Positions 1 to 64,000 of a DNA stretch of 64,000 nucleotides are shown here, piece by piece. The notes under the pieces were generated by a model. That model had not been told where the DNA came from and did no database searches. It saw only the letters and a program-made list of their open reading frames with translations. The stretch covers positions 10,592 through 74,591 of the forward strand of contig JAKLFF010000004.1 of NCBI GenBank assembly GCA_022711335.1. The letters are read 5' to 3'. This stretch comes from Patescibacteria group bacterium (GTDB lineage: Bacteria > Patescibacteriota > Minisyncoccia > Moranbacterales > UBA2206). The stretch's first letter is position 1, and each line of letters starts with the position of its first letter. The position numbers and the translations under genes are program-made.

Positions 1-578
1 CTGAAACAGAAAAATTCGCCCATGTCACTTACTTTTTTAACGGCGGAAATGAAGAGCCTTTTCCCAAGGAAGATCGAATAATAATCCCCTCCAAGGCCGT
101 TTCTGTTTTCACTGAAGCACCAGAAATGAGCGCCAACGAAATTACTGACAAGGTTTGCGAGGTTATCTCCCTCAATAAATATGATTTTATCTTGATAAAT
201 TATGCCAACGCCGATATTGTCGGACATACAGGAGATGAAAAAGCCGCTGTCGAAGCAGTTGAAACCATTGACCGATGCTTGGAAAAGCTTATACCCGCTG
301 TCATATCCAATGGCGGATGCCTCCTTATAACCGCTGACCACGGAAACGCCGAAGAGCTGGTTAATCCGCGGAACGGAGAAACTGATACGGAACACAGCAT
401 AAATCCCGTTCCGCTTTGGTTTGTTACATCCTCAAACCATTGCGACGAATCTGGAAAATGTTATACAATGAAAGTCGCAGGGCTTCTTTCCGATATCTCA
501 CCGACGATCCTCGACCTTATGGAAATTAAAAAGCCCAAAGATATGACCGGCGAAAGCCTGTTGTCGATGCTGAAATAA
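1..578 (+). CDS. gpmI: 2,3-bisphosphoglycerate-independent phosphoglycerate mutase, C-terminal part (5' end outside window)
   Basis: The frame opens at position 3 and reads ...HVTYFFNGGNEEPF... then ...ADHGNAEEL...; the track ORF 126..578 starts at an internal Met of this frame. Confidence 0.85.
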   Translation, partial: ETEKFAHVTYFFNGGNEEPFPKEDRIIIPSKAVSVFTEAPEMSANEITDKVCEVISLNKYDFILINYANADIVGHTGDEKAAVEAVETIDRCLEKLIPAVISNGGCLLITADHGNAEELVNPRNGETDTEHSINPVPLWFVTSSNHCDESGKCYTMKVAGLLSDISPTILDLMEIKKPKDMTGESLLSMLK

Positions 579-698
579 AAAACAAGAAACAAAAAAGAGT
601 CTAAGATTCCAGAAGCTTCAGAAATCCTAGACTCTAAGTGTTACTTGCGGACGACAGCAAAACGCCTTTGTCTGTTTTATCGCCTTATATAAATTTTT

Positions 699-2342
699 TT
701 ACTTGCTTTTCATCACCCAAAAAACATATTTTCCGTTGTCATAGGTATATTTTTGCTGGGAAAGATCCGGGCAACGGATTTTATATTGATCGCGGAGCCA
801 TTGGTCCGATTCCAAAAAGACCACCTGCGTTCCATCGCAGTTGATGCTGTCTTTTCCTTCCAGCGGCCTCACAAATTCATAGTCTTTTATTTTCGGCCAG
901 GCTATATATTCGGTAGTTTTCATGCTGGATTCTTTTTTAGTATCTTTTATCCAAGTATTGTAAGCTACAGTGATGTAATTATTTTTTCCAACAGGCAGTT
1001 CCTTTACGAGCATTCCGAAATCGTAGAGTTTTCGTTCATAAGCTCCGAGAACGCTCAAATTTTTCGGCCATTCAAAAAAATAAGTATAAACCTGGGTAAC
1101 TCCCCCAATTATCATAAAAAATAAAAGACTTGCGAAAATAACCAGGAAATTATTGCTGCTTGGGAATTTTCCTCCGGTTTTTTTTGATTCTCCATAATGC
1201 CCAATAATATATTCCAGCGGCAAGACAGAAAGAACAAAAACTCCCGGAATCGCTCCGATAATGCGGAGAGAGTGAGGAATGCCCTCGATGCTTAAAAATC
1301 CCGGGACAAGCATCAGCCAAAAAATGCTTTGTCCCAGAACGGATATATGAAACCAAGGCGAAGCTGCAAAATCCGGGTTAATTTTTCTTTTATATTTTAT
1401 AAATTTAGAAAGGGTTTTCGCTATTTCCCCGAGACTTATGACAGATCCGATAAAAAACAAAACCGCCCAAGCCGCCGGAAGAAGCGGCTGGTTATTATAG
1501 TTATGCCGGGGATTTTTGTCTCCAAAAACAAAAAAAGCGCTAAGGTGGCTAACTACGCTTTTCCCCAAAGCTTCTCCGACGCCCATACCTTTCGGAGCGT
1601 TGAAAATAGACACAGCTTCCGAACGCGAAATAAAATCCTTGAAATGGCCGGAGTAATATAAAATTATCGGCAAAGATACTAAAACAACGCCCAGAATAGA
1701 AAAGGCCAGATATTTTTTATAATTTTTCCAGAGCTTTTCTTTTCCCAAAAGAAAAGATGCCGCGACTAAGGCAAAAACCAAAGGAGCAATTCGAAAAGAA
1801 ATATAAGTATGAAACCCCAGCCCCAAAAAAATTCCAGCCAGGAGAATCCAAATCGCTTTCTTTTTCGGATTATTTACCGCCTTCCAAAAAAAATAAAACA
1901 TCCAGACCAAAATAAGCGGGACCATAATCGCCCGGTAAGCCGTCCGGGAAAAAACAAGATGCCAAAAAGAAAAAGCCAGCATAAAAGTTCCAGCCAAAAC
2001 AGAAAGAGATGAAAACTTAAATTCCCGAAGGAGAAAATAAAAACCTAAAAGAGTAAGCGACCCCCAAAGAGCATTGGCAAACCGGAGGCCGAAATTTGTA
2101 TTTCCGAATATTTTTATGAAAAAAGCAATAACGTTTATATGCAGCCCTTCCCGCCCATAATTTTCAGGATAAAAAAAACGGAAATTTCCGCTTTCTAAAG
2201 ATTTTAGCGCGTCTATTCCGTTAAAAGCTTCATCATAATGGACTCCCGGAGGAATAACATCCAGATGCCAAAAACGGATGAAAATGCCGCCAGCCAAAAC
2301 CAAAATACTCAAAAAAACAAAAATATTCTTTCTTATTTTCAT
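699..2342 (-). CDS. Polytopic membrane glycosyltransferase, GT39/GT83 ArnT-PMT-like
   Basis: 547 aa with many TM helices; HYDEAFNG motif near the N-terminus is typical of ArnT/PMT-family transferases. Confidence 0.6.
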   Translation of the reverse strand: MKIRKNIFVFLSILVLAGGIFIRFWHLDVIPPGVHYDEAFNGIDALKSLESGNFRFFYPENYGREGLHINVIAFFIKIFGNTNFGLRFANALWGSLTLLGFYFLLREFKFSSLSVLAGTFMLAFSFWHLVFSRTAYRAIMVPLILVWMFYFFWKAVNNPKKKAIWILLAGIFLGLGFHTYISFRIAPLVFALVAASFLLGKEKLWKNYKKYLAFSILGVVLVSLPIILYYSGHFKDFISRSEAVSIFNAPKGMGVGEALGKSVVSHLSAFFVFGDKNPRHNYNNQPLLPAAWAVLFFIGSVISLGEIAKTLSKFIKYKRKINPDFAASPWFHISVLGQSIFWLMLVPGFLSIEGIPHSLRIIGAIPGVFVLSVLPLEYIIGHYGESKKTGGKFPSSNNFLVIFASLLFFMIIGGVTQVYTYFFEWPKNLSVLGAYERKLYDFGMLVKELPVGKNNYITVAYNTWIKDTKKESSMKTTEYIAWPKIKDYEFVRPLEGKDSINCDGTQVVFLESDQWLRDQYKIRCPDLSQQKYTYDNGKYVFWVMKSK

Positions 2343-2941
2343 TATTTTATAATCTTGTCCACTATGCCATATTTTTTAGCTTCTTCCGCGCTCATAAAAT
2401 AATCCCGCTCCGCGTCTTTTTCTATTTTTGAAATCGGCTGCTTCGTATGCTTGGATAAAATTTCATTGAGCCTTTTTTTGACGCTAAGGATATGCTTCGC
2501 ATGGATATCAATATCGGTCGCTTGCCCTTGCGTTCCTCCCATTACCTGATGAATAAGCACTTCGCTGTTAGGAAGAATTATTCTTTTCCCTTCTTTCCCG
2601 GAAGCCAGAAGCAGTGTTGCCGCCGAAGCCGCAAGGCCCACGCAAATTGTAGAAACATCTGCTTTGACATGCTGCATCGTATCATAAATAGCAAGCGCTG
2701 AGGTCACTTGACCGCCTGGAGAATTAATATAGAGCTTGATGTCTTCCTTGCTGCTCTGAGAATCCAGAAAAAGAAGCTGGGCGATAATACTGTTGGCGGA
2801 AATATCATCAACGGGACCGCCCAAAAAAATTATTCTCTCCTTGAGAAGCCTTGAATAAATATCGTAAGCCCGCTCGCCATAGCTGGTCTTTTCTATCACT
2901 GTGGGTATCAGATATTGATTTATAATATTATTTTTATTCAT
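2342..2941 (-). CDS. clpP: ATP-dependent Clp protease proteolytic subunit
   Basis: [24 protein letters not shown]...; the track ORF begins at a TTG (2977); the ATG giving [15 protein letters not shown] (2939-2941) is the more plausible start. Confidence 0.9.
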
Positions 2942-3031
2942 AATTTCGAATTTAAAACGATTTTTAATTTTTGGCAACTTGAATTTTAATATTGTTTAGA
3001 ATCTAAGATTTAGCACTTAGAATTTATTAAA

Positions 3032-4327
3032 TTAAAGCCTCTCCAGGAACTCAAATACTTTTTCATTCTCAAGAGTTCCCTTGCAATAGCTATACAATCT
3101 TTCCATATCCAAATTCTTCTCCATATTCCTAACATCTTTATAATACTTGAGGGTTTTGTTGATTTCTTCTTCTATTTCTTTTGTATCAGCTTTTATGTCT
3201 TCGTCTTTGGCGATTTGCCCAAGCGCCAGGGCGGAAATTATTCTTTTTTCCGCTTGAGGTTTCCAATCAGTTTTGAGATCCTCCTTGCTTTTTTTAATAT
3301 TAGCAAGATACTGGTCTATTGTCATTCCCATCGGGCTAATTTGATGTTCAAATTCATGAAGCATTTTTTCCGTTTCCTCCTTGACGAGAATTTCAGGAAG
3401 ATCCGTTTTTGAATTTTGGACGATACTGTCTAAAAATTCAGTTCTTCTGTTTTCTTTCATTTTATGCTCTTTCTCGTGTTCAAGCCCTTCTTTCAGGCTT
3501 TTTCGAAGCATTTCAAGATTTTCAAATTTGCCAAGGGATTTTGCAAAATCATTATTGATTTCCGGGGTCTGCCTTTCCTGAACTAAATTCATCTTGACCT
3601 TAAATGTAGCCGCTTTTCCAGCCAAATCTTTCTTGTGATAATCAGCCGGAAATGACAATTCGAATTCCTTTTCTTCCCCCTCTTTCATTCCGATTATATT
3701 TTCTTCAAATCCGGGAATAAAAACACCTTTTCCAATTATCAGCGGATGTTTCTCGCTCTTTCCATTTTCAATCGGCGCCCCGCCGACAGACACTTCAAAA
3801 TCAATTTCCACGCTGTCTCCTTTTTTCGCTTCGCGTCTGACTGTTACCAGCTTCACCCGGCTCGCGGCCAGTTTTTCAACTTCAAGATCAACATCCTTTT
3901 CATCAACCTGGCTTTCTTTTTTAGAAAATTCCTCGTTGATTTTTTTTATCTCTTTTTTGTAGGCTGGCTCTATTTTTATTTCCGGCATAATTGATACCGT
4001 TGCCTTATATCTAAGATCTTTTCCCTCTTCCATTTCCACTATTTCCACTTTAGGGCTGCCGATGACTTCCAATTTTTTTTTCTCCGCCAGCTGGCGGACA
4101 TATTCAACATAGCTCTTTCTGACCGCTTTTTCTGAAGCCTCATTGAGAATGGCTGCTTTTCCTATTTTTTGCTCTACGATATTTCTCGGCGCTTTTCCAG
4201 GACGAAAACCAGGAATTTTTATCTCTCCTGATAATTCTTCCGCCGCCTGGTCCAGATATTTTTTCCAATCCTCCCAAGACACCGCCAATTCAAATTCAAT
4301 TTGAGATTTAGGTAGTTTTTTGATCAT
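3032..4327 (-). CDS. tig: Trigger factor
   Basis: 431 aa; N-terminal ...GFRPGKAPRNIVEQK... ribosome-binding signature; the classic tig-clpP adjacency. Confidence 0.9.
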   Translation of the reverse strand: MIKKLPKSQIEFELAVSWEDWKKYLDQAAEELSGEIKIPGFRPGKAPRNIVEQKIGKAAILNEASEKAVRKSYVEYVRQLAEKKKLEVIGSPKVEIVEMEEGKDLRYKATVSIMPEIKIEPAYKKEIKKINEEFSKKESQVDEKDVDLEVEKLAASRVKLVTVRREAKKGDSVEIDFEVSVGGAPIENGKSEKHPLIIGKGVFIPGFEENIIGMKEGEEKEFELSFPADYHKKDLAGKAATFKVKMNLVQERQTPEINNDFAKSLGKFENLEMLRKSLKEGLEHEKEHKMKENRRTEFLDSIVQNSKTDLPEILVKEETEKMLHEFEHQISPMGMTIDQYLANIKKSKEDLKTDWKPQAEKRIISALALGQIAKDEDIKADTKEIEEEINKTLKYYKDVRNMEKNLDMERLYSYCKGTLENEKVFEFLERL

Positions 4328-4365
4328 AATTCAGGCTCTTAATTATAATTCTTCAATTTCATTGA

Positions 4366-6357
4366 TTACAATAACATCCCAACTATCAACAAAGCTACGA
4401 TATTCAGAATTTTTATCATCGGATTAATCGCCGGTCCGGCTGTGTCTTTGTAAGGATCGCCGACTGTATCTCCGGTCACCGCCGCCTGATGAGCGAAGCT
4501 TCCTTTTCCTCCATATTCTCCATTTTCAATATATTTTTTGGCGTTGTCCCAGGCTCCGCCTCCGCTTGTCATGGAAACCGCTACAAAAATTCCAGTGATA
4601 ATCGATCCAACCAAAAGCCCTCCAAGAGCATGCACGCCCAGAATGAATCCGACCAAGATCGGTACAACAACCGGAATAAGCGCTGGCACAATCATTTCGC
4701 TAATAGCCGCCTTAGTTACAATATCGACTGTTCTTCCGTAATCTGGGTTTTCCGTTCCCGCCATAATCCCGGGCTTTTCTTTAAACTGATTGCGCACTTC
4801 TTCTACGACTGACCCAGCTGCTCTTCCTACCGCCTGCATAGAAAGCGCTCCAAAATAATACGGTAGAAGGCCGCCAATGAAAAGTCCGGCAAGAACTTTT
4901 GGATCGTTGATTAAAAATTGAAACGATCCGGGTATGCTATAGGTAAAGTCAGAAAATAGAACTAGCGCCGCAAGGGCTGCGCTGCCAATTGCATAGCCCT
5001 TCGTTACTGCTTTTGTCGTATTTCCAACCGCATCCAGCGGATCAGTAATATTCCTAACATCTTCTCCCATTTCCGCCATTTCAGCAATTCCTCCCGCATT
5101 GTCTGTAATCGGACCATAAGAATCAATTGCCACAATTATTCCCGCCATGGAAAGCATGGCCATTGCCGCAATTGAAACCCCATAAATTCCGGCTAGTTCA
5201 TAAGCGCCTAGAGTTGCCGCAACAATAACAATAACCGGCCAGGCAGTCGATTTCATGGAAACTGCCAATCCTGCGATAACGTTAGTGCCGTGTCCCGTCT
5301 GGGATGCTTTGGCAATATCTTTCACCGGCTGATATTTAGTCGAGGTGTAATATTCAGTGATAATTACCATCGCCGCTGTCACTGCGAGCCCGATAAGGGA
5401 AGCCAGGTATAAATTCAGCGTTTCATATTTTCCATTGCCAAACATAAGATAATCAGTCGCCGGATAAAAAGCAATCGCCGCTAAAACTCCTGAAACAATA
5501 AGGCCCTTATAAAGCGCGCCCATTATGTTTGGGTTTTTATCCTCTCCTAATTTTACAAAGAAAGTTCCAACTATTGAAGTTATGATTGAAATCGCGCCAA
5601 GAACCAAAGGAAAAATAATAGCATTCGGAAAAGTCTTGAAAAGCAAAGACCCTAGAATCATTGTTGCAATCGAAGTTACCGCGTAAGTTTCAAAAAGATC
5701 AGCGGCCATTCCGGCGCAATCTCCGACATTATCCCCAACATTGTCCGCAATCACAGCTGGATTTCTTGGATCATCTTCCGGAATTCCCGCTTCCACTTTT
5801 CCAACCAAATCCGCTCCCACATCGGCCGCTTTCGTGAAAATTCCTCCTCCAAGCCGCGCGAAAATTGAAATCAAAGATCCGCCGAATCCAAAACCAATAA
5901 GCGCATGAATATCTTTGGTAACAAAATAAAATCCAGCCGTTCCGAGAAGTCCAAGTCCGACAACCAAAAGTCCAGTTACGCTGCCGCCTTGAAAAGCCAC
6001 CGTAAGAGCCTTTTGCATTCCAGATCGCGCCGCTTCCGCTGTTCGCACATTCGCCCGCACAGAAACATTCATGCCGATATAGCCAGTCAAAGCTGAAAGA
6101 AACGCTCCGATAATAAAAGCAACGGCTGTCATCCATCCCAGAGACGGAATGAATCCGATAACAATAAACAATACAGCCGCCACCATCGCTACTGTCTTAT
6201 ACTGGCGGTTAAGATAGGCTTTCGCCCCTTCCTGGATAGCTTTCGCAATCGATTGCATTTTTTCATTTCCAGAAGGCAGTTTTATCACTTTTTCAATTAG
6301 AATGATGCCATAGATTATGGCCAGTGCTGCTCCCCCTAGCACAAATAGAGTCACCAT
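4366..6357 (-). CDS. hppA: Membrane-bound H+/Na+-translocating pyrophosphatase
   Basis: 663 aa polytopic protein with the PPase motifs [19 protein letters not shown] and DNVGDNVGD. Confidence 0.9.
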
Positions 6358-6391
6358 AAATGTTTTATTTAAATAATTAATTTAATTGATT

Positions 6392-7759
6392 TTATTCTTC
6401 AGCATCTTCGACTTCTTTTACTTCTTTCTCTTTCTTCACTTCTTCGCTTACAGCTTCTTTCTTTTTTTCAGTCTCCTTGATTTCTTCTGATTCTGTTTCT
6501 GTTTCTGTTTCTGTTTCTTTGCCTTCTTTTTCCACTGCGTTGCCATCGGCTTTTATTCCTAAAATATCGATTTTCCATCCAGTCAGCTTTGCCGCCAGCC
6601 GCACGTTTTGTCCACGTTTTCCGATTGCCAAAGAAAGCTGGTCTTCCGGCACCGTTACCTTGGCTTCTTTCTGTTCTTCGTTGATTTCAACATTAAGCAC
6701 TTTGGCAGGGCTAAGCGCCGCTGAAATGAATTTTGAAGTATCGTCGTTCCAAAGAATGATATCGATTTTTTCTCCGCCAAGCTCGTCAATTACCGCCTGA
6801 ACCCGGGTGCCTTTCTGCCCAACGCAAGATCCGATCGGATCAATGCCTTCCTCCTTTGAAGATACGGCGATCTTGGTTCGCTCGCCGGCTTCTCTCGCAA
6901 TGGCCTTTATTTCCACTGTTCCCGCGAAAATTTCCGGCACTTCCAGCTCGAAAAGCTTTTGGATCATTTCCGGACGCGTCCGGCTCAAAGTTATTCCCGG
7001 CCCCTTGTTTCCAGCATCCACTTTCGCTACATAAACTTTTATCCTCTGTCCGGTTCGATAGCTCTCCCGTTCCACTTGTTCCCCGTAAAGCAGCACGCCG
7101 ACTGATTTTCCAAGATCAATAAAAACATTCCGGCCTTCAATTCTTTGCACTACTCCGCTCACTACTTCACCTTCGCGATTCTTATATTCATCGTACATTG
7201 CGTCTCTTTCTGCTTCGCGAATTCGCTGGATAATTACCTGCTTGGCCGTTTGCGCCGCTACCCGGCCGTAGTCTTTTTTCTCTTCCAGCTCTTTTTCAAT
7301 TATATCTCCGACTTTCGCGCCCTTTTTTATTTTTTTGGCTTCGTCCAAAGTCAGATCGCGCTCCGGATTAAAGCGCGGCAATTTCTCCTCGTCAAGATTT
7401 TCTGCTTCAAAAACTTTTTCTTCTTTTTTTTCGGCTTTTTTAGCCGGTTTTTTTTCTTTTTTGGATTTTTCCTCTCCCTCTGCTTCCTCCAAAACAAATT
7501 CCCGCAGAGTTTCATCCACCACTTCTTTTACCAGAAAAAATTTTGCTCCGCCAGTCATTTCATCGAATTCCGACCGGATGTTCTGTCCTTTTCGGCCATA
7601 GTCTTTTTTATAAGCCGCGGCCAGCGCCGCTTCGATTGTTTCAATTACTTTGTCTTTTGAGATTCCTTTTTCTTCGCAAATCTGCGAAATTGCACTGCCA
7701 AAATCAGCCGTTTTTCCGCCTGATTGAGAATCGTCAGTTGTTTTTTTTCTTCGAGCCAT
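6392..7759 (-). CDS. nusA: Transcription termination/antitermination factor NusA
   Basis: N-terminal domain, S1 and two KH domains (...IGKRGQNVRLAAKLTGWKIDI...); carries a K/E-rich insertion in the N-terminal region and an acidic tail. Confidence 0.9.
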   Translation of the reverse strand: MARRKKTTDDSQSGGKTADFGSAISQICEEKGISKDKVIETIEAALAAAYKKDYGRKGQNIRSEFDEMTGGAKFFLVKEVVDETLREFVLEEAEGEEKSKKEKKPAKKAEKKEEKVFEAENLDEEKLPRFNPERDLTLDEAKKIKKGAKVGDIIEKELEEKKDYGRVAAQTAKQVIIQRIREAERDAMYDEYKNREGEVVSGVVQRIEGRNVFIDLGKSVGVLLYGEQVERESYRTGQRIKVYVAKVDAGNKGPGITLSRTRPEMIQKLFELEVPEIFAGTVEIKAIAREAGERTKIAVSSKEEGIDPIGSCVGQKGTRVQAVIDELGGEKIDIILWNDDTSKFISAALSPAKVLNVEINEEQKEAKVTVPEDQLSLAIGKRGQNVRLAAKLTGWKIDILGIKADGNAVEKEGKETETETETESEEIKETEKKKEAVSEEVKKEKEVKEVEDAEE

Positions 7760-7947
7760 AAAATTATGTTATTTCTTTTAAAATTTATTCCTTATTAACA
7801 AACAAAGTCCGCTTTCGCGAACTTCTACCGTAGTCATCACAAGTTAATACTAGCAAATCATTGGATTTGTGTCAAATTGGTAATATAAATCTAATAAAAC
7901 AGAGTAAAATGAAAACATTTTTCAAATATTTAGTTGAACAAAATAAA

Positions 7948-7985
7948 GAGGGTCAGCATATATCAATGCATTCCCTCTAAAAAAA
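7948..7985 (-). terminator. Intrinsic terminator for the zinc-ribbon gene
   Basis: On the minus strand a hairpin AGAGGG...CCCTCT is followed by a U-rich tract. Confidence 0.5.
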
Positions 7986-7996
7986 TAATGAATGAA

Positions 7997-8182
7997 TCAT
8001 TTAGGAATCTGGCCTTTTCCTTCACAGACTTTACAAATTCCTTTATAGTAACGTGTACGCTTGTAATGACCATCTATTTCTTCTCTCACAACTGAACAGC
8101 TTGCACAGTCACATTCGGTCCTACCTGAACAGTGAGGACACAACTGAAAACCTTGCTTTACCTCCCATTGACTCAGACTCAT
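7997..8182 (-). CDS. Small Cys-rich zinc-ribbon protein, DnaJ-CR-like
   Basis: 61 aa with CPHCSGRT, CDCASC and CKVCEGKG motifs (CxxCxGxG type). Confidence 0.5.
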   Translation of the reverse strand: MSLSQWEVKQGFQLCPHCSGRTECDCASCSVVREEIDGHYKRTRYYKGICKVCEGKGQIPK

Positions 8183-8324
8183 TTTTTTACCTCCTCATCA
8201 ATAACATTTTTCAAATAATATGTTTATAATAAACACTGGCTTATTACTACCACAAAAGTAATTATTTTGTCAATTTTTCCATAAAATTTAACGTTGCTTT
8301 AATATCTTGTAAGTTTTAAGTAAC

Positions 8325-8353
8325 TTGACTTTTTTTCCGTTTTGTGCTACTAT
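8325..8353 (+). promoter_or_regulatory. Sigma70-like promoter
   Basis: TTGACT, 17-bp spacer, TACTAT; followed by the palindrome TTACCAA-ATAG-TTGGTAA and a GAGCCT/AGGCTC hairpin in the leader. Confidence 0.4.
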
Positions 8354-8442
8354 CCAACATTACCAAATAGTTGGTAATAAGGCTTATTTTTGAGCCTTTC
8401 GAGGCTCGTTGACAATTAAATATTAGATTGGGAGGAAAGAAG

Positions 8443-9153
8443 ATGGCAAGAAAAACTGCAAATCCAGAAGCGCCAAGAAACGAAAACGAAGAACCGAAAA
8501 TGGATCGACAAGCGGAAAAAAAACGTGGTTTTTTGTGGATGATGATCCGGGAAAATATCCAAGATGTCGCTCTGGGAATTTTGCTGGTTCTGGGTTTCAA
8601 AAAACCATCCCAGAGTGGAACTGTCCAGTTTCAAGGACAAGAAAGGCAAGTTCCAGATTGGTTCCTGTCGGCCTTCCCGGGACTTACCAGAGATGATGAG
8701 AATGAGTATAATTTAGCACTTGATTCCCATCCTGATCCAAAAGCCCGAATCGCAGCGGAAGAATTTTGGGAGATGGTAAAAAAAGATGAACTTTATGATG
8801 AAGTCAGATATGTTGTAAACATTGTCGAGCTTCGTCGTGAGTTTATCGAACGCCTAAGGCGTCCCGCACCAAAGGATGAATCCGGCGGACGGCTGGGGTT
8901 TGACCCATTGACACAACGCGATTCTATAAATATTTTTTTCAACAGGCTCCTCGAAGAAAAGAGCAGGGGAGGTTCACCTGAAGAGATTTACAAACGGCAG
9001 AAAGAGATAGCACTAAAAAGAAAACTCCTGCCAAAGAAACACCTGTTTAAACGTTTATTAGAAAACAAAGCCAGCGCAATCATGTATTTCTTTGCAACAT
9101 TGTTCTTTGCGTTTGGCTTTATGTATTTCATTCTCTATTGGATTTTCGGATAA
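8443..9153 (+). CDS. Hypothetical protein with a C-terminal TM anchor
   Basis: ATG preceded by GGGAGGAAAG; no family recognised. Confidence 0.5.
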   Translation: MARKTANPEAPRNENEEPKMDRQAEKKRGFLWMMIRENIQDVALGILLVLGFKKPSQSGTVQFQGQERQVPDWFLSAFPGLTRDDENEYNLALDSHPDPKARIAAEEFWEMVKKDELYDEVRYVVNIVELRREFIERLRRPAPKDESGGRLGFDPLTQRDSINIFFNRLLEEKSRGGSPEEIYKRQKEIALKRKLLPKKHLFKRLLENKASAIMYFFATLFFAFGFMYFILYWIFG

Positions 9154-9171
9154 CAAGGAAAGGGGTTCGCA

Positions 9172-10185
9172 ATGAGAGCATGGCTAGCAGCACAATGGGC
9201 GATGTTCCAGGCAAGTTTTCCAAATGCTAGCGCCTGGATTCTTAGAAACCTTAGAGCAATCCTTGCTCTGGTTGGCGGGATTATTTTCTTCTCGCTGGCC
9301 ATTCACAGCTGCACCTCCTCATCAAGCGGGACACCTGCTCCCGGAGCCGGTTGGTTTTTTATGAAACTGGCTTTTGTTGGATTGATTGCAGCAGCGGTCA
9401 TTTCACGGGACAGGCCATATCTGGCCTGGACTCTTGCCGGACTGGCTGGACTATTTTTCCTGGTAATTCTTGGAAAAATGGACAGTCTTTTTGGCTGGAC
9501 TACGCTTGGCTTGCCGCTTCTTGCGGCCGCCGGAGTGTGGGGATGGAACAGAACCGATGGCAGAACCCGATCATTTCTTGGGTTCGCGTCCGGAGTTGTA
9601 ATTTCATTTTGGCTATATCTATTTCTCCAAAACAATATGAGCTTCAAGCTGGATTTTCTCGGTGATCGAATTACTAACTCAGAACTTTTGATCATCGGTT
9701 TTCTAGCTATCGGACTTTTTGCCTTTGCCACATGGAAAAGAAGCAAGGTATTTTACCTGATTTCTTTTCTTATATTAGCTTCGTGGTTAGGCAATGAAGT
9801 CTTCAAGGAGATAGCAGATCGCTATCCTAGCATGTTAAAACTCTCGGTTCCCAGCGGAATTACCGAATTAGGCAATGCGACCAACGAACGGCTGAAAATT
9901 ATTGCCGACGAAGTAAAAAACCCCAAAAAAATCAAGAAAGAAGAGAAAAAAGAAACTTATTCCCTAACCCTCTACGGAATTGTTTCCGAAGAGGTTTCTC
10001 TTTCCCCGGGAACGTGGAAAGTCTCCCGGGATTGGAAGTTAGCAGAATACCGGCTCAGAGAATGGGCAGACTATCGCCCTATCACCGAGGAGATAAAGAT
10101 CTCCAAAAAGTCGGATGTGTTTTTTAGAAACAAAGACAAATCTGGGAAAAGCAATGTCTATTCCCAGATCATTGTCTCGAACTGA
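9172..10185 (+). CDS. Hypothetical polytopic membrane protein
   Basis: 337 aa with at least 8 hydrophobic helices; RBS AAGGAAAGGGG. Confidence 0.5.
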   Translation: MRAWLAAQWAMFQASFPNASAWILRNLRAILALVGGIIFFSLAIHSCTSSSSGTPAPGAGWFFMKLAFVGLIAAAVISRDRPYLAWTLAGLAGLFFLVILGKMDSLFGWTTLGLPLLAAAGVWGWNRTDGRTRSFLGFASGVVISFWLYLFLQNNMSFKLDFLGDRITNSELLIIGFLAIGLFAFATWKRSKVFYLISFLILASWLGNEVFKEIADRYPSMLKLSVPSGITELGNATNERLKIIADEVKNPKKIKKEEKKETYSLTLYGIVSEEVSLSPGTWKVSRDWKLAEYRLREWADYRPITEEIKISKKSDVFFRNKDKSGKSNVYSQIIVSN

Positions 10186-10191
10186 TGAAAA

Positions 10192-10232
10192 AAACGGGCG
10201 CCTAGCGAAATCGCAGGCGACCCGTTTTTATT
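10192..10232. terminator. Bidirectional hairpin terminator between convergent genes
   Basis: ACGGGCGCC...GGCGACCCGT hairpin followed by T-runs. Confidence 0.5.
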
Positions 10233-10244
10233 TTTCTCAAAATA

Positions 10245-10946
10245 TCAGAAAATCATGTTGGATCCCCGAAGAGCCGAATCAATGGCCTGGATTATTACAA
10301 ATCCGGAAAGCGCCACAATAACCCCAATGATAGAATATATCAAATTCTTCTTGGCTGTTTCCATCATTTTTTCATCCCCGGCCGCCGCGAAATATTGGAT
10401 TCCAGAAACCACGAAAGCTAAAATGGCCAGCATTCCAAATATCCCCAAAATCCACCCTAAAACATTAGCCAAAATCGCTCGGATGCCTCCCGAAGGGCTG
10501 GGCAAGCCTGTAGCTGGAATAGTCAATCCGCTTTTTGAGGTTGATGATGACTTGCCGCTGCTGGAGCTGGAAGAAGTAGAGTTTGTTCCTGATGATGTAT
10601 TGCTGCTTGAGCTTTCATCTGAACTTTCAACTGTATAGCATCCCATATATTGTTCTCCAAAAGACTCATATTGGCGGCAATGTCCGGATAAGCCGCTGCT
10701 ATCAGTGCAGGCATCCTCTTCATTTGCGCATCCGTCCTGTTTGATGACAGGCACATAGCATCCTATCCTTTCCTCACCGAAAGATTCATAAGCCCGGCAA
10801 TGGCCGACTTGGCCGTCTCTCGTGCAAGCGGTCTCTTCTGTCTGACATCCGTCTTCGCTCACAATTGCATATGCCGGAGAAATAAAAAACAGAGAGAGAA
10901 ATAAAAGCGGAAAAAATTGCATAAAAAATACTTTTTTGTTTTTCAT
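10245..10946 (-). CDS. TrbC/VirB2-type (T4SS pilin-like, PF18895-like) protein with a duplicated Cys-rich domain and Ser-rich linker
   Basis: Signal peptide; two about 35-aa Cys repeats (DGC..E.AC....G..GHCR.YESFGE...GCY); poly-Ser linker; C-terminal TM-[AAGDEK..TAKKNLIYSIIGVIVAL]-TM module. Confidence 0.65.
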   Translation of the reverse strand: MKNKKVFFMQFFPLLFLSLFFISPAYAIVSEDGCQTEETACTRDGQVGHCRAYESFGEERIGCYVPVIKQDGCANEEDACTDSSGLSGHCRQYESFGEQYMGCYTVESSDESSSSNTSSGTNSTSSSSSSGKSSSTSKSGLTIPATGLPSPSGGIRAILANVLGWILGIFGMLAILAFVVSGIQYFAAAGDEKMMETAKKNLIYSIIGVIVALSGFVIIQAIDSALRGSNMIF

Positions 10947-10950
10947 TGTT

Positions 10951-11373
10951 TTAAAAATAAAGGCCCGCGCTTAAGATCAAATAAACAGTTTTTATCAGAA
11001 CCACTCCGGAAAGGCCGACGATTATGCCAATAATTGAATAACTCATGGCGTTCTTGGCTCTTTTCATTTGATCATCGTCTCCAGCGCTAAGAAGATACAA
11101 TATTCCTGAAATTACAAATCCCAAAATTCCCAAAAATCCAAAAAGATAAAGTATCCATTGAAGAATGCCAACGACGATTCCAGTAACCGATCCTCCAGGC
11201 AATCCAAAATAGGAAAGATAACCTGGATTCCAGCCGGAAGTGGAATAATTGCCGCTGCCCGGAGCAAGATATCTCCATTCCCATTCAGCCGAAGAAACAA
11301 ATGGAACTAGAATAAGCGCCAAAGAAAAAAATACTGCAAATGCCCTAAAGCTTATTTTGTTTTTTATTTTCAT
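10951..11373 (-). CDS. TrbC/VirB2-type pilin-like protein
   Basis: Signal peptide then ...ILYLLSAGDDDQMKRAKNAMSYSIIGIIVGL...; paralog of the neighbouring genes. Confidence 0.65.
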   Translation of the reverse strand: MKIKNKISFRAFAVFFSLALILVPFVSSAEWEWRYLAPGSGNYSTSGWNPGYLSYFGLPGGSVTGIVVGILQWILYLFGFLGILGFVISGILYLLSAGDDDQMKRAKNAMSYSIIGIIVGLSGVVLIKTVYLILSAGLYF

Positions 11374-11412
11374 TTTTTAGTCCTTAATTTTTCTTTTTTT
11401 ATTATACCACAA

Positions 11413-11451
11413 ATAAAAAAAACGACCAGTTTTTTTCTGGCTCGTTTTTTT
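11413..11451. terminator. Bidirectional intrinsic terminator
   Basis: Arms CGACCAG and CTGGCTCG (one-base bulge), flanked by A8 on one side and T7 on the other. Confidence 0.6.
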
Positions 11452-11473
11452 GTTATTGAAAATATTTTTTGGT

Positions 11474-11836
11474 TTATAGCCTGTTCCCCGCGCTAAGAAG
11501 ATTGGCGGCAAAACGAAGAGCTACTACTCCGGCAATCGCGACAATTACTCCAATGATGGAATAGAGCATAGCGTTTTTGGCTTTCGTAATCCGATCGTCA
11601 TCTCCGGCTGCTGTCAAATAGAGAATTCCGGCAATCGCAAATCCGATTATTCCCAAAAATCCGACAATGTAGAGCAGCCATTGGGTAACGCTTATAATTA
11701 TCTCGGTTACTGATCCTTCCGGGACGCCTGTTCCAGCTGGAATTCCAAACTGCGCGCCTGCCGCCACTGGCAAAGAAAGGGCCAGAACAAAAGCAAATGA
11801 AACTATTGATTTAATTTTATTTTTCATAACTTGCAC
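11474..11836 (-). CDS. TrbC/VirB2-type pilin-like protein
   Basis: Signal peptide then ...ILYLTAAGDDDRITKAKNAMLYSIIGVIVAIAG... Confidence 0.65.
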   Translation of the reverse strand: MQVMKNKIKSIVSFAFVLALSLPVAAGAQFGIPAGTGVPEGSVTEIIISVTQWLLYIVGFLGIIGFAIAGILYLTAAGDDDRITKAKNAMLYSIIGVIVAIAGVVALRFAANLLSAGNRL

Positions 11837-11894
11837 CTCCCTTCTTTTTGACTGTTAAGAGATATTAACAGAAATTTTTATTTTTATTTTGTAT

Positions 11895-12671
11895 CTACTG
11901 CCCTGAAATTAAACTTGATATCTCATTAATAATGACCACTGCCGAAAGCGCTACAACAATTCCAATTATGGCATAAACAATAATTTTCTTTCCGGTTTCA
12001 ATTCTCTTTTCATCCCCATAAGCGGTGAGATACATTCCTCCGCCGACCACTAGGGATATTATAGCGATAATTCCGAAGATTGACAACAGAAGATTCAAAA
12101 TATTTATGCCAATTTGATAAAGAGTCGGCCCAGTAAGGCCCGCGGTATTCACCCCGCTTGAGCCTCCAAGGATATTTATGATTTCCGTGAGAAACGACGG
12201 CGCCGCAAGAACAATGGCCAAGCCGATAACCGCCCCGGTCCAGCAGAGCTTCGCCCGCGTTATCATCTTTTCGCTTCCGGCTGAAAGCATATAAAGGATT
12301 CCGCCGAGCACTATAAAAATGATGGCTACCACCGCAACGATACTTCGAAGGCTTGTCAGAAATTTATTCAAAAACTCGCTGACTGTCTTTATGCCAAGAG
12401 GATTGGGAAATTCTGCCGTAGCGCTGCTACCGCTTGCAGTGCTAGCAGCACCAGAACTTGAGCTACTTGATTTGCAATCAGAGGGACATGAACCATCTAT
12501 TATCGTTCCCGCACAATCATAAATCTGTTGGCTAGTTGTCGCATTGCTACATTGAGAACCTTCGGTAATAATACAGCATTTAGTATCAGCACTGGCAGTA
12601 TTAAATATAATTCCAAATAAAAAAACTAAACTACAAACAAAACTATATAACAATATTTTTTTATTTTTCAT
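11895..12671 (-). CDS. TrbC/VirB2-type pilin-like protein with two tandem pilin modules
   Basis: Signal peptide; Cys-rich N-terminus; Ser-rich linker; two copies of the TM-AGSEK/YGDEK-TM module. Confidence 0.6.
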   Translation of the reverse strand: MKNKKILLYSFVCSLVFLFGIIFNTASADTKCCIITEGSQCSNATTSQQIYDCAGTIIDGSCPSDCKSSSSSSGAASTASGSSATAEFPNPLGIKTVSEFLNKFLTSLRSIVAVVAIIFIVLGGILYMLSAGSEKMITRAKLCWTGAVIGLAIVLAAPSFLTEIINILGGSSGVNTAGLTGPTLYQIGINILNLLLSIFGIIAIISLVVGGGMYLTAYGDEKRIETGKKIIVYAIIGIVVALSAVVIINEISSLISGQ

Positions 12672-12688
12672 TCTAATAAAATAAATAG

Positions 12689-14077
12689 TTACCTAATTAA
12701 TTGTCCCGCTCTGGCCGCCGCGGTTTCGAGCGCTTCATGGACTGTCAGCTGCCCGCGGTTGACTTTGTCGATCATTTCAGAAAATATCGTTTCAATCGCT
12801 TCCGGATCAACTTGCCTCCATGATTTAGCGATCAGATTGCCTTCGGCAAACGCTCCGATTTTCGGATCAGATTTCTGGATTTCAATAAGATCGCGCCGGG
12901 CTGCCGGTTTTCCGGTGTTTTTTGCATAAACCGACGCCGGATCATAATTGGAATTAGCCGTCTGCGTCGTTCCCGCCACACTTCTCTTTATCTCAATCGG
13001 AGTTTCTGACTTTGTTGCCAGATAAGCCAGAAATTTCCAAGCTTCTTCAGCTCTTATATCATTAGTTACATTAGTTGAATTCTTGGATGAAATTTTATTT
13101 TTGGCCACCCCATACGCCCAATAATTCGCAAAATTCACCGGAATTCCTTCAGCAAACTGCGGAATGGAAACTGCCGCGAAATTCAATTTCGGCGATTTGC
13201 TTTTTATCGTATCCATGTGCCAGGAATAATTGAACATCATTCCCAGATTCCCTTCCGAAAAGGCGTCGATGGAATAATGCATGTCCCTGTTCCAGGAATA
13301 TTTGCTCGAGCCGGATCTTGCAAAATCAATATAAAAAGTCAGCGCGTTTTCCCCGGAGGAAATCATTTTTCCGTTCACCATCTGGATCTGATTGAAATTT
13401 ATGCTTCCGTCATCGGCAACCATTTTTGTTCCGCTCTGGAGCATCAGCATAGAGAGAATGTCTGTTGACCGGTTTATATTATAGGCCGTCCCAAGAGCTG
13501 CGCCCGATCTTGAAATTTGCCCGTTTCCCTCTATTTTGGTAAGTTTCTCAACATCGGTTATAAATTCGCTCCAATTTTTCGGAGGAGCGGTTATAGAGGC
13601 CGCATTAAAAAGATCTTTATTATAATACAGCCCGAGACAATCCACTGAAAGCGGCGCCGCCCATACTTTCCCGTCACTCAAAAAATCATCAGCTACGACA
13701 TCCACAAAATCTTTTCGAAGCTTCTGCTCATTCAAAACCTCCTGCGGGGCAGAAACTATTTTATCCTGGAACTTGGGAAGCCAGGTGTTGTGGAGAAGAA
13801 ATACATCCGGCCCTTGTCCAGCCGCCATTGCTTCTATCAGTTCTTTTTCATATGTATCAGCAGAAAGCTTTTTATATTCGATGCTTTCAATGTTGGGGTT
13901 GATTTTCTTGTAATTTTCAAAAATCTCCGGAAAAACTGAACTGTCGTCTGCAAATCCCCAGACTTCCAGATTAATCCGGTATTTTTTCGGATTGCTTTCT
14001 TTGCATCCGCATCCGGAAAGCACAAAAACTCCTAGAATTAAAAAAAACGATATTACTGGTTTTAATTTAATTTTCAT
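12689..14077 (-). CDS. ABC transporter substrate-binding lipoprotein (family 1, sugar-type); no permease or ATPase nearby
   Basis: Lipobox LSGCGC; 462 aa with the solute-binding fold; flanking genes are unrelated. Confidence 0.6.
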   Translation of the reverse strand: MKIKLKPVISFFLILGVFVLSGCGCKESNPKKYRINLEVWGFADDSSVFPEIFENYKKINPNIESIEYKKLSADTYEKELIEAMAAGQGPDVFLLHNTWLPKFQDKIVSAPQEVLNEQKLRKDFVDVVADDFLSDGKVWAAPLSVDCLGLYYNKDLFNAASITAPPKNWSEFITDVEKLTKIEGNGQISRSGAALGTAYNINRSTDILSMLMLQSGTKMVADDGSINFNQIQMVNGKMISSGENALTFYIDFARSGSSKYSWNRDMHYSIDAFSEGNLGMMFNYSWHMDTIKSKSPKLNFAAVSIPQFAEGIPVNFANYWAYGVAKNKISSKNSTNVTNDIRAEEAWKFLAYLATKSETPIEIKRSVAGTTQTANSNYDPASVYAKNTGKPAARRDLIEIQKSDPKIGAFAEGNLIAKSWRQVDPEAIETIFSEMIDKVNRGQLTVHEALETAAARAGQLIR

Positions 14078-14082
14078 TATTT

Positions 14083-14652
14083 TTATTTTCCCAGCACCAA
14101 GCCATAATGGAAGTTGCTGGCTTCTATTTCCTTTACGATTTTTAATTTGTTTTTTTGGGCTATTTTAATCAGGTCTTTTTTGGAAATTTTATTTTTTCTG
14201 TCCGGACCGATAGGCAGATCTTTTTCTTCCCATTCAATGATGAGCATTTTTCCTTTTTTTCCGAGAATTCTCTCGGCTTCCAAAAGTATCCTATCTTTGC
14301 CGCTATTTTGAAAAAGCATATTAACCGCAACCACCCAATCGACACTCCCGTTTCTAAGGCCCGACCCTTTTTCTGCTTCAAGGTTGGCTTTCTTAGTCAT
14401 TATATTGGTAATTCCTTCTATTCTCGCGCGGCTTTCGATCACTTCTAGTTTTTCTCTGCGAACATCCAAAGCATACACAATTCCGTCAGGACATATTTTT
14501 TTGGCTATTGGAACGGCAAAATATCCCGTACCGCAACCGAAGTTGGCCACCTGCATTCCATTTTCAAAATCCAGGCTTTCTATTATCACTTCCGGTGCTA
14601 TAAATTTTGATCCGTATTCGATAGCCTTTGATAATTTTTTATTTTTGTCCAT
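14083..14652 (-). CDS. Class I SAM-dependent methyltransferase
   Basis: Motif I ANFGCGTGYFAVPIA. Confidence 0.65.
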   Translation of the reverse strand: MDKNKKLSKAIEYGSKFIAPEVIIESLDFENGMQVANFGCGTGYFAVPIAKKICPDGIVYALDVRREKLEVIESRARIEGITNIMTKKANLEAEKGSGLRNGSVDWVVAVNMLFQNSGKDRILLEAERILGKKGKMLIIEWEEKDLPIGPDRKNKISKKDLIKIAQKNKLKIVKEIEASNFHYGLVLGK

Positions 14653-14698
14653 CGCGTTCTTATTTTACAATAAAAAGCAAAAATCGACAAACCTTTTC

Positions 14699-14788
14699 TG
14701 GCGGAAGTGGGAGGATTCGAACCTCCGGTACCGTTTCCAGTACAACAGTTTTCGAGACTGCCCGATTAAACCACTCTCGCACACTTCC
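14699..14788 (-). tRNA. tRNA-Ser(CGA)
   Basis: 90 nt; long variable arm; anticodon loop CUCGAAA; T-arm GGAGGTTCGAATCCTCC; CCA encoded. Confidence 0.8.
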
Positions 14789-14885
14789 GTATTCTAAATC
14801 TATACAATTTTACGCTTCCAATCAATAGCGCGCCTTTTTAGAAATATCTGATATAATAAAACCAGCTAAAATATAAGATAAAAAA

Positions 14886-15527
14886 ATGGGGCTGCTTTTC
14901 AAAAGAAATCTGGGAGGAAAAAACATTTCGTTTAAAAAACGAGTGGCTGATAGCGCAATTTCCAACAGCTATATAAGGGAAACAATAAAAAAATCGAGAT
15001 CAAAATTCGCTCTGGGAAAATCCGGAGCCGCAAAAAGAACTGAAAGAGATATTATAAAAGCTCAAGCAGGCGGACTGGATCTGAAAGAAACTCACGAAAT
15101 AATCCAAAAAAGAATCGCTGCTGGAGATATCACAAAAGAAAAAGCTAAAAAGCTGGCTATCGAATGGGGACTTACTGAAGAAAGGTTTCATAAATTCAAA
15201 GATATATCTGAATGCAAAAATATCCAGAAAAGGCAGGAATGGATGGAAAAAGCGCAAAAAAAATCAAATACTCAAAAAAATGGGCCGGCCAATGCCCAAA
15301 ACAGCCCGCCAAAAGGATTTTCAGCCAGGACAAATTTAAATAAATCAGCAGTTTTTCCAGCGAATATTGATTCGCAGCCGGCGCTAAAAATTGCCAGCCA
15401 AAGAAAACTTGCTAATCTGGAAACACAAAATAACGAAGAGCCGGTAAAACCAAAAAATATATGGGAAATTATAAACAAGCAAAAACACCGCGATGCTTTC
15501 CCGGAGGATAGCCAGAAAACCGCTTGA
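14886..15527 (+). CDS. Hypothetical K-rich protein
   Basis: 213 aa; no motif recognised. Confidence 0.4.
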   Translation: MGLLFKRNLGGKNISFKKRVADSAISNSYIRETIKKSRSKFALGKSGAAKRTERDIIKAQAGGLDLKETHEIIQKRIAAGDITKEKAKKLAIEWGLTEERFHKFKDISECKNIQKRQEWMEKAQKKSNTQKNGPANAQNSPPKGFSARTNLNKSAVFPANIDSQPALKIASQRKLANLETQNNEEPVKPKNIWEIINKQKHRDAFPEDSQKTA

Positions 15528-15626
15528 ATCTTTATTTCATGGCAATGCATTAGCGCGGGGTTTACACAAACCAATATAAATGATAGCCTGAAATAAGCAC
15601 TTTTCGGGAACAATTATTCAACGCTT

Positions 15627-16127
15627 ATGCCAAATTTTCAACAATTTATTCAAAACAACTGGCTTATTCTTCTGCAAGTTTTTCTTTTTCTTCTTTTTTT
15701 TATTTTAATCTGGAATATCGTTCTGACCCTTAAAATGAAAAAAATTAAGAAAAATATCCAGGAAATGTTTTCTGGGAACAAAGTCACTAATCTTGAAGAA
15801 CTTTTGCTTGGACAAGCTAAGAATATCCAGATGTTAGACAAAGACATCCAGGAACTCTATGACATTTCCAACCAAATCAATTCCTTGGCCGGAAAGGGGC
15901 TTCACAAAGTAGGAATGGTAAGATTCAATCCCTTCAAAGATGTCGGCGGCGATCAGAGTTTCGCCATCGCGCTTCTCAATGGAAAAGGAAACGGCTTGAC
16001 GATAAGCTCGCTCTATTCTCGAGAAGGAACTCGGATTTATTCCAAATCCATAACATCCGGAGAATCAGAAAAGCATCCGCTTACCGAAGAAGAAAAAGAA
16101 GCTATTAAAATCGCGGAAAAATCATAA
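15627..16127 (+). CDS. DUF4446-like protein with an N-terminal TM
   Basis: ...[30 protein letters not shown]... pattern. Confidence 0.5.
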
Positions 16128-16158
16128 AAATGAAATTCTAATCAATGCTATTTGCGCT

Positions 16159-17946
16159 ATGCCGGAAAAAAGTCCAAAAAAAATAAGCTTGCCGCCTTCT
16201 ATCACTGTCAAAAAATTCAGCGAGCTTTTGGATTTGCCGGTAAATATTACCATTTCCGAACTTATGAAAAACGGAATTTTGGCGACTATCAACGAACCGA
16301 TTGATTTTGAAACCGCCTCCATAATTGCCAACGATTTGGGATATGAAACTGAAGAAACCACTGAAATTTCTGAAAAAGAAATGACGCTCGAAAAACTGAT
16401 CGAGATTTTAAAGCATGAGAAAGAATCAGGAGAAAATCTCAAAAAACGCCCGCCAGTCGTCACCATTTTGGGCCATGTCGACCATGGGAAAACCACTCTT
16501 CTCGACACCATTCGAAAAACCAATGTTGCCGCCAAAGAATCCGGCGGAATCACCCAGCATATAAACGCCTACCAGGTAAAAAAGAAAGGCGAACTTATAA
16601 CTTTTGTGGACACTCCGGGACATGAGGCTTTTAGCGCTATGCGCGAACGTGGAGTGAGTCTTGCCGACATTGCAATTTTAGTGGTAGCCGCCGACGATGG
16701 CGTCCGTCCCCAAACTAAAGAGGTCATCCAATATCTTCTCGAAAAAAAGATTCCCGTTGTTGTTGCCATAAATAAAATCGACAAACCAGAAGCTAATATT
16801 CAAAGAGTTAAGCAGGAGCTGGCTGATAATGGCATCCTCCTTGAAGACTGGGGCGGCCAAGTCCTTTATTCCAAAATAAGCGCCAAACAAAATATCGGAA
16901 TTGACGATCTTTTGGACAATATTTTGCTTGTAGCCGAAGTCGAGGATTTCAAGGCTGATTACAAGCGCGATGCTTTGGGAATAGTTCTGGAGTCGCACCT
17001 TGATCCGCAAAAAGGCCCGGTTTCCACGATTCTCATAAAAACAGGCACGCTTAAAGAAGGCCAGGACTTAGTTGCCGGATCAGTTTTTGGAAGAGTGCGC
17101 CGAATTGACGATTTTAAAGGGAATAAAATATCTCAAGCCCCCCCATCGACTCCCGCCAGTATTATCGGGCTCCATTCTGCGCCCAATTCAAATGATATTA
17201 TTCAAGTCGTTTTGGATGGAAAAATAAAGAAAGACAAATTGGGGACTTCCGAAAATTCCCAAGATTCAATCGGAGCTGAGGCCCTAACCACTCAGAAAAT
17301 TTATAAAACCATCGCCGATGAAAAAATCAAAAAACTGAACGTCATTCTCAAATCGGATGTGCAAGGGTCGCTTGAAGCCATACAGCAAATACTTTCCGAA
17401 ATAAAATCTGAAGAAGTTGCGGTTAGCTACATTAGTTTCGGCGTAGGCAATATAACCGAATCCGACGTAAGGCTGGCCGGAAGTTCAAATGCCGTCATCT
17501 TCGGGTTCAATGTTAACGCTACTCCAGTTGCCAAAAGAATGGCGGAGACTTCCAAAGTGGAAATTAAAAATTATAAAATAATTTATGAACTGGTTGAAGA
17601 AGTGAAAAGAAGGCTCATCGCCCTTCTGCCCCGGGAATTTGAAAGAACCGATTTTGGAAAAATGAAAGTGCTGGCTATTTTCAGGACAGATAAGGAAAAG
17701 AAGGAAATGATTGTCGGCGGAAAAGTAACAAATGGAAAAATCGCCAATGAGTCGCTGATAGAAGTGCTAAGGGGAGAAATTCCTATCGGAAAAGGCACCC
17801 TCAAAAATCTCCAACAAAATAAAGTTAACGTCAATGAAGTCGCGTCCGGAAACGAATGCGGCATAACTTTCAAAGGTGAAACAAAGATTAAGGAAGGCGA
17901 CATCTTGCTTTCCTATAAAGAAGAAGAAAAGAAAAAAACATTATAA
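16159..17946 (+). CDS. infB: Translation initiation factor IF-2 (short form)
   Basis: G domain [27 protein letters not shown]. Confidence 0.9.
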
Positions 17947-17955
17947 TCAAAAATT

Positions 17956-18285
17956 GTGAGTACCAGAATTGACAAAATCAACGAGCTTATAAAACATCAA
18001 GTAAACGATATTATATTAAAAGACCTCTCTCTAAAAAGCGGGGTTTTTGTTACCATATCGAAAGTTGACACTACTTCTGATATGCGGTATGCTCGGGTGT
18101 TTATAAGTATTTTCCCAGAACGCGAAATTAATTATGCGGCTAAAACCCTCAATCGGGAAATCTTCCGCATTCAGGGAGAACTGAATAAAAGACTAAAAAC
18201 AAAGATTCTGCCTAAGATAGAATTTCGAGTCGATATGACAGAATCCAAAGCGGATAAGATTGAGAAATTGCTCAAAGAATTATGA
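17956..18285 (+). CDS. rbfA: Ribosome-binding factor A
   Basis: RIDKINELIKHQV...RYARVFISIF; non-ATG start. Confidence 0.8.
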   Translation: MSTRIDKINELIKHQVNDIILKDLSLKSGVFVTISKVDTTSDMRYARVFISIFPEREINYAAKTLNREIFRIQGELNKRLKTKILPKIEFRVDMTESKADKIEKLLKEL

Positions 18286-18372
18286 ATTTAGAATAAAGAA
18301 TCATGAATTTCCATATTCAAAATTCAATATCTCTATTCTAAATTCCAAATTCACAATTCTAAATTCTTTTCT
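18286..18372. repeat. AT-rich hairpin-forming short-unit repeat (GAATTT/AAATTC units)
   Basis: Intergenic imperfect palindrome of AATTC/GAATT units. Confidence 0.5.
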
Positions 18373-19332
18373 ATGCCTAACTTTTTCCAAGAATTTCATA
18401 CTCTGAATTATACTATCAAGAATTCTGATAACGTTCTTCTTTTTGCCCATTCCCGGCCAGACGGCGACACGGCCGGCGCCAGCCTTGCTCTCAAGGAATA
18501 TATAAAAAACATCGGCGGAAAAGCCGAAGTTGCCTGTTTCGATCCCCTGCCGGATTATCTGAAAGATACTACTGGGAATGATTTTAAATTTCCAAGCCAA
18601 ATTGATCTTGGTCAATATAAATTAATAATCGCCACCGACAGCGTAGACCGCGGGTTTAATAAAATAAAAGATCGGGTTGGTGAAAATCAAATCACCGCAA
18701 TTCTTGACCATCATCCAGATATAACGACCCGCGGCGATATTAATATCATAGACCCCGCTTTTTCCTCTGTTTGTGAAATTGTATATGAATTTTTCATCTT
18801 TAATAAAATCGAAATCAATCGGAAGATGGCCACTTGTCTCATGCTCGGAATTTTGGGGGACACTGGAATGTTTCAACATTCCAACACCACTCCCCACGCG
18901 CTTGAAATCGCCTCCCATCTCATGAAACTCGGCGCCCCCCTTTCAAAAATAGTCCAGATGTCTTTTTCTAACAAAAAAATCTCCACCCTGAAGCTTTGGG
19001 GCAAAGCATTTGAAAAAGCCAAGATCGATTCAAAAAATGGAATGATCTTCACGGTCCTCACTCAAAATGATATCGCGGAATGTGAAGCCAGCAATGACGA
19101 CATTGCCCAGGTTTCCGGGATTCTAAACACCGTTCCCGGAACCCGCTTCGCCATGATTCTTTCCGAACGGGGAGACGGAATTGTAAAGGGTAGCCTGCGA
19201 TCGGAAGAATATAAAGATGTCGACGTTTCCAAAATCGCCGCAAGGCTCGGTGGTGGCGGCCACAAACTGGCGAGCGGGTTTGAAATCAAGGGAAAAATCG
19301 TTGAAACGGAGGATGGATGGAAAATAATATAA
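18373..19332 (+). CDS. nrnA: DHH-DHHA1 phosphoesterase (NrnA-like oligoribonuclease/pAp phosphatase)
   Basis: LLFAHSRPDGDTAGASLAL, DHH, GGGGHKLASGF. Confidence 0.8.
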   Translation: MPNFFQEFHTLNYTIKNSDNVLLFAHSRPDGDTAGASLALKEYIKNIGGKAEVACFDPLPDYLKDTTGNDFKFPSQIDLGQYKLIIATDSVDRGFNKIKDRVGENQITAILDHHPDITTRGDINIIDPAFSSVCEIVYEFFIFNKIEINRKMATCLMLGILGDTGMFQHSNTTPHALEIASHLMKLGAPLSKIVQMSFSNKKISTLKLWGKAFEKAKIDSKNGMIFTVLTQNDIAECEASNDDIAQVSGILNTVPGTRFAMILSERGDGIVKGSLRSEEYKDVDVSKIAARLGGGGHKLASGFEIKGKIVETEDGWKII

Positions 19333-19408
19333 AATTAAAATGTAAAAATCAAAAATTAAAATTTATGTGTCGCTTCGCGACATTTTTTTTGTATGCTAAG
19401 ATAATCCT

Positions 19409-20233
19409 ATGAACATCGGCTGCCACATTTCCATCGCCGGAGGAATTCAAAATGCGCCTGAGCGAGCGCACGATTTGGGATGCGAAGTGATGCAAATTTT
19501 CACCCGCTCTCCCCAAGGAGGAAAAGCGCCGGAGCTTACTAAAGAAATTATTAATTCATTCAAAATTCAAAATTCAAAATTCAAAATTCTTAATACTTAT
19601 ATTCACACACCGTATTATATAAACTTCGCTTCCGGCAACAACCGCATCCGCTACGGATCAGTGAGTGTCGTCCGGGATGAACTGGAGCGCGGAAGCCTCC
19701 TCGGTGCGAAATATGTCATGACTCATCTTGGATCAGCCAAAGAATTGGGACAAAAAAAAGCCCTTACCAAAACGATTGAGATGCTCAAAAAAACTTTGGA
19801 AGGATACGCTGGAACAACTAAATTGCTCTTGGAAAACAGCGCTGGAGCTGGAGAAATCATCGGCGATGACTTATCGGAATTAGCCGGAATTATTAAGAAA
19901 GTCAACCATCCGGCTTTAGCTGGAATCTGTCTTGATACCCAACACTCTTTTGCTTCCGGTTATGACTGGCGGGATTTTGAAAAAACCATCAAAAAGATTT
20001 CTTACGAAGTCGGACTTCGTAAGATCAAACTTATCCATGCCAATGACAGCCAGACCGATTTTGATTCTAAAAAAGACCGCCATGAACATATCAGGAAAGG
20101 AAAAATAGGTTTGGACGCTTTCAAAAATATCGTCGCTTTTGCTCAAAAAAATGAGATTGATATGATTTTGGAAACCAAATGGCCGGAAGTGAAGGAAGAC
20201 ATAAGTGTGTTAAAAAAATTAAGAGATGCATAA
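19409..20233 (+). CDS. nfo: Endonuclease IV (AP endonuclease family 2) with an in-frame repeat insertion
   Basis: MNIGCHISIAGG...; the insertion NSFKIQNSKFKIL is encoded by tandem AAATTCAAAATTC units at about 19555-19600. Confidence 0.8.
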   Translation: MNIGCHISIAGGIQNAPERAHDLGCEVMQIFTRSPQGGKAPELTKEIINSFKIQNSKFKILNTYIHTPYYINFASGNNRIRYGSVSVVRDELERGSLLGAKYVMTHLGSAKELGQKKALTKTIEMLKKTLEGYAGTTKLLLENSAGAGEIIGDDLSELAGIIKKVNHPALAGICLDTQHSFASGYDWRDFEKTIKKISYEVGLRKIKLIHANDSQTDFDSKKDRHEHIRKGKIGLDAFKNIVAFAQKNEIDMILETKWPEVKEDISVLKKLRDA

Positions 20234-20234
20234 T

Positions 20235-20322
20235 TGTCATTCCCGCGAAAGCGTGAATCTAGTAAAGTAAAAAACCAATAAGTTAAGACTGGATCCCGGG
20301 TCAAGCCCGGGATGACAAATCT
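20235..20322 (+). promoter_or_regulatory. Two-hairpin RNA motif (GNRA-loop hairpin A plus TCAAG-loop hairpin B) occluding the downstream RBS; copy 1
   Basis: ATTCCCGC-GAAA-GCGTGAAT at 20239..20258 and ATCCCGGG-TCAAG-CCCGGGAT at 20293..20313; the GGGA of hairpin B lies 14 nt before the ATG at 20328. Confidence 0.5.
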
Positions 20323-20327
20323 ATCTT

Positions 20328-20831
20328 ATGAAAATAGCTATCATTTCCGACATCCACAATAACACCACCAATCTTCAAAAAGTCCTGAATTACTGCAGAT
20401 ATAATGAGATTAAAACCATTATCTGTTGCGGCGATCTGGCGTCAGATGAAACGCTGGATTTTTTAAATGATAATTTTAACGGAGCAATTCATTATACTTT
20501 TGGCAACATGGACAATGATCAGTTAAAAAGTCATTTAGACGCTAAAATATATAAGCACACAAACATTTATAATAATTTTGGGGAAGTTGAGATAGAGAAC
20601 AAAAAAATCGCTTTCGTTCATTTTCCAGAAATTGCCAGAAAACTTGCGGAAACTGGGAAATATAATTTCGTTTTTTATGGCCACACCCACAAGCCTTGGG
20701 AAGAAATAATCGGAAAATGCAAAATGCTGAATCCGGGAAATGTAGCGGGAGAGATATATTTTCCGACTTTTGCAGTCTGGAACACAGAAAATGATAAATT
20801 TGACCTTATAAGAATTCACAATCTTAAATAA
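20328..20831 (+). CDS. Metallophosphoesterase (YfcE/MJ0936-like)
   Basis: MKIAIISDIHNN...CCGDL...GHTH. Confidence 0.7.
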   Translation: MKIAIISDIHNNTTNLQKVLNYCRYNEIKTIICCGDLASDETLDFLNDNFNGAIHYTFGNMDNDQLKSHLDAKIYKHTNIYNNFGEVEIENKKIAFVHFPEIARKLAETGKYNFVFYGHTHKPWEEIIGKCKMLNPGNVAGEIYFPTFAVWNTENDKFDLIRIHNLK

Positions 20832-20945
20832 TAGAATTTTGAATTTAGTATTTGGAATTTGGAATGAGAATCAAGAATATAGAATCTAGATTCAAAATTC
20901 CGTATTCTCATTCTAAATTCTGAATTCACAATTCTAAATTCACAA
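20832..20945. repeat. AT-rich hairpin-forming short-unit repeat
   Basis: Imperfect palindrome of GAATTT/TAGAAT units. Confidence 0.5.
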
Positions 20946-21530
20946 ATGAATAAACAAGAACAACTTAAAAACCTTAACGACCGCATGATGAAATGCAGCC
21001 AATGTGCCCTGCGCAGCGGTTGCACCCAAGTCGTTCCCGGAGAGGGATCAGCAGACGCAGAAATCATGTTTATCGGCGAAGGGCCTGGGCAAAAAGAAGA
21101 CGAGCTGGGCCGGCCATTTGTCGGTGCGGCTGGAAAGTTTCTCGACGAAATGCTGGGGATTATTAACCTGAAGCGCGAAGAAGTTTACATTGCTAATATT
21201 GTCAAATGCCGCCCGCCCCAAAATCGCGATCCACTTCCTGAAGAAGCGGCTGCCTGCTGGCCATGGCTTCTTTCTCAAATAAAAATCATCCAACCAAAAC
21301 TCATCGTCACTCTCGGCCGCCATTCAATGGAAAGATTCTTGCCCAATCAAAAAATTTCCCAAATCCATGGCCGGGCAATGAAAAGAGAAGTAGACAAGAT
21401 AGGAAAACAAGTATTTTATACTCTTTATCACCCCGCCGCCGCGCTCTATAACGGTTCCATGCGCGAACTGCTAATTAAGGATTTCAAACGTATTCCGAAA
21501 GTGATTGAAAAAATAAAAGAAGCTATTTGA
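20946..21530 (+). CDS. udg: Uracil-DNA glycosylase, family 4
   Basis: GEGPGQKEDELGRPFVGAAGKFLD...NIVKCRPPQNRDP. Confidence 0.8.
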   Translation: MNKQEQLKNLNDRMMKCSQCALRSGCTQVVPGEGSADAEIMFIGEGPGQKEDELGRPFVGAAGKFLDEMLGIINLKREEVYIANIVKCRPPQNRDPLPEEAAACWPWLLSQIKIIQPKLIVTLGRHSMERFLPNQKISQIHGRAMKREVDKIGKQVFYTLYHPAAALYNGSMRELLIKDFKRIPKVIEKIKEAI

Positions 21531-21577
21531 ATTGACCCTGTTTTGTATTTTTGATAGTCTAAAATAAGTTAAAAACT

Positions 21578-21648
21578 GGTCCGGTGGCCGAGCAGTTAGG
21601 CAAGGGTCTGCAAAACCCTCTACAGCGGTGCAACTCCGCTCCGGACCT
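21578..21648 (+). tRNA. tRNA-Cys(GCA), atypical T-loop, CCA not encoded
   Basis: Acceptor stem GGTCCGG/CCGGACC; anticodon loop CUGCAAA; T-stem AGCGG/CCGCT with loop TGCAACT. Confidence 0.55.
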
Positions 21649-21662
21649 CAAAGATTTTGTAA

Positions 21663-21746
21663 GCCCAGGTGGTGGAATTGGTAGACACAAGGGACTTAAA
21701 ATCCCTCGATCGCAAGATCGTGCGAGTTCGAGTCTCGCCCCGGGCA
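21663..21746 (+). tRNA. tRNA-Leu(TAA)
   Basis: 84 nt; long variable arm; anticodon loop CUUAAAA; one A-C mismatch in the acceptor stem. Confidence 0.75.
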
Positions 21747-21754
21747 CAATACAA

Positions 21755-21785
21755 AAACCTCCTGATTACCCAGGAGGTTTTTGCT
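21755..21785 (+). terminator. Intrinsic terminator after the tRNA pair
   Basis: CCTCCTG...CAGGAGG hairpin followed by TTTTTG. Confidence 0.7.
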
Positions 21786-21794
21786 TTAGATGAT

Positions 21795-22376
21795 TTACAT
21801 AATCACTTCTGCTTCAAGATTTTTTCTTCCGAAAGAAAAGGCATCTTTTTTGGTTTCCATATAGATATCTATATGGTTACCCTTAATTGCTCCGCCTCGG
21901 TCTTCACAGATACGAGTTCCCATTCCTTCGATCTTGATTTTAGTACCGAAAGGAAACTGAGGAGGACAAGCAATAGTCACACCTTCCTTGACCTTGAGGC
22001 CGGAGGCGGTGATTCCATCGCTTTTTCCGCATTCATCAGCGGCGGCAGTATACGCAGAAGCATTGATTGTAAATTTACCTTGAGGATAACTAGCATTTTT
22101 TCGCTTTTCCTCATATTTGGCTAAAACTTTCTCTCTTTTGATTTCGTCTTCGGTTTTAACCGAAATATATCCTTCGAAGTTTTTGGGAGTGCTGGCAAGC
22201 AGCATGGTATTTTTGTCCCTAATAACTCCGTTTTCTAATATGAAATTGTCTTCTATTTTAAAGTTTATGTTTGTTTCATTAGAGCCCGCTTCGAAAGCTT
22301 CCACTGTCGAAGCAACTTGCGGTACTGTTACCATGCAAAGCATGGACAGCGCCACAGCACTTCTAATGATACGCAT
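21795..22376 (-). CDS. Secreted 3D-domain (MltA-like) protein
   Basis: Signal peptide; C-terminal ...GTRICEDRGGAIKGNHIDIYMET... 3D-domain signature. Confidence 0.6.
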   Translation of the reverse strand: MRIIRSAVALSMLCMVTVPQVASTVEAFEAGSNETNINFKIEDNFILENGVIRDKNTMLLASTPKNFEGYISVKTEDEIKREKVLAKYEEKRKNASYPQGKFTINASAYTAAADECGKSDGITASGLKVKEGVTIACPPQFPFGTKIKIEGMGTRICEDRGGAIKGNHIDIYMETKKDAFSFGRKNLEAEVIM

Positions 22377-22891
22377 TATTTAACTTTAAATGTTAGTCTC
22401 GCACGTTATTTCCTCAATCAAGCCGTATAAAATAGAGATTTCAGAACTTATTAAGGAAACAAAGTGCGAGGCCAGTATTAAAACCCCTTTCGGGGCTCGT
22501 CTACTGACTTGCCAGTATAGCAAATCCAGTCCAAAAAGTCAACTATACATACGTAATCTTGGCTTAAATAAGCCATCGTAAAATAGCCAATTGCCACTTA
22601 TTGCCTTAAATAAGCCGCAAAAACCAAAAAAATCCCTCAATGGGAATTTTGGCTTAAATAAAGGTAATAACAACAAAAAAACCACCCCCTATAACTTACG
22701 CTATTGAAACCATTCTTTCTTACGCTCTCTCTAGCGCCCATCGCTTACGCTAATGATCTCCTCTCTCTTCAGAAAACCATTAACGCCTTGCCATTTACCT
22801 TATTGACTCTCTCCCCAGAGGTGGTTGCCATTGCACATCTAGTACATTTTAGAACCAGCCTTCTTACATAAATTGATACATCTGTTTCTCT

Positions 22892-23089
22892 CTATAGGCC
22901 ATAAGCCGAGGTCATTGTTTTCAAAAACCAGGGAATGGCAACTACCAAGCCTAAAAGTGGCAAAATAAAAGCAACAATTGTCGCGATTAATGTCCACAAA
23001 AAATACTTTCTTGTCCTTTCTACTGAGCTATAAATTTCATCCAATTTTTTGCTCTGTTTTTTAAATTTTTCCAGAATTTCTTGTTCCAT
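22892..23089 (-). CDS. Possible small membrane protein (65 aa)
   Basis: Lone ORF with one long hydrophobic helix in an otherwise noncoding region; weak RBS. Confidence 0.25.
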   Translation of the reverse strand: MEQEILEKFKKQSKKLDEIYSSVERTRKYFLWTLIATIVAFILPLLGLVVAIPWFLKTMTSAYGL

Positions 23090-23198
23090 TATGTTGATTT
23101 ATTTTTTATGCTAACTTAACAATTTTGTAAAAATCTAACTATCTTTAATTATTTTTACGCTTTTATTCTACCACAAAGAGTTCCAGCTGTCTTTTTTG

Positions 23199-23228
23199 GC
23201 AACAAAAAACAAGGCTTTCCATAGCCTT
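23199..23228 (-). terminator. Intrinsic terminator downstream of the minus-strand tRNA cluster
   Basis: On the minus strand, AAGGCT-ATGGAA-AGCCTT hairpin then GTTTTTTGTT. Confidence 0.6.
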
Positions 23229-23233
23229 ATCTT

Positions 23234-23305
23234 GAGCGGGTAACGGGAGTCGAACCCGTATCTCTACCTTGGCAAGGTAATATAATAGCCGCTATACGAT
23301 ACCCG
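23234..23305 (-). tRNA. tRNA-Gly(GCC)
   Basis: Acceptor stem GCGGGTA/TACCCGC; anticodon loop UUGCCAA; T-arm GGGTTCGACTCCC; no CCA. Confidence 0.75.
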
Positions 23306-23385
23306 CCTACGCTACGCTCTGGCGGGCAAGCCCGCTTTTGCAAAGCTTAGATTTTCAATTTTTCATTCTTAAACTTCAACTTCTT

Positions 23386-23460
<75 letters not shown>

Positions 23461-23490
23461 CTCACTTTCATTATATATACGATAAAAACT

Positions 23491-23563
23491 GTGGGCAATA
23501 TAGGACTCGAACCTATAACCCCCTCGGTGTAAACGAGGTGCTCTAGCCATTGAGCTAATTGCC
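23491..23563 (-). tRNA. tRNA-Val(TAC)
   Basis: GGGCAATTAGCTCAATGG...; anticodon loop UUUACAC; no CCA. Confidence 0.8.
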
Positions 23564-23574
23564 CATTTTTCGCG

Positions 23575-23657
23575 GTGCCTTCGGCGGGACTCGAACCCGC
23601 ACGGCCTTGCGACCCATGCACCTCAAGCATGTGTGTATACCAATTCCACCACGAAGG
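23575..23657 (-). tRNA. tRNA-Leu(GAG)
   Basis: Long variable arm; anticodon loop UUGAGGU; no CCA. Confidence 0.75.
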
Positions 23658-23676
23658 CAAAACTATATCAGCGAGA

Positions 23677-24114
23677 TTATTTGTTCTTTTCCTCAGTCCT
23701 TGTTTCTTCCTTTTTTTCTTCAACTTCTTCTGCTGGTTTTTCCTCTTCTTTCTGAATATAATCCTTAATGTCCTTATATTTCATTCGGCTTTGCTTGGTA
23801 GTCAGATCCCGGACATAATAAAGCTTCGCCCTTCTAACTTTGGCTTTTTTGACCAGCGTTATTTTTTCGACATTTTTGGAAAGCAGCGGCAAAATCATCT
23901 CAACGCCGACGCCATGCGTCACTTTTCGAACGGTTATTTTCGGCGAAGAACTCTGGCGGGCGCTGACAGAAAGAACCAGTCCTTCAAAAATCTGAACCCG
24001 CTCTTTGCCGCCTTCTTTGATTTTCAGATGAACTTTCACCACGTCTCCAGATTGAAAATCCATTTTTTTCCCTTTTCTTTGCTCGCTATTAAACTCAATT
24101 ACTTTCTTTTCCAT
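23677..24114 (-). CDS. rplS: 50S ribosomal protein L19 with a K/E-rich C-terminal extension
   Basis: FQSGDVVKVHLKIKEGGKERVQIFEGLVLS... Confidence 0.85.
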   Translation of the reverse strand: MEKKVIEFNSEQRKGKKMDFQSGDVVKVHLKIKEGGKERVQIFEGLVLSVSARQSSSPKITVRKVTHGVGVEMILPLLSKNVEKITLVKKAKVRRAKLYYVRDLTTKQSRMKYKDIKDYIQKEEEKPAEEVEEKKEETRTEEKNK

Positions 24115-24291
24115 ATAATTATTATATCAATTAATTACAAAAAATAAAAATAAAGACTTTAAAAGCCTCTAAATTTAGCTCATTCATACTAACTTTTTAT
24201 CCTCTTTTCGTCAACCCCGTTAAATAGCAATTTATTAAAATCACTTCTCCTTAACAAATTCGAATTTTCTGATAAATTTTAACAATTAAAT

Positions 24292-25233
24292 TTAATTCTT
24301 ATTTAACAGGGTCAAGCAATCAATAATTTCAGAAAAATCTTCCGGAAGCTCCGCTGAAAAGCTATACTTCTTGCCGAATAAGCTAAGCTCTATGCTCCTT
24401 GCATGGAGCATTTGTCTTTTAGCAAATAATCCGTCCTTGCTATTCTTTAGCTTATATATTTTATCGCCTATTATAGGATGGCCGATAGATTTCATATGTA
24501 CTCGAATTTGATGCATTCGTCCCGTTTTCGGACTGGCTTCAATCAGAGAATATTTTTTATATTTTTTTATTACTCCATACTCGGTCAGAGCCAGCCTTAT
24601 TTTTGTCCTGGTTTTTCTTCCGGCAATTATCTGTTTTTTATAGTTGCTTGAACGCGCAATTGATTTTTCAATAGTTCCTTTGCTATTTTCCATTTTTCCA
24701 TAAACTATGGCCAGATATTTTTTTTCAACTTCCCTGTTTTTAAACTTTTTTTTAAGTTCCTCAAAAGTCTTTTGATTTCTGGCAACAATCATGACTCCGC
24801 TCGTATCCTTGTCTAGCCTATGGACAATCCCGGGACGAATTTCGGGTTCATCGCCAACAGATTTAATTCCAGGAAATTCATAAACCAACCAGTTAGCCAG
24901 GGTGTTAGTTTCACTTAATTTTGAAGGATGGACTGAAATCCCAGCTGGCTTATTGATAGCAATAATATTTTTATCCTGATATATGATTTCAAATTTTATA
25001 TTTTTATTGGGAACTAGCTTTCCTGATTCTTTTTCAAAATTAACTTCTATTTCATCGTTTTCTTTCAAAATATAGCTTGGTTTTATTTTTTTATTATTGG
25101 TTAAAACATTGCCATCTTTTATCTTCCTGGTTATCTCTCCACGGCTGATTTTTTCATTAAAAAAAACTTCCTCTTTGAGGAATTTATCAATTCTTTTTCC
25201 TGAACTATTTTTTTCTACAGTTATATTTTTCAT
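24292..25233 (-). CDS. RluA-family pseudouridine synthase with an N-terminal S4 domain (RluD-like)
   Basis: HRLDKDTSGVMIVARN; the true start is the ATG (MKNITVEK...) at 25231-25233; the longer track ORF runs into two tRNA genes. Confidence 0.8.
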   Translation of the reverse strand: MKNITVEKNSSGKRIDKFLKEEVFFNEKISRGEITRKIKDGNVLTNNKKIKPSYILKENDEIEVNFEKESGKLVPNKNIKFEIIYQDKNIIAINKPAGISVHPSKLSETNTLANWLVYEFPGIKSVGDEPEIRPGIVHRLDKDTSGVMIVARNQKTFEELKKKFKNREVEKKYLAIVYGKMENSKGTIEKSIARSSNYKKQIIAGRKTRTKIRLALTEYGVIKKYKKYSLIEASPKTGRMHQIRVHMKSIGHPIIGDKIYKLKNSKDGLFAKRQMLHARSIELSLFGKKYSFSAELPEDFSEIIDCLTLLNKN

Positions 25234-25235
25234 CG

Positions 25236-25319
25236 TGCCCAGAAGAGGACTCGAACCTCCAATCCCTTGCGGGAACCAGTTCCTAAGACTGGCGCGTATA
25301 CCAATTCCGCCATCTGGGC
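25236..25319 (-). tRNA. tRNA-Leu(TAG)
   Basis: 84 nt; long variable arm; anticodon loop CUUAGGA. Confidence 0.75.
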
Positions 25320-25331
25320 ATTTGCAAAGCG

Positions 25332-25415
25332 TGCCTTGAGCGAGACTCGAACTCGCAATCCCTTGCGGGAACATGCTCCTGAAGCATGCGCGTATACCAA
25401 TTCCGCCACCAAGGC
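25332..25415 (-). tRNA. tRNA-Leu(CAG)
   Basis: 84 nt; long variable arm; anticodon loop UUCAGGA. Confidence 0.75.
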
Positions 25416-25419
25416 AATG

Positions 25420-25674
25420 CTACATTTTTTCTTTTAGAATTTCCCTGATTTTTTTTCTTCCAGCACAGCTTTTGTAATATCTTTCCATATATCTAGCCTC
25501 TGCTAGCAAATTGTAATTTTCCTGATAAATTAATTCCATCGGCAATCTATTTTTTGTACTTTCTACCTTGCCTTTTTCATGTTGTGCGAGTCTTCTTTTT
25601 AAATCATCAGTAGAACCAATGTAAGTTTTTCCATCTTTTAAGCTTTTTAAAATATATAGATATCCTGTTATCAT
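25420..25674 (-). CDS. Small GIY-YIG (URI-domain, UPF0213/YhbQ-like) nuclease family protein
   Basis: YLYILKSLKDGKTYIGSTDDLKRRLAQHEKG... Confidence 0.7.
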   Translation of the reverse strand: MITGYLYILKSLKDGKTYIGSTDDLKRRLAQHEKGKVESTKNRLPMELIYQENYNLLAEARYMERYYKSCAGRKKIREILKEKM

Positions 25675-25745
25675 GGCTTTACTAATTCCGCCCGCCTCGC
25701 GTCGACGAGCGGTCGTCTCCGCAAGTCGAGGCGGGCCATCAAGGC
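25675..25745 (-). other. Duplicated 5' fragment of tRNA-Leu (acceptor and D-arm) split by a 44-nt GC-rich nested hairpin
   Basis: The minus strand reads GCCTTGATGGC[hairpin GCCCGCCTCG...CGAGGCGGGC]GGAATTAGTA; compare the start of tRNA-Leu(CAG), GCCTTGGTGGCGGAATTGGTA. Confidence 0.5.
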
Positions 25746-25755
25746 ATTTCTAAAA

Positions 25756-26049
25756 CTAATTCAAAAGCGCGTTTAGCCTTCTCACTTCCTCTTTCAGTAC
25801 TCCCTCGTTCTCATATTCTCCATGATGCCTTGTCCCTTCTCCATAAGTTTCCTTTTTTGCGTCATAATGGATGTTAATTATCATATCAGCTCCTTCCGTT
25901 TTCACATACATATGGAATCTGGGATATCCGGAAGCGGAAAACGGCCGCACAAAACTCATCTCATTCCCCTCGCTTCTCTGAAAGGAATATCCCAACCGAC
26001 GAAGCATGTTCACTGGATTTTCCTTAATATTTTTAACTTCTATTTTCAT
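25756..26049 (-). CDS. Hypothetical protein (97 aa)
   Basis: No motif recognised. Confidence 0.4.
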   Translation of the reverse strand: MKIEVKNIKENPVNMLRRLGYSFQRSEGNEMSFVRPFSASGYPRFHMYVKTEGADMIINIHYDAKKETYGEGTRHHGEYENEGVLKEEVRRLNALLN

Positions 26050-26066
26050 ACTAAGCTAATTTCTTA

Positions 26067-26118
26067 CCCTCCTCTCCCCTTGGGAGAGGATGTCCCGTTT
26101 AGCGGGACAGGAGAGGGG
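26067..26118. repeat. GC-rich nested-hairpin element (CCTCTCC...GGAGAGG family)
   Basis: CCTCTCCCC-TTG-GGAGAGG, GTCCCG-TTTAG-CGGGAC, GGAGAGGGG; about 60% GC in a roughly 35% GC genome. Confidence 0.5.
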
Positions 26119-26123
26119 AAAAA

Positions 26124-26990
26124 TTAATCATTTAGATTATTCTTATATAATCTCTTTGCAGTCTCGACTGTATTTTTCATCAGCATCGCCACCGTCATCG
26201 GCCCAACGCCTCCTGGAACCGGAGTGATCGCGCTGGCAATTTCTTTCACGTTTTCAAAGTCCGCGTCTCCAACTAATTTTCCATTCGATAATCTATTCAT
26301 CCCGACGTCCACAACCACAACTCCCTTTTTTATCATGTCTTTTTTAATCAGTCCAGCTTTGCCGACCGCAGTAACTAAAATATCCGCTCTTTTTGTAATT
26401 TCTCCTAAATTTTCTGTTTTTATATGAGCCACTATGACTGTCGCGTTCTCTTCGAGAAACATCATCGCCATCGGCTTTCCGACAATATTGCTCTTTCCCG
26501 CAACCACGCATTCCCTTCCTGAAATTTCGATATTATTTCTTTTTAATATTTCCATAATTCCTGCTGGAGTGCACGGTAATAATTTTCCAATACCGATAGA
26601 CAGTTTTCCAACATTTTCCGGGTGAAAACAATCCACGTCTTTCTTAGGATCAATTGATTCAATAATTTTTCCTTCATCAATATGTTTTGGGAGAGGCAGC
26701 TGCACCAGAATTCCATGAGTTTTTTCATCCGCATTTAGTTTTTGAATCAGTTTCAATAATTCTTCTTCCGTTGTACATTCCGGCATCTCAAAAACCTGGG
26801 AATTAATTTCCATTTCCTCGCAAGCTTTCTTTTTGTTATCTACATAAATCTTTGAAGCCGGATCATCGCCAACGAGTATTACAACCAAGCCCGGAGCTAT
26901 TCCGGTTTTTTTAAGCTGCGCTATTTCTATTTTCAGCTCTTCCTTGATTTCAGAGGCTAATTTTTTCCCGTCTAATATTTTTGCGCTCAT
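26124..26990 (-). CDS. folD: Bifunctional methylene-THF dehydrogenase/cyclohydrolase
   Basis: ...GLVVILVGDDPASKIYV..., ...HGILVQLPLP... Confidence 0.85.
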   Translation of the reverse strand: MSAKILDGKKLASEIKEELKIEIAQLKKTGIAPGLVVILVGDDPASKIYVDNKKKACEEMEINSQVFEMPECTTEEELLKLIQKLNADEKTHGILVQLPLPKHIDEGKIIESIDPKKDVDCFHPENVGKLSIGIGKLLPCTPAGIMEILKRNNIEISGRECVVAGKSNIVGKPMAMMFLEENATVIVAHIKTENLGEITKRADILVTAVGKAGLIKKDMIKKGVVVVDVGMNRLSNGKLVGDADFENVKEIASAITPVPGGVGPMTVAMLMKNTVETAKRLYKNNLND

Positions 26991-27041
26991 AATCCTATGC
27001 TAACTTTAATTCTATCTTTTGTCTAGAAAAAAACCTCATTC

Positions 27042-27116
27042 GTCCCGCTTCGCGGAACAACTTCTCCTTAGTAAAGGAGAAGGTTAAACTTTTCCCTCTC
27101 CTTGGCAAGGAGAGGG
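27042..27116. repeat. GC-rich multi-hairpin element (same family as 26067..26118)
   Basis: CCGC-TTC-GCGG; CTTCTCCTT-AGTAA-AGGAGAAG; CCCTCTCCTT-GGC-AAGGAGAGGG. Confidence 0.5.
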
Positions 27117-27135
27117 TAGGGTGAGGTTACAGCAT

Positions 27136-27164
27136 TTGACAGATTTCGATAGGCATGCTATATA
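27136..27164 (+). promoter_or_regulatory. Consensus sigma70-type promoter driving the GC-rich noncoding region
   Basis: TTGACA, 17-bp spacer, TATATA. Confidence 0.55.
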
Positions 27165-27169
27165 AAATA

Positions 27170-27702
27170 CACATTTAAAAAAGAGGCGACGGTGTCCGGC
27201 GGCGTTTCAGCGCCAAAGGAAGAATTGGAAAAACCCAATCGCAAGGAGAGGAGAAATGGGCGTTATTGTGTCTTGTTCCAAATGGAAAATTTATAATAAT
27301 ACAGTCACCGTCCCGGCCACCTGCAACCGCAACACCGGCTGAGCGACCCGTGGGCGCCCGCCAGACTGACGATGTCTGGCTAGTCAGCCCTGGGAAATGG
27401 CCGTAGTGTAACCGCCGTCCGCGCCCCCTCCGAGCAAGCCTCGGACCAGTCCACAAGGGACATTGGGCGCGGCCGGCACACACAGCATTTGCCCGCCATC
27501 GTCTGCGCGGGCAGAAAGGACAAATATGCGCCGCATACCCTTTTCAGGGTTGAGAACCAACGTCTCAGCGACGCAACCGGATGTCTGCAATCCAGACTCT
27601 AGTCCCGTGAATAGGCCCCGCTCCACGGAATTTACGCCACTGGAGCCGCCACGAATTTAGGACGTATTAGGGACGCAGTCTGATTGCAGACGTCACCCAG
27701 CA
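27170..27702 (+). ncRNA. Candidate structured noncoding RNA of unknown class (about 450-570 nt, about 60% GC)
   Basis: No ORF over 102 aa in any frame; many local hairpins; bracketed by a consensus promoter and a strong intrinsic terminator; GC content far above the flanking DNA. Confidence 0.45.
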
Positions 27703-27741
27703 GAGCCCAAGAGTTCTCAACTCTCGGGCTCATTTTTTTTA
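27703..27741 (+). terminator. Intrinsic terminator
   Basis: GAGCCCAAGAG...CTCTCGGGCTC hairpin followed by a T8 run. Confidence 0.75.
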
Positions 27742-27750
27742 TCAAAAAAC

Positions 27751-27780
27751 TTGCTAATTTGTAATAATTAGTGATATAAT
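27751..27780 (+). promoter_or_regulatory. Promoter of rarA
   Basis: TTGCTA, 18-bp spacer, TATAAT. Confidence 0.5.
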
Positions 27781-27796
27781 ATCACTATCTTTATGT

Positions 27797-27846
27797 CATT
27801 CCCGCGAAAGCCTGCCTGTCCGGTAGGCAGGCAGGAATCTAGTTAT
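27797..27846 (+). promoter_or_regulatory. Hairpin-A-like leader element (partial copy of the two-hairpin motif, with an inserted sub-hairpin)
   Basis: GTCATTCCCGCGAAAGC[CTGCCTGTCCGGTAGGCAGGCAG]GAATCTAG directly upstream of the rarA ATG. Confidence 0.4.
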
Positions 27847-29043
27847 ATGAATACTTCCCCTCTCGCCGATCGAATCCGCCCCCAGACTCTCAATGAATTC
27901 TTCGGCCAGAAAAAACTAATCAGCAAAAATTCCTATCTCCAAAACGCGATTGAAAATGACCGCGTACCTTCAATGATTTTTTGGGGTCCGCCCGGATCGG
28001 GAAAAACAACTCTTGCCCAAATTATCGCCAACCTTACGAAGTCCGACTTCATAAAACTTTCCGCGGTTTCATCCGGCAAAAAACAACTGGTAGAAATTGT
28101 TGAAAAAGCGAAAGAAAATATAAAAATTAAAAAGAAAACTATTCTTTTTATCGATGAAATTCATCGTTGGAACAAAGCTCAGCAGGACGCTCTTCTTCCC
28201 TACGTTGAAAACGGAACTATCATTCTCATCGGCGCCACCACTGAAAATCCCAGTTTTGAAGTCATTGGCGCTCTCATTTCTCGCGCTCGGGTTTTTGTTT
28301 TGGAAAAATTGGAAAAAGAAGATATTGAAAAAATCTTAAAGCGTGCAATTAGCATTGTAGGGAACGCACATGTGCGTTCCGAAAAAAAAATAAAAATCTC
28401 CGAAGACACTATTAGGTTGATTTCCAATCTTTCCAATGGCGATGCCCGCATGGCGCTAAACACCCTGGAAGCTTTGATCAACGCAAACAAAAATATAACT
28501 GAAAAACTCGTCAAAGAAATTCTCCAAAAAACCCATCTGCTTTATGATAAAACCGGCGAAGAGCATTATAATATTATTTCCGCCCTCCACAAATCCATGC
28601 GCGGAGGCGATGCCAATGCCGCTCTCTATTGGCTCGCTCGCATGATTGAAGGTGGCGAAGATCCGCTCTACATTGCCCGAAGGTTAGTTCGATTCGCTTC
28701 CGAAGACATTGGCCTTGCCAATAACACTGCCTTAATTTTAGCCAATGCTGTTTTTGATGCTTGTCACAAGCTGGGTTACCCAGAATGCAATGTCCATCTG
28801 GCTCAATGCGTCATTTATCTTTCTAAATCCAAAAAGGACGTAACCGCCTACCTGGCTTATGAAAAAGCCAAGAAAGATGTGACTGATTTTGGCAATCTTC
28901 CTATCCCCTTCCACATCAGGAACGCTCCGACAAAACTGATGAAAGAATTGGGATATGGAAAAAATTACAAATACACGCCTCTTGAAGACAGCTCAGATCA
29001 AACTTACCTTCCGAATAAACTGAAAAACAAAAAATACATATAA
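27847..29043 (+). CDS. rarA: Replication-associated recombination protein A (AAA+ ATPase)
   Basis: GPPGSGKTTLAQIIA Walker A and MgsA-type C-terminal domain; the track ORF start at 27793 is created by an ATG inside the repeat. Confidence 0.85.
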   Translation: MNTSPLADRIRPQTLNEFFGQKKLISKNSYLQNAIENDRVPSMIFWGPPGSGKTTLAQIIANLTKSDFIKLSAVSSGKKQLVEIVEKAKENIKIKKKTILFIDEIHRWNKAQQDALLPYVENGTIILIGATTENPSFEVIGALISRARVFVLEKLEKEDIEKILKRAISIVGNAHVRSEKKIKISEDTIRLISNLSNGDARMALNTLEALINANKNITEKLVKEILQKTHLLYDKTGEEHYNIISALHKSMRGGDANAALYWLARMIEGGEDPLYIARRLVRFASEDIGLANNTALILANAVFDACHKLGYPECNVHLAQCVIYLSKSKKDVTAYLAYEKAKKDVTDFGNLPIPFHIRNAPTKLMKELGYGKNYKYTPLEDSSDQTYLPNKLKNKKYI

Positions 29044-29090
29044 AAAAAGCCGATCCATTAGAATCGGCATTAAAAATCTTCTTTGGGAAG

Positions 29091-29393
29091 CTATTCGGCT
29101 GGGCGAAGAACATCTTCTTTGATTTTGTCAATCTTATTGAGGATATCTTTGACGCACTTAGGCACCTCCTTAAGCTCACAAGTGCCAATCTTGATATCAT
29201 CACTGATAGCTACCAGCTCTAACTTGGCGACAAAAATCTTTAAATATTTTGGACCGTCAATATCATCAATTAAGTCCTTGAGTCTTTTTTTCGCATCCTC
29301 AAGATAGATGTTATGAATGGAGTCAAGAACCCTGGAAATGCCGACATAAGCTGAAACAGATATCGCTTTGATTTCTTGGCGTTCTTGATCCAT
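29091..29393 (-). CDS. Hypothetical protein (100 aa)
   Basis: No motif recognised. Confidence 0.4.
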   Translation of the reverse strand: MDQERQEIKAISVSAYVGISRVLDSIHNIYLEDAKKRLKDLIDDIDGPKYLKIFVAKLELVAISDDIKIGTCELKEVPKCVKDILNKIDKIKEDVLRPAE

Positions 29394-29469
29394 CTCGCCT
29401 TCCTCCTTAAAAATGTCAATTAAAAAGAGCTTCTCCGCAACACATGAAACATCCTACTTTAATTTTTTA

Positions 29470-29913
29470 TCACTTACCAATAATTTGAAGCGCGATCTGC
29501 CTCGGTCTTGAATCATCTAGCTCCACGGCAAAAATCCGCTGCCATTGTCCGAGCTGCAACTTAGATTTCACAATATTAAGAAACACTCCCGGAGTGAGAA
29601 AAACGGCTTTACAGTGGCTATGACCGTTTATCGGCTCGTTCGGATTCATATTGACTGTCCGAATTTCAAAATTATCGTGCATGTATTCCATTGTCCGAGG
29701 CGCTACTTTCTCCAGGGTTTTTTTGAGATCCCCGAGAAGCAGCGGTTCGGCTTCCTGGATTATCACTGCCATTGTCGTATGCATAGACTGGACATTTATT
29801 ATTCCATCCTTAATTCCCTTTTCTTTGATTACTTTTTTTACCTTATCCGTAACATCAATAAAATCCAAAGTAGCATTGGTAGTTAGATTTAGAACATGGT
29901 TTACAATTTTCAT
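29470..29913 (-). CDS. YjbQ/UPF0047 family protein
   Basis: ...VQSMHTTMAVIIQE...NGHSHCKA... Confidence 0.65.
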   Translation of the reverse strand: MKIVNHVLNLTTNATLDFIDVTDKVKKVIKEKGIKDGIINVQSMHTTMAVIIQEAEPLLLGDLKKTLEKVAPRTMEYMHDNFEIRTVNMNPNEPINGHSHCKAVFLTPGVFLNIVKSKLQLGQWQRIFAVELDDSRPRQIALQIIGK

Positions 29914-29975
29914 TTTTTATATTAACCCTATTGAATATTTTTTCTTTCAGAAAAAATAATTTTGCAAAGCAAAAT

Positions 29976-30653
29976 TTATTCAGCAGGGTAAATTATTTTT
30001 TGAGATATTTTTTTTAATAACTCTACAGCCTTTTTATCTTGCTTAATCAGTATAATCTTTTTCATTATTTCATCAAGGGAAGCCGGCAAATGGCTGTTTT
30101 TGGAAAGAAAAATTCTCATTGATTTTTCGTTTGGGTTATTCTCAATATATCTGGCTATCATCGCATACCAAAGATTGTACGTTTCCCTGCTTATGCTTAT
30201 ATCCATTCCTAAAAATGGCGGGTTATTGAAATAGTTTTTGAGCTTTTCCCAGTTATTATATTCACCATAGGAAAATTCATCTTCCAAAATTTTTGACGGA
30301 AAATTATATAAATCGGAAGTATTTTGCAATTTGTAAAATCCCAGATCATTTAGAATTTTTTCCCTCTTCATATCGCACCAAAGATGAAATTTCCATCCAG
30401 CTTGAAATGAAGTTAATCCCGAAAAATCCAGATTAAGCGGAAGAAACTTCATATGAGTATCTTTTCTTTTCACGTTTTCATCAATTCTCCGGATATCCGG
30501 AAAAACACAGCCCAGAAGAAATTCGTCTTTATTTAACTTCCCCAGAGGATAAGAAATTTTTTCTTCGCCATTGGAATTTTTAACGAGAGACCCTGTTTCA
30601 AGAGCTTCAAAATATTTTTTCGCATAGACGATATGGGAAATTTGGGAGGCCAT
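29976..30653 (-). CDS. Hypothetical protein, possibly a metal-dependent hydrolase-like fold
   Basis: H/D-containing motifs SHIVYA, GCVFPDIRR, KFHLWCD; weak call. Confidence 0.35.
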   Translation of the reverse strand: MASQISHIVYAKKYFEALETGSLVKNSNGEEKISYPLGKLNKDEFLLGCVFPDIRRIDENVKRKDTHMKFLPLNLDFSGLTSFQAGWKFHLWCDMKREKILNDLGFYKLQNTSDLYNFPSKILEDEFSYGEYNNWEKLKNYFNNPPFLGMDISISRETYNLWYAMIARYIENNPNEKSMRIFLSKNSHLPASLDEIMKKIILIKQDKKAVELLKKISQKIIYPAE

Positions 30654-30738
30654 AAGATTGTATTTAGTATAAAGTATTTTTGAAAAAATAAAAAATGGCT
30701 GCCGAAATTATATTCCGACAGCCGTAAGACACGACATA

Positions 30739-31071
30739 TCATCGAAGACATGCGTTATACGATGATTCAATCAACCGGTCGCCATTGGCAACCGCTGCTG
30801 AAACTTTTCTCAAAATCAAAATCAACCCGCTGTTTTCAACAGTTGCTACATTCCTTCCTGTGTTTTGAAGCAAAAACTCTCCCGGCTGCATAATGAAAAG
30901 AGAACCGATATCATTTCCTTCTAAAATTTCGAAAAAACGTGGAATCTCTGCTTGAAGAATCAAACATCCTTCCGCCTCACAGCAAATCCACTTTTTGAAA
31001 TTTGGGTTTACGAACACTTCTTTTTTTCTACGACAAAAACCGCAAAAATAGCTGACTTTCAACATGGCCAT
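30739..31071 (-). CDS. Hypothetical Cys-rich small protein
   Basis: CGFC...CC..EGC at the N-terminus. Confidence 0.35.
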   Translation of the reverse strand: MAMLKVSYFCGFCRRKKEVFVNPNFKKWICCEAEGCLILQAEIPRFFEILEGNDIGSLFIMQPGEFLLQNTGRNVATVENSGLILILRKVSAAVANGDRLIESSYNACLR

Positions 31072-31094
31072 CTGAATTCTCCTTTGAAATAAGT

Positions 31095-32666
31095 TTATTT
31101 CACCCAGTATTTCCCCTTCGTTTCCTCGTCTTCTAATTTCTGTTCTTCCTTAATCTTATTTTTTGCCATTTCGCGAAGATTGCTCAAATCCTCGTTTAAC
31201 AGCTTTTTTGCAAATTTTAAAAGATCTTTTTTATCATTTAGCTCTGGTTTTTCTATAACTTCAGCCAATAAAACATCCAATATCCCCCCTATTTTCGGCC
31301 CCGGTTGCATTTTAAGCTCTCTTATTAAGTCATTTCCGTTAATTTTCAACTGTTTCACAGAAATCGGGTCTTTCGACACCTTTTCCACCATATATTTAAA
31401 ATGGCGTAATTTATAAGGAACGGCTTTTTTGACTCCAGATCCCAGTCGGTCAGCAATCCGAACATCAATCAGGTCGTTTATATTTTCCATTCCTACTTTC
31501 CGCACTACCCTTCGCACTCCTGCCTCCCCTACTTCATCCACATTGTAGTAGAACATATGATTCTGCACTAAAAGTACGGTTTTGTCAATAGTTTCACGTG
31601 AAAACCGCAGCCGCGACAAAATCTGGCGCGTAATTTTCGCTCCAGCATACTGATGATTATAGAAAGTTGTCGCTTTTCCCGATCCGCCTTTAGTTTGAGG
31701 CTTGCCAATATCATGCAATAGGCTTGCTAGGCGCACTTCCAGCTTTTTTGACGGACATTTTTCCAAACTCGCGATCAAATGGTCAAAAACATGGCGGTAT
31801 GGGCCATCATAATGATGAAAACCTTGCTCCATCCCGACAGCCTTTTCAAATTCCGGAATAAATTGTCGAAGCAATCCTGTTTCATGAAGCATAATTACTC
31901 CTTCGGCTGGATGGTCAGAAAGAATAATTTTTTCAAATTCATCTCTAATCCTTTCGGCAGATATAAATTTTAAGTTTCCAGCGTTCTTTCTTATTGCATT
32001 AAATGTATTATTTTCAATCTCCCAGCCGTTTTGAATTTTTAATTTCGAATTTTGATATTGTTTCGGATTTCGAATTTCGGATTTCGGATTTCCATTGAGC
32101 GTACTCGCGAAACGGACTGCTCTCATCATCCGAAGAGCATCCTCATTAAATCTATCATCCGCATTTCCAACTGCTCGTATTATTCTACTTTTTAAATCTT
32201 TCTGCCCATCGAACGGATCAATAATTTCATAGCACATATCCTCTGCCCCTCTCTGAGGGGAAGTGCCCGAAGGGCGAAGGGGTGGGATTTTTATCGCTAG
32301 CGAGTTAATCGTAAAATCTCTCCTACTCAAATCTTCTTCTAAAGTTTTTGCAAACTTGATTTCATCCGGATGCCTTTTGTCAGTATATTTCGATTCAATC
32401 CGATAAGTTGTAATTTCAACGACATCCACAGTATCCTCACCTTCTTTGATTTTAATTCCGACAGTTCCAAACTGATTTTCATAAACAGAATCGGGGAAAA
32501 TTTTCAAAACTTCTTCCGGCTTGGCATTTGTTGCGATGTCCCAGTCTTTTGGAGCTTTATTAAGCATCAAATCCCGCACGCATCCGCCCACGACAAAAGC
32601 CTTAAAACCGCCAGTTTCGAGTTTTTTGATTATATCCGATACATAATCCGGCATTAAATTTTTCAT
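31095..32666 (-). CDS. cca: CCA-adding tRNA nucleotidyltransferase with an HD domain; carries two in-frame repeat insertions
   Basis: GGCVRDLMLNK..DWDIAT head domain; HD motif LASLLHDIGKP; inserts PPLRPSGTSPQRGAEDM (GC hairpin at 32246..32286) and NGNPKSEIRNPKQYQNSKLKIQNGW (AT repeat at 32030..32100). Confidence 0.85.
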   Translation of the reverse strand: MKNLMPDYVSDIIKKLETGGFKAFVVGGCVRDLMLNKAPKDWDIATNAKPEEVLKIFPDSVYENQFGTVGIKIKEGEDTVDVVEITTYRIESKYTDKRHPDEIKFAKTLEEDLSRRDFTINSLAIKIPPLRPSGTSPQRGAEDMCYEIIDPFDGQKDLKSRIIRAVGNADDRFNEDALRMMRAVRFASTLNGNPKSEIRNPKQYQNSKLKIQNGWEIENNTFNAIRKNAGNLKFISAERIRDEFEKIILSDHPAEGVIMLHETGLLRQFIPEFEKAVGMEQGFHHYDGPYRHVFDHLIASLEKCPSKKLEVRLASLLHDIGKPQTKGGSGKATTFYNHQYAGAKITRQILSRLRFSRETIDKTVLLVQNHMFYYNVDEVGEAGVRRVVRKVGMENINDLIDVRIADRLGSGVKKAVPYKLRHFKYMVEKVSKDPISVKQLKINGNDLIRELKMQPGPKIGGILDVLLAEVIEKPELNDKKDLLKFAKKLLNEDLSNLREMAKNKIKEEQKLEDEETKGKYWVK

Positions 32667-32676
32667 ATGTTTTGCG

Positions 32677-32749
32677 TGCGCTTGGCAGGAATCGAACCTG
32701 CGACGCCCGCCTTAGGACGGCGGCGCTCTATCCACTGAGCTACAAGCGC
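32677..32749 (-). tRNA. tRNA-Arg(CCT)
   Basis: GCGCTTGTAGCTCAGTGGATAGAGC...; anticodon loop GUCCUAA; no CCA. Confidence 0.7.
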
Positions 32750-32755
32750 AATTTT

Positions 32756-33307
32756 TTAGCCATTAACAATTTTTTCAATTTCCAAAAAAATTTTTTCATT
32801 CCAATTATGGCCAACTTTTCCTAACTCGATTAATTGTATCTTTTTTTCTTTTATTATTTCAGCTGCTTCGTTGTCAAAAAAATGATTATCATTTTTACCT
32901 CTTATTATAATGAGATCGTCTTTTGGAATTTCATCGATGATAGGAAGCGGATCAACCTGCATTAATTTTATCAAATTAATAATCCCCCGGAATATATATG
33001 GAAAACACCTGCTTCTTTTCTTTGTTATTTTTGATCTTTCGAATATTTCATGTTTTATCCATCTAAGAAACCAGTTTGATATTTTTCTTTTGGGCGCAAG
33101 CGGCATTGTTAATATTAATTTCGAATTTTTGTTCTTTTTCCAATTTAAGAGTGCCCAATTGGCGCCTGTACTATATCCGACAATATATTCAGCATCAATT
33201 TTTTGATTGATGTCTATTTTTTCTTTCCAAATATCCAGTCCCGGCCAATTCACTAAATTTTCAACTGTATCCATCCAGCCTGGAATAAAAATTATCTTTT
33301 TTTTCAT
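32756..33307 (-). CDS. Alpha/beta hydrolase-like protein
   Basis: KKIIFIPGW...GYSTGANWAL...; the start ATG abuts or overlaps the 3' end of tRNA-Ala. Confidence 0.5.
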   Translation of the reverse strand: MKKKIIFIPGWMDTVENLVNWPGLDIWKEKIDINQKIDAEYIVGYSTGANWALLNWKKNKNSKLILTMPLAPKRKISNWFLRWIKHEIFERSKITKKRSRCFPYIFRGIINLIKLMQVDPLPIIDEIPKDDLIIIRGKNDNHFFDNEAAEIIKEKKIQLIELGKVGHNWNEKIFLEIEKIVNG

Positions 33308-33380
33308 GGTGGACCTAGGCAGAATCGAACTGCCGCCCGTGCAATGCGAATGCACTGTTCTACCACTAGACTATAGGCCC
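33307..33380 (-). tRNA. tRNA-Ala(CGC)
   Basis: G3:U70 identity pair; anticodon loop UUCGCAU; CCA encoded. Confidence 0.75.
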
Positions 33381-33886
33381 TCAACTATTTTTAATACATC
33401 GCCATAGCAATCTCTTAGCCAATACGTATATTTTTCTGAATTATTTTTCAAATCTTTCGCCAGCCATTTGGTACTCGCCCATTTCCAATCTTCCGCCTCA
33501 TTTTTATTCAAAATAGGATCCTTGCTGTACTTTCCAAAAAAAACGTGGTCATATTCATATTCCGTAAAGCCATTGTCCAACTTGGCTTTGTACATGAAAG
33601 TATGGATTTCTTTTAATTCCGTGTCTATTCCCATTTCATCTATTAGCCTTCTTCTTGCCGCGTCTGCGGTTGCTTCTCCTGGAGCCGGATGGCTGCAGCA
33701 GGTATTCGACCATAATCCTCCGGAATGATATTTTCCGCCGGCTCTTTTTTGAAGCATCAGCTCGCCATTAGAATTAAAAATAAAAATTGAAAAACACCTG
33801 TGAAGCAGGCCTTTCTTATGCGCTTCCAGCTTTTCTTCCTCTCCAATCGCATTATCTTTTTTATCAACCAAAATCACTTTTTCCAT
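33371..33886 (-). CDS. idi: Isopentenyl-diphosphate delta-isomerase, type 1 (Nudix)
   Basis: ...WSNTCCSHP...E...; the last 3 codons overlap the 5' end of tRNA-Ala; stop codon is TAG. Confidence 0.8.
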   Translation of the reverse strand: MEKVILVDKKDNAIGEEEKLEAHKKGLLHRCFSIFIFNSNGELMLQKRAGGKYHSGGLWSNTCCSHPAPGEATADAARRRLIDEMGIDTELKEIHTFMYKAKLDNGFTEYEYDHVFFGKYSKDPILNKNEAEDWKWASTKWLAKDLKNNSEKYTYWLRDCYGDVLKIVEGL

Positions 33887-33898
33887 AAATTTACACTG

Positions 33899-33961
33899 TG
33901 GGTGTATCTGGACTTAAACCAGAGACCTTACGGATGTGAACTGTACGCTCTAACTTCACCC
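33899..33961 (-). pseudogene. tRNA-like remnant (D-arm-less, tRNA-Val-related)
   Basis: GGGTGAAG-TTAGAG...TCTGGTTTAAGTCCAGA-TACACCC; about 63 nt with acceptor and T-arm but no proper D-arm. Confidence 0.35.
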
Positions 33962-33974
33962 TGTTACATCTGAG

Positions 33975-34048
33975 TGGGTGCAAGTGGATTCGAACCACTG
34001 ACCCCTACCGTGTGAAGGTAGTACTCTAACCAACTGAGCTATGCACCC
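33975..34048 (-). tRNA. tRNA-Val(CAC)
   Basis: GGGTGCATAGCTCAGTTGGTTAGAG...; anticodon loop UUCACAC; flanked by a perfect 14-bp inverted repeat CCCTGTTACATCTG/CAGATGTAACAGGG. Confidence 0.8.
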
Positions 34049-34096
34049 AGATGTAACAGGGCAAGACTGAGCTAATCGTCCAAAGTCTTAAAATAG

Positions 34097-34169
34097 TGGA
34101 CCATACCGGGATCGAACCGGTCACCTCATCCATGCCATGGATGCGCTCTACCAGATGAGCTAATGGCCC
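34097..34169 (-). tRNA. tRNA-Ala(GGC)
   Basis: G3:U70; anticodon loop AUGGCAU; no CCA. Confidence 0.7.
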
Positions 34170-34266
34170 CAATATGCTTTCATTAAATATATTTTATCAT
34201 AAGCAACTAAATGTAGTTAGTCAATAAAAATTCAGGCTCGCTGCAGTTTCTGCAACGAGCCTGTTT

Positions 34267-34483
34267 GACACGCCAAAGTACTAAAAAATTAAGCCTCATG
34301 GAACTCTTTACGAAGAGTTTCAAAAAGCTCCTTTACGGAAATTATCCTTTCCGCAAGATACGCGTTTGTTCCGGCAAACGCAAAACCGTAGTGAAACTTT
34401 CCGAGCTTTGCATTTTTCAAAGCGCGCGCAATACAGTAGGGACTGCTTTTCATGAAGCAGGATTTGATGCACTGGTACGGGCA
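34267..34483 (-). other. Conserved C-terminal 72 codons of the FabK/NMO gene, lying downstream of an in-frame TAG
   Basis: Same frame as 34484..35356; translates CPYQCIKSCFMKSSPYCIARALKNAKLGKFHYGFAFAGTNAYLAERIISVKELFETLRKEFHEA*. Confidence 0.6.
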
Positions 34484-35356
34484 CTAGAAGGGCTGTTTTT
34501 TTCCTTCTTTAACTTCTTCCAAAAACTGGTTGTTAATAGCCCTTCCTGGCATGCCCACAGGACTTTTGATGATGACGATATCTTTTTCCTTCGCATCAAT
34601 GTAAGTCCGCTTGAATTCAACGTCGGCATCACACTCACTGGTCGTCACAAAACGAGTGGCCATTTGCACCGCACTCGCGCCAAGATTTAAAAACTTTCTG
34701 ATATCACTGCCGGTATAAATTCCTCCGGCAGGAATAACTGGAATCATACTCTTTCCTTTTTGACAAAATTCACTGACTGATTCAAAAACATCAACTACTA
34801 GCTTTTCCAATGAAAATTCCGGCTTATTAAGATCTTCTGCATTAAAACCAAGATGCCCGCCTGCTTTAGGCCCTTCCACTACAAAAGCGTCTGGCAAATA
34901 ATTAAAATTCTGCAGCCATCGTTTACATAACGCTCTTGCTGCTCGACCGGATGAAACGATGGGTATTAATTTTGTTTTACATCCTTCCTTGAGGTATTTT
35001 GGCAAATCCAAAGGAAGACCGGCGCCAGAAATGATAACATCAATTTTTTCTTCTATAGCCGCATTCACGAGGTCAGAAAAATTCGTGAGGGCCACCATAA
35101 TGTTAACACCCAGAATTCCTTTCGTAGCCTCCCGAGCTCTTCTAATTTCCCGTTTCAAAGCCCTAATATTCGCTTCGATCGAGTTAGAAATAATATCCGG
35201 TTCATCAATTCCAACCATTGCGGCAGCGATCACTCCAATTCCGCCTTCATTTGCAACGGCAGAAGCCAAACCGGAGCCAGAAATTCCCACACCCATGCCT
35301 CCTTGAATAATGGGGAGAGATAACTTTTTTAATAATTCTTTCATTGTCTCAATCAT
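34484..35356 (-). CDS. NAD(P)H-dependent flavin oxidoreductase (nitronate monooxygenase / FabK-like), N-terminal 290 codons up to an in-frame TAG
   Basis: IIQGGMGVGISGSGLASAVANEGGIGVI...; TAG at 34484-34486. Confidence 0.75.
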   Translation of the reverse strand: MIETMKELLKKLSLPIIQGGMGVGISGSGLASAVANEGGIGVIAAAMVGIDEPDIISNSIEANIRALKREIRRAREATKGILGVNIMVALTNFSDLVNAAIEEKIDVIISGAGLPLDLPKYLKEGCKTKLIPIVSSGRAARALCKRWLQNFNYLPDAFVVEGPKAGGHLGFNAEDLNKPEFSLEKLVVDVFESVSEFCQKGKSMIPVIPAGGIYTGSDIRKFLNLGASAVQMATRFVTTSECDADVEFKRTYIDAKEKDIVIIKSPVGMPGRAINNQFLEEVKEGKKQPF

Positions 35357-35477
35357 TTTATTTTATCCTTTTCTGTATAAGGTTTATATTCTGTAACTTT
35401 TAGATTTTAAGGAACTTGATAAGTTTATCACAGAATTTGTTTTATATATAATAAAGTGGTTATAATACAAGAAAGTC

Positions 35478-37334
35478 ATGAATTATATTTACTGTTTTTG
35501 GAGTAAACTCAAAATAAAACCAGATATTTGGTTTTTTTATGGATTTTTATTAACTTTTACTTTTAGTATCCGGAAAGTACTGTTTTACTTTCCAATTAAA
35601 GGAACTTTTAATGAATATACCGGAATATACGTTTATATTTCCGATATTTTTTTATTTTTCACGATGTTATCGTGGATTATACTCATATTATCCAATAAAA
35701 ACATTTATTTGTCAAACTGTAAGTTGTGGATAACTCAACTTATACACAGTTTATATTGTAAAATAGCCCTAGAATTAAAGTTTATTTTTTTTAATCGTTC
35801 AATTAACCTACCAAATAATTATTATGAAAATAGTTCAACTGATAAAGTCTCTAAATGTTCTACACATGCCTTATTACTTTCAAATGTTTCGTCTCTTGAA
35901 AAATGTTCCACGTGGAACATTACATGGAACAAACATGGTATATTCATCATTATTCCATTAGTCATTGTAATATGGTCATTTATATCAATCATATGGTCGT
36001 CTAATCAAACCATAGCTGTTTTTAGATCTATCAAACTTTTTGAGTATTTTTTGTTATATTCATATATTGCATTTAGACTTGTTCCATTTATTAAATCAAA
36101 AGTATGTTCCACATTTGCTTCACAAATTGTTCCACGTGGAACAATTTTTATGGGATGGAATAGTATAATGGTGATTATTATAATAATTGGCTTATTTCAG
36201 TCAATAATTGGAATCATCCACTTCATTGATCAACACTCAATTGGCCTTTTTTGGCTTAAAGAAAGCATAATTTCACCTGATATCGCTGGCGTAGCCAAAA
36301 TTGTTATAAATGGCCAGAAATATATCAGGGCCTATGGCCTATTTCCTCATCCCAATATTCTGGGTGGATTTTTGTTGTTTTCAATTATCATTACACTCAT
36401 GTATTACAGAATGTTCCATGCTTGCCGTGTAACATCTAATTGTTCTACGCCTGCCCCGTTTAATGTTCCACGTGGAACAATTCTCAATTCCCTTATCCTC
36501 GTCCAATCCATCGCATTTTTTTTAACATTTTCTAAATCAGCCATTCTGGGACTGACAATTTCCCTGTTTTATATGTATATTGCTCCTCATCTGGTTAGTG
36601 CGACTAAAATGTTCCACCCCATAAAACTTCAAAATGTTCCACATGGAACAATTGGAAGTAATGGGGCAGGCGTGGAACATTTCAAATCCCTAGACAGTAA
36701 AATGTCTTTAAATAATATAAAGCATGATCGTAATTTAAGAATTGCGTTATTAATATTTCTCATAATTATTCTGACTTTCTATCTATCATGGACAACCGTT
36801 GACTCAATGATCCGAAACTCAATTGAACAGCGTATAATCTATCTCAATGTTTCACGTGGAACAATATTGGCCAATCCAGTTCTTGGCATTGGAATGGGCC
36901 AATTCGTTCCCAATATGCAAAAATATACCGCTAATCTTGAACTATGGCAATTTCAGCCTGTTCATAACGTATTTTTACTAATTTGGTCAGAGTTGGGGAT
37001 AGTTGGATTAGGCTTTTTTACATATTGGATGTACAAAATGTTCCACATGAAACACAAAACCCTCTCTCCTTTACAAGGAGAGGGCTGGGATGAGGTAAAT
37101 AAGGTTACAAGCGAAACAAATGATAGGGAAGTAGCTAATTCTGATAAATCTATATTACAAAATAAAAGCAATTCTTTGTCAAGTGGTATAACCCTTCGGT
37201 ATTTTAAGGCAATTCTTCTTGGATTCATTTTTATAATGCTTTTTGACCACTATTTTTGGGATATCCAGCAGGGGAATATCATGCTTTGGATGACGATGGG
37301 ATTTATTGCTGGATTGAATAAAAATATTACATAA
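35478..37334 (+). CDS. O-antigen ligase (Wzy_C/WaaL-like) family membrane protein carrying multiple in-frame palindrome insertions
   Basis: Polytopic; ...YGLFPHPNILGG..., ...QPVHNVFLLIWSELGIVGL...; frame intact across 618 codons. Confidence 0.55.
   Translation: MNYIYCFWSKLKIKPDIWFFYGFLLTFTFSIRKVLFYFPIKGTFNEYTGIYVYISDIFLFFTMLSWIILILSNKNIYLSNCKLWITQLIHSLYCKIALELKFIFFNRSINLPNNYYENSSTDKVSKCSTHALLLSNVSSLEKCSTWNITWNKHGIFIIIPLVIVIWSFISIIWSSNQTIAVFRSIKLFEYFLLYSYIAFRLVPFIKSKVCSTFASQIVPRGTIFMGWNSIMVIIIIIGLFQSIIGIIHFIDQHSIGLFWLKESIISPDIAGVAKIVINGQKYIRAYGLFPHPNILGGFLLFSIIITLMYYRMFHACRVTSNCSTPAPFNVPRGTILNSLILVQSIAFFLTFSKSAILGLTISLFYMYIAPHLVSATKMFHPIKLQNVPHGTIGSNGAGVEHFKSLDSKMSLNNIKHDRNLRIALLIFLIIILTFYLSWTTVDSMIRNSIEQRIIYLNVSRGTILANPVLGIGMGQFVPNMQKYTANLELWQFQPVHNVFLLIWSELGIVGLGFFTYWMYKMFHMKHKTLSPLQGEGWDEVNKVTSETNDREVANSDKSILQNKSNSLSSGITLRYFKAILLGFIFIMLFDHYFWDIQQGNIMLWMTMGFIAGLNKNIT
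35903..37060. repeat. Array of at least 7 copies of the palindrome (A)ATGTTCCACGTGGAACA(TT), plus half-sites and an associated GCCTGCCCC submotif
   Basis: Perfect copies at 35903..35920, 36125..36146, 36465..36480; near-perfect copies at 36631..36652, 36846..36865, 37036..37056; half-sites at 36104, 36411, 36607, 36671. Confidence 0.8.
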
Positions 37335-37569
37335 AAATATTTTCTAAATTGTTTCCATCTTTTTCCCAGTTAATTGGATTTTTAAAAATATATTCGCGAA
37401 TTTTATTCAATTCAATTTCATTTCGAATGATACGATCATAAAAAGACCGTTGCCAAATATTTGTAATACAGGAAATATTTTTTGATTTCATTAATTGAAT
37501 ATATTCTACGGCTGATTTGGATTTAAACGTTTGGATTATTTTTGATAATAATCCAATTTGATTAGAATT

Positions 37570-37651
37570 TTGTAGGGACAGACCTTATGTCTGTCCTGAA
37601 TTTTTTATTTGTATTTTTTTATTTTGGGCGGACACAAGGTCCGCCCCTACA
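37570..37651. repeat. REPIN/BIME-like 82-bp element, copy L (TIR TTGTAGGG/CCCTACAA, two 8-bp-stem hairpins)
   Basis: GGACAGAC-CTTAT-GTCTGTCC and GGGCGGAC-ACAAG-GTCCGCCC. Confidence 0.6.
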
Positions 37652-37905
37652 TTTCCGATAATCTCTATGATCAAATGAACATGGTTTGGCATTATTATGT
37701 TTTCATCTAAAAATACACTTGGAGAATAATTTGAAACATTATTTAAATTTTTTAAAATAATCTTTCCCACATCATTCAAAACCATTTCTGTATTTTTAAT
37801 TTCACCAAAAAATTCTTCACGATTTTTTGTACAGATGGTAATAAAATACATTCCTTGCTGTGAATAATCATAACTATTGAGGCGATTTAATTTACGGTTT
37901 TTCAT
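37585..37905 (-). pseudogene. Truncated REP-associated tyrosine transposase (RAYT / IS200-like TnpA), N-terminal half only
   Basis: YDYSQQGMYFITICTKNREEFFGEI...MPNHVHLIIEI, then the reading frame runs into the REPIN copy; the catalytic C-terminal Tyr region is missing. Confidence 0.6.
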
Positions 37906-37916
37906 TGGAAATATGG

Positions 37917-38663
37917 CTATTTTACCCTTACCTCCGGCAGATTATCCCAAGCTAACTCAAACATCCACTTTAAAGTATTATTAATCTCCGCGCTTTCAAT
38001 GATCACTGCCATTTGTTCTTTGGAAGAAATAAGCGCGACTTTTTGATGGCCGTACACATCCACTTCCACTGAAAAAGGATATTTATCTTTTTTAATTAGT
38101 TTACAGACTCGCAATTGTTGCTGGTCTCTCGCCACTAATGATTCTTCCAAATATTTTGTTCCCGGAAGAATCGCCCGCACGCGCACGCCCTTCTTCATTC
38201 TTTTTTTGATATACCATTCGATCCAATCTTCACCCAAAACATCTCGGACATCTTCCGAACCAAATGCCAAAATTTCACCGGAATATTTCAGCGCATCGTC
38301 ATATGCTTCCATGAGTCCTTCCTTACCTTCATAAAATCTAATCTTCGGTTTTGTGCCTTTGACGTTGTAGATGGATTTCAACTGCGGAAGGATTTCTTCA
38401 AAAAGGCTTTCTTTTTTTTCAAGGTCTTTTTTTATTTTCTCCGGATCTTCGCCGATGAATAATCTTTTCTTTCCACTAAGCGCCTGAGACACAAGGCCGT
38501 CTTTTTGCAGATCAAGAAGAATGTCATAGGCGGTGGTTCTTTTGATGTTGGCCTTCCGGGATATGTCTATTACCGACGCCCCGCCCAATTCCAAAGCCGC
38601 CAGATATACATCTGCTTTTCGGCCATGGAGGCCAAATTGTTTGAGAATTTGTCGGGTTTCCAT
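37917..38663 (-). CDS. TrmB-family HTH transcriptional regulator (copy 1)
   Basis: N-terminal HTH ...DVYLAALELGGASVIDISRKANIKRTTAYDILLDLQKDGLV... plus a TrmB-like C-terminal domain. Confidence 0.65.
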   Translation of the reverse strand: METRQILKQFGLHGRKADVYLAALELGGASVIDISRKANIKRTTAYDILLDLQKDGLVSQALSGKKRLFIGEDPEKIKKDLEKKESLFEEILPQLKSIYNVKGTKPKIRFYEGKEGLMEAYDDALKYSGEILAFGSEDVRDVLGEDWIEWYIKKRMKKGVRVRAILPGTKYLEESLVARDQQQLRVCKLIKKDKYPFSVEVDVYGHQKVALISSKEQMAVIIESAEINNTLKWMFELAWDNLPEVRVK

Positions 38664-38682
38664 GATAATTATTTTGCAATCT

Positions 38683-38764
38683 TTGTAGGGACAGACCTTG
38701 TGTCTGTCCTGAATTTTTTATTTGTATTTTTTTATTTCGGGCGAACACAAGGTTCGCCCCTACA
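38683..38764. repeat. REPIN/BIME-like 82-bp element, copy R (about 93% identical to copy L, same orientation)
   Basis: Same TIRs and hairpins as copy L. Confidence 0.6.
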
Positions 38765-38884
38765 TTTTGCCCTTATTTTACCATATGACGACATTTTTCG
38801 TCAAATAATAAGATTTTTAATTATCTTTATTTGCCTTTATTTAGCCATTTTATATAATATATTGCAATTTACTTGACGTAGTTC

Positions 38885-38913
38885 TTTGACATTTTTGTCA
38901 TTTGGCTGTATAA
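38885..38913 (+). promoter_or_regulatory. Consensus promoter of the REC-domain gene
   Basis: TTGACA, 17-bp spacer, TATAAT; RBS AAAGGAG. Confidence 0.55.
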
Positions 38914-38992
38914 TTGGCAGTTAAGATGAAAGTTCCAATGAGGAACTGGAATCTTAATAAAAGTTCATTACATTCCAAAAAAGGAGCAAGCT

Positions 38993-39745
38993 ATGAAAAT
39001 AATGATTATTGACGATACCAATGCAAATCTGGAAGCAGCTCGTACGGCTTCGGCTAATTTTTCTGAGCACGAGTTTTCCTTTTTCAGTTCAGCAAAAGAA
39101 GCAGCTGATAAATTGGAAGATTTCGATGCCATAATCTCTGACCTCTTCTTTCCTAATGAGAATCATCATGACGGAAGCAATTTGGATGATTTATATGCAA
39201 TTTATCGTTCGGAAATGGATCATCCTGTCTTCAATGAGATCGTTGATTATTATTATGGTGGCGACTGGAAAAGAGCAAATGGCAAACTCCAGGATGCCGT
39301 AGCATTGCTGGAAGAGGGAACTATTAGAAAAGCTATTGAGAGATTAATCCGTTTCTTCTATGGAAAAGGAGATGCTTGGGGATTAGAAAAAGCAAAGGAA
39401 TATGAAGAAAGATTAGAAAGCCTCCCTGACCAACAATTTCCATACGGAGGCGCCTTGATTTTGGAGGCAAAAAAGGTTGGAAAAGCTTGCTGCCTAGTGT
39501 CGGATATTCATCGCCATGCCGGAGAATATAAAGATGCAGTAGGAGCCATTGATGCCATGACTCTGCTCATACCTCTTATGGGTGCTGGCATCGTTACGAT
39601 TGAACAAGCGCAATATGATGGAAAAAATAGTTTGACATACATAGGCAATGATGAGCTGTATAAGACTGCGGGCAGTCAGAAAAAGAATTCTCCGAAAGTA
39701 TGGGTAGAAGCAATTAAAAGAGTTCTTTCTCAAATTGACCACTAA
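38993..39745 (+). CDS. Orphan REC (CheY-like receiver) domain protein with an uncharacterised C-terminal domain (copy 1)
   Basis: MKIMIIDD...DAIISDLFFPNE... receiver fold; the C-terminal domain is shared with the 46473..47156 product. Confidence 0.55.
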   Translation: MKIMIIDDTNANLEAARTASANFSEHEFSFFSSAKEAADKLEDFDAIISDLFFPNENHHDGSNLDDLYAIYRSEMDHPVFNEIVDYYYGGDWKRANGKLQDAVALLEEGTIRKAIERLIRFFYGKGDAWGLEKAKEYEERLESLPDQQFPYGGALILEAKKVGKACCLVSDIHRHAGEYKDAVGAIDAMTLLIPLMGAGIVTIEQAQYDGKNSLTYIGNDELYKTAGSQKKNSPKVWVEAIKRVLSQIDH

Positions 39746-39886
39746 AGGTTTCCGGGAAGTTTATCCTTGCTTATCAAGGCAAAAAACTTCCCAATTTTAT
39801 TGAGTTTTTCTTGAATAGGTCAAGGAAGATTCATTGAATGAAGGTTCTTTGAAATTACTCACATTACAAATTATAAAGGAGCAATT

Positions 39887-40141
39887 ATGTGGTATGAAAT
39901 TCATTTTTTTAGGTATGAGTTTGAGTATGCGGAACCTGTACTGTCAGAAGTTCTTTTTTTTAAATCAAGAAAGGAGTTAGAAAAATATCTCGATGGAATG
40001 ATTTCTGGCAATATGGTTTTTGGAGTGGATACTCTCAGTTTCTATGCAGGCACAATTTACCAATTGTGCAGAAATGGAGTAAAAAGAAAAATTGAAAAAT
40101 TCCGTAACAATGTTTACAAAAAATATCCAGATTGGTACTAA
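39887..40141 (+). CDS. Hypothetical protein (84 aa)
   Basis: Strong RBS AAAGGAG; no motif recognised. Confidence 0.4.
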   Translation: MWYEIHFFRYEFEYAEPVLSEVLFFKSRKELEKYLDGMISGNMVFGVDTLSFYAGTIYQLCRNGVKRKIEKFRNNVYKKYPDWY

Positions 40142-40210
40142 CTTTAAAGACTTGAGCTACGTCTATAAACTGGCTCTTTTTATTTGTAAATCGGCTTTTT
40201 TATTTTTTAT

Positions 40211-40242
40211 ATAAACAAAAAAGACGCCCCATTGGAGCGTCT
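40211..40242 (-). terminator. Intrinsic terminator downstream of gyrA
   Basis: On the minus strand, AGACGC-TCCAATGGG-GCGTCT hairpin followed by a T6 run. Confidence 0.65.
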
Positions 40243-40264
40243 CTACAAAATATCTTTTGACTGG

Positions 40265-40284
40265 ATTCCCGCTTTCGCGGGAAT
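40265..40284 (-). promoter_or_regulatory. Isolated hairpin A of the two-hairpin motif (perfect ATTCCCGC-GAAA-GCGGGAAT), 13 nt after the gyrA stop
   Basis: The minus strand reads TTTGTCATTCCCGCGAAAGCGGGAATCCAG. Confidence 0.45.
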
Positions 40285-40297
40285 GACAAAATAAATT

Positions 40298-42742
40298 TTA
40301 CAATACCGTAATCGCGCTGACTTTGTCACCAGCCTGTGGCCTCATAACTCTTACGCCTTGTGTCGCCCGGCCGAGAACGGAAACTTCTTTGAGAGAAATG
40401 CGGATAATCTGGCCTTTTTCAGATGTAAGGATTACGTCTTCTTCAATCTGATCCAAATTAACCACTTGCGCGCCGATCAGTTTTCCGGTTTTGGCAGTAA
40501 CCGATGCCGTCTTTATCCCGCTGCCTCCCCGATTTTGAACTTTGTATGATTTCAGATCAGATCTTTTTCCATATCCGTTTTCCGAAATCACCAAAAGTTG
40601 ATTGCCTTTCTGATTTTTGAGGACCACATCCATTCCAACTACCTTATCTTCGCTTTTTAGCTTGATTCCACGCACTCCAGCCGCGGCGCGTCCCATTGGA
40701 CGGACATCTGATTCTTTGAAATGAATAGCTTGTCCGGCGGCAGTCGTCACAACCACTTCATCCGATCCGGTTGTCGCCTCCACCCAGCGGAGCGCATCGC
40801 CCTTTTCCAGTTTGATCGCAAGCAATCCAGAACGCCTGACATTATCAAATTCATCGAAGGTGGTTTTCTTGACTGTCCCAGTTTCTGTCACCATGAGAAG
40901 ATATTTATAATTATCATCTTTTCCAAAAGCAACGATCGCCGTTACGGATTCTTCCGAAGAAAGGGAAAGGAAATTAACAATTGATTGTCCTTTGGCCACT
41001 CGGGAAGATTCCGGAATTTCATAAGCCTTGGTTTGGAAAACTTTTCCGGAGTTCGTAAAGAAGAGCATATTGTCATGTGTCATTACGCCAAGAAGTTTTT
41101 GAATTTCATCACCTTCTTTGGTTGTCGCACCGATCACGCCCTTTCCGCCACGCTTCTGGACTTTGTAAACTCCCGGGTTCATTCTTTTTATGTAGCCTTC
41201 TTTAGTGATAGTTATGATAGCTTCCTCATTCGGAACCAAGTCTTCCTGCTTGAATTCTCCGATTCCGCCTTTCACCACTTTGGTTTTTCGCTCATCGCCA
41301 TATTTTTCTTTGACTCGAGCCAATTCATCTTTCACAATTGCCAGAATTTTCTTTTCTGATTTCAAAATGGCTTCCAATTCCGCAATCAGCTTCAGTTTTT
41401 CGGCCAATTCGTCTTCAATCTTCTTTCGTTCCAATCCTGCAAGTGTCTGCAGCCGCATTTCGAGAATTGCCGTTGATTGTCGATCGGAAAGCTTGAATTT
41501 TTTCATCAAATTCGCATGCGCTTCTTCTTTTGTCGGAGATTTCCGGATTGCATCAATCACGGCATCGATATTATCGAGTGCTTTTTTAAGGCCTTCCAAT
41601 ATATGCGCCCGGTCTTTGGCTTTTTCCAAATCATATTTAGTCCGCCTGGTGATAACAATTTTTCGGTGTTCGATATATTCTTCCAAAATATCCTTGAGAT
41701 TGAGCACTCTCGGCTCGATTCCATTGACCAGCGCCAGCATATTCACCCCGAAGTTCTTCTGAAGATCCGTCATAGAATAAAGCTTGTTGAGAACTTTTTG
41801 CGGATAGGCGTCTTTTTTAAGATCAATGACAATCCGCACTCCTTCCTTGTCAGACTCATCTCGGATATCTCGGATCCCCACAATTTTTCCATCTCGAACC
41901 AAATCGGCCATTTTCTCAATAAGCGTCGCTTTATTGGTTGCATAAGTCATTTCGCTGACCACAATTTGAAAAGCACCGGCTTTGCTTTCCACTATATCAA
42001 CTTTGGCACGAGTAAGAATCTTTCCACGACCGGTTCGATATGCTTCCAAAACATCTTTTTTATTGTAAATTATCCCGCCCGTCGGAAAATCTGGACCTTT
42101 GACAAATTCTGCCAGATCTTCAATGGTAGCTTCTGGGTTATCAATAAGACATGAAATTCCATCGGCAATTTCATTCAAATTATGCGGAGGAATGTTCGTT
42201 GCCATTCCAACCGCAATTCCCATTGAACCATTGAGAAGCAGCTGAGGAAGCGCTGCCGGAAGAACAGTCGGTTCTTTGTGCTGTCCGTCAAAATTAGGGA
42301 CAAAATCAACCGTGTTTTTTTCAATGTCAATAAGCATTTCCTCGGCAATGGCAGAAAGTTTGGCTTCCGTATAACGATAAGCGGCCGCCGAGTCACCGTC
42401 CATCGAGCCGAAATTTCCCTGGCCGCGAACAAGAGGATAGCGAAGAGAAAAATCCTGGGCCATGCGCACCATAGAATCATAAACAGCGCTGTCTCCGTGC
42501 GGATGAAACTTTCCCAGCACTTCTCCGACTACTGTAGCTGATTTTCTGAATTTTGCGTTAGCCCGAAGACCGGTGTTCCACATGGAATAGAGGATTCTTC
42601 TGTGAACTGGCTTAAGGCCATCCCTGACATCCGGAAGAGCGCGCGCGACAATGACACTCATCGCATAATCAAGATAGCTTTGCGATATTTCTTCGGTAAT
42701 TTCGCGATTCTTTATATTTTGTACTTGTAGTTCTTTAGTCAT
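40298..42742 (-). CDS. gyrA: DNA gyrase subunit A
   Basis: ...[23 protein letters not shown]..., 814 aa. Confidence 0.9.
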
Positions 42743-42744
42743 AC

Positions 42745-42864
42745 AATTAAAATTTTCAATTCACAATTTTCAATTTTCAATCAATTTACAATTTCATAAT
42801 TTTCAATGACTAAAACATTTAATCATTGGAAATTGTTTAGAAATTAGAAATTGAAAATTAGAAA
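42745..42864. repeat. AT-rich imperfect palindrome of about 115 bp made of short units (TTCAATTT / GAAATTG)
   Basis: Left arm TTCAATTTTCAATT; right arm GAAATTGAAAATTAGAAATT. Confidence 0.5.
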
Positions 42865-43140
42865 TTAATTTTGATTTTGCAAATTCCCTTGCCCCTGAAA
42901 ACCGCTTTTCATTTGGCCGGTTACGTCTTCAAGCGATTTTTTTTGATCCTTAAACTGCTCCAGAATTTGGGGATTCGGAGTTATCTCAGAAGCCGTATTT
43001 TTCTTATTTTGCGCCACAATTGACACTATCCAGATAGCAACAACAAAAACCATTGAAATAGAGACCCACATCCAAACATAGCGAATGCGGATATACTCCG
43101 GCTTTTGGCGAATTTCATCAATTTTGTCTTGCAATCCCAT
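42865..43140 (-). CDS. Hypothetical small membrane protein
   Basis: 91 aa with one TM helix. Confidence 0.4.
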   Translation of the reverse strand: MGLQDKIDEIRQKPEYIRIRYVWMWVSISMVFVVAIWIVSIVAQNKKNTASEITPNPQILEQFKDQKKSLEDVTGQMKSGFQGQGNLQNQN

Positions 43141-43225
43141 TGTTTTACGAAATACGAAATGAGCGAAATATGAAGCATTCTATTTATTATTTCGTAGTTC
43201 GTTAATTTCGTATTTCGTAAAGTCT
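43141..43225. repeat. AT-rich palindrome of about 85 bp (TTACGAAATACGAAAT ... ATTTCGTATTTCGTAA)
   Basis: Near-perfect inverted repeat. Confidence 0.55.
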
Positions 43226-43883
43226 ATTCTATCCCCATCAGCACCACTTCCATACTTTTTTCATCGATGTCTTTCTTTTTTATATTAAGCTTGGAAAATT
43301 TTGTTCTGGGACAATTTCCCATTTCATTGCAAAATTTCTTTTCATCGTCAACGTCTATATTAGACCCGTTTATCTTGTAGTGCATTGGGATTATAATTTT
43401 CGGCTCGATCTTTTTTATAATATCCACCGCCTTTTTGCCATCAATAGTATATTTTCCGCCAATCGGAATCATGAGAATATCCACGCCATTTATATCTTCC
43501 AGCTGCTTTTCTGTGAGGTCGCATCCCAGATCTCCCATATGGCAAACCCGCATATCTTCACTTTCAAAAACGAAAATAGTATTGAGGCCTTGTTCCGCAC
43601 CTTGTTTATTATCATGAAATGAAGTAATTCCGACAATATTTATGCCCTTAACTGAATATTCCCCGGGAATATTAACAATATACGGTTCGCCTTTTATGGC
43701 TTCGATATTGTTGTGATCATGATGATCATGCGTAGAAAGCACCAGATCAGCGCTGCCCTGGGGCGGGCGAAGGCCGATGGATTTGTCAAAGGGATCAATA
43801 AAAAGCGCCACATCCTGCTGGCCTCTTCCTTCAGGCTTTGTGGTTATTTTAAAGCAGGAATGGCCGTAATATTGGATATTCAT
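43224..43883 (-). CDS. MBL-fold metallo-hydrolase
   Basis: STHDHHDHN motif. Confidence 0.7.
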   Translation of the reverse strand: MNIQYYGHSCFKITTKPEGRGQQDVALFIDPFDKSIGLRPPQGSADLVLSTHDHHDHNNIEAIKGEPYIVNIPGEYSVKGINIVGITSFHDNKQGAEQGLNTIFVFESEDMRVCHMGDLGCDLTEKQLEDINGVDILMIPIGGKYTIDGKKAVDIIKKIEPKIIIPMHYKINGSNIDVDDEKKFCNEMGNCPRTKFSKLNIKKKDIDEKSMEVVLMGIE

Positions 43884-44140
43884 ATAAGAAGATGTGATTT
43901 ATTACTAACTTATCCTATCATAAAAAAATATGTGTGTCGAGATTCGTCCGAATTGACTAATAGGCTTTTTTGCTCTAGTTTTAATGCAGATTAAAAATTT
44001 CCAGGGAGAAGGAGGCTTTGGATTTTAAAATGGTTCATTAATAACTGAGTAATTCGAAAAATTTTCGGTTTTCATATACATGAAACAATGGTGGTAATTA
44101 TCAAAAAACATAAGTTTTCCCAAAAATAAGGAGACTAGAC

Positions 44141-44845
44141 ATGGACAGCAAAAAAAAGAACTTCATTCGTTCAATTTTTAAGTATGGTAGAATTGAAATT
44201 CGTGATGTGGATGGTGGCCAGGAGCCGTTTCTTTACAGCACAAAGAATCACGGTCCCGGCTATGTCGATGTGAAAGGGGGAGTTGGTATTGATGAGTTTT
44301 TTGAACCAGCTCTTGATCTTCTTGCCGACATAATCGTGCAAGATCAAATTCCTATTGACATTGTAATTGGCATGATGACCGGCGGAGCCCTTCCTGGTTA
44401 TCGTCTCAAACAACATCTTCAAGAGCGCCTTAATAAGAGAATTGTGTATATCTACCAGCGTGGCGCACGAAAAGAAGGCGGGCACGCCGAACTCGACACA
44501 GGTGATCGTAATAACTGCCATATACAGGAAGGCTGTTACGGGCTTGTAGTCGAAGAGCTGGTAAATTTTGCAGGAACAACCACTAACGGCGTTCTCTATG
44601 AGCGCAATGTTAAGAAAAGAATCGTTGATCACGCGGCCACAATTCTTTTCTACAAAAACCCCGTGGCAATCGAACGGCTTAAAGAAAACAGCATCACTCT
44701 CCATTGGGTTGTTGCGCTTCCGGAAGTTTTGGATCTTGGTTTTCAAGAAGGCTATATTAACCAAAAACAATTCGATCAATATACAGCCTTCCTCCAAAAT
44801 CCAAAAACATGGAATGAAAGTCGCGGATACGAATTCTTCGGATAA
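44141..44845 (+). CDS. Type I phosphoribosyltransferase, orotate-PRTase-like
   Basis: PRPP-binding-like GLVVEELVNFAGTTTNG; N-terminal orotate-PRTase-like segment. Confidence 0.5.
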   Translation: MDSKKKNFIRSIFKYGRIEIRDVDGGQEPFLYSTKNHGPGYVDVKGGVGIDEFFEPALDLLADIIVQDQIPIDIVIGMMTGGALPGYRLKQHLQERLNKRIVYIYQRGARKEGGHAELDTGDRNNCHIQEGCYGLVVEELVNFAGTTTNGVLYERNVKKRIVDHAATILFYKNPVAIERLKENSITLHWVVALPEVLDLGFQEGYINQKQFDQYTAFLQNPKTWNESRGYEFFG

Positions 44846-44856
44846 GGAGACATGTC

Positions 44857-45561
44857 ATGTATAAGCGCGCATTTCCAAAATTTTGTCTTGCCATTGACGA
44901 CAGTTCGGCCGAAAAAGTCGTTTATAAGGCAAATCAGATCAAGGGTGTTCCCGGGAATTACGGAATCAAAGTTAATCTGGATGCCATCGTGGATAGCAAA
45001 AGAGTTATTAGTGATATTTGTGTGATAACCGGCAAACCCGTTTTTACTGATTTTAAGGGCTGGAATGGGAATCGGACACTTAAAGAGCTTGTTACTATCG
45101 CGGCGGGCGAAGGCGCATCTATGATCAATTTTCACGCCTTAGCTGATAGCATGCTCGAAAAAGCAGTCGAAGAAGGGGAAAAGCTAGGCGTTATCGTTCT
45201 TGGAGTTACAATCCTTACCCATTACGACGATGCCTATTGCCGGCGCCATTTTCGACGATCTCTTTCTGAGTCAGTACGCCATTTCGCCAAGGTTTCTCTT
45301 GAAAGAGGCTGCGATGGATATGTGATGCCCGGAACTATGCTTGATGCAGTGAAAGGTTTGCGAGGCATTAAATTTATTCCAGGAACAAGGCCGTCGTCTT
45401 TCGAAGATAAATCAGCAAATTTTCAGAAACAATTCGAGGATCCACTTATTTGCTTAGCTAACGGCGCCACAATTGTTTCGTGCGGATCTCCAGTATGGAA
45501 ATCCGATGATCCTTGTAAAGCACTCCATGTGCTTGTCCGTCAAGTGAACAACATCGATTAA
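44857..45561 (+). CDS. OMP-decarboxylase-superfamily (PyrF-like) protein
   Basis: LAIDD..., ...VIVLGVTILTHYDD..., ...IPGTRP... Confidence 0.5.
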   Translation: MYKRAFPKFCLAIDDSSAEKVVYKANQIKGVPGNYGIKVNLDAIVDSKRVISDICVITGKPVFTDFKGWNGNRTLKELVTIAAGEGASMINFHALADSMLEKAVEEGEKLGVIVLGVTILTHYDDAYCRRHFRRSLSESVRHFAKVSLERGCDGYVMPGTMLDAVKGLRGIKFIPGTRPSSFEDKSANFQKQFEDPLICLANGATIVSCGSPVWKSDDPCKALHVLVRQVNNID

Positions 45562-45565
45562 CTTA

Positions 45566-45630
45566 CAACCCAACCCCGCGATTTAGCAGATAATTCTGCA
45601 AAAGTCGCGCGGGTTGTTTTTATTTTTCTT
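45566..45630 (+). terminator. Hairpin with a T-run after the pyrF-like gene
   Basis: AACCCCGCG...CGCGCGGGTTG followed by TTTTTATTTTTC. Confidence 0.45.
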
Positions 45631-45727
45631 TACGAAACATAAATCTAATACTAGTATATTAATGTATGAGTAATCATATGTTTTATTAAGTATATAAAAG
45701 AATATTTTTATATAAAAAAGCTCTGAT

Positions 45728-45875
45728 GGACCCAGTAGTAGAATTTCGACTTTTAATATGCTGAGTCCGACAAACATAATTTGATTGTAATAGAATTATT
45801 AATATTTAATAAATTAACTAAGTCTCTTTTGATTTTTCCGTAGGAAAAATCAGTCGAAATTTCACTACTGGGTGG
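45728..45875. repeat. Inverted-repeat-bounded element of about 150 bp
   Basis: Left end GGACCCAGTAGTAGAATTTCGAC, right end GTCGAAATTTCACTACTGGGTGG; internal 9-bp-stem hairpin GATTTTTCC-GTA-GGAAAAATC; the GTG start of the next gene lies inside the right repeat. Confidence 0.5.
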
Positions 45876-46438
45876 ATATTCTCGCTCATGGCCTTTGGGC
45901 CGGATCAGCCGGAAAGGCTGTTAATTTAATCCGCCAGCCGGCGGAAAAAGAGCCGCTAAAACTCAAATGGATGGTTGTTTGGGGAATTTTTCCGGATTTT
46001 TTTGCCTTTGCCATTTCTTTTTCCTGGATGATCGGGAGCCAGATTTTTCCGTTTATTCCTAAAATCGAGCACTTGGGTCCTGGCAATATGGAGCCGGTTA
46101 CTCAAAACAGCCTTTTCATAATGCATCTTACCCATACTTTATATAATATCAGCCATAGCCTGTTTATATTTTTCCTTATTTTTGGATTAGCCTGGCTGAT
46201 TTTTAAAAAGCCTGTCTGGGTTATGACTGGCTGGCTACTGCATATTCTCATGGATATCCCTTCCCATTCCTATGATTTCTATCCCACGCCTTTTCTTTGG
46301 CCGATATCTGATTTCAAAATAAACGGCTTCCATTGGGGCACCCCGTGGTTTATGATAACTAATTATTCTTTGATAATAATTGCATATCTTCTTCTATATA
46401 TTATTAATAAGAGGAATAAAAAAAGAGCCAGTTTATAG
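45872..46438 (+). CDS. YdjM/DUF457-like membrane-bound metal-dependent hydrolase
   Basis: MDILAHGLWAG... N-terminus, multi-TM, conserved H and D residues. Confidence 0.5.
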   Translation: MDILAHGLWAGSAGKAVNLIRQPAEKEPLKLKWMVVWGIFPDFFAFAISFSWMIGSQIFPFIPKIEHLGPGNMEPVTQNSLFIMHLTHTLYNISHSLFIFFLIFGLAWLIFKKPVWVMTGWLLHILMDIPSHSYDFYPTPFLWPISDFKINGFHWGTPWFMITNYSLIIIAYLLLYIINKRNKKRASL

Positions 46439-46472
46439 ACTTGGCTCAGGTCTTTGTGGTTAGAGCGCTACA

Positions 46473-47156
46473 TTAAGCGGCGCTCCCTTTCGTCACCTCC
46501 TTTCTCATTTCTTCCCAAAAGATTCTGTGTTCTTTTGGGTTTTCGAGCTCCTCGCCAGAGGAGTTCTTGTGGCCGTAGTCAAAAATATCCGACCACTTTT
46601 TTGAGCTGACAAACTGATTAATTGCTTCCAGCTTGTCGTTGTGATGGAACAGGGACGAGGCCATTCTGAATTTCAGGCCTCTTTTTTCGCATTCCTCAGC
46701 CACTAATATTCCCAATGGCTGATCTGCTTCGTCTTGGCTTGAGAGCCACGAGTCAACCGCCCCTGCAATTCTTTCGGCCTTTTCGACACAATAAGTTATG
46801 TGTCGAATTTCGTTTTTGACGTACTTTAATTTATACGTCAATTTTTTCTCATCTTCGATGAACTCCTTGTTGAAGAGAGCTTCCTCCAGCGTTTCGAAGA
46901 AATTCTCAATTCCTTTCTCCTTTACGAAATTTTTAAGCCTTTCCGCCAGCTCCCCAGCCATCTCTTTCTTCCCCGTTCCAGTTTCCTGGGGGAAGAAGAT
47001 GTCTGTGATCACCAGGTCATATTGACCCTGGCTAAGTTTTTCCATTGCAGTGGCATAGTCACCAGTGATTTCGATCTGGTTTTCAGTCCCAAAAACTTCA
47101 GAGATTAAGGATTGAGCAATAGCGTTATCTTCGACAAACAGGATGGATTTTTTCAT
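46473..47156 (-). CDS. Orphan REC (CheY-like receiver) domain protein with an uncharacterised C-terminal domain (copy 2)
   Basis: MKKSILFVEDN...DLVITDIFFPQE...; C-terminal domain paralogous to the 38993..39745 product. Confidence 0.55.
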   Translation of the reverse strand: MKKSILFVEDNAIAQSLISEVFGTENQIEITGDYATAMEKLSQGQYDLVITDIFFPQETGTGKKEMAGELAERLKNFVKEKGIENFFETLEEALFNKEFIEDEKKLTYKLKYVKNEIRHITYCVEKAERIAGAVDSWLSSQDEADQPLGILVAEECEKRGLKFRMASSLFHHNDKLEAINQFVSSKKWSDIFDYGHKNSSGEELENPKEHRIFWEEMRKEVTKGSAA

Positions 47157-47348
47157 GGCAATTCCTTTCTTATAGAGGTGATTTTTAAAAAACTTATTAA
47201 GCGTCCAACCGGACTATCCAATTTTCAGCTTAACGGTCTATTATACATCAAAAATGGGAATTAGTCAATTAATTTAGTTATTATTATTGTATTATATTGC
47301 TTTATTTATGACATTTTTTAGAATATATACTTTTTGTTGTTAATTTTA

Positions 47349-47377
47349 TTGACAATTTGCTATATAGCTGATATACT
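47349..47377 (+). promoter_or_regulatory. Promoter of TrmB copy 2
   Basis: TTGACA, 17-bp spacer, TATACT. Confidence 0.5.
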
Positions 47378-47400
47378 AAAAATACCCTTAAAAAGCATTT

Positions 47401-48204
47401 ATGAACCAAAATCACATTCAAGCCATCCAGAATCTAGGTTTAAACGAAAAAGAAGCCATTGTTTATTTGGCTCTTTTGGAAACCGGGAAAGCTTCAGCCA
47501 ATAGCCTTTCTTTGAAAAGCGGCTTAAAAAGGCCAACAACCTATGTAATTCTGGAACAACTGATGAAAAAAGGCTTTGCTTTCAAAATTCCCCGAGCCAG
47601 AAAGCACGCTTTCCAAGCAGTCGAGATAGAAAAATGCGCCCTTTTGGCCAAAGAAAGATTGAATTATAGCTTGGAAATACTTCCGGAAATAAAAGCTATC
47701 CAAAAAGGCAAGGAAGAAAAAACCAGTATTTTCCACTTTGAAGGAACTGAGGGACTGAAAGAAGCGTATGATCGAATATTGAAAAATAAAAAAGATATTG
47801 AGTGTGCGGCTTTTTTCGCTCACCAGCGTAATGTCCCCGATGAAGTTAAAAATTATTGGGAAAAAATAGATAAATTATACGCGAAAAATAATATTAAAAG
47901 AAAAATTATCATTCCCGATGATTCTTCGGTTCGGGATTATATTGGCTCAGTAATCGGAAAACGAGATGACATCGCACTTAAAAAATTGCCGCTTGAACAA
48001 TTTGACAGCGATGTAGCTATTGAAATTTATGACAATATAACTCTCTTTGTTTCCCACAAACACATGCAGGCTTCAATGGTTGAGGACGCGGACATTGCCA
48101 AAACCATCACGCAAATTTTCAATCTAGTTTGGAAATCAGCAGAAGACAATGTAAAAAATCCTGATGAAAGCAACATGCTGTCTACGAATTTGACAAAGTT
48201 CTAA
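47401..48204 (+). CDS. TrmB-family HTH transcriptional regulator (copy 2)
   Basis: ...EKEAIVYLALLETGKASANSLSLKSGLKRPTTYVILEQLMKKGF... Confidence 0.65.
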   Translation: MNQNHIQAIQNLGLNEKEAIVYLALLETGKASANSLSLKSGLKRPTTYVILEQLMKKGFAFKIPRARKHAFQAVEIEKCALLAKERLNYSLEILPEIKAIQKGKEEKTSIFHFEGTEGLKEAYDRILKNKKDIECAAFFAHQRNVPDEVKNYWEKIDKLYAKNNIKRKIIIPDDSSVRDYIGSVIGKRDDIALKKLPLEQFDSDVAIEIYDNITLFVSHKHMQASMVEDADIAKTITQIFNLVWKSAEDNVKNPDESNMLSTNLTKF

Positions 48205-48375
48205 AAATCAAATACACTGATAAACACAATAATTATTAGGAAAATTGAATATCCGCCCGAGGCGGACAAGCGGGATGCTTTAATTCCGTTCTAATCATTA
48301 ATTTTCTTGATAATTTCCCTTACGCGGAAATTTTTTTGTTTTCATAATAATTAATTTTCATTATTATTTAACGCT

Positions 48376-49782
48376 ATGGACAACATTTTAGACCAATTAG
48401 CCAAAGAAGTGGACAAAATATCTGAAGAAGATATTTCAAAAGACGAAAAAACCAAACAAACTGAAAAAACTGAGAAAAAACCTGCCAAAAATGAAGCGGA
48501 TGATTCTCCTATGGGAAAACTGATGAGCAAAAAAACAGTTGCTTTCCCATGCGTTGGAGATGTTATAGAAGGAAGAGTAATTGACATCACTTCATCAGAA
48601 ATGTACCTGGATCTGGCACCTTTTGGAACCGGAATCGTTTTAGGAAAAGAAATTAAGGACGGCATGGGATCAGGAAAAGCAAAAATCGGAGACAAGGTTA
48701 CCGCCACTATCATGGACATGGAAGATGAAAACGGATATATCGAACTTTCTATCCGCGAAGCTTCACACGAAAAAGCCTGGGAAGATATTGAATCCAAGCG
48801 CGACACCCAGGAAAAAATCACTACCAAAATTATCAGCGCCAACAAAGGCGGTCTGCTTATTGAAGTCAACGGCATATCCGGATTTCTGCCTGTTTCCCAG
48901 CTTTCCAGCAAAAACTATCCGAGAGTGGAAGATGGGGATAAAAACAAGATATTAAGTATCCTAAAAAAAATGGTCGGACATGAACTGGAAGTTCGAATTT
49001 TAGACGCCGACAAAGAAACCCAAAAATTAATCGTCAGCGAAAAAGCCGCCCAGAGCGAAAAAGACAAGGAAATTATTTCCAACCTCCATGTCGGCGATAC
49101 AGTTTCCGGCGAAGTCAGCGGGGTAGTGGATTTTGGAGCATTCATAAAATTTTCAGCCAAAGAATCAGGAGAAAATGCCCAGGAAGAGGAAAAAATGGAA
49201 GGACTGGTCCATATTTCAGAACTAGCCTGGCAGCTTATCGAAGACCCGAGAACCATTATCAAGGTAGGCGACAGAGTACAGGCTAAAATAATTGGAATTG
49301 ATGCAGACAAGATTTCCCTTTCTATCCGAGCCCTTCAAAAAGATCCTTGGAGCGAAGTCAACAAAAAATACAATATCGGAGACGTGGTTTCCGGAACGGT
49401 CAATAAAATCAATCACTTTGGAGCCTTCGTTTATCTCGACAAAGACATTCATGGCCTGGCGCACATCAGTGAAATGTCCGAAATGTATCCTGGGAAAAAT
49501 ATCGATGAACTCATAAAAACTGGTGAGAAATATGATTGGAAAATTCTATCTATTGAGCCGAGAGAGCATAGAATGGGACTGGTATTGACTGATAAAAAAT
49601 CTAGATCCGCCTCCGAAGGAAAGGCTAAAAAAGAAAAGGAGCCTGCCAAAAAAACTGTTAAGGCTGAAAAGGATGGGAAGGAAGTTAAAAAAGAAAAGAA
49701 AGCAAAGGAAATAAAAGCAGACAAAAAGGAGAAAAAAGAAGCTCCCAAGAAAAAAACAGCTAAAAAAGAAACTAAAAACTAA
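48376..49782 (+). CDS. rpsA: 30S ribosomal protein S1 with K/E-rich N- and C-terminal extensions
   Basis: Four S1-domain repeats. Confidence 0.8.
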   Translation: MDNILDQLAKEVDKISEEDISKDEKTKQTEKTEKKPAKNEADDSPMGKLMSKKTVAFPCVGDVIEGRVIDITSSEMYLDLAPFGTGIVLGKEIKDGMGSGKAKIGDKVTATIMDMEDENGYIELSIREASHEKAWEDIESKRDTQEKITTKIISANKGGLLIEVNGISGFLPVSQLSSKNYPRVEDGDKNKILSILKKMVGHELEVRILDADKETQKLIVSEKAAQSEKDKEIISNLHVGDTVSGEVSGVVDFGAFIKFSAKESGENAQEEEKMEGLVHISELAWQLIEDPRTIIKVGDRVQAKIIGIDADKISLSIRALQKDPWSEVNKKYNIGDVVSGTVNKINHFGAFVYLDKDIHGLAHISEMSEMYPGKNIDELIKTGEKYDWKILSIEPREHRMGLVLTDKKSRSASEGKAKKEKEPAKKTVKAEKDGKEVKKEKKAKEIKADKKEKKEAPKKKTAKKETKN

Positions 49783-49791
49783 TTCGCTCCT

Positions 49792-50367
49792 ATGTCAAAA
49801 ATCTTTATCATCTCTGGACCTTCTGGCGCCGGCGAAGATTCGGTTATTTCGGGAATCAGCAAATCTTTTCCGATCGAAAGAATAGTTACCACAACAACAA
49901 GACCGATGCGCGCCGGAGAATCTCAAAAAAACCCTTATTATTTCGTATCTAAAGAAGAATTTGAAGCTAAGATCAGAAACGACGAGATGGCTGAATGGGC
50001 CAGGGAATACAACGACAATCTTTACGGAGTTACAAAAAAAGAGTTAGAGAGAGTTGGGGCATCAGAAAAAATCGGAATCTGGAAAATAGAATATAAAGGA
50101 GTTATTACCGCCAAAGAAAAATTTCCCGATATAAAATCTATTTATATCGCTCCGCCTTCTCTCAAAATCCTGAGGAAAAGAATATTAAAAAGAGATGCTA
50201 ATGTCAGCAAAGAGTATCTCAAAGAGAGAATGGAATATACAAAGGAGTGGATGAAGCACGAAGATATTTATGACTATAAGGTTGTAAATGAAGAAGGCAA
50301 GCTAGACAAAGCAGTGGAAAAAGTTGCTAAAATTATAGAAGCCAATTTCAATGCCCAATCTGATTAA
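49792..50367 (+). CDS. gmk: Guanylate kinase
   Basis: IFIISGPSGAGEDSVI...TTTRPMRAGE. Confidence 0.85.
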   Translation: MSKIFIISGPSGAGEDSVISGISKSFPIERIVTTTTRPMRAGESQKNPYYFVSKEEFEAKIRNDEMAEWAREYNDNLYGVTKKELERVGASEKIGIWKIEYKGVITAKEKFPDIKSIYIAPPSLKILRKRILKRDANVSKEYLKERMEYTKEWMKHEDIYDYKVVNEEGKLDKAVEKVAKIIEANFNAQSD

Positions 50368-51295
50368 AAAAGTCCAAAACACTATTTTCGAACATAATCT
50401 TTTTCCGCACGGTTCAAAAATAATTTTGGCTTGTTCTGGAGGGCCAGATTCATCTGCGCTTCTAGATATTCTTTCAAAGCTTCGAAAAAAATACGATCTA
50501 GAGCTAGTTATCGCTCATGTAAATTATAGTCTGCGTGAAAATGATAGCAAAAGAGACGAAAAATTTGTAACAAATCTATCTGAGAAATACGACTTAAAAC
50601 TATTTGCTCTAAATCCCAAGGTTGGAAAAATTTCAGAAGACAGCCTGCGTAAAATTCGCTATGATTTTTTTGAAAAAATCAGGCGAGAACTGAATTTCAA
50701 TTTCATCGCCGTCGGACACACGCTAGACGATCAGGTAGAAACATTTCTCATGAGAATCATCCGCGGTTCGGGACTCGCTGGACTTTCTGCAATCTCTTAC
50801 AAGAACAATGCTATTATCCGGCCGCTATTGAATATATCTAAAGCTGAAATTCTAAATTATCTTAAAAAAAATAAATTATCCTACCGAATCGACAGAACCA
50901 ATCTTGAATCTGATTATTTGAGAAATAAAATTAGAAACCAGCTAATCCCGATTCTTGAAAAAAATTATAATCCGAAAGTCAAAACTACCATTTTCAATTC
51001 AATTAAATCCATACAGGAAGATTTTGATTTTTTAGAAAAAATTTCCAATAAAGAATTTAAAAAAAATAAAAATTTGTCAGTCAAAAGCATCCTCTCTGTC
51101 CATCCGTCGCTCCAAAAACGGCTTCTCCTTCTGGCAATAGCAGAATCAAAAAACAGCCTCAAAAATATCAGCTCATCCCACATAAGAGAACTCTTGAAAA
51201 TTCTCAAAAGCACGAAAAGCAAAGGCCAGATTGTAGTATTTCAAGGTTTGAAAATCACCCGCAAAGGTGATAAGCTAACAATAGAAAAAATCTGA
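50351..51295 (+). CDS. tilS: tRNA(Ile)-lysidine synthetase
   Basis: PP-loop ILACSGGPDSSALL. Confidence 0.85.
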   Translation: MPNLIKKVQNTIFEHNLFPHGSKIILACSGGPDSSALLDILSKLRKKYDLELVIAHVNYSLRENDSKRDEKFVTNLSEKYDLKLFALNPKVGKISEDSLRKIRYDFFEKIRRELNFNFIAVGHTLDDQVETFLMRIIRGSGLAGLSAISYKNNAIIRPLLNISKAEILNYLKKNKLSYRIDRTNLESDYLRNKIRNQLIPILEKNYNPKVKTTIFNSIKSIQEDFDFLEKISNKEFKKNKNLSVKSILSVHPSLQKRLLLLAIAESKNSLKNISSSHIRELLKILKSTKSKGQIVVFQGLKITRKGDKLTIEKI

Positions 51296-51408
51296 CGCAT
51301 TATATAACATTCAACTGTTACAGTCTTATAAGAATTGCGAATTAAATTTCGTAAATTCGCCTGCTTGCCGGCAGGCAAGTATATTCGTATAAGATTCGTA
51401 GTCGCAAT

Positions 51409-53295
51409 ATGCGAAATTTACTCAAAAATATCGGGATTGTTCTCCTAGTTTTCATGTTTATTGCCGCCATATCCATACTTTACAGTTCTCCCCAAGCCAA
51501 GCCTCAGTCGGTCTCTTTAAGCACTCTTGTTTCGGAAATCAATGATGGAAAAGTAAAAGAGATATCTATCGACAGCGACAATCTTAAAATTACTCTCGCT
51601 GACGGAACAACTCAAAAATCTACCAAAGAAAAAGAAACGGGATTCACAGAATCGCTCAAAAACTATGGGGTGGACAACGAAAAGTTAACTCCTATAAACA
51701 TTGACATCAAAGGAGAATCATCCACTTCTTTTTGGCTTTCCAATCTTCTGCCGTTCATAATTCCTTTTATCCTGGTAGCTGCTTTTGTCTGGTTTATGTT
51801 CCGCCAAGCCCAGCGAGGAAATTCTCAGGCGCTTTCTTTCGGAATGAGCCGCGCCAGAATGACCGACCCCAAAGATAAAAAAGGGAGGATAACTTTTGCC
51901 AATGTCGCGGGAGCCAAAGAAGCTAAGGAAGAATTATATGAAATAGTTGAATTTCTAAAAAATCCTAAAAAATTCCTAAATCTCGGAGCCAAAATTCCCA
52001 AAGGCGTGCTTCTCCTTGGATCGCCCGGAACCGGAAAAACTTTGATTTCAAAAGCAGTGGCTGGAGAAGCCAATGTCCCGTTTTTTAATATTTCCGGATC
52101 AGAATTTGTGGAAATGTTTGTGGGAGTCGGAGCATCGCGCGTACGCGACCTTTTTAAACAAGCCAAAAGAAATGCACCTGCTATTGTTTTTATAGACGAA
52201 ATTGACGCTGTTGGACGACATCGCGGAGCCGGGCTTGGCGGAGGACACGACGAGCGCGAGCAAACATTAAACCAAATTCTTGTAGAAATGGACGGATTTG
52301 ACACCAGCACCAATGTGATTGTTATTGCTGCCACCAACCGCCCGGATGTTCTTGATCCGGCACTTCTTCGTCCCGGAAGATTTGACCGCCGGGTAGTTAT
52401 GGATCTTCCGGATATTGAGGAAAGGCTGGAAATTTTGAAAATTCACTCAAAAAATAAACCTATATTAAAGGGAGTGAATCTTCGAGTAATTGCTCAAAGA
52501 ACTTCAGGATTTTCCGGAGCCGATCTTGCTAATTTATTGAATGAAGCGGCTATTCTTGCTGCCAGACGCAGCAAAAAAACCATCGGGATGGAAGAGCTTG
52601 CCGAATCAATTGAAAAAGTAATCTTAGGGCCGGAACGAAAAAGCCGCCGAATTGATGAACAGGAGAAAAAAATAATTGCCTATCATGAAGCTGGACACGC
52701 GCTTGTCGGAGCTACTCTCAAAAATGCTGATCCGGTCCAAAAAGTTTCCATAATCTCGAGAGGACATGCCGGAGGATATACCTTGAGCGCTCCAGAAAAA
52801 GACAAGACTCTCCATAGCCGAAAATATTTTATCGACGAGCTATCTGTGCTTCTCGGGGGTTATGTGAGCGAAAAAATTACTTTTGGCGATATCACTACCG
52901 GCGCCTCCAATGATTTAGAAAGAGCAACGGCAATGGCCAGAAATCTAGTGACAAGATACGGGATGAGCGATTTGGGACCAAGAACCTTCGGACATAAAGA
53001 AGAGTTGATATTCCTGGGAAAAGATCTTCATGAAGAAAAAAATTACTCGGAAAAAACCGCCGAAGACATCGACAAACAAGTTTCCCAGTTTATTGAAAAT
53101 GCATATCAGGTAGCGAAAAGAATTCTCACCGACAAAAAAGAAACCTTGGACAAAATATCCTCTATCCTTCTTGAAAGGGAAACAATCGAGCAGGAAGAAT
53201 TCAATGCATTAGTGGGAATACCAACAAAAGATAAGGCTGAAGATGAAAAAGAAACCCAAGAAAAAACAGAAGTACGGGTAAATTTGAAAGGCTAA
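51409..53295 (+). CDS. ftsH: ATP-dependent zinc metalloprotease FtsH
   Basis: Two TM helices; AAA domain GSPGTGKTL; HEAGHAL zinc motif. Confidence 0.9.
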
Positions 53296-53393
53296 ATTTA
53301 AAATTTGAAATGAATTTTAAATATTTAAATTTTAATTTAACATTTACCAATTTATCAATTTTTAAATTGATTGAAAATTGAAAATTTTCATCA
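53296..53393. repeat. AT-rich hairpin-forming short-unit repeat (AAATTT/AATTTTAAA units)
   Basis: Intergenic. Confidence 0.45.
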
Positions 53394-54374
53394 ATGCCTC
53401 CCATAAATTACATCGAAATATTAAAACGCGCCTGGAACATGACCTGGCACAATCGCCACTTGTGGTGGTTTGGTTTGCTTATTGCATTAGCCAGTCCCGG
53501 CAGCATGAACTTCAATTTGGGTTCAGGAGGAAATGAAAAAATTGACGACGCGAAAATTCAAAAAATATCTGATTTTATGGTTCAAAATATGCATTGGATT
53601 ATAGCGGGAGCAATAGTACTGATGGCGCTTCTTATCATTCTAGTGGTTATCGGCATAATCGCCCGAGCCGGACTTATCAAATCCATTGATTCTTTCTGCA
53701 AAAATAAACCGCTTGGATTTAAGATGGGAATGCGGGAAGGAAAAAGATATTTTGGAAAATTATTCTTGCTTGGAATATCTATTTTCTTTCTGGTGCTTTC
53801 TTCAATTATAGTTCTGGCCGTCCCGATAATTTTTCTTATCTTTACCAAAGCCTATGCGCTCGGAATATTTTTAGGAATACTGGCCTTTTTGATCCTTATT
53901 CCGGTTTTTATACTGGCCGTATTTTTGAAAGAATTTGGAAATTTATATATTGTCCTTGGCGACCTATCGGCGTGGAACTCCCTGGAAAAAGCCTATGAGC
54001 TTTTCCGAAAAAATTTGCTTGCTAGCATTGTTATGTGGCTTTTTTTCATCCCAATTGGATTTATCCTTATGCTGGCAATCATTGCAATTCTTATTCCCTT
54101 GGCCATAATTTTCATAGCGATTGGATTTGGATTGTATTTTGCCGCCGGAACACCGGGAGCTATTATTGCCGCAGCAGTCGGAGCGATTTGTTTTCTGGCC
54201 ATTGTTTTGGCTCTTCGTTCGGTCTATGAAACTTTCGCCCAAACGGCTTGGTACCTCTTTTTTCTGGAAATTGCCAAGCCGAAAATTGAAGAAAGGGTTC
54301 TGGAAGAAATTTTGGAGAAAAAGGAAGAACTGCCAACTCCAGAGCCGGTTAAGACAATAGGGATAGAGAAATAG
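53394..54374 (+). CDS. Hypothetical polytopic membrane protein
   Basis: 326 aa with at least 6 TM helices. Confidence 0.45.
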   Translation: MPPINYIEILKRAWNMTWHNRHLWWFGLLIALASPGSMNFNLGSGGNEKIDDAKIQKISDFMVQNMHWIIAGAIVLMALLIILVVIGIIARAGLIKSIDSFCKNKPLGFKMGMREGKRYFGKLFLLGISIFFLVLSSIIVLAVPIIFLIFTKAYALGIFLGILAFLILIPVFILAVFLKEFGNLYIVLGDLSAWNSLEKAYELFRKNLLASIVMWLFFIPIGFILMLAIIAILIPLAIIFIAIGFGLYFAAGTPGAIIAAAVGAICFLAIVLALRSVYETFAQTAWYLFFLEIAKPKIEERVLEEILEKKEELPTPEPVKTIGIEK

Positions 54375-54656
54375 ACATATCTTAGCAAATATGATATTTT
54401 AAACTTAGATAATTAATAAATATTAAAACATATGGGATTTGAAACACCAAAAGCACCAAAAAAACCCAAAAAACTTCAAAAAAAGATGACTTTTGGGAGA
54501 AAAAAGGAAGAGAAACACTCGCAGAATTAGAACGGCTTGCAGCACAAAAACCACCAATATCCCTAACAGAAGAAGAGGAAAAAAAAAGCAAGGAGTAGAA
54601 GTGAGTCAGATTATCAACTCGATAAAGACTTTGCCTTAATAAGAAATGGCGGGAGT

Positions 54657-55031
54657 TTGAAAATGCTAGGAAACCAGATCGAAAGAGCGAAGGAAGAAAT
54701 GCATGGCGAAATGAATAGTAAAGAGACAGGGCATTATTATAAAAATGAAAAAATAAATGGCATACATTTTATTGTACGCTGGGACGAGGGATATAGACAA
54801 TATACTGTGTATTTTCCGGATATTAAGACGTATCAGAGAATGGTAGACCGATATGGAATAACGGACCAAACCATAAGAATAAGCAATGATCCAAAAAAGG
54901 CTGAAAAAGTTTTTGATTATATTGAAAAAGAAGTAAAAAATGTTAGATATGCAGATCCTTATAGCTTATACAAAGAGGTTGATGAATTTATACAAAATTT
55001 GGACGATGAAAAAAATGAAGACGGGATATAG
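54657..55031 (+). CDS. Hypothetical protein (124 aa)
   Basis: TTG start; no motif recognised. Confidence 0.4.
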   Translation: MKMLGNQIERAKEEMHGEMNSKETGHYYKNEKINGIHFIVRWDEGYRQYTVYFPDIKTYQRMVDRYGITDQTIRISNDPKKAEKVFDYIEKEVKNVRYADPYSLYKEVDEFIQNLDDEKNEDGI

Positions 55032-55098
55032 TTAAACCAAATTCACATATACAGCCTGACATATTTATCATAAAACACTGCCCTAAGGTAGTATTTTT

Positions 55099-55173
55099 TG
55101 GTGGGACCAGCTGGATTCGAACCAGCGACCAAGCGGTTATGAGCCGCCTGCTCTACCACTGAGCTATGGTCCC
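55099..55173 (-). tRNA. tRNA-Met(CAT) (elongator or tRNA-Ile2)
   Basis: GGGACCATAGCTCAGTGGTAGAGC...; anticodon loop CUCAUAA; CCA encoded. Confidence 0.75.
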
Positions 55174-55443
55174 CAAATATTTTCTTAATTTTTTTCTTAA
55201 ATCCTCTCGACCTTTTGTTGTTTTATAATATTTTTCATTTCTTTCTGCGTCCTCTTTCTCAGAAAAACATTCATAATAAATCAGCTTGACCGGCAACCTC
55301 TTGCTAGTTGATTTAACCTTTCCTTCCTTGTGTTGATTATATCTTAATTTCAGATTACTCATAAAACCTATATAAAATTTGTTGTCTTTTAAACTTAGCA
55401 ATATGTAAACAAAAAACATACTTTTTACGATTATGCCCAGCAA
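55153..55443 (-). CDS. Small GIY-YIG (URI-domain, UPF0213/YhbQ-like) nuclease family protein (copy 2)
   Basis: FFVYILLSLKDNKFYIGFMSNLKLRYNQHKEG...; the last 7 codons (KYLGTIAQW, then TAG) are encoded by the 5' part of tRNA-Met; the real start is probably the internal Met (MFFVYIL). Confidence 0.65.
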   Translation of the reverse strand: MLGIIVKSMFFVYILLSLKDNKFYIGFMSNLKLRYNQHKEGKVKSTSKRLPVKLIYYECFSEKEDAERNEKYYKTTKGREDLRKKLRKYLGTIAQW

Positions 55444-55445
55444 AC

Positions 55446-55470
55446 TTGCTGGGCTACCGCTGAGCTATGG
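55446..55470 (-). other. Duplicated 5' fragment of tRNA-Met (acceptor and D-arm), followed by the hairpin CCCAGCAA...TTGCTGGG
   Basis: CGGGACCATAGCTCAGCGGTAG matches the first 21 nt of tRNA-Met with one substitution. Confidence 0.5.
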
Positions 55471-55475
55471 TCCCG

Positions 55476-55549
55476 TGGGCTCGTCCAGACTCGAACTGGA
55501 GACCTCGTCGATGTCAACGACGCACTCTAACCAACTGAGCTACGAGCCC
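55476..55549 (-). tRNA. tRNA-Val(GAC)
   Basis: GGGCTCGTAGCTCAGTTGGTTAGAG...; anticodon loop UUGACAU. Confidence 0.8.
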
Positions 55550-55591
55550 GGATAACATAATAATCTTATTTCAAAAAAAGAGTTTGGTCAA

Positions 55592-56620
55592 TTACTTCTT
55601 CCTTCTCCTCCCATGAAACGCCTGATGCACTTCTTTGAGCTGTTTATTAGTTATGTGGGTATACACCTGCGTGGTTGTGATTGAAGAATGGCCAAGCATG
55701 GCTTGCACACTTCTGATATCAGCCCCATTGATTAACAAGTCCGTCGCGAAAGAATGGCGAAGCGTGTGCGGATGGACGTTTTTTACAATTCCAGCTTTCA
55801 CCGCGTAGTATTTGACGATTCTTTGAATTGATCTCGGTGTTAGTCTTAAATTATCTGAATCTCTTTTCTTTTTTTCATCTTTGGCAGAAAATTTTTCCAA
55901 TCCTTTCACGTCCCTCACAAACAAGGCCGGATCAATGTCTGTTCTTTTGTCTAAATATTGCCGGATGGCCCTTTTGGCACTGTCAGAAATGAAAACCACC
56001 CGGATTTTTTCTCCTTTTCCTCGGACAGATAGCTCTCCGCTTCCAAGATCCAGCTTGTCGCGGTTAATTCCTACGAGTTCCGAAACCCGCAGCCCGGCAG
56101 AAAAGAGGAGTTCAAGAATTGCCTGATCGCGAAATGCTTTAAAACTCGCTCCAGAAGCAGCAGTAATAATCCTTTCCACTTCATCGGATTCTAAAAATTC
56201 CACCTCCCTTTCTGGGGTTTTGCCAATTTCTATTTTCTCTGCCTGAAGCGTCTTGATATCCCGCTTAGCCAAATACTTTAAAAAACTTCTGAGAGCAATG
56301 ATGTAATAGCTTTGCGTGGCTTTTTTTAGCCCTTTTTCATTTTTGTACTTATAGCGATTAAGAAATATCCGGTAGTTTCTAATCAAACCGTCTGTAATAT
56401 CAGAAGATTTATCGATTTTCGCCCAGCCCAAAAAATTGGAAAGATAGCGATCATAATTTTCAATCGTTTTTTGCGACCGTCCGCGCTCTATTTCCAAATA
56501 TTCTAAAAACTGAGTTTTTAATTCTCCTATGCCCATAAATTTTCTTTTGCAACACTCTAAATTATACTGTTTATAATCGTTTTTGACAAAAAGAGCAGTT
56601 TTGTGTATACTGGACACCAC
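55592..56620 (-). CDS. Tyrosine recombinase XerC/XerD-like
   Basis: ...HTLRHSFATDLLINGADIRSVQAMLGHSSITTTQVYTH...; the N-terminal 28 aa are probably not translated (start near MGIGELKTQFLEYLE). Confidence 0.8.
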   Translation of the reverse strand: MVSSIHKTALFVKNDYKQYNLECCKRKFMGIGELKTQFLEYLEIERGRSQKTIENYDRYLSNFLGWAKIDKSSDITDGLIRNYRIFLNRYKYKNEKGLKKATQSYYIIALRSFLKYLAKRDIKTLQAEKIEIGKTPEREVEFLESDEVERIITAASGASFKAFRDQAILELLFSAGLRVSELVGINRDKLDLGSGELSVRGKGEKIRVVFISDSAKRAIRQYLDKRTDIDPALFVRDVKGLEKFSAKDEKKKRDSDNLRLTPRSIQRIVKYYAVKAGIVKNVHPHTLRHSFATDLLINGADIRSVQAMLGHSSITTTQVYTHITNKQLKEVHQAFHGRRRKK

Positions 56621-56760
56621 GTAAGAATTAGGGTTTTGATTTATAAAAAATAAGGCTTTAGGGCCTTTTTCCAGTCAAAACCATAAGAAAGGCCAACCTC
56701 ATTAGCAAACTTACATCAACCATTTCGAGAAATTTTCTGGAACGAAAAAATGCTGTCGAT

Positions 56761-57891
56761 TTGCCGAAACGTATCCATATAGCCCAAAAAAGAATAATTC
56801 GATTTATAAAGGAACATAGAACTATTAAGATGCTGCATATTTTTAGAAATTATTCAGCTCTTATAGTGGTCATTTCAAGCACTCTTTTAGTTTCTGCCAC
56901 AAATTTTGCCGCCGGGCATGAGTCCAGTGGTTTTTTGTTTGGCTATTTCGGAACGGAAGAAAGTTATGAAAATCCTCTTGAGGGAAAAATGTTCCTAAAA
57001 ACCAACAATAAAACTAGCTTGGCAATGGCACCCCTGGCCGAATCCAGTTCCGCGCCCGATCCTGATTCTAAAAAAAATGAGGAGGAGGAGCTGCTCACTC
57101 AAGGGCAGGCCCTCATTGCTTCGAATTGCCCAGTCAAAAAGGATCCTGAAGAAGACGGAGGAGTTATTATTTATGAAGTCAAAGAAGGCGATACCGTGAG
57201 CACCATTGCCGCCAAGCACAAAATTACAACAAACACCATCCTTTGGGCTAATGAACTGGATAATGTAAACTCCATAATGCCAGGAGACAAAATATTCATT
57301 CTGCCGGTTTCCGGACTTTCCTATACTGTCAAAAAGGGAGACAAGATTGAAAATCTGGCCGAAAAATATAAAGCTGATAAAGACAAAATCATCGCTTTTA
57401 ACAATCTTCCTGCCAATGGCGAACTTTCCGAAGGAGAGGAAATTATGATACCCGGAGGAGAAAAAGAAATACCAAGAACCCAAAGCACGGTGCCAGCGAC
57501 TCCCGGAAGTTCGCTTGGTATAGCCGCCCGCCCGTACGAATCTTTTGGAACATCCGGAAAATCAACTCTCTCTGGAAAAGCTGGAGCTGGACATCGCTTC
57601 CCATATGGATACTGCACCTGGTATGTGGCTTCAAAAAGATATGTTCCCTGGGGAGGAAATGCCGGAACCTGGCTCTATCATGCCAAGGCAGCCGGATATG
57701 CCACTGGCAGAACTCCGAGGCCGGGAGCTATCATGGTCAGCTCTGAATCATGGTGGGGGCACGTGGCAATTGTAGAAAGCGTCAGCAGAGGAGAATTTAA
57801 GATTTCTGAGATGAACTACGCCGGCTGGGGAAAAAGATCGACTCGAACAATTTCAACTGGAAGCAGGGTAGTAAAAGGATTTATATATTAA
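56761..57891 (+). CDS. Secreted peptidoglycan hydrolase with 2x LysM and a C-terminal CHAP domain
   Basis: LysM (YEVKEGDTVSTIAAKH, YTVKKGDKIENLAEKY); CHAP (GYCTWYV...GHVAIVE). Confidence 0.7.
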   Translation: MPKRIHIAQKRIIRFIKEHRTIKMLHIFRNYSALIVVISSTLLVSATNFAAGHESSGFLFGYFGTEESYENPLEGKMFLKTNNKTSLAMAPLAESSSAPDPDSKKNEEEELLTQGQALIASNCPVKKDPEEDGGVIIYEVKEGDTVSTIAAKHKITTNTILWANELDNVNSIMPGDKIFILPVSGLSYTVKKGDKIENLAEKYKADKDKIIAFNNLPANGELSEGEEIMIPGGEKEIPRTQSTVPATPGSSLGIAARPYESFGTSGKSTLSGKAGAGHRFPYGYCTWYVASKRYVPWGGNAGTWLYHAKAAGYATGRTPRPGAIMVSSESWWGHVAIVESVSRGEFKISEMNYAGWGKRSTRTISTGSRVVKGFIY

Positions 57892-57894
57892 TTT

Positions 57895-58047
57895 CTGAGA
57901 TATTAAAAAAGTCCGGTTTGTTTCCGGGCTTTTTTTATTTTTATAAAGTTTCTTCATATTCAATTTTTAATTTAAAATTTTTAATTTTTAATCAATTTCG
58001 AATTTATTAATGTCTAAATTTTAAATTAAAACTTAAAATTGAAAATT
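57895..58047. repeat. AT-rich hairpin-forming short-unit repeat (AATTTTTAA / AAATTTTAAA units)
   Basis: Intergenic between convergent genes. Confidence 0.45.
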
Positions 58048-60267
58048 TTAAATTTTTTTGAGTGGCGCTATGTTAGCCGATAATTTTTTCAGTCCGACTT
58101 TCGAAAAAGCTATTGTTATTACATCACCCTGCGTTGCCACTATCATTCCATCGCCGAAAACCGTATGCCTTACTCGATCACCATCCTTAAATTTAATATT
58201 TTGTATTTCAAAATTATTTTCCTTTTTAAAATTGGAAATTTTATCATTAAAATTTGATTGTAAACTGGTAATTGGTAATTGGTAATTCCGCACAAGGTGC
58301 GACGGTATATCATCCAGAAAACGGGACGGTGGATTGATTTGGGTCGACCCAAAAATATTTCTTTCTGATGTAAAGAGCAGATATACTTTTTCCTTGGCCC
58401 TGGTTATACCGACATACATAAGCCTTCTCTCTTCTTCCATTTCACTGTGATCAAGCATGCTCCTGGAATGAGGCAGAATCCCTTCTTCAAGCCCGGCAAT
58501 GAAAACCACCCGAAACTCAAGCCCTTTGGCGCTGTGGAGCGTCATAAGATGCACAGATTCGATGTTTTGATCGATATTATCCGTGTCGGATACTAAAGCC
58601 ACTTCTTCTAAAAACAAATTTAATCCCTCTTCTCCTTCATAATCTTCGTATTTTTTAGCGACGGTCAGCAATTCACGGACATTTTCTTGGCGCATCTCGC
58701 CCTCTTCAGTTCCATCCAGCAGATATTTTTCATAACCGGATTCAACGAAAACTTTTTGGATAAAGTCAGTGATTAGCAGTTTCTTTTTCAATTCTGCCAT
58801 TCGCACTATAAATTCTGAGAATTTAGATATGGCATCCAATTTTGCATCTCGTATTTTATATTTGGTATTTTTTATTTGGTCATTTAGAATTGGAGTTTTT
58901 TTGGAAATTGGTAATTGGAAATTGGAAATTGCGAGACCGGTTTCAATCAAGTCTTTGTTGTTCTTCCTGGCAAGTTGAGTCCACTTACCTAGCGTAATAT
59001 CACCTATTCCTCGTTTCGGCTCGTTTATTATCCTTTCTAAGCTGACTTCATCGCTAAAATTATTAATCAATCTTAAATACGCAACCACGTCCTTTACCTC
59101 TTTTCTCTGATAAAATTTTATCCCGCCAATGATACGGTAGGGAATAGAATTTCTTAGCATCACTTCCTCAATAATTCTAGATTGCGCGTTGGTTCTGTAG
59201 AGAATAACAAAATCGCCATAGGCATGCTTAGTTTTTTTCATCTTTTGAATTTCCTCTGCAATAAATTCAGCTTCATTTTTTTCATTATCAGCTTCATAGG
59301 AAACCAACAGATGCCCGCCTGAATTTTCAGTCCATATTTTTTTGTCTTTGCGGTTTACGTTTTTTGAAATAACTCCATAGGCCGCATCCAAAATGTTCTG
59401 CGTGGAACGATAATTTTGCTCAAGTTTTATCACCTTTGCTTTAGGATAGTCCTTTTCAAAATCCAAGATATTTTGAATGTTAGCTCCCCGCCAAGAATAA
59501 ATCCCCTGCCAATCATCCCCCACGACACAGATATTTCCATGCTTTTGGCTCAATAGTTTTATAAGCAGATACTGAGCATGATTGGTATCTTGATATTCGT
59601 CCACCATGATGTAGCGAAAAATATTCTGATATTTTTTCAGAACTTCTGGAAATCGTTGAAAGACCTTGGCTGTGTACATCAAAATGTCATCAAAATCCAG
59701 CGCGTTTTGCTCTTTTAGCTTTTTCTGATAATTTGTATAAATTTTAGAAACCACTTCCTCGAAATATCCGCCAATGCCTTTTTTAAATTCCTCGGCATCA
59801 ATCAATTCATTTTTGGCCTTGGATATAGCGCCTAGAATCGCTTTCGGCCGAAATTGCTCCACATCGATTTGCATCTCCTTCATTGTCCTTTTCATGAGAG
59901 CCAATTGATCCTGATCGTCAAAAATATTAAAACTGGTTTTGAATCCAATTTTATCAATCTCCCGGCGTAAAATTTTCACACAGATTGAATGGAATGTTCC
60001 CATAACAGGGAAGTTGGCATCTCCTCCATTGCTTTCAAGCAAACTTTTTATCCTCTCTTTCATCTCCTGCGCCGCCTTATTGGTAAAAGTCACCGCTAAA
60101 ATATTTCCCGGCCTCACTCTTTTTTCGCAGATGAGATAGGCTACCCGGTGCGTCAGCGCCCTGGTTTTCCCCGATCCCGCCCCAGCAATAATCAAAACCG
60201 GCCCTTCGGTCGTAGTCACAGCTTCTTTTTGACTATTATTAAGCTTTTCTAAAATGTTGTCTTTCAT
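58048..60267 (-). CDS. pcrA: ATP-dependent DNA helicase PcrA/UvrD with two in-frame repeat insertions
   Basis: [18 protein letters not shown]...; insertions [22 protein letters not shown]... (58190..58285) and [18 protein letters not shown]... (58860..58935) are encoded by AATTGGTAATTGG-type tandem units. Confidence 0.85.
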
Positions 60268-60394
60268 AGCTAAATTATTTTATCACATTAGACTGACTGG
60301 ACAAAACTTTTTTATTGTTATACTGTTTACACATAATAATTCATTAGCAAACATTGGTTGCGGCAGCGCCCAACGAATGTTTCGCCCCAAAACT

Positions 60395-60664
60395 ATGGCA
60401 CTCAACGCCAAACAAAAAGCCAGAGTAACTAAAGAAGTAAAAAGGCATGAAAAAGACTCCGGATCACCAGAATATCAAATTGCGCTTTTTACCGAAAGAA
60501 TCAAAAAATTGACCGCGCATCTAAAGAAAAATACAAAGGATTTTCACTCTAGACGCGGGCTTCTTAAGATGGTATCCAAACGGAAAAAATTGATGGACTA
60601 TCTCAAAAAAACAAATGAAAAAGCCTACAAAGCTTTAGTTAAAAAATTAGGATTAAAAGGATAA
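60395..60664 (+). CDS. rpsO: 30S ribosomal protein S15
   Basis: [44 protein letters not shown]...; the track ORF start at 60254 lies upstream. Confidence 0.85.
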
Positions 60665-60671
60665 CTCAACA

Positions 60672-60750
60672 TGTCATTCCTGCGGAAGTAGGAATCTAGT
60701 GCAAAAATTAGATTCAATGACTAGATCCCGAGTCAAGCTCGGGATGAAAA
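60672..60750 (+). promoter_or_regulatory. Two-hairpin RNA motif occluding the downstream RBS; copy 2, with compensatory base changes
   Basis: ATTCCTGC-GGAA-GTAGGAAT at 60676..60695 and ATCCCGAG-TCAAG-CTCGGGAT at 60725..60745; the GGGA lies 14 nt before the ATG at 60758. Confidence 0.5.
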
Positions 60751-60757
60751 ATATAAT

Positions 60758-61255
60758 ATGTCTATATACAAAGAACAACGCGTAGGAGTTTTGGTTGACA
60801 TTCAAAATCTCTATTATTCCGCCAAAGTCATCTACAAAAAGAAAGTTAATTTTGGACAGATTCTCCGCGCTGCAACCGGAGACCGGAAGCTCATCCGAGC
60901 CATTGCTTACGGAATAAAAACCTTGGAAGGACAGGAAAAAAATTTTTTTGAAGCTTTAGAAAAGCTTGGTTTTGAAGTAAAAACCAAGGATCTTCAGATT
61001 TTTCCCGGAGGCGCCAAGAAGGGCGACTGGGACGTAGGAATTGCTGTTGATGCCATCAAAATGTCCAAAAGCCTTGATGCTATCGTTCTCGTATCCGGAG
61101 ACGGCGATTATATTCCTCTTGTAAAATATATCCAATCAACCACCGGATGCCGCGTGGAAGGGATAGCTTTCCAGGAATCTACCAGCAACAAGCTTATTGA
61201 AGAACTAGATAGCTTCACTAATCTTAGCGAGAATAAGAAGAAATTTTTGATATAA
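60758..61255 (+). CDS. NYN-domain (LabA/DUF88-like) protein
   Basis: ...VLVDIQNLYYS..., ...LVSGDGDYIPLV... Confidence 0.65.
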   Translation: MSIYKEQRVGVLVDIQNLYYSAKVIYKKKVNFGQILRAATGDRKLIRAIAYGIKTLEGQEKNFFEALEKLGFEVKTKDLQIFPGGAKKGDWDVGIAVDAIKMSKSLDAIVLVSGDGDYIPLVKYIQSTTGCRVEGIAFQESTSNKLIEELDSFTNLSENKKKFLI

Positions 61256-61439
61256 GTTGAAGCGACCCCAGCACCAATTCAAAAAAGAATTTATTATACT
61301 TTTAGTTTGGTGAATATTGTCGCCTTCGGCTTAAGTTTAACAAATATAAAAAGTCTTTCGAGCAAATTGGTGCGGGGTTCTCAATTTTGTATCCACTCGC
61401 TATCGCTCGCAGACAAAATTGGAAAAGGAGGTGTTAATT

Positions 61440-61892
61440 ATGGATCCTAATTACATAGGAAGTGCAGGCTCAGATGCAGCAGCAGCCGGTTTTTTGGCTT
61501 TCTTTGCCGGATTTTTCATGATTATTTTGGTTGTTCTTCTTGCTGTCTATATTTTCATGGCAGTTTGCCTTATGAAAATTGCCAAGAAAACCAACACTCC
61601 TAATGGCTGGTTTGCCTGGATTCCGATTCTAAATGTTGTTCTGATGCTTCAAATTGCCAAAAAGCCAGTTTGGTGGATAATTCTACTTTTTATTCCGGTT
61701 GTAAATATGATTTGGATTGTGCTCCAGATTTTGGTTTGGATGGCCATATCTAGAGAATGCGGAAAAGAGGAATGGCTGGGAATATTAATTATAATTCCCG
61801 TAGCCAATATTATTGTTCCAGCTTATCTAGCTTTTTCCAAGAATAGTACAACTCCCATTCAGTCGGTTCCTCCTGTTCAACCAGTAGTTTAG
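61440..61892 (+). CDS. Hypothetical small polytopic membrane protein
   Basis: AGGAGG RBS 8 nt before the ATG; the track ORF starts at an upstream TTG (61419). Confidence 0.45.
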   Translation: MDPNYIGSAGSDAAAAGFLAFFAGFFMIILVVLLAVYIFMAVCLMKIAKKTNTPNGWFAWIPILNVVLMLQIAKKPVWWIILLFIPVVNMIWIVLQILVWMAISRECGKEEWLGILIIIPVANIIVPAYLAFSKNSTTPIQSVPPVQPVV

Positions 61893-62029
61893 AAAATGAT
61901 TTAGACATAAAAACAAAGATGCCTGAAAAGGGCATTTTTGTTTGACAAAACATCGAAAATAGGCTAGAATCCAACTGCTTTAAAAGCTACTAAAAAAACT
62001 TAAAAAGCCTTTGTTAATGCGTTAATTAA

Positions 62030-62160
62030 ACTCAAAACGCAAAACTCAAAACGCAATCCGCCGACTGGCGGATAAAGCTAAAAACTTAAAACTTTTAGTT
62101 TTAAGCTGTAGCTTTAAACTTTGAGCTTTGAACTTTGAGCTTATTATATATACGTCATTA
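62030..62160. repeat. Inverted short-unit repeats (AAACTCAAAACGC ... AAGCTGTAGCTTTAAACTTTGAGC)
   Basis: In the 5' leader region of pnp. Confidence 0.45.
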
Positions 62161-62182
62161 GCGCAAGGCTAGTACGCAAATC

Positions 62183-64000
62183 ATGCAAAGTAAAAAATGG
62201 TCTCTCCAGATCGGAGGGCGAATTCTGGAAGTCGAAACAGGGCTTCTGGCAGGCCAAGCCAACGGAGCCGTAACTGTCCGTTATGGCGACACGGTGGTTT
62301 TGGCCACAGCCGTTATGAGCAAATCCGCTTCAAAAATCAGCGGCTATTTTCCGTTGATGGTGGACTTTGAAGAGCGCTATTATGCCGCCGGAAAAATCAA
62401 AGGATCGCGCTTTATTAAGCGTGAAGGCCGTCCGTCTGATGATGCCATCCTCTCCGGTCGCGCTGTTGATCGGACTATCCGCCCTTTATTTAACCACCGG
62501 ATGCGAAATGATGTCCAAGTTGTTTTAACTGTCCTGTCTTATGATGGAGAAAATGATCCGGATATTATTTCAATTATCGCCGCTTCAGCCGCCCTTTCTA
62601 TTTCCAACATTCCCTGGGGAGGCCCTGTAGCCGCTGTAAGAATCGGACGGGTTAATAACGAGCTTATTCTAAACCCAGTAAACGGCGAGGTTTCTGAAGG
62701 CGATCTTGATCTTCTGATTTCTGGAACGAAGGATAAAATAAATATGATTGAATGCGGATCAAAGGAGGTTCCAGAAACCGATATGATCCAGGCTTTGGCC
62801 TTTGGGCAGGAAGCTATTAAGAAAATTGCCGCTTTTTTAGAAGAAATCCAAAAAGAAATAGGCAAAGAGAAATCGCAGCCAGCGCTTGTTCAAGGCTCAG
62901 ATGAATTTGAAGCCAAAGTAAAAGAAATCCTTCTTTCTGAAGGACTAGCTGAAGCTCTTTATGATAAAAACAAAAAAGTTATTGAAGAAAAAACCAAAGC
63001 TATCCAGGAAAAAGTGGAAGACTTTATAAAAAATGCTTATCCTGAAGAAACTGATAAATTAAAAGAAATCGCGGAAATTGTTTTTGAAGAAGTTTCAGAT
63101 GAAATAGTCCATCAAAATGTTTTGGAAAAAGAGCAAAGGCCAGATGGAAGGAAATTGGATGAAATCAGACACATTGAATGCAAAGTGGGCATTTTGCCGA
63201 GAACTCATGGAACCGGGCTTTTTACCCGCGGAGAAACACAAGCGCTGACTGTTACAACGCTTGGTTCTCCCGGCGACCAGCAGATCATAGACACAATGGA
63301 AGTGGATATGAAAAAAAGATATATTCATCACTATAATTTTCCTCCTTTTTCAGTCGGAGAAACAAGGCCGATGCGCGGTCCTGGAAGACGAGAAATCGGG
63401 CATGGAGCGCTCGCAGAAAAAGCGCTTGTTCCGGTGCTTCCAGAAAAAGAAGACTTTCCATACACGATTCTTCTTGTGTCAGAAGTGCTGTCTTCCAATG
63501 GATCTTCTTCCATGGCTTCCACTTGCGGATCAACACTGTCGCTTATGGATGCAGGAGTGCCTATAAAGAAGCCGGTCAGCGGCATTGCCATGGGAATAAT
63601 CGTCGGAAAAGATAAAAAATTTAAAATTTTGACCGATATCCAGGGACTCGAAGATCATTATGGAGACATGGATTTCAAAGTAGCCGGAACAGATTCTGGA
63701 ATTACCGCCATGCAAATGGATGTAAAGGTCGATGGAGTAACTCTCGACATGTTAAAAGCAGTTCTGCAGCAATCCCACCAGAATAGACTGGAAATATTGG
63801 AAAAAATTACTGCTGCCATTGCCTCTCCGAGAACAGAAATGTCTCAATATGCTCCAAGAATTATCATCATGAAGATAAATCCCGATAAAATCAGAAATGT
63901 TATTGGAACCGGCGGCAAGATAATCAATGAAATTATTGATGAAACCGGAGTTCAAATCGACATAGAAGACGATGGATCTATTTTCATCACTTCCCCAGAC
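62183..64000 (+). CDS. pnp: Polynucleotide phosphorylase, N-terminal about 605 codons (3' end outside window)
   Basis: RNase PH domains, KH (...IRNVIGTGGKIINEI...); the open frame runs to the window edge, so it is absent from the ORF track. Confidence 0.85.
   Translation, partial: MQSKKWSLQIGGRILEVETGLLAGQANGAVTVRYGDTVVLATAVMSKSASKISGYFPLMVDFEERYYAAGKIKGSRFIKREGRPSDDAILSGRAVDRTIRPLFNHRMRNDVQVVLTVLSYDGENDPDIISIIAASAALSISNIPWGGPVAAVRIGRVNNELILNPVNGEVSEGDLDLLISGTKDKINMIECGSKEVPETDMIQALAFGQEAIKKIAAFLEEIQKEIGKEKSQPALVQGSDEFEAKVKEILLSEGLAEALYDKNKKVIEEKTKAIQEKVEDFIKNAYPEETDKLKEIAEIVFEEVSDEIVHQNVLEKEQRPDGRKLDEIRHIECKVGILPRTHGTGLFTRGETQALTVTTLGSPGDQQIIDTMEVDMKKRYIHHYNFPPFSVGETRPMRGPGRREIGHGALAEKALVPVLPEKEDFPYTILLVSEVLSSNGSSSMASTCGSTLSLMDAGVPIKKPVSGIAMGIIVGKDKKFKILTDIQGLEDHYGDMDFKVAGTDSGITAMQMDVKVDGVTLDMLKAVLQQSHQNRLEILEKITAAIASPRTEMSQYAPRIIIMKINPDKIRNVIGTGGKIINEIIDETGVQIDIEDDGSIFITSPD

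Follow-up and report, generated by a model that had tools for sequence, protein, structure and literature searches.

The locus described here is likely to be a chromosomal operon of a Candidatus Moranbacteria bacterium (class Paceibacteria, Patescibacteria) that encodes VirB2-type T4SS pilus subunits together with a dedicated solute-binding lipoprotein. It lies in a stretch of 64,000 nucleotides, the whole of which was analysed and is referred to as the window. Six genes, coding for a methyltransferase (MTase), the lipoprotein (SBP) and four pilins (P4, P3, P2 and P1), follow each other head to tail in this order on the minus strand, with intergenic gaps of 5, 17, 58, 100 and 4 nt (Table 1). 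The first gap separates the stop codon of MTase, with which the transcription unit probably begins, from the start of SBP; SBP, in turn, ends 17 nt before P4. The original prediction, of four consecutive minus-strand genes each coding for a signal peptide and a two-helix module, agrees with the open reading frames and with the topology found in a heuristic check. It had the flanks reversed, however: the sugar-binding lipoprotein gene, said to be downstream, is upstream of P4 on the same strand, and the two membrane-protein genes said to be upstream (U1 and U2) are plus-strand genes that run towards the array's 3' end.

Table 1. Features of the pilin locus in the reading order of the minus-strand genes; positions are those of the window.
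Feature	Position (nt)	Strand	Remarks
MTase, class I SAM-dependent methyltransferase	14083..14652	-	Methyltransf_31, _25 and _11 matches
SBP, orphan MalE-like solute-binding lipoprotein (SBP_bac_1)	12689..14077	-	PF01547 98 bits; PF13416 72 bits; lipobox LSG-C23
P4, fused double pilin, 258 aa	11895..12671	-	PF18895 69 bits in two stretches; PF04956 31.4 bits
P4, 6-Cys head	12471-12587	-	
P4, pilin module 1	12189-12386	-	
P4, pilin module 2	11904-12122	-	
P3, minimal single-module pilin, 120 aa	11474..11836	-	GTG start; PF18895 43.1 bits
Terminator-like hairpin then T-run, between P3 and P2	11425..11441	-	Consensus scan, weak
P2, single-module pilin, 140 aa	10951..11373	-	Short Trp/Tyr/Gly-rich N-terminal segment; PF18895 36.1 bits
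P1, decorated pilin, 233 aa	10245..10946	-	PF18895 47 bits
P1, 4-Cys unit A	10749-10865	-	
P1, 4-Cys unit B	10629-10748	-	
P1, Ser-rich linker	10527-10628	-	
P1, pilin module	10287-10487	-	
U1 and U2, two membrane-protein genes	8428-10185	+	Converge on 3' end of pilin array

The gene order is widely conserved. A region of 2.9 kb is 100% identical across six independent metagenome contigs, and positional orthologues are kept at 40-69% identity across dozens of species. In related loci the array positions are conserved one by one, with a fused double pilin followed by a P3-type pilin, a P2-type pilin and then a P1-type pilin with a variable head, and this positional order, together with the pairing of SBP and pilin genes, extends over about 130 species-level or metagenomic loci. 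Nothing in the sequence points to recent duplication or gene conversion. An extended -10 sequence, TGGTATAAT, is present upstream of P2, and the hairpin between P3 and P2 may attenuate transcription of the distal genes P2 and P1; promoter and terminator scans, however, gave no enrichment over shuffled sequence (for terminators, seven found against 5.6 +/- 2.4 expected from shuffles).

The pilin family and its decorated members

All four pilin proteins exceeded the gathering threshold of PF18895 (T4SS_pilin, 26.6 bits), as had been predicted. The threshold of PF04956 (TrbC/VirB2, 27.9 bits) was passed by P4, and P1 to P3 gave no match to this family at E <= 1; precomputed PF04956 matches are present on many P4 homologues. 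Scores against NCBIfam NF045849 (Mbov_0395 pilin-like) were 27.6, 22.2, 28.7 and 28.6 bits, below the 40-bit cut-off. The first 10 residues of each protein include three to four Lys/Arg, and are followed by a hydrophobic h-region and an AXA-type cleavage site; from hydropathy and the -3/-1 rule, cleavage is predicted at AYA↓IV, SSA↓EW, AGA↓QF and ASA↓DT. Hydropathy also suggests that each pilin module consists of two strongly hydrophobic helices, joined by a loop with the pattern A/S-A/Y-G-D/S-D/E-D/K-x4-A/G-K. AF2 models were hairpins with block-averaged pLDDT values of 72-93, and Foldseek comparison with solved pilin structures was uninformative, returning only generic hairpins at E > 1. The array comprises four adjacent genes and five modules with pairwise module identities of 27-53%; tandem pilin genes with low pairwise identity are what identifies a patescibacterial VirB2 array in PMC12102498. 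No relatives were found among 72,556 annotated plasmids. Judged by their sequence profiles, all four proteins are members of the T4SS_pilin/TrbC family.

In P4, the signal peptide is followed by a 6-Cys head, a Ser-rich linker (50% Ser), an invariant F-x-N-P motif and two pilin modules. That it holds two modules in tandem, as first proposed from the sequence, follows from the PF18895 matches in two stretches, and the AF2 model shows four long helices (residues 97-129, 134-168, 184-216 and 221-256) that form two hairpins. This architecture is common to 280 homologues, and a double-module pilin occurs in 83 of 145 related loci. A profile designated A2 found no sequence match in the PDB. P3, modeled as a helical hairpin (43-75/80-119), has orthologues with 50-64% identity at the same array position and is a candidate for the major subunit. 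The module of P2 is 53% identical to that of P3, and the positional orthologues of P2 show 42-51% identity.

P1 combines a signal peptide, two 4-Cys units, a Ser-rich linker and a single pilin module. The duplication of the 4-Cys domain and the Ser linker (57% Ser) noted in the original prediction are both well supported: residues 28-66 and 67-106 align with a score of 128 against 24.3 +/- 5.0 for shuffled sequences (z = 20.6), a score that none of 2000 shuffles reached. It can also be traced at the DNA level, where a 61-nt repeat has 70% identity and a spacing of 120 nt, while the poly-Ser tract contains no slippage-prone repeat. All eight Cys residues are kept in three orthologues (72-83% identity), in which the linker varies. 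The head is unrelated to that of P4, and when 1.84 billion representatives were searched exhaustively it turned up in just one close orthologue. It does not appear to be a known or widespread domain, two further matches being spurious (a low-complexity repeat and an FMN-bind-like repeat). P1-type genes at the last position of the array code for 117 to 459 aa. In five of the six public annotations of the identical contigs P1 was mis-called; because the DNA is 100% identical in all six, strain variation is ruled out and its absence is a gene-caller artefact. Thus, censuses built on called genes under-count decorated pilins.

The solute-binding lipoprotein as lead gene

Among PDB entries, sugar-binding proteins are distant relatives of SBP. 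Of 65 orthologues, 60 retain the lipobox LSGC, and 43 columns are invariant in an alignment of 27 sequences, aromatic residues accounting for about 14 of these; many aromatic and acidic residues are invariant. When related loci were collected with the pilins as seeds, 61 of 77 had SBP no more than 400 bp away from a pilin gene, the median gap being about 28 bp. Conversely, with SBP as the seed, a pilin gene was directly downstream within 400 bp in 67 of 69 assessable loci (97%), down to 33% identity. The pairing persists in 21 loci without the infB, DUF4446, MTase and nusA markers, and survives inversions and internal relocations in rearranged loci (L049, L061, L063 and L064). Linkage to MTase is looser, with an orthologue directly upstream of SBP in 42 of 65 related loci.

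In the locus studied here, SBP is flanked by MTase and the pilins and not by cognate permease or ATPase genes. Nor was an ABC permease found when the gene neighbourhoods of 144 loci were examined. In these loci, 11 polytopic open reading frames lie within 3 kb of SBP; seven of them, together with the 4-TM protein that follows VirB4 in locus L033, were scanned, and none of the eight matched BPD_transp_1. We conclude that SBP is the dedicated, conserved lead gene of the pilin array.

T4SS machinery and alternative readings of the array

Neither VirB4, VirD4, PrgI nor VirB6 was found in the roughly 80 kb that surround the array. When the sizeable open reading frames of the window were all scanned with Pfam, only housekeeping genes were returned; the annotations of identical contigs, checked to about 10 kb past its left end and about 6 kb past its right end, showed no such gene either; and a jackhmmer search in six frames, started from the VirB4 and PrgI of this clade and the protein next to them (all from L094), was also negative. 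The earlier claim that the window holds no VirB4 or VirD4 is therefore correct. The VirB4 of this clade lacks a strict Walker-A motif. An adjacent VirB4 is also absent from about 140 related arrays. Among the Moranbacteria genomes listed first in Table S1 of PMC12102498, 13 of 15 have VirB4, and some genomes in the part of the table considered do not. In two relatives, loci L033 and L094, MTase, SBP and the pilin(s) are followed in one gene string by PrgI (39 bits, with the cut-off at 27), X229 and a VirB4-type ATPase (P-loop_TraG, 1.5e-28; AAA_10). That the module runs into prgI/virB3-like and virB4-type genes in these two loci ties it physically to a T4SS.

U1 and U2 were considered as T4SS parts such as VirB6, and have no Pfam match. 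U2 has nine homologues only, the two genes occur in only three other loci, and hhalign showed no profile similarity between them and the other polytopic proteins encoded after arrays (probability 10-21%), none of which is TrbL/VirB6. U1 and U2 are lineage-specific bystanders.

The separation of most arrays from virB4 is what would be expected if the PF18895 hairpin were a C-terminal membrane anchor and not a polymerising pilin, the array then coding for surface proteins, with Cys-rich heads and in relatives very large ectodomains among them, beside a surface lipoprotein and independently of any T4SS. The fold is a generic hairpin, and 16% of the single-module members have more than 100 aa before the module, some of them 907-1659 aa (L127, L130, L077 and L079); heads of this size would be hard to pack into a VirB2-type lattice. 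However, every array includes two to four minimal pilins that are 115-145 aa long and have hardly any ectodomain, and these make no sense as pure anchors. Moreover, sequence profiles connect the family to TrbC/VirB2, L033 and L094 have the module in one string with prgI and virB4, and an array in Saccharibacteria is located inside an essential T4SS cluster (PMC10633639). We consider it unlikely that the hairpins serve only as anchors. That the array could instead be the decaying, non-functional remnant of a lost T4SS might be suggested by the machinery genes missing within about 80 kb, and by those Moranbacteria without VirB4 among the entries considered in Table S1 (PMC12102498). Yet the four open reading frames are intact, the 2.9-kb region is identical in six metagenome contigs, the positional orthologues are maintained across dozens of species, and P1 has kept its eight Cys while the linker drifts, and it is highly improbable that the array is a relic.

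The adjacency of SBP and the pilin genes could also be a matter of inherited gene order, with no functional coupling and with SBP serving an ordinary ABC sugar importer encoded elsewhere, since SBP is a regular MalE-like SBP_bac_1 protein and the surrounding region (infB, rbfA, nusA, tig and clpP) is syntenic across Moranbacteria. The pairing, however, is kept both in the 21 loci without the flanking markers and in the rearranged ones, and it holds in 97% of the assessable SBP-seeded loci, down to 33% identity, with same-strand gaps of a few tens of bp; the lack of a permease among the neighbours of 144 loci also argues against an importer. A purely historical adjacency thus seems to us quite improbable, and a functional pairing of the lipoprotein with the pilins remains the reading that we prefer.

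A possible role for the pilus, and comparison with known systems

For the essential T4SS of Patescibacteria, uptake of host molecules has been speculated upon in reviews (PMC12857230). The SBP lead gene may be a clue to what the pilus does: it is almost never found without the pilin array, in a lineage in which the array is otherwise split from the ATPase genes, and this provides a concrete, testable handle. We know of no T4SS pilus seen in any Patescibacterium. Each pilin would be exported by Sec and cleaved at the AXA site, and the mature protein would form an alpha-hairpin in the membrane, its two termini facing outward and the loop, which contains Lys/Arg, facing the cytoplasm. Extraction and polymerisation of the pilins would then be the work of a machine driven by VirB4, whose genes would lie elsewhere in the genome, with P3 and P2 as bulk subunits and P4 entering as a covalent dimer. 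The Cys heads of P4 and P1, presumably disulfide-bonded, could be shown at the filament surface on flexible and possibly O-glycosylated Ser-rich linkers, and act as fast-evolving host-contact modules. At the surface of the cell or pilus, SBP may bind a small ligand that is conserved and probably a glycan, and somehow couple the capture or sensing of this host-derived ligand to the pilus, a role that we infer from gene linkage alone. A bolder proposal is that SBP functions within the patescibacterial T4SS pilus instead of in an ABC importer, as a lipid-anchored ligand receptor at its base or even inside the protein-phospholipid lattice of a VirB2-type filament. With the Cys-headed pilins it would capture or sense a host-derived glycan, so that the pilus would acquire nutrients or host signals and not serve in export; this we put forward as a speculative possibility, with the odds clearly against it.

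SBP-fold proteins are tied to T4SS function through ligand sensing in ChvE, which acts with VirA in Agrobacterium, and in PrgZ of pCF10. These proteins belong to other SBP families, are not encoded beside pilin genes, and act through a kinase or the Opp permease. No kinase or Opp permease partner was seen for the SBP described here, and the likeness is one of analogy only. The pilins themselves share with TrbC of RP4, VirB2 of Agrobacterium and TraA of F a signal peptide, a two-helix hydrophobic hairpin and a short charged loop, and P4 passes PF04956. In contrast to these proteins, P1 to P3 reach the threshold only for PF18895, a sister family, and the host is a monoderm with no mobile-element context at the locus. 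To our knowledge, neither N-terminal Cys heads nor tandem fusion are features of classical pilins. The best NCBIfam match for all four is the family of Mbov_0395 and ICE_MMCAP2_0565 of Mycoplasma ICEs (NF045849), VirB2-like hairpin proteins of a wall-less monoderm with an MPF-FATA-type system; scores of 22-29 bits, below the 40-bit cut-off, indicate that P1 to P4 are not members of it.

Several divergent pilin genes also lie side by side in the tandem virB2 arrays of Bartonella and Anaplasma, whose paralogues are thought to diversify host contact or antigenicity (PMC12102498). Those arrays, however, are found inside the virB operons of diderm intracellular pathogens and include neither an SBP nor fused pilins. 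At the present locus, a conserved orthologue exists for each array position, and this position-specific architecture, with a fused double pilin, two minimal pilins and a variable-headed pilin, suggests a division of labour among the paralogues more than simple antigenic variation.

The closest counterparts are the 441 VirB2-like pilin arrays of 2-11 genes catalogued in 383 Patescibacteria assemblies, in which the pilin genes are in tandem or have one non-pilin gene between them and show a mean identity of 25% and a maximum of 54% (PMC12102498). In Southlakia epibionticum a six-pilin array, itself essential, is located in the T4SS cluster (PMC10633639, PMC12857230). Like the locus described here, these patescibacterial arrays are defined by PF18895/PF04956, consist of tandem divergent paralogues, and are chromosomal and without a neighbouring relaxase. 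As far as covered here, the main text of PMC12102498 does not mention an SBP, and a match on the stem "fus" only did not find fused or decorated pilins in it; nor did a literature search find a paper that joins Patescibacteria, VirB2 and a solute-binding protein. The present array differs in its separation from virB4, which amounts to several tens of kb or more, in being led by an SBP lipoprotein gene with a covalently fused double pilin as its first pilin, and in ending with a pilin that carries a lineage-specific duplicated 4-Cys head. The four-gene VirB2-type array is of an already published kind, here with a dedicated SBP gene in the lead.

Layout and family assignment of the array

The four pilin-like genes, P4 to P1 in order of transcription, are consecutive ORFs lying head to tail, as had been predicted, with gaps of 58 (P4-P3), 100 (P3-P2) and 4 nt (P2-P1). 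Two details of the original prediction had to be revised. The gene for a MalE-like solute-binding lipoprotein (SBP), placed downstream of the array, adjoins P4 directly upstream on the same strand, 17 nt away; 5 nt lie between the end of a class I methyltransferase gene (MTase) and SBP. Also, the two membrane-protein genes described as upstream (U1 and U2) are transcribed from the opposite strand towards the 3' end of P1. The U1/U2 pair is lineage-specific, being shared with just three further species-level loci (L018, L027 and L071); elsewhere, its position is taken by unrelated polytopic membrane proteins of at least three families, none matching Pfam.

Coordinates of the pilin array and its neighbours
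Gene	Product	Positions	Strand	Length
U1	membrane protein	8428-9153	plus	
U2	membrane protein	9172-10185	plus	
P1	pilin-like protein	10245-10946	minus	233 aa
P2	pilin-like protein	10951-11373	minus	140 aa
P3	pilin-like protein	11474-11836	minus	120 aa
P4	pilin-like protein	11895-12671	minus	258 aa
SBP	MalE-like solute-binding lipoprotein	12689-14077	minus	
MTase	class I methyltransferase	14083-14652		

The Sec signal peptides and the two-helix module with a charged loop were found in all four pilins. Three or four Lys/Arg residues within the first ten precede a hydrophobic core, and each pilin has one predicted AXA-type cleavage site (AYA↓IV, SSA↓EW, AGA↓QF and ASA↓DT). The two helices of each module are strongly hydrophobic, and the loop between them reads A/S-A/Y-G-D/S-D/E-D/K-x4-A/G-K. 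Pairwise identity among the five modules is 27-53%; since similarity at the DNA level is limited to about 70% over a 68-nt segment, the module duplications are old. In the proposed Pfam search, all four proteins scored above the gathering threshold of PF18895 (T4SS_pilin; 26.6 bits), with 47 (P1), 36.1 (P2), 43.1 (P3) and 69 bits (P4). P4, in which two tandem modules had been recognized, matched PF18895 twice and also passed the threshold of PF04956 (TrbC/VirB2; 31.4 vs 27.9 bits). The best NCBIfam match, the Mycoplasma ICE pilin-like family NF045849, scored 22-29 bits, under its 40-bit cut-off. AlphaFold models agree with the two-helix topology: P4 is modelled as four long helices (97-129, 134-168, 184-216 and 221-256), its head and linker being disordered, and P3 as a single hairpin (helices 43-75 and 80-119). 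Fold searches of the PDB returned generic hairpins only, all with E > 1, and PDB sequences gave no match when searched with a profile; the basis of the assignment is therefore its sequence profiles together with gene context.

Cysteine-rich heads and genomic setting

The 4-Cys unit of P1 is indeed duplicated. Residues 28-66 and 67-106 align with a score of 128, against 24.3 ± 5.0 for shuffled sequences (0 of 2000 as high), and the duplication is detectable in the DNA as well. All eight cysteines are kept in three orthologues (72-83% identity) among which the Ser/Gly/Asp linker varies in sequence and length, which argues for a genuine folded, probably disulfide-bonded domain. When 1.84 billion representative proteins were searched exhaustively, a close orthologue was the single true match, two others being judged spurious; the head is therefore lineage-specific. 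The head of P4 has a pattern unlike that of P1, CC-C-C-C-C, which is conserved across the P4 family, as is an invariant F-x-N-P motif immediately ahead of the first hairpin. A PMT-family glycosyltransferase (protein O-mannosyltransferase-like) is encoded at 699-2342, about 8 kb from the array; at one related locus, L041, such a gene (4231-6051) sits between SBP and the pilins, while the matching position in L045 holds an ORF of similar size. These genes could have a connection with the Ser/Thr-rich pilin linkers.

The window is ordinary chromosome, carrying tig, clpP, an H+-pyrophosphatase gene, nusA, infB, gyrA, ftsH, pcrA and 15 tRNA genes. Homologues of P4 are nearly all from Moranbacteria or Paceibacteria, and an exact copy of U2 is deposited at NCBI as a hypothetical protein on a 216-kb contig of Candidatus Moranbacteria bacterium. 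Six contigs from six different samples show 100% identity over the 2.9 kb of the pilin region. P1 is annotated as a single 233-aa gene in one of the six public annotations of this DNA; in the other five, two ORFs take its place, one of 77 aa in a different frame and one of 118 aa in antisense orientation. Thus, censuses of called proteins will miss such decorated pilins. Around 43000-44200, gene orientation, predominantly minus up to there, becomes predominantly plus, and the fall in cumulative GC skew comes to a halt; a replication origin may lie here, although no dnaA gene is close by. For a pseudouridine synthase gene, the longest ORF (24292-25374) overlaps two same-strand tRNA-Leu genes (25235-25319 and 25331-25415), and the true start of the gene must therefore be further downstream.

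Linkage to SBP and to type IV secretion genes

Scanning one genome per species with an alignment of the double pilin gave 74 loci; with those of three further relatives (L007-L009), 77 were analysed using profiles from the window's own proteins. The order double pilin, P3-type, P2-type, P1-type is conserved, with identities of 50-64% (P3-type), 42-51% (P2-type) and 41-69% (P1-type module). Total length of the P1-type proteins ranges from 117 to 459 aa, and so the last position bears a variable head. Fused forms occur among the relatives: two triple-module pilins (L077 and L079) and a four-module pilin of 382 aa (L134). Very large proteins with a single C-terminal pilin module were also found, of 1659 (L077 and L079), 1005 (L127) and 907 aa (L130). 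In L031, L035, L041 and L045, a plus-strand ORF between SBP and the pilins matches the window's IF-2 (E < 1e-5), which may be due to low-complexity sequence.

In 61 of the 77 loci, an SBP orthologue is no more than 400 bp from a pilin gene, the gap having a median of about 28 bp. The two genes share a strand in nearly all loci and are divergent in two (L061 and L063); loci without a close SBP are mostly contig ends or have it 2-4 kb away. The lipobox is kept in 60 of 65 orthologues. That SBP and the pilin genes are neighbours simply through inheritance of gene order, with no functional tie, seems quite unlikely. The pair is retained in 21 loci without infB, DUF4446, MTase and nusA in the 10-kb flanks, and persists through inversion (L061 and L063) and internal relocation (L049 and L064). 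The reverse test weakens such a view further: an alignment of SBP scanned against metagenome contigs gave 80 loci (33-56% identity), 67 with a pilin gene no more than 400 bp downstream of SBP, 11 ending too early to judge and two with none inside that distance, so that a pilin directly follows SBP in 97% of the assessable cases. Conservation contradicts the idea that the array is a decaying relic, a reading we regard as extremely improbable. No ABC permease was found among the polytopic neighbours scanned. In the SBP alignment, 43 columns are invariant and about 14 of these hold aromatic residues, which fits a predicted conserved ligand site. In two metagenomic relatives, the gyrA gene upstream of SBP is split by an intein with a LAGLIDADG domain (L117, 3-3737; L165, 1167-4922).

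As originally noted, VirB4 and VirD4 are absent from the window: Pfam scans, annotations of identical contigs and six-frame jackhmmer searches with clade-specific queries detected no VirB4, T4CP, PrgI/VirB3 or VirB6 there or in identical contigs that extend about 10 kb past its left end and about 6 kb past its right end. VirB4 is present in 13 of the first 15 Moranbacteria genomes of Table S1 of a published census, and pilin genes are distant from virB4 in about 40% of assemblies having both (PMC12102498). On two long contigs (L094, 288 kb; L033, 104 kb), a string of genes on one strand starts with MTase, SBP and pilin(s) and goes on to a PrgI/VirB3-like protein (39-40 bits for PF12666, whose cut-off is 27), a protein of about 230 aa that is conserved, and a VirB4-type ATPase (P-loop_TraG at 1.5e-28, plus AAA_10). 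The L094 string occupies the same chromosomal site as the window array, after infB and DUF4446. In L095 and L097, PrgI immediately follows the pilins and the contig then ends. The L094/L033 string is our strongest evidence for assigning the SBP-pilin module to a T4SS, and it suggests that this module has become detached from the ATPase genes in most Moranbacteria. After the T4SS genes, L033 has a comM-like Mg-chelatase gene (14547-16075) as overlapping ORFs of 153 and 404 aa, which may reflect a frameshift or assembly error. PilB-type (T2SSE) ATPases are encoded no more than a few kb from three arrays (L075, 7722-10754; L044, 14978-16654; L082, 8290-9939), that of L075 having 1010 aa and two tandem T2SSE domains.

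The hairpin could alternatively be a mere membrane anchor of surface proteins, as the very large heads of some relatives and the lack of an adjacent virB4 might indicate; the minimal pilins in every array and the L094/L033 string speak against this, and we consider it rather unlikely.

Proposed function and relation to known systems

We regard it as probable that these proteins are VirB2-type T4SS pilus subunits with a dedicated SBP lipoprotein. The pilins would be exported by Sec and cleaved, forming a membrane pool of hairpins whose termini both face outward and whose positively charged loop is cytoplasmic. A machine driven by VirB4, its genes lying elsewhere, would then pull them from the membrane and polymerise them. 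P3 and P2 would be the bulk subunits; P4, as a covalent dimer, would be topologically compatible with insertion, and the heads of P4 and P1 would be presented on Ser-rich linkers. At the surface, SBP may bind a conserved ligand. Of this picture, family membership, the order and linkage of the genes and, in relatives, their contiguity with virB4 have been demonstrated, whereas export, cleavage, assembly, display, glycosylation and what SBP does are inferred.

The initial identification of a pilin array was correct, and arrays of this kind have been published: 441, each of 2-11 VirB2-like pilin genes, were reported from 383 assemblies (PMC12102498), such an array is essential in S. epibionticum (PMC10633639), and these systems are covered in a 2025 review (PMC12857230). 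The main text of that census (PMC12102498) does not mention SBP, and a literature search of limited scope found no paper in which Patescibacteria, VirB2 and solute-binding all occur. The apparent novelty is a subtype in which the lead gene encodes a dedicated SBP lipoprotein, pilins occur as multi-module fusions, and the positional architecture is fixed, the terminal head being variable.

Follow-up and report, generated by a model that had tools for sequence, protein, structure and literature searches.

The CGTC-REP superfamily comprises repeats with a CGTC or TGTC (or CCTC) tag, a stem of 8–9 bp that starts with A/T pairs, a loop of 4 nt in family 1 (which includes dRS3) or 5 nt in families 2–4, and a 3-nt CCA tail (Di Nocera, De Gregorio & Rocco 2013, PMC3733652). 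Such repeats are found mainly as HH dimers with spacers of 20–100 bp, lying between unidirectional or convergent ORFs near the 3' end of the upstream ORF; in the 2013 survey they were seen mainly in alpha-Proteobacteria, across 5 phyla (PMC3733652). In Neisseria, dRS3 (ATTCCC-N8-GGGAAT) has an extended form, NTS (CGTCATTCCCGCGMAVGCGGGAATCYRG; Chenal et al. 2025, PMC11893778). The NTS repeats of Neisseria and Wolbachia are bound as ssDNA hairpins by SsnA, a single-domain GIY-YIG nuclease of 94 aa that cuts a few nt 5' of the tag and is inactive on the reverse strand, on dsDNA and on RNA (PMC11893778). The related SRMs are associated with Ssn genes (Chenal et al. 2025, PMC11893778). The Neisseria palindrome has likewise been classed as a REPIN associated with a Group 2 RAYT, and RAYT tyrosine transposases have been proposed for it (bioRxiv 10.1101/2021.07.10.451892). 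REPINs are mobilised by RAYT transposases, and their classic tag is GTAG (Bertels & Rainey 2011, PMC3116915). A further point of comparison is provided by FtrB, a 115-nt RNA encoded between co-directional Francisella genes, which was detected on Northern blot with a probe covering a dRS3-type palindrome; deletion of ftrB was without phenotype in growth, stress or virulence (Postic et al. 2010, PMC3091763).

Two composite palindromes were analysed in a 64-kb stretch of DNA (hereafter, the window) from a member of Candidatus Moranbacteria. Composite 1 occupies the intergenic spacer between the nfo-like gene and the gene for a YfcE-like phosphoesterase (20235-20322), and composite 2 the spacer between rpsO (S15) and an NYN-domain gene (60672-60750). 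The coordinates of the features are summarized in Table 1. Each composite is very probably a tags-outward (HH) dimer of CGTC-tagged REPs, of the dRS3/NTS/SRM type, and not a switch specific to the gene downstream. As judged from sequence, the dimer combines a left unit of the CGTC-1 / dRS3 / NTS type, carried by the top strand, with a CGTC-2-like right unit on the bottom strand, and approximately 25 nt of AT-rich DNA separate the two. Tag, stem, loop, tail, HH dimer organization and placement all correspond to those described for the CGTC-REP superfamily. The composites differ from it in that the host belongs to the CPR/Patescibacteria, with 40% GC, in that the dimers are hybrids combining a 4-nt-loop unit with a 5-nt-loop unit, and in that several units carry a GC-rich palindrome nested within the loop.

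Table 1. Coordinates of repeat units, spacers and neighbouring genes in the 64-kb window
Feature	Position	Strand	Elements	Evidence or remark
nfo-like gene, AP-endonuclease-2	19409-20233		stop TAA 20231-20233	
REP unit A, composite 1 (CGTC-1 / NTS-like)	20235..20262	+	tag TGTC 20235-20238; arms 20239-20246 and 20251-20258; loop GAAA; tail CTAG	NTS 28-mer with 2 mismatches (26/28); nhmmer E=6e-9, bounds 20234-20263 (+)
AT-rich spacer, composite 1	20263..20288	.		between both tails
REP unit B, composite 1 (CGTC-2-like)	20289..20317	-	arms 20293-20300 and 20306-20313; + strand loop TCAAG	fits published SRM degenerate pattern; nhmmer bounds 20288-20318 (-)
YfcE-like phosphoesterase gene			ATG 20328	downstream of composite 1
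Single-domain GIY-YIG gene 1	25420-25674			
Solo REP unit A, rarA 5' leader	27794..27842	+	loop palindrome 27811-27831	complete unit, GC-rich palindrome nested in loop; nhmmer split unit A 27793-27843 (+)
GTAG-tagged REP dimer	37572-37650			other family than the composites
GTAG-tagged REP dimer	38685-38763			other family than the composites
Solo REP unit A, after gyrA	40261..40288	-		27/28 identical to Neisseria NTS consensus; fits SRM pattern; nhmmer bounds 40260-40289 (-)
Single-domain GIY-YIG gene 2	55153-55443			
rpsO (S15)			stop codon 60662-60664	upstream of composite 2
REP unit A, composite 2	60672..60699	+	tag TGTC 60672-60675; arms 60676-60683 and 60688-60695; loop GGAA; tail CTAG	pattern search and nhmmer, bounds 60672-60700 (+)
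Spacer, composite 2	60700..60721	.	inverted ends CTAGT...ACTAG	ends lengthen the large palindrome
REP unit B, composite 2	60722..60749	-	degenerate tag TTTC 60746-60749; arms 60725-60732 and 60738-60745; + strand loop TCAAG	pattern search; nhmmer E=2e-8, bounds 60720-60749 (-)
NYN-domain gene			ATG 60758	downstream of composite 2

In composite 1, unit A begins 2 nt after the nfo stop codon and its stem (ATTCCCGC/GCGTGAAT) contains one C.T mismatch (C20243/T20254). The length of the spacer falls within the range seen for metagenome dimers and within the 20–100 bp published for REP dimers. Unit B reads TGTC-ATCCCGGG-CTTGA-CCCGGGAT-CCAG on the - strand, and the end of its tag is 10 nt from the yfcE-like ATG. 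The outer ends of the composite, TTGTCAT and ATGACAA, are paired with each other in the predicted fold. Composite 2 is built in the same way, with unit A starting 7 nt after the rpsO stop codon and unit B ending 8 nt before the NYN ATG. Its unit A deviates from the dRS3 letters by a compensated pair, and the stem (ATTCCTGC/GTAGGAAT) contains one G.T wobble (G60682/T60689); in strains L012 and L019 the wobble is replaced by G-C, which gives the perfect stem GCAGGAAT. On the - strand, unit B of composite 2 reads (TTTC)-ATCCCGAG-CTTGA-CTCGGGAT-CTA, where TTTC corresponds to the degenerate tag.

The two motifs are far above chance in the window: the hairpin A pattern returned 3 matches against 0.36 expected, and the hairpin B pattern 2 against 0.00. 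The 4-nt and 5-nt loops put units A and B out of structural register, making them unfit for a single covariance model, and nhmmer profiles were used instead. At maximum sensitivity these identified six units in the whole 64-kb window and no more. The sequence-only reading had located the element at four places, comprising both composites, a copy in the rarA leader and a copy after gyrA, and all four were recovered at those positions. When read on their own strands, the units share a layout of tag, 8-bp stem starting with AT, short loop and CCA or CTA tail, and unit A has the general form TGTC-ATTCCCGC-GAAA-GCGGGAAT-CCAG, with the tail CCA or CTA. The tag is TGTC in five of the six units (20235, 20317 on the reverse strand, 27794, 40288 on the reverse strand, and 60672). 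The SRM pattern matches unit B of composite 1 and the unit after gyrA, both on the - strand, where 0.09 matches are expected per shuffled window; the unit after gyrA is also an exact fit to dRS3. With the region extending approximately 7 kb beyond the window included, four dimers are present in about 71 kb of the genome.

The units lie mostly a few nt past the stop codon of the upstream gene. The solo unit after gyrA, which reads TGTCATTCCCGCGAAAGCGGGAATCCAG, is a case in point, since its tag follows the gyrA stop codon by 9 nt and its stem by 13 nt; the unit precedes a terminator-like hairpin of gyrA. The solo unit in the rarA leader had been described as a partial copy with an inserted sub-hairpin. 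The insertion is real and corresponds to a 21-nt GC-rich palindrome (CCTGCCTGTCCGGTAGGCAGG) held in the loop, but the copy is a complete unit A. It is in frame with rarA, and ORF callers stretch rarA to an ATG at 27793. In strain L001 this unit is absent and the region upstream of rarA is different.

Comparison with the Neisseria repeats shows a hairpin with a 5' tag, directional in both cases, and the unit after gyrA shares 27 of 28 positions with NTS. The units of the window are, however, not clustered around particular genes, and a cognate Ssn (cd10448) was not found in about 71 kb. The Neisseria repeat works in the form of ssDNA, and its RNA form is not bound (PMC11893778); the same function is not inferable for the window units. 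REPINs resemble the composites in joining two REPs of opposite orientation across a short spacer, an arrangement foldable into one long hairpin, and the master 21-mer of the Neisseria REPIN (ATTCCCGCGCAGGCGGGAATC) is the same type of palindrome as unit A (bioRxiv 10.1101/2021.07.10.451892). In contrast to REPIN systems, no RAYT was found in the window; the GTAG type is present (Table 1) but belongs to another family.

The combination of two hairpins is not confined to this genome. Public metagenome contigs were scanned with the pattern GATCCC-NNN-TCAAG-NNN-GGGATGA, and hairpin B was found in at least 120 contigs of very diverse GC content. Among the matches listed, 120 of 128 have inner stem triplets that complement each other, and in 80 of the 121 usable cases a GTC-hairpin-C partner converges on hairpin B from no more than 120 nt upstream, versus 3 in shuffles. 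The partners are of the types GTCACCCC, GTCATTCC, GTCATTGC and GTCATCCC. Given this many contigs and the convergent partners, the two-hairpin motif is the standard dimer form of a widespread repeat class and is not particular to two genes. No recurrent neighbour family was detected among the ORFs of the SRM-bearing metagenome contigs (120 listed), which hold housekeeping clusters only. In L102, an IS110-like ORF adjoins a unit.

Orthologous junctions in related lineages place the arrival of the composites in time. The NYN protein is 87–94% identical in four related lineages (L221–L224) in which the rpsO–NYN synteny is kept, and their rpsO–NYN spacers (91, 150, 148 and 8 nt) show no trace of the element. 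Likewise, L225, the P0160 contig and L226 represent three related lineages whose YfcE-like protein is 70–78% identical, and the element is absent from their nfo–yfcE junctions; here the genes are 1 nt apart, overlap, or have 118 nt of unrelated, AT-rich DNA between them. The relatives have units of the same class elsewhere, for example just after the pnp stop codon (L222, 14050-14126; L223, 4804-4863). The composites are thus a dispersed non-coding DNA repeat that entered intergenic spacers after this Candidatus Moranbacteria lineage split from its relatives. Within the species, all sampled strains with identical flanking proteins carry composites 1 and 2, and no pair of empty and filled sites was found among these strains at either composite. 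No target-site duplications were seen by eye at the ends of the composites.

Two further dimers are found in the same species approximately 7 kb past the end of the window (strain L011). One, at 19324-19440, lies between a G5/DPBB gene and ksgA and is flipped with respect to transcription, such that the loop in the mRNA would be CUUGA, the complement of TCAAG. The other, at 20305-20423, separates ksgA from UbiA; these two genes converge, which leaves the dimer upstream of neither.

The paired differences between the composites had been taken as a signature of selection on RNA structure. The differences themselves hold up, with one true double change per helix, from C-G to T-A in hairpin A and from G-C to A-T in hairpin B. 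The accompanying statement that both helices remain intact is accurate as to the compensatory pair in each, but less so for helix A as a whole in view of its mismatch in composite 1 and its wobble in composite 2. The window also contains two GTAG-tagged REP dimers, 95% identical to each other, which belong to a different family from the composites, and one compensatory pair of changes (G>A / C>T) sets these copies apart. Because the unrelated GTAG dimers show such a change too, compensatory differences are a family trait of these DNA palindromes, and the covariation loses its value as a sign of selection on RNA structure. In the composites, the paired stem substitutions would reflect selection or propagation for hairpin formation within a repeat family and not tuning to a downstream gene.

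The original proposal was that the element is a translational riboregulator or thermosensor, in which the Shine-Dalgarno sequences of the yfcE-like and NYN genes would be hidden within hairpin B and the helices kept by selection on the RNA. Both composites are in the sense orientation directly upstream of an ATG, the predicted RNA folds are far more stable than those of shuffled sequences (z = -3.7 and -5.1), and each helix has its one compensatory pair. The comparative data nevertheless largely refute this reading, which we regard as highly improbable. The GGGA assigned as the Shine-Dalgarno sequence is part of the conserved REP stem-plus-tag GGGATGAC (3' arm and tag), present in unrelated contexts across at least 120 metagenome contigs. 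It had been placed 14 nt before the ATG in both copies, whereas the measured distances are 15 nt (composite 1) and 13 nt (composite 2), too far when set against the 6–8 nt of the genuine GGAG/GAGG cores of the window; such cores are found in ten ORFs at 6–8 nt from the start codon, with one outlier at 1 nt. Moreover, 38 of the 58 confidently long ORFs of the window have no SD-like motif within 20 nt, and in the predicted folds the start codon and the preceding 13–15 nt are unpaired. The orthologous leaders of seven related lineages lack the element, and the dimer recurs in opposite orientation upstream of ksgA as well as between convergent genes. What stands of the sequence-only reading is its fallback, that of a small mobile element with inverted-repeat ends, which was essentially right and can now be named as a tags-outward CGTC-type REP dimer (dRS3/NTS/SRM). 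It is conceivable, though unlikely, that a REP dimer transcribed within an operon has been exapted at the RNA level, either by protecting a 3' end or being processed, and thereby setting how stable the upstream and downstream cistrons are relative to each other, or by accumulating as a stable sRNA in the manner of Francisella FtrB. Composites 1 and 2 both give full-length Rfam matches to FtrB (RF02748), at scores of 23.9 and 21.7 bits that are far under the gathering score of 66; at the gathering threshold, Rfam identifies only tRNAs in the window. The whole model is aligned, and the FtrB consensus has the same hairpins in the same order, with GUCAUUCCCGCG-loop-CGGGAAUC, a spacer and GAUCCC...UCAAG...GGAU, again between co-directional genes. 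Flanks and spacer are unrelated, however, and FtrB is by definition an expressed RNA. Because FtrB accumulates as a stable RNA, a transcribed dimer of this kind can do so, and the Moranbacteria dimers are probably transcribed, since they lie inside operons. The position of units 2–9 nt past stop codons is the pattern for which Di Nocera et al. suggested RNA-level roles (PMC3733652), and five of the six window units are sense to a transcript, an orientation compatible with some RNA-level selection. Against such a role, the ftrB deletion is without phenotype and the lineage-specific presence of the composites speaks against an essential function. In the Moranbacteria operons, a dimer may shield the upstream cistron at its 3' end or make initiation at the following cistron less efficient; any such influence, whether on how stable the mRNA is or on how well the following gene is translated, would be a side effect.

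A REP dimer of this class also raises the matter of a partner enzyme. Members of the class would be recognised by dedicated enzymes as ssDNA hairpins bearing a directional tag, as shown for SsnA with the NTS repeats, and the composites may be recognised likewise. Since the tags point outward, cleavage by an enzyme of this kind would fall immediately beyond each end of the dimer, a geometry that would suit a non-autonomous miniature element. No gene of the Ssn or RAYT type was found in the 64-kb window or in the approximately 7 kb beyond it, and neither RAYT (Y1 HUH transposase, PF01797) nor any other transposase family is represented among the window ORFs and the called genes of the flanking loci (about 71 kb). 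An alternative in which the repeats belong to a functional host Ssn/NTS system as in Neisseria, serving as sites for a single-strand DNase that restricts or modulates incoming ssDNA, for instance during DNA uptake, has in our estimate a low probability. It draws on the near identity of the unit after gyrA to NTS and on the matches to the SRM pattern, for which an association with Ssn genes has been published (PMC11893778), as well as on metagenome contig L200, which shows an NTS–ssnA–NTS architecture with a GIY-YIG ORF (466-690) between dimers at 255-350 and 703-790. This was the sole SRM-flanked GIY-YIG ORF seen. On the other side, the density of units is modest, at approximately 6 per 64 kb, no cd10448-type gene was identified in the window, and the GIY-YIG proteins that are encoded there are only 32% identical to the L200 protein, in an alignment over residues 3–59.

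The two single-domain GIY-YIG genes of the window (Table 1) lie between tRNA genes, and on their flanks the 5' halves of the neighbouring tRNA-Leu and tRNA-Met genes are duplicated; NCBIfam assigns their products to no specific family. A tRNA gene is found within 150 nt of 55 of 99 homologues, in 80 genomes, and among the 90 homologues listed the nearest tRNA is on the same strand for all but L093. The homologues are without SRM flanks: 80 of their loci contained 5 SRM matches in 674 kb, versus 2.2 in shuffles. As candidates for a cognate Ssn the window GIY-YIG proteins were rejected for now, the loci of their homologues not being enriched in SRMs and the proteins belonging to a tRNA-associated subfamily.

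Together with these tRNA-associated GIY-YIG genes, the palindromes nested within hairpin loops are the more unusual by-observations of this analysis. Between the co-occurring strains L011 and L012, which are of the same species, GC-rich palindromes of 19–21 nt are present in one and absent from the other within the same hairpin loops. The CCTGCC...GGCAGG insert of the strain loops is also found in the rarA-leader unit, and it occurs free-standing in other CPR genomes. Loop inserts of differing size are frequent among the hairpin B metagenome matches listed, and in three units the small palindrome recurs at one and the same point of the loop. It is a quite unlikely but specific possibility that a second, smaller mobile palindrome (CCTGCC-N3-9-GGCAGG and relatives, 17–21 nt) may target REP hairpin loops in this CPR lineage, with the related idea that, in a genome largely without Shine-Dalgarno sequences, the dimers may have been co-opted to act between cistrons as RNA elements. 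If true, the loop inserts would amount to a 'hairpin-in-hairpin' parasitism between miniature repeats with no transposase in sight.

Identification of the composites as REP dimers averts a false annotation, in that an apparent covarying cis-regulatory RNA proves to be a dispersed family of DNA palindromes; where copies of such a repeat within a genome differ by paired substitutions in the stem, this is not to be read as evidence for a riboregulator. The same repeat architecture is linked to the Francisella 'sRNA' FtrB. Should this MAG encode a cognate Ssn or RAYT, hairpin-specific ssDNA enzymes would become available from CPR genomes as well. The finding adds the streamlined CPR genome of a Moranbacteria lineage to the range of the CGTC/dRS3/NTS-type REP dimers, which are known chiefly from Neisseria, Rickettsia, Wolbachia and alpha-Proteobacteria.

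Besides the CGTC-type REP dimers, the window carries a different family of repetitive extragenic palindromes, tagged GTAG and likewise arranged as HH dimers (two units with their tags outward). Its two dimer copies, which share 95% identity, have the layout GTAG-GGACAGAC-CTTAT-GTCTGTCC ... GGGCGGAC-ACAAG-GTCCGCCC-CTAC, and a compensatory difference between them is seen as a G>A / C>T pair. The 1.1-kb segment separating the copies contains a TrmB-like gene.

GC-rich mini-palindromes, of the forms CCTGCC-N3-9-GGCAGG and CCTGCCCGCCTTTGGAGGG, are nested within the loops of REP hairpins. Their presence or absence varies among strains of a single species, and free-standing copies occur at other Patescibacteria (CPR) loci and on one Bacteroidota contig. 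A further palindrome, TGTTCCACGTGGAACA, is repeated within an O-antigen-ligase-like gene. Several separate palindromic repeat classes are present in one small genome. The coordinates of these and other features are summarized in the table.

Repeat elements and associated genes in the window and in two strains of its species (L011 and L012)
Feature	Coordinates	Strand	Detail
GTAG-tagged REP HH dimer, copy 1	37572-37650		86-nt copy
GTAG-tagged REP HH dimer, copy 2	38685-38763		86-nt copy
Solo GTAG hairpin	28357-28380		within rarA coding region
Nested GC-rich mini-palindrome	27811-27831		in rarA-leader unit
Nested GC-rich mini-palindromes	L011 19339-19357, 19405-19421, 20385-20405		L012 at same loci
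Compound GC-rich palindrome	26060-26125		intergenic; CCCTCCTCTCCCCTTGGGAGAGG...GGACAGGAGAGGGG
Compound GC-rich palindrome	25690-25735		intergenic; GCCCGCCTCG...CGAGGCGGGC
ORF, Wzy_C / O-antigen-ligase-like	35478-37334		
Palindrome TGTTCCACGTGGAACA, six copies	35899-37057		inside ORF 35478-37334; spaced 171-336 nt
Palindrome TGTTCCACGTGGAACA, seventh copy	59389-59412		
Arrays of ~7-nt AT-rich unit	18310-18366, 19533-19589, 20834-20955, 42764-42887, 53294-53386, 57959-58055, others		
Small single-domain GIY-YIG gene 1	25420-25674	-	within tRNA gene array
Small single-domain GIY-YIG gene 2	55153-55443	-	within tRNA gene array

Many intergenic regions of the window hold arrays of an AT-rich unit of approximately 7 nt (AATTCNAAATTC / TTCTAAATTC), some of which form long imperfect inverted repeats; sequence of this type also fills the orthologous spacers in relatives that do not have the REP dimer. 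Directly 5' of pnp lies a GTCATTAGCG-loop-...AATC hairpin (62154-62182), which is kept in a related lineage (L224, 11023-11043); it may be a true structural element of the pnp leader, or else a REP unit that has degenerated.

REP-type palindromes are known targets of IS110/IS1111 elements. On a fermentation metagenome contig (L102), a hairpin-B unit, the REP unit with a 5-nt loop, at 3645-3668 directly adjoins a putative IS110-like ORF (3693-4676) with the N-terminus MDYLAFDVSKDKLD....

Duplicated 5' halves of tRNAs border both GIY-YIG genes of the window. The tRNA-Met sequence GGGACCATAGCTCAG(C/T)GGTAG is present on either side of gene 2, and upstream of gene 1 there is a tRNA-Leu 5' fragment split by a 45-nt GC-rich hairpin. 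Across 80 genomes from many phyla (L021-L100), a tRNA gene lies within 150 nt of 55 of the 99 GIY-YIG homologues; among the matches listed, the nearest tRNA is co-stranded with the homologue, with L093 as the sole exception. One contig (L055) carries 12 tandem copies, with a period of 357 nt. The tRNA-associated GIY-YIG genes look like a selfish cassette that targets tRNA genes.

Follow-up and report, generated by a model that had tools for sequence, protein, structure and literature searches.

The Seg genes of T-even phages encode GIY-YIG nucleases, lie between genes and not in introns, and are associated with tRNA genes. Their presence is polymorphic, and their spread is thought to rely on recombination in flanking homology. 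In these respects they resemble the cassette reported here. T4 SegB is described as a free-standing GIY-YIG homing endonuclease within a tRNA gene cluster (PMC2330249). Seg proteins, however, comprise about 200 aa or more and include a DNA-binding domain, whereas the cassette ORF encodes a bare catalytic domain of about 85 aa. Neither the partial duplication of a neighbouring gene nor the palindrome of the cassette is found at Seg loci. The cassettes differ further in being chromosomal, long-lived and mostly co-diverging with their hosts, and a scan of viral contigs for relatives of the ORF returned none.

Integrase-borne islands and prophages in tRNA genes are flanked by direct repeats of a part of the tRNA gene (attL/attR), as is the cassette, and in both cases the element preserves the tRNA gene by providing or duplicating the part that it displaces. 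The cassette lacks a tyrosine or serine integrase, and its whole insert measures about 300-400 bp. In contrast to the islands, its duplication usually comprises the 5' part of the tRNA gene, the redundant copy carries a conserved palindrome, and the repeat is homogenised with the tRNA gene.

The UPF0213/YhbQ and Slx1 proteins are the best solved matches of the cassette ORF, and they share with it the minimal domain and the conserved catalytic residues. Eukaryotic Slx1, a structure-specific endonuclease, differs in that it requires Slx4 and a RING/PHD domain. For the bacterial UPF0213 branch, the literature searched yielded no function, no linkage to tRNA genes and no cognate DNA element.

REP/RAYT systems are similar to the cassette in the conserved ends of their palindromes and in the pairing of a dedicated nuclease gene with cognate hairpins. 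The nuclease of the cassette is of the GIY-YIG type and not of the HUH/Y1 type. In fungal mitochondria, mobile GC-rich palindromic clusters occur in an AT-rich genome, a setting shared by the palindromes of the cassette. The latter, however, show no intergenic dispersal and are confined to pseudo-tRNA copies beside the nuclease gene.

In rRNA genes of CPR bacteria, GIY-YIG ORFs were found in non-intron insertions at the tops and bases of stem-loops (PMC11270868). These insertions share with the cassette the CPR hosts, the location of GIY-YIG genes in structural RNA genes and the lack of a recognisable intron; they interrupt the rRNA genes, no target duplication is described, and tRNA is never mentioned (PMC11270868). 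The arrangement of a nuclease gene, a tRNA gene and a palindrome-bearing partial tRNA gene was described nowhere in the literature searched.

Architecture of the two loci

Two units were analysed on the minus strand of the window, i.e. the whole stretch of 64,000 nucleotides of DNA under study. At locus 1, positions 1-10 of tRNA-Leu(CAG) are repeated at 25745..25736 (GCCTTGATGG; 9/10 matches to the intact gene); G7>A in this partial copy turns G.U66 into A-U. The copy is then interrupted by a GC-rich, nested palindrome of 45 nt, assigned to family A (CCCGCCTCG...CGAGGCGGG, 25735..25691), and continues with positions 11-21 (CGGAATTAGTA, 25690..25680; 10/11 matches). A GG ambiguity leaves the placement of the insert free from the 8/9 to the 10/11 boundary. 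A 5-nt tail (AAGCC) leads to the GIY-YIG ORF of 84 aa (25674..25420; Pfam PF01541, 48.7 bits, E=9e-13). The intact tRNA-Leu(CAG) gene (25415..25331; Rfam tRNA, 52.8 bits) begins 4 nt past the ORF stop and is followed by an intact tRNA-Leu(TAG) gene (25319..25235). The copied 5' end of tRNA-Leu, given as 26 nt in the first-pass annotation, has an actual length of 21 nt.

Locus 2 is located directly downstream of a tRNA-Val(GAC) gene (55549..55475), which is preceded by a promoter-like site at 55591..55563 (minus strand). A partial copy of tRNA-Met(CAT), positions 1-21, follows the tRNA-Val gene with 0 nt in between (55474..55454; 20/21 matches). An 18-nt palindrome of family D (CCCAGCAAGTTTGCTGGG, 55453..55436) stands in place of tRNA-Met positions 22-33, and the copy resumes with positions 34-41 (CATAATCG, 55435..55428), which match in 7/8 positions here and in 8/8 positions in the homologous locus L084. 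After a tail of 8 nt, the ATG opens a GIY-YIG ORF of 88 aa (55419..55153; Pfam GIY-YIG, 53.7 bits). Its last 21 nt lie within the intact tRNA-Met(CAT) gene (55173..55099; Rfam tRNA, 75.2 bits), and its TAG stop is formed by tRNA-Met positions 19-21. The order recognised in the first-pass annotation, with the ORF upstream of an intact tRNA gene and behind a palindrome-broken copy of positions 1-21 of the same tRNA, is thus present at both loci.

The GIY-YIG gene is the sole ORF between the repeats, where no integrase gene was found. A XerD-like gene beside locus 2 lies outside the repeats and has many close homologues; none adjoins locus 1. An intron of the tRNA gene (group I, group II or bulge-helix-bulge) was rejected, as an uninterrupted tRNA gene is present and no Rfam intron match was obtained at E<=1.

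Both ORFs exceed the Pfam GIY-YIG cutoff of 22.6 bits and consist of a single domain of 84-88 aa without an accessory domain. Tyr18, Gly20, Arg28 and Glu64 are invariant in 28 sequences, and Tyr7 and His32 are present in at least 90%. The best solved relatives are the UPF0213 proteins BH0048 and EF2693; matches to solved structures comprised 1zg2 (E=3e-12), 1ywl (E=4e-10) and SLX1 (E=1e-3 to 0.08). The group I intron endonuclease model TIGR01453 scored 26.2 bits against a cutoff of 56, with residues 6-38 alone matching. A sequence-specific DNA-binding domain as in the homing endonucleases I-TevI and Seg is absent, and the catalytic domain stands alone. PADLOC and PHROGs yielded weak generic GIY-YIG or homing-endonuclease matches and nothing else. 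Judged from its sequence, the ORF product is a GIY-YIG nuclease that is minimal and stand-alone and belongs to the bacterial Slx1/UPF0213 branch.

Homologous loci and their palindromes

Homologues were collected by a metagenome scan with alignment A2, resulting in approximately 95 loci with 73 distinct ORFs. The cassette layout, its mirror form or arrays were recognised by automatic classification for 43 of the 73 ORFs (35 fragment-ORF-tRNA, 3 arrays, 5 tRNA-ORF-3' fragment) and by eye for about 10 more. In the mirror form, the tRNA gene and the ORF are followed by a 3' tRNA fragment with the palindrome. The units are associated with at least 14 tRNA species and occur in many ultra-small (CPR) bacteria, and the ORF and the adjoining tRNA gene are co-oriented in every scored case. 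In 57 of 91 scored ORF hits, at most 60 nt separate the ORF stop from position 1 of a co-oriented tRNA gene, the distance being mostly -21 to +26 nt, and many units have the stop codon inside the tRNA gene (gaps of -10, -13, -15, -16 and -21 nt). Two of the 15 tRNA genes of the window are occupied by a unit.

In 39 of 57 homologous pairs, the initial 11 nt of the tRNA gene downstream were found again upstream of the ORF with at least 10/11 matches; the same was true of 17 of 1099 mismatched pairings of tRNA gene and locus, which served as control. The similarity between the fragment beside the ORF and the tRNA gene is not due to chance, an objection that the first-pass annotation had raised against its own reading. 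The source of the fragment is always the local tRNA gene (0-2 mismatches per 20-50 nt), and the fragment mirrors lineage-specific stem changes of that tRNA; in clade B, which is found at six tRNA species, it matches the local tRNA each time. No adjoining tRNA gene or no fragment was found at L020-22, L029/L036, L090 and L086, and these exceptions count against the best explanation given below.

The comparison with relatives lacking the unit, proposed in the first-pass annotation, yielded two syntenic pairs of filled and empty sites. The tRNA-Leu(TAG) site is empty in the window and carries a second GIY-YIG unit at the syntenic position in L002. The extra DNA in L002 consists of a copy of positions 1-10, the palindrome, the ORF and 4 nt, and the spacer measures 11 nt in both L002 and the window. 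L060 and L047 form the second pair. For locus 2, an empty site was sought through homologues of the XerD neighbour and none was established: one candidate place was non-syntenic, and a gap of just 293 nt after xerD at P0039 is a candidate compatible with an empty site. Tandem arrays are present in L030, L061, L078, L016 and L075, and units of differing lineages are stacked at one tRNA gene in L016 and L047. In the tandem units of L030, the fragment, the palindrome and the ORF ends are 98-99% identical, and the ORF interior has a dS of 0.72.

Purifying selection acts on the ORFs (dN/dS 0.08-0.37; 0.15 for the locus 1 ORF and its L002 ortholog). In syntenic pairs, the identity of the GIY-YIG proteins is similar to that of the flanking proteins, and most such pairs co-diverge with host genes. 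The first-pass view of a tRNA-targeting unit gains from the systematic tRNA link, the locally derived fragment, the filled and empty sites, the stacking and the tandem arrays. Its second part, a duplication of the tRNA 5' portion on insertion, needs to be restricted, since the 5' duplication is just one of two mirror forms and most units are old residents. As the partial copies are nearly identical to the local tRNA gene, they are not passive insertion scars; and as the fragment tracks its tRNA and the units are old and under selection, a passive target-site duplication does not account for them. A target-site duplication of fixed length was rejected as well, because the repeats vary from about 15 to more than 100 nt and the tRNA homology resumes past the palindrome. 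The start of the repeat exactly at tRNA position 1 was dropped as a mechanistic clue, because a non-conserved leader in old units would have diverged anyway.

The palindromes were assigned to the families A, A2, B, C and D, which follow the ORF clade and not the tRNA identity in both configurations. One or two GC-rich palindromes, whose ends are invariant, are present per cassette, confined to the truncated tRNA copy, where they are located in the D-loop (27), at the D-loop/D-stem (6), in the T-loop (4) and in few cases elsewhere; in L027, L032, L048 and L024 the fragments carry one or two independent insertions. The inserts show no target-site duplication. Family D occurs at the identical tRNA-Met position in L084/L085 and L096, with the two configurations represented by the window and L084 on the one hand and L096 on the other, and was also found in the tRNA-Phe units L097/L098. 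Of 13 aligned family A members, 11 share an unchanged outer 9-bp stem; covariation is absent from this stem, and the interior is variable. Between L018 and L034, the palindrome is identical in 33/34 positions although the synonymous sites of the ORF are saturated. The hairpin, mentioned in the first-pass annotation as an interruption, is not incidental but a near-obligatory, clade-specific and sequence-conserved part of the unit.

The family A palindrome of locus 1 has a dG of about -26 kcal/mol on either strand. As the folding energies of the palindromes show no strand bias (21 vs 15, p=0.13), they behave as DNA-type palindromes, and an RNA-specific hairpin was ruled out as the sole explanation. 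An integron attC site, a CRISPR repeat and a terminator were ruled out by sequence and position. Palindrome-bearing pseudo-tRNAs, full-length or solo, stand beside intact genes in L035, L041, L063 and L098. The 64-kb window contains a single complete A-type hairpin, that of the locus 1 unit, and a stand-alone B-like palindrome at 27812-27836.

Origin and maintenance of the cassette

The three-part architecture is firm; the mechanism behind it we infer. With about even confidence, we propose a long-lived selfish or semi-domesticated cassette, in which a nuclease gene between tandem tRNA copies is gained, lost, amplified and homogenised by recombination. Loci 1 and 2 are two examples of this conserved cassette. 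A tRNA gene is present in two copies, in tandem and in the same orientation, on either side of the ORF, one intact and functional, the other truncated on the side of the ORF. The ORF lacks an evident promoter of its own and always reads in the same direction as the tRNA gene; it is therefore probably expressed through tRNA transcription. Entry, exit and amplification would proceed through homologous recombination between the tRNA repeats, either by Campbell-type integration and excision of a unit of ORF and pseudo-tRNA or by unequal exchange. If the crossover falls 5' of the palindrome, the order fragment-ORF-tRNA would result, and if it falls 3', the order tRNA-ORF-fragment. Repeated exchange could prevent the partial copy from diverging from the local tRNA gene, with the palindrome as a heterology that would never be moved into the essential copy. 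Most likely, the palindrome would be the cognate DNA site of the nuclease and stimulate the exchanges. Once installed, the cassette would persist for long periods and be inherited mostly vertically. Recombination between the repeats is favoured by the filled and empty sites, the tandem arrays, the palindrome-bearing pseudo-tRNAs, the near-identical ends of the L030 units around a diverged ORF interior, the fragments that mirror stem changes of their own tRNA, and the occurrence of family D at one tRNA-Met position in both configurations; long residence is favoured by the similar identities of GIY-YIG and flanking proteins and by the dN/dS values.

Several points speak against this recombination proposal. 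Campbell-type integration leaves unexplained how a unit comes to carry part of another tRNA species, as in clade B. If the palindrome were cut and the intact tRNA gene served as repair template, the palindrome should be lost, and repeats of 10-35 nt are expected to recombine inefficiently. The near-identity of the fragments could also be caused by selection for a role at the RNA level. We tentatively consider, as a less probable extension, that the units represent an unrecognised class of bacterial elements residing between the two tRNA copies, in which a palindrome-specific, minimal Slx1-like GIY-YIG nuclease and its cognate palindrome make and keep partial tandem tRNA duplications, with expression from the tRNA promoter and the pseudo-copy serving both as portable homology arm and as recombination initiator.

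Intron-less homing is unlikely. The enzyme would cut a loop of the unoccupied tRNA gene, and synthesis-dependent strand annealing would start in the partial copy of the donor; repair would transfer the palindrome, the ORF and a new 5' portion to the recipient, and the palindrome would mark the disrupted and thereby immune cleavage site. Free-standing homing endonucleases exist among GIY-YIG enzymes, presence/absence polymorphism was observed, arrays are the expected product of re-cutting of the intact copy, and the palindromes are inserted at conserved loop positions without target-site duplication. The protein, however, is a bare catalytic domain with a TIGR01453 score below the cutoff. The intact tRNA gene of the occupied allele is identical to the empty allele and would therefore still be cleavable, and the insertion positions vary among tRNAs, so that no common recognition sequence is apparent. 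Furthermore, the donor-derived 5' acceptor strand predicted after a switch of tRNA species is absent from the two L002 units, and the distribution largely follows the divergence of the hosts.

A function of the partial copy and the hairpin in cis, within a co-transcript of tRNA and ORF, is rather improbable. The distal acceptor strand might compete for the other half of the tRNA and delay RNase P or 3' processing, a delay that translation of the ORF would need because the stop is often inside the tRNA; alternatively, the mRNA ends might be stabilised in a tmRNA-like closed structure. In the predicted MFE fold of the locus 1 transcript, the distal fragment strand pairs with the 3' acceptor strand of the tRNA, and G7>A in the window and in L068 converts G.U to A-U. 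Among 14 stem mismatches with the partner strand outside the fragment, though, 9 break the putative pairing and 5 keep it. The strict co-orientation of ORF and tRNA gene, the lack of an internal promoter-like site, the stop codons inside tRNA genes, the position of the palindromes in loops with G18G19 and T54-C56 left intact, and a fragment conservation far above neutral expectation would fit such a function. Against it stand the lack of a sense-strand bias and palindrome stems conserved in sequence and not by covariation. The two configurations have the palindrome on opposite sides of the ORF (5' or 3'), solo palindrome-bearing pseudo-tRNAs without ORF exist, and an Rfam search with fragment and palindrome gave no match at the gathering threshold or at E<=1.

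That the palindromes are autonomous MITE- or REP-like elements which prefer tRNA-like DNA and survive in dispensable copies, with a secondary link to GIY-YIG, is very unlikely. The tracking of the ORF clade by the palindrome family across tRNA species, the single complete A-type copy of the window inside the unit, the lack of an associated transposase besides the GIY-YIG ORF and the insertion without target-site duplication are opposed to it, against the invariant inverted-repeat ends around a variable interior, the independent insertions in some fragments, the palindromes in ORF-less pseudo-tRNAs and the stand-alone B-like palindrome in its favour.

We give equally little credence to a domesticated host gene for tRNA-gene maintenance or repair or for RNA processing, with the fragments as by-products of its activity at tRNA loci. 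Strong purifying selection and long co-divergence with host genes are compatible with such a gene, as are the several paralogs per genome, each linked to a tRNA gene, in the window and in L096. A tRNA link is hinted at in a passage by Dunin-Horkawicz et al. (PMC1564403). A host function is at odds with the patchy presence even among close relatives, the stacking of differing lineages at one tRNA gene, the low occupancy of the tRNA genes of the window and the absence of a known defence-system match beyond weak GIY-YIG domain matches.

The co-option of a tRNA-like 5' leader for RNase P processing, an alternative of the first-pass annotation, finds no support in the mismatch pattern (putative pairs are lost at 9/14 stem mismatches) and is hard to reconcile with the 3' form.

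Significance for CPR genomes and the UPF0213 family

As the cassette illustrates, a small selfish or semi-domesticated gene in a streamlined genome can occupy an essential and highly transcribed gene without an intron or an integrase. Occupation of an essential tRNA gene is possible by keeping a duplicate of a part of the host gene. The layout accounts for many over-extended gene calls, in which the N-terminal "extensions" are translated tRNA or palindrome, and for pseudo-tRNA fragments in CPR assemblies. With respect to genome evolution, it points to a way in which tRNA genes may be duplicated and tandem arrays and rearrangement break-points may arise.

Solved structures of the UPF0213/YhbQ family were deposited as hypothetical proteins, and no assigned function was found in the literature searched. 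The reproducible syntax of tRNA copy, nuclease gene and palindrome-bearing pseudo-tRNA makes the UPF0213-type activity directly testable. If the units do represent the unrecognised class of elements considered above, this would provide the first biological role for the widespread UPF0213/YhbQ family. Compact nucleases directed by palindromes would then have a natural source, and so would the duplication and rearrangement of tRNA genes in CPR bacteria.

Layout of the two loci and of related units

Both GIY-YIG loci of the window (GC 39.6%, 15 tRNA genes) are on the minus strand and were found again with the layout described in the first-pass annotation. At locus 1, a partial copy of tRNA-Leu(CAG) starts with GCCTTGATGG (25745..25736), is interrupted by a GC-rich nested palindrome of 45 nt, CCCGCCTCG...CGAGGCGGG (25735..25691), and resumes with CGGAATTAGTA (25690..25680) plus a 5-nt tail. 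The GIY-YIG ORF follows (84 aa, 25674..25420), with tRNA-Leu(CAG) 4 nt past it (25415..25331) and then tRNA-Leu(TAG) (25319..25235). Without the palindrome, the upstream piece is identical to positions 1-21 of tRNA-Leu(CAG) at 19/21 nt; the fragment reported earlier is present, at a length of 21 nt and not 26. At locus 2, tRNA-Val (55549..55475) is followed without spacer by a copy of tRNA-Met positions 1-21 (20/21, 55474..55454), a palindrome of 18 nt (55453..55436), CATAATCG matching the tRNA-Met anticodon-loop region (55435..55428), and an ORF of 88 aa (55419..55153) with its stop codon within tRNA-Met (55173..55099). The arrangement is the same overall, as had been noted, except that the palindrome here replaces tRNA-Met positions 22-33. 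Both ORFs carry the GIY-YIG domain far over the Pfam threshold, and exactly the same protein as that of locus 1 is on record from Candidatus Moranbacteria.

Scanning metagenomes with aligned close homologues as query yielded 80 loci (L-numbers), and 15 were added from later look-ups. Relative to position 1 of a same-strand tRNA, the ORF stop was mostly at -21 to +26 nt, and the ORF-adjacent tRNA was co-oriented with the ORF in every case scored. Chance similarity of the fragments, named at the outset as an outcome that would refute the proposal, was checked with deliberately mismatched tRNA/locus pairs: the first 11 nt of the tRNA were repeated 45-137 nt 5' of the ATG (at least 10/11 matching) in 39 of 57 true ORF-tRNA pairs and in 17 of 1099 mismatched ones. 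The arrangement is a general architecture and not a coincidence. In gap-tolerant alignments, the upstream piece comprised tRNA positions 1 to N (N about 15-42, 0-2 mismatches); one or two GC-rich palindromes (18-70 nt) break it, and the tRNA homology restarts behind each. This form alone involved 14 tRNA species. In a mirror form (L009, L013-15, L061, L067, L096, L097/98), the intact tRNA precedes the ORF, which is followed by a 3' piece of that tRNA whose T-arm contains a palindrome. Tandem arrays, single tRNAs with two different ORF lineages stacked, and palindrome-bearing pseudo-tRNAs, solo or full-length, adjoining the intact gene were also present. Common to all forms is an ORF flanked by two copies of a single tRNA gene in tandem: an intact one, and one that a palindrome disrupts and that is cut short where it faces the ORF. 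Automatic classing assigned 43 of 73 distinct ORFs to these forms and inspection by eye about 10 more; 7 of the 73 were at contig ends.

Locus L072 had the mirror layout without a GC palindrome: the unit (1900-2450) lies between tRNA-Ile(GAT) and tRNA-Ala(TGC), resembling an rRNA-operon spacer, and downstream of it 34 nt of the 3' part of tRNA-Ile are repeated perfectly; the genome has a high GC content and is probably not from the CPR. Family members at L090 and L086 were not linked to tRNAs, and at L088, in a phage-like context, the upstream tRNA-like sequence was limited to an isolated 3' fragment. The protein at L090 (P0203; 1480-1770, also in L091 and L092) is encoded between glyS and a gene of 525 aa; around it, the 3' ends of glyS and of the GIY-YIG ORF form a 16-nt inverted repeat, CACCCTGTTAAATAAA / TTTATTTAACAGGGTG.

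Occupancy and long-term residence

Filled and empty sites exist. Locus L002, syntenic with locus 1, has a second unit preceding tRNA-Leu(TAG); this site is empty in the window, where spacer length (11 nt) and tRNA sequence are the same as in L002. One extra unit was present in L047 compared to L060, and a solo pseudo-copy in L098 was absent from L097. The first-pass proposal of a mobile unit is supported by such sites, whereas most units are long-term residents, vertically inherited and kept by selection, since GIY-YIG identity closely parallels flanking host-protein identity in syntenic pairs (95/93, 88/89, 86/85, 81/85, 73/79, 71/72 and 54/52%) and ORF dN/dS is 0.08-0.37, indicating purifying selection. 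These selection data would also suit a domesticated gene, against which stand the patchy occupancy and the stacking of units.

The repeats evolve in concert. Partial copies match their own tRNA, including lineage-specific changes in the acceptor and anticodon stems, and the L030 tandem pair is nearly identical in fragment, palindrome and ORF ends, with an ORF interior dS of 0.72. The fragment is therefore not a decaying insertion scar, contrary to the earlier reading of a duplication made on insertion; either recombination with the tRNA homogenises it or selection keeps it. Between L097 and L098 (positions 1100-1200), ORF and downstream sequence are identical and the upstream sequences split exactly within the first nucleotides of tRNA-Phe; tRNA/pseudo-tRNA repeats may serve as rearrangement break-points. 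The L097 tRNA-Phe acceptor strand, GCCGCGG, would mispair at position 5.

Palindromes, expression and proposed recombination

Palindromes were grouped into families A (CCCGCCTCG...CGAGGCGGG), A2 (CCCGTCTCG...CGAGGCGGA), B (the perfect 20-mer CCTGCCTGCCGGCAGGCAGG), C (CCCGTCCCG...) and D (CCCNGCAAGCTTGCNGGG), which track ORF-tree clades and neither tRNA identity nor configuration. The outer 9-bp stem of family A is invariant in sequence, without covariation, around a variable interior; palindromes of L018 and L034 are 33/34 identical although ORF synonymous sites are saturated. Folding energies did not favour the sense strand. The palindromes belong to the unit and are of DNA type, with their sequence conserved as that of a protein recognition site would be. 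Most were inserted in the D-loop (27), the D-loop edge (6) or the T-loop (4), and no target-site duplication was seen at the insertions. Autonomous MITE-like elements would account for the invariant palindrome ends and not for the clade specificity.

At L035 (1790-2400), L041 (815-935) and L063 (325-445), (nearly) full-length pseudo-tRNAs with the clade's palindrome in the D-loop, at L063 also in the T-arm, lie alongside an intact copy; the extra tRNA copy is absent from the syntenic relative L046. The only complete A-type palindrome of the 64-kb window is that of locus 1. A stand-alone family-B-like palindrome, CCTGCCTGCCTACCGGACAGGCAGG (27812-27836, minus), is intergenic, outside any obvious tRNA fragment and with no GIY-YIG gene adjoining. 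Beside it, about 430 nt of non-coding sequence (27300-27730), strongly GC-rich compared to the 39.6% GC genome, gave no Rfam match above threshold and weak sRNA matches (E 0.1-0.7), and look like an unrecognised structured RNA.

No promoter-like site was found between fragment and ORF, and at locus 2 one was located 5' of tRNA-Val. The ORF is probably expressed through transcription of the tRNA. At many loci (window 55153-55173; e.g. L018, L034, L057, L062, L071) the ORF stop, a TAG at tRNA positions 8-10 or 19-21, lies inside the downstream tRNA, where an RNase P cut at position 1 would leave a non-stop mRNA; either the unprocessed precursor would be translated or the product would be subject to tmRNA tagging. 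Such stops, together with a predicted long-range closure and the placement of palindromes in loops, would fit a partial copy acting at the RNA level, which is opposed by 9 of 14 informative mismatches breaking the pairing, by the lack of strand bias in palindrome folding and by palindromes located 5' of the ORF in some units and 3' of it in others.

Exchange between the two tRNA copies by homologous recombination most likely accounts for several features of the units jointly. It would integrate or excise a unit of ORF plus pseudo-tRNA, with one configuration or the other resulting according to whether the crossover falls 5' or 3' of the palindrome (the family-D palindrome occurs at the same tRNA-Met position in both), would create arrays and deletions, and would homogenise the repeats as far as the palindrome, never across. 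A nuclease acting at the palindrome would stimulate these exchanges; the palindrome is likely its cognate site, since it is conserved in sequence and varies together with the ORF clade and since Slx1 is a structure-specific nuclease, but cleavage would be expected to erase it. Clade B units occur on six tRNA species, and the recombination model gives no account of the matching partial copy when a unit colonises a new tRNA species.

The protein family and its relation to known systems

Best matches of the family profile among solved structures were the 'hypothetical UPF0213' proteins BH0048 and EF2693, followed by SLX1; I-TevI matched weakly, and the score was under the NCBIfam threshold for group I intron endonucleases. 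The protein consists of the catalytic domain alone, in which the GIY-YIG tyrosines, Arg and Glu are conserved. The prokaryotic Slx1-like branch is a minimal stand-alone form, and its fusion with the tRNA Gm18 methyltransferase TrmH has been noted (Dunin-Horkawicz et al., PMC1564403). Classical homing by the GIY-YIG enzyme is weakened by the lack of a DNA-binding domain, by the intact and hence still cleavable tRNA in the occupied allele, and by ORF divergence congruent with host divergence.

In the full-text literature searched, which included Patescibacteria tRNA introns, CPR rRNA insertions and the GIY-YIG superfamily, no account was found of GIY-YIG cassettes that are linked to tRNAs and carry palindromes and partial duplicates of the tRNA. 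The cassette comes closest to free-standing Seg-type endonucleases, to tRNA att repeats made by integrases and to REP/RAYT-like nuclease-hairpin pairs; it has one feature in common with each of these but fails one defining feature of each. The chance that it represents a distinct class of element is substantial, if well below even.

Searched with a profile, 1.84 billion cluster representatives gave 2,402 hits at E<=1e-10. Among the best 150 of these, 55 gene calls had N-terminal extensions, and 19 of the 55 contained recognisable translated tRNA-arm or family-A palindrome motifs, with 2 expected by shuffling; the tRNA linkage thus extends well past the inspected loci. Over-extended N-termini of many database gene calls (proteins P0003, P0004, P0249-P0398) are translated tRNA or palindrome, e.g. 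'MAELVYALVLGTSSRKGLRVRV' or 'ARLDS...RREAG', an annotation artefact which can be used as a marker of the architecture.

Follow-up and report, generated by a model that had tools for sequence, protein, structure and literature searches.

The gap between folD and rarA in a Moranbacteria (CPR) genome, situated in the 64,000-nt stretch of DNA analysed here (the window), holds a self-contained transcript candidate of about 570 nt, whose features are collected in the table. In a scan with 200-nt segments, 27241-27660 was the sole stretch of the 64 kb lying at least 17 points above the mean GC, with a peak of up to 67.5% compared with 39.6% for the window as a whole. An earlier note on this DNA had placed about 60% GC at roughly 27300-27700, and values of 67%, 62% and 56% in 27300-27499, 27400-27599 and 27500-27699, respectively, bear this out; the background that it put at about 35% is the 39.6% just given. 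Its statement that no frame exceeds 102 codons agrees with the longest ORF over the region, which has 102 aa and lies on the minus strand (27175-27483). The TTGACA-N17-TATATA promoter described there can be read directly from the sequence, and all seven related loci (the window, L083, L088, L214, L446, L087 and L093) preserve its -35, spacing, TG and -10 amid diverging flanks; the consensus promoter scanner omitted 27136-27164 because this -10 ends in A. The start of transcription is predicted near 27171. A second box, TATAAT, suspected at about 27286, does exist at 27292-27297, but it is conserved in none of the homologues and falls inside the small ORF described below, and a second internal promoter at 27292 was rejected for its lack of conservation. 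At the other end, the structure described as a textbook intrinsic terminator at 27703..27741 is confirmed by a stem of 13 positions and a run of eight T; one position of the stem is an A.C mismatch in the window and a G-C pair in L083, and on the minus strand, as read from the sequence, no T run follows the stem. The promoter of rarA lies directly after this terminator, at 27751-27780, the order that had been proposed, and it is conserved both in loci with the element and in loci without it.

Table. Positions of the predicted features of the element in the window, with RNA pairing partners where applicable
Feature	Position	Strand	Details
Promoter	27136..27164	+	-35 TTGACA 27136-41; 17-nt spacer; extended -10 TG 27156-57; -10 TATATA 27159-64
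5' leader	27171..27255	+	Shine-Dalgarno (SD) AAGGAG 27243-48, 7 nt before ATG
Small ORF (sORF1)	27256..27342	+	28 codons and TGA stop; SD site upstream; product MGVIVSCSKWKIYNNTVTVPATCNRNTG
Helix C domain	27336..27403	+	closing helix CGGCUG 27336-41 with UGGCCG 27398-403; holds the sORF1 stop codon
Helix C inner hairpin	27360-66 with 27374-80	+	GCCAGAC with GUCUGGC; conserved loop CUGACGA
Helix D domain	27414..27477	+	GCCG-U-CCGCGCCC 27414-26 with GGGCGCGG-C-CGGC 27465-77; encloses hairpins 27429-45 and 27449-61
Hairpin E	27490..27513	+	UGCCCGC 27490-96 with GCGGGCA 27507-13
Second ribosome-binding site	27513..27528	+	AGAAAGGA 27513-20 and AUG 27526-28; single-stranded linker
Helix A	27527..27575	+	27527-34 with 27568-75; encloses small hairpins 27537-50 and 27551-67
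Hairpin B (long, irregular)	27580..27694	+	GAUGUCUGCAAUC 27580-92 with GAUUGCAGACGUC 27682-94
Hairpin B inner pairings			in order: AGAC/GUCU, GUCCC/GGGAC, GGC/GCC, GCUCCA/UGGAGC
C-rich single strand	27694..27698	+	CACCC, between hairpin B and terminator; CACC[CU] kept there in 5/5 homologues
Intrinsic terminator	27703..27740	+	stem 27703-15 with 27719-31; loop CUC; eight T at 27733-40

Four more distinct homologues (L083, L088, L214 and L446) occupy the same folD-rarA gap in related Moranbacteria, making five with the window; together with L087 and L093, in which the promoter and the small ORF are kept, they form the seven related loci. Between the window and L083 the RNA core is 94-95% identical, compared with 81-83% for the DNA of folD and rarA, whereas in the farther homologues the RNA identity of 52-65% falls below the 74-80% of the flanking genes. 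The leader, which in the window carries a GC hairpin insert found only there (approximately 27186-27216), is only 43-57% identical among the homologues, each of which keeps a GGAGG- or AGGAG-type site before the ATG.

The claim that this transcript has no coding capacity is contradicted by sORF1, which is led by its SD site and kept, with synonymous codon changes, in 7/7 related loci; the second ribosome-binding site and AUG conserved inside the RNA also speak against it. An SD+ATG ORF of 25-37 codons occurs at the equivalent place in all seven loci, and the chance of finding one, estimated from composition-matched random sequence, is 0.03-0.10 per locus; the product over the seven, about 1e-9, is overstated because the loci are related. 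Arginine is codon 3 in five of the six relatives (CGC, CGC, CGT, CGA and CGA), the window having Val, and in L087 its place is codon 2 or codon 3, according to which start is taken, while the Thr codons vary synonymously among ACT, ACA and ACC. The peptide ends in C-[ST]-x-G-stop in four homologues and in CNRNTG in the window, its conservation being confined to its two ends. The ORF is present too in L087 and L093, whose RNA body differs. The comparative evidence that this small ORF inside the RNA would be translated may be regarded as strong. The encoded peptides are rich in Thr and Asn, and they are neither amphipathic nor haemolysin-like; Pfam searched with the ORFs of the region, and Pfam and NCBIfam searched with the micropeptides, returned nothing meaningful. 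A RiPP precursor was rejected since no modifying enzymes were called nearby, a type I toxin since the peptide is not hydrophobic enough, and a ribosomal protein L36-like peptide since the Cys/His pattern is unsuitable.

Beyond the small ORF, the predicted fold strings together the local domains C, D, E, A and B, with the 3' third forming a self-closed hairpin. The minimum free energy on the plus strand is -228.6 kcal/mol, compared with -184.5 +/- 6.3 for shuffles (z = -7.05), and the minus strand gives z = -5.74. Comparison with related genomes, recommended in the earlier note as a covariation check, showed that in hairpin B and the terminator 14 of the 42 pairs carry changes on both sides, with 93.9% paired, compared with 0-3 double-changed pairs in slid controls, and the observed value was reached in 0/500 shuffles; the terminator helix (helix 7) contributes compensatory change in 3 pairs. 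In the 5' domain the support is modest, with 6 doubly changed pairs where slid controls give 0-5, and helices D and E hardly vary; with only five distinct sequences, these covariation statistics are thin. Helix C is 100% paired in the five sequences, including one G-C to A-U change, its stop codon switches between UGA and UAG together with the pairing partner, and its inner hairpin shows three compensatory changes between the window and L083, in a core that is otherwise about 95% identical. The pairing of helix D is kept in all five, with one G-C to A-U change in L214, and its near-invariant sequence leaves little room for covariation; hairpin E is likewise conserved in 5/5 and mostly unvaried, apart from one G.U and one A.C. 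In the helix A region, the hairpin UGAGA/UCUCA becomes GGGU/ACCC in L088; the region itself differs in L214 and is missing from L446. Hairpin B, whose internal loops AUAGGCCC and CCGCCA..AAAUU are conserved in sequence, is found in the window, L083, L088 and L214 and is missing from L446, so the best-supported part of the fold is dispensable. The U.G and G.U pairs of the helix C domain become mismatches if read on the minus strand, and such G-U pairs identify the plus strand as the RNA strand; a minus-strand RNA was rejected on the grounds that many G.U pairs turn into mismatches and that the stem has no T run there. A protein gene or pseudogene was also rejected, given indels of 1, 2 and 11 nt, which are not multiples of three, and no ORF shared across the homologues over the RNA region. 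The covariation in the 3' part, the near-invariant D/E core and the non-triplet indels argue that the RNA part would have a function of its own.

Within this domain, a purine-rich SD-like block and an AUG, separated by 5-7 nt, are kept in 5/5 homologues; the block reads GAGGAGG in L088, and in L446 both are kept despite a replaced spacer and replaced flanks. The AUG lies in the 5' strand of helix A. The ORF that it opens is not conserved, the translated sequences having 44, 44, 13, 18 and 8 codons in the five homologues (44 in the window).

Searches of Rfam 15 gave no match in the element; at E up to 10, in stretches of 576-901 nt from the window, L214 and L088, no family emerged, the only matches being unrelated, at chance level and different from one homologue to another. 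The earlier note had advised a scan with the full library, including RNaseP_bact_a/b, tmRNA and OLE/GOLLD/ROOL, and no family matched within the element; the covariance models of OLE, ROOL, GOLLD, raiA, HEARO, 6S and SRP were all without a match there. In RNase P RNA, the 5' strand of P4 is formed by the block GGAAAGUCC and the 3' strand by ACAGAA...GGCUUA. In a motif scan allowing mismatches on both strands of the five homologues, GGAAAGUCC, ACAGAA and GGCUUA were not found at aligned, conserved positions, and the one candidate block, GCAGAAAGGA, turns into GCGAGGAGGU in L088. The predicted folds contain no long-range pairing of the P1/P4 type, within a pseudoknot search that was not exhaustive. 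ARAGORN found no tmRNA in the window, and neither a T-loop nor a CCACCA end occurs conserved in the five homologues. The type A and B models (RF00010 and RF00011) gave no match at the gathering threshold in the window and stayed unmatched up to E 10 in the stretches from three homologues, a result to be read in the light of CPR RNase P RNAs that can score very low (PMC8172020): Lui et al. (2021) found them below Rfam thresholds in 10 of 35 closed CPR genomes. The impression that hallmarks of RNase P RNA, tmRNA and SRP RNA are not evident thus holds at aligned positions in five homologues, and RNase P RNA, tmRNA, SRP RNA and 6S RNA were rejected on the Rfam, ARAGORN and motif results. Of the two identities that had been put forward, an uncharacterised large structured RNA is a fair description of a GC-rich promoter-to-terminator unit with compensatory changes and no Rfam match, whereas a divergent CPR form of a known RNA is opposed by the chain of local domains, the lack of conserved hallmark motifs and the lack of P1/P4-type pairing.

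The distribution of the element is narrow. At the syntenic locus it is missing in the close relatives L089, L090 and L215-217, and the stretches of their DNA that were examined contain no copy at another place; a search with the short covariance model R1 brought up no further copies and left the RNA body of L087 and L093 unrecognised. Genome contigs searched with RarA yielded 80 loci, in none of which the element lies beside rarA. A scan of metagenome DNA with the pattern CCGCCGTCCGYN{35,65}GGCGYGGCCGG gave 120 loci, none of them homologous and all matched by chance in GC-rich contigs from soil, and it was uninformative because a pattern of GC-only letters is insufficiently specific; three pattern scans of viral contigs likewise gave chance matches only, and phage and plasmid records searched by blastn with the element gave no match. 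The locus itself is variable, with other cargo in relatives and a patchy distribution of the element; the GC island of L003 is an unrelated ORF of 163 aa, and spurious ORFs are predicted over the element in L087 and L214. Taken at this scope, the element is real and apparently new, and it belongs to a narrow group of relatives only.

The best explanation of the locus, put forward tentatively, is an independently transcribed, lineage-restricted bifunctional RNA that joins a micropeptide mRNA to a structured RNA domain and is built like RNAIII; its function as such is inferred from sequence. The 5' third would serve as the message for a conserved micropeptide (25-37 aa; 28 aa in the window), and the 3' two-thirds would fold into a GC-rich multi-helix domain closing with the intrinsic terminator. 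Since the stop codon of sORF1 lies inside the first helix, translation and RNA folding would be physically coupled, ribosomes that end sORF1 having to open the base of the RNA domain. Once folded, with an exposed ribosome-binding site and conserved loops, the domain may act as a regulatory, protein-binding or ribosome-binding module. It is possible, if rather doubtful, that the locus represents an undescribed class of CPR bifunctional RNA in which an ornate domain of about 400 nt, displaying a conserved internal ribosome-binding site, has its closing helix opened when translation of the conserved micropeptide ORF terminates, making it a translation-gated switch or a ribosome-binding RNA, with L087 and L093 as fast-diverging members of the same architecture.

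Only the promoter and sORF1 are common to 7/7 loci, L087 and L093 carry a replaced or unrecognisable RNA body, L446 has lost hairpin B, and in the farther homologues the identity of the RNA drops below that of the flanking genes, all of which would suit a small-protein mRNA with a long structured 3' UTR, where only the micropeptide matters and the GC-rich tail just shields the message from 3' exonucleases. The unrecognised RNA body of L087 and L093 fits such a fast-evolving 3' UTR as well as it fits a functional RNA. This explanation nevertheless seems unlikely, since five homologues with leaders only 43-57% identical show next to no variation in helices D and E and in the SD2-AUG block, hairpin B keeps the sequence of its internal loops, and a stabiliser would not call for 400 nt or for a conserved ribosome-binding site within the RNA. 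The opposite simplification, in which the transcript would work purely as non-coding RNA, perhaps as a scaffold for proteins or an ornate RNA that assembles with itself, and the small ORFs would be incidental or just ribosome loaders, is quite unlikely: it agrees with the strong structure and its covariation, with a GC-rich, long-intergenic signature typical of structured RNAs, and with a second ORF not kept as a protein (8-44 codons), but it does not account for sORF1 in 7/7 loci, two of them with a different RNA body, complete with SD, synonymous Arg/Thr codons and C-terminal motif.

The terminator at 27703-27740, right before a same-strand gene, together with a short ORF, a stop codon in a stem and alternative helices, also recalls the layout of an attenuator, and Thr- and Asn-rich peptides would suit a cis-acting leader in which sORF1 encodes a sensing or arrest peptide and the terminator governs read-through into rarA. 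Such a leader is distinctly improbable, given that rarA has its own conserved promoter past the terminator, that regulatory codon runs are absent, that no upstream sequence pairing with the 5' arm of the terminator was noticed in a non-systematic look at the alignments, and that about 370 nt of conserved structure far exceeds what an attenuator needs. Non-functional DNA, either a GC-rich fragment gained by horizontal transfer or the remains of a gene, is very improbable; the foreign-looking composition and the patchy occupancy of a locus with other cargo in relatives would be in its favour, yet it is largely refuted by the compensatory changes that keep pairing, and in the comparison with L083 conservation of the core exceeds that of the neighbouring genes, promoter, ribosome-binding sites and terminator are all conserved, and the ORFs have no Pfam match and the DNA no similarity to phage or plasmid records. 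Least probable of all is a highly diverged essential RNA (RNase P RNA, tmRNA, SRP or 6S RNA) missed by the Rfam models, for which the size of about 400 nt, the high GC and the sub-threshold RNase P RNAs of 10/35 closed CPR genomes (PMC8172020) can be cited, against the lack of any match to E 10 in three homologues, the negative ARAGORN result, hallmark motifs absent or unaligned, folds without P1/P4-type pairing, an SD-led ORF unsuited to tmRNA, and absence from close relatives, which is impossible for an essential RNA.

The proposed bifunctional RNA has partial counterparts among known systems. RNAIII of Staphylococcus aureus has 514 nt and encodes the 26-aa delta-haemolysin, and SgrS/SgrT and SR1/SR1P are other dual-function sRNAs. 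The likeness to these, above all to RNAIII, is one of architecture and consists in one promoter-to-terminator RNA of about 500-600 nt with a 5' small ORF that has its own ribosome-binding site (25-37 codons here), a large multi-hairpin 3' domain, a terminator shared by both parts and a C-rich single-stranded stretch beside it. The element differs in its CPR host, in a peptide that is not amphipathic or haemolysin-like, in the stop codon within a helix and in the second internal ribosome-binding site, and neither by sequence nor by covariance model does it resemble any Rfam family. With OLE, ROOL, GOLLD, raiA and HEARO it shares an ornate, long and GC-rich fold, set in a genome richer in AT and supported by covariation, and like them it came to light through the signature of a long GC-rich intergenic region (DIMPL, PMC8723152); unlike them, it has a conserved ORF that is predicted to be translated, is very narrowly distributed and has a 3' domain that is modular and in part dispensable. 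The leader attenuators and arrest peptides thrL, TnaC and SpeFL resemble it in the short ORF with conserved N- and C-terminal residues, the stop codon in an RNA structure and the terminator before a same-strand gene, and differ in that here about 370 nt of conserved structure separates the ORF from the terminator, the downstream rarA has its own promoter, regulatory codon runs are absent and no antiterminator was noticed in a non-systematic look. RNase P RNA and tmRNA are similar in size, GC richness and organisation as a stand-alone gene with a terminator, and tmRNA also in carrying a short reading frame in a structured RNA; the element departs from both by lacking their defining motifs and topology and by being missing in close relatives, and from tmRNA by the SD and AUG of its ORF, neither of which is present in the tmRNA tag frame.

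The genomes of CPR/Patescibacteria are tiny and leave little DNA to spare, and to our knowledge almost nothing is known of their regulatory RNAs. A 570-nt unit given over to a micropeptide and a conserved, GC-rich folded RNA amounts to about 0.05% of a genome of roughly 1 Mb and likely does something specific. The addition of the element to RNA family libraries would curb spurious ORF calls over it. If the locus is merely a stabilised small-protein mRNA, its interest would be local; if the coupling between translation and folding proves true, the element would be a compact natural translation-gated RNA and, for uncultured symbiotic bacteria, a concrete entry point to the study of micropeptides and of large structured RNAs.

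The window belongs to Candidatus Moranbacteria (Patescibacteria/CPR), and its RarA is identical to a protein listed at NCBI under 'MAG TPA: Candidatus Moranbacteria bacterium'. Its folD-rarA gap (856 nt) holds a unit in which three 200-nt windows in a row contain 67%, 62% and 56% GC, as the earlier note had described; across the 64 kb scanned, no stretch other than 27241-27660 rises at least 17 points over the 39.6% mean. The promoter and the terminator proposed there are both directly readable in the sequence; a simple scanner overlooks the former because its -10 ends in A, and the latter because its stem has one A.C mismatch. The longest ORF across the region has 102 codons, exactly the ceiling given before, and lies on the minus strand.

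Features of the element and its flanking genes in the window
Feature	Position	Strand	Remark
folD	26124-26990	minus	
Promoter	TTGACA 27136-41, 17-nt spacer, TGcTATATA 27156-64	+	direct reading of sequence
Shine-Dalgarno site AAGGAG	27243-48	+	
Small ORF	ATG 27256 to TGA 27340-42	+	28 codons
Helix C	CGGCUG 27336-41 with UGGCCG 27398-403	+	includes first two stop-codon bases
Helix D	27414-26 with 27465-77	+	almost invariant
Hairpin E	27490-513	+	almost invariant
SD2 (second ribosome-binding site) AGAAAGGA, then AUG	27513-20; AUG 27526-28	+	single-stranded
Helix A	27527-75	+	3' of SD2/AUG
Long hairpin B	27580-694	+	internal loops conserved
Terminator	stem 27703-31, then eight T	+	direct reading of sequence
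rarA	probable start 27847	plus	

A search for similar DNA adjoining rarA in 80 species-representative genomes found none, nor was any found in phages, plasmids or viral contigs, and a metagenome pattern scan returned only GC-rich chance matches, the pattern being too unspecific. Contigs of closer RarA relatives carry a homologous element in the same gap in four further lineages, namely L083-L086 (RarA identity to the window 87%), L214 and L446 (82% each) and L088 (78%). In L087 and L093 (84% and 85%, respectively) the promoter and the small ORF are kept and the RNA body is different; these bodies are not recognised by the covariance model R1 and are also strongly folded (z = -4.7 each). By eye, L087 2380-2960 and L093 2200-2960 show a long-range GC helix and a terminator, as well as a further SD+AUG that opens a short ORF (9 and 13 codons). 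Both loci may share the architecture of the element as members that diverge fast. The locus is variable and the element patchy, because a gene encoding a small secreted repeat protein takes its place in L089 and L215-217, and the gap of L090 measures only 267 nt; the locus is a hotspot for small lineage-specific cargo. The secreted proteins (L089 2644-2883; L215 1520-1804, with L216 and L217 alike) are 79-94 aa long, with a signal peptide and repeats of Arg, Asp and Gly (RGD, DR). In L003, a less closely related Patescibacteria genome, a 163-aa ORF of 66% GC (2912-3403, minus strand) lies 5' of rarA; it is unrelated to the element and has the look of a further foreign insertion here.

The surroundings of the element showed features of their own. 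Between folD and the promoter lie three small GC-rich hairpins (27040-27128), the last with a weak, below-threshold match to whalefall-1 (E = 0.007); akin sequence occurs inside L023 and L033, L083 has other hairpins at the matching position, and their appearance is that of small mobile palindromic repeats. Just upstream of the promoter, L214 (1385-1475) and L446 (1413-1505) carry a C-rich low-complexity tract of CCCCAA- and CCCTAA-like repeats, missing from the window. In the rarA promoter region (27751-27846), a perfect palindrome, AGTGATAT-A-ATATCACT (27770-27786), spans the -10 TATAAT. It resembles an operator, since this 7-3-7 inverted repeat is retained in most relatives read (promoter regions L087 2968-3000, L089 2930-2965, L093 2968-3002, L214 2090-2125 and L446 1982-2017); a single base differs in L214/L446 (TATCATT) and in L215 (GGTGATA). 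In most relatives the rarA mRNA is probably leaderless, because the ATG is only 6 nt past the -10; in the window, some 55 additional nt that include a GC hairpin (27797-27842) are inserted ahead of the MNTSP start at 27847.

The earlier statement that the transcript has no coding capacity does not hold, as an ORF of 25-37 codons led by a Shine-Dalgarno site starts at the same position in all seven loci, kept even though their leaders are only 43-57% identical; the chance of such an ORF in composition-matched random sequences is 0.03-0.10 per locus. Codon 3 is Arg in five of six relatives (CGC, CGC, CGT, CGA, CGA) and Val in the window, and in L087 the choice of start decides whether the Arg is codon 2 or 3; the Thr after it is spelled ACT, ACT, ACA and ACC. 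At the C-terminus, four homologues have C-[ST]-x-G-stop, and the peptide of the window finishes with CNRNTG. These codon-spelling and C-terminal patterns read as signatures of selection on the peptide, and no Pfam or NCBIfam family matched the small-ORF peptides. The gene-caller proteins of 122 aa (L087 2443-2811) and 89 aa (L214 1539-1808), on the minus strand opposite the GC-rich RNA, are almost certainly spurious ORFs, a product of GC richness.

The dense local hairpins noticed earlier are borne out by folding, the RNA 27170-27745 reaching -228.6 kcal/mol where shuffled sequences give -184.5 +/- 6.3 (z = -7.05; opposite strand, z = -5.74), and by covariation, a check that the earlier note had proposed. 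In an alignment of four sequences, with slid controls and 500 shuffles, the consensus structure of the 3' part comprises 42 pairs with 93.9% of cells paired; 14 pairs changed on both sides, against 0-3 in the slid controls, and none of the 500 shuffles attained any of five measures. For instance, GAUGUCUGCAAUC/GAUUGCAGACGUC of the window is replaced by GGCGCUUGCAAUU/AAUUGCAAGCGCC in L088 and by GGGUGUCUGUAAU/AUUGCAGACACCC in L214. For helices C, D and E, which make up the 5' domain, five sequences give 90% pairing and 6 double changes versus 0-5 in slid controls, a modest support because D and E scarcely vary; in the inner hairpin of the first domain, window and L083 differ by three compensatory changes (window CCAGAC/GUCUGG, L083 CCGAG/CUCUG). 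A number of pairs occur as G.U in part of the sequences, and the minus strand would have C.A mismatches there; the T run behind the last stem exists on the plus strand only. These features place the RNA on the plus strand.

Within helix C, the second stop-codon base takes part in a G-C pair in L083 and in an A-U pair in L214; UGA/UAG thus varies jointly with its pairing partner. SD2 and its AUG are kept in the five homologues at a spacing of 5-7 nt; the block is GAGGAGG in L088, and in L446 block and AUG are retained although spacer and flanks are replaced. The ORF that follows is not conserved (44, 44, 13, 18 and 8 codons); the conservation concerns the start site and not a protein. A pyrimidine-rich stretch 5' of hairpin E can, as read from the sequence, pair with SD2 in L214, L446 and L088, and is unable to do so in the window and L083. 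A conserved CACCC lies between hairpin B and the terminator, and the 3' module is dispensable, since L446 is entirely without A and B.

The transcription unit and the small ORF are thus conserved, the RNA domain is under selection for pairing, and the stop codon of the ORF sits within the first helix. A ribosome terminating on the small ORF would have to open the base of the RNA domain; this opening could couple translation to RNA folding, and the folded domain may be a regulatory or binding module. Dual-function sRNAs such as RNAIII are the nearest analogue, with a likeness in build alone and no sequence relationship. The chief alternative is an ordinary micropeptide mRNA whose long tail stabilises it. 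This reading is favoured by L087, L093 and L446, where the RNA body has turned over; the conserved loops and the invariant D/E/SD2 core speak against it. That rarA retains its own promoter everywhere makes an attenuator for this gene unlikely.

A diverged form of RNase P RNA, tmRNA or SRP RNA, an option left by the earlier note, is poorly supported. Rfam 15 at gathering thresholds returned only tRNAs in the whole window, and at E up to 10 the full collection, a search that the note had suggested, gave no match within 27170-27700; the permissive matches in 26950-27850 were chance ones limited to the terminator and an upstream hairpin, and two more homologues gave only unrelated chance matches, differing between them. 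ARAGORN found no tmRNA. This negative was not relied on alone, because RNase P RNAs of CPR bacteria are frequently too diverged for Rfam thresholds (Lui et al., PMC8172020); a motif scan of five homologues found GGAAAGUCC, ACAGAA, GGCUUA, the T-loop, the CCACCA end and the SRP motif missing or unaligned, in line with the first reading by eye. Moreover, the consensus fold is a string of local domains, unlike RNase P RNA with its long-range P1/P4 pairing, and the element is not an essential RNA because close relatives are without it. The two adjacent tRNA-Leu genes of the window (25235-25415) are overlapped by the mechanically called ORF 24292-25374, which encodes a pseudouridine synthase and must in truth start further downstream; they directly adjoin an 84-aa GIY-YIG-domain ORF (25420-25674).

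Junk DNA is likewise poorly supported, and a protein gene or pseudogene is ruled out by the indels between the window and L083 (1, 2, 3 and 11 nt) and by the alignment comparison, in which no reading frame across the RNA region is common to the homologues; RNA core identity between these two is 94-95%, against 81-83% for folD and rarA DNA. In summary, the element is solid as such, with a narrow distribution and a mechanism that we only infer; it is real, had not been filed before, is restricted to one lineage and includes a conserved micro-ORF, an RNA element new as a family and of a general kind already known.
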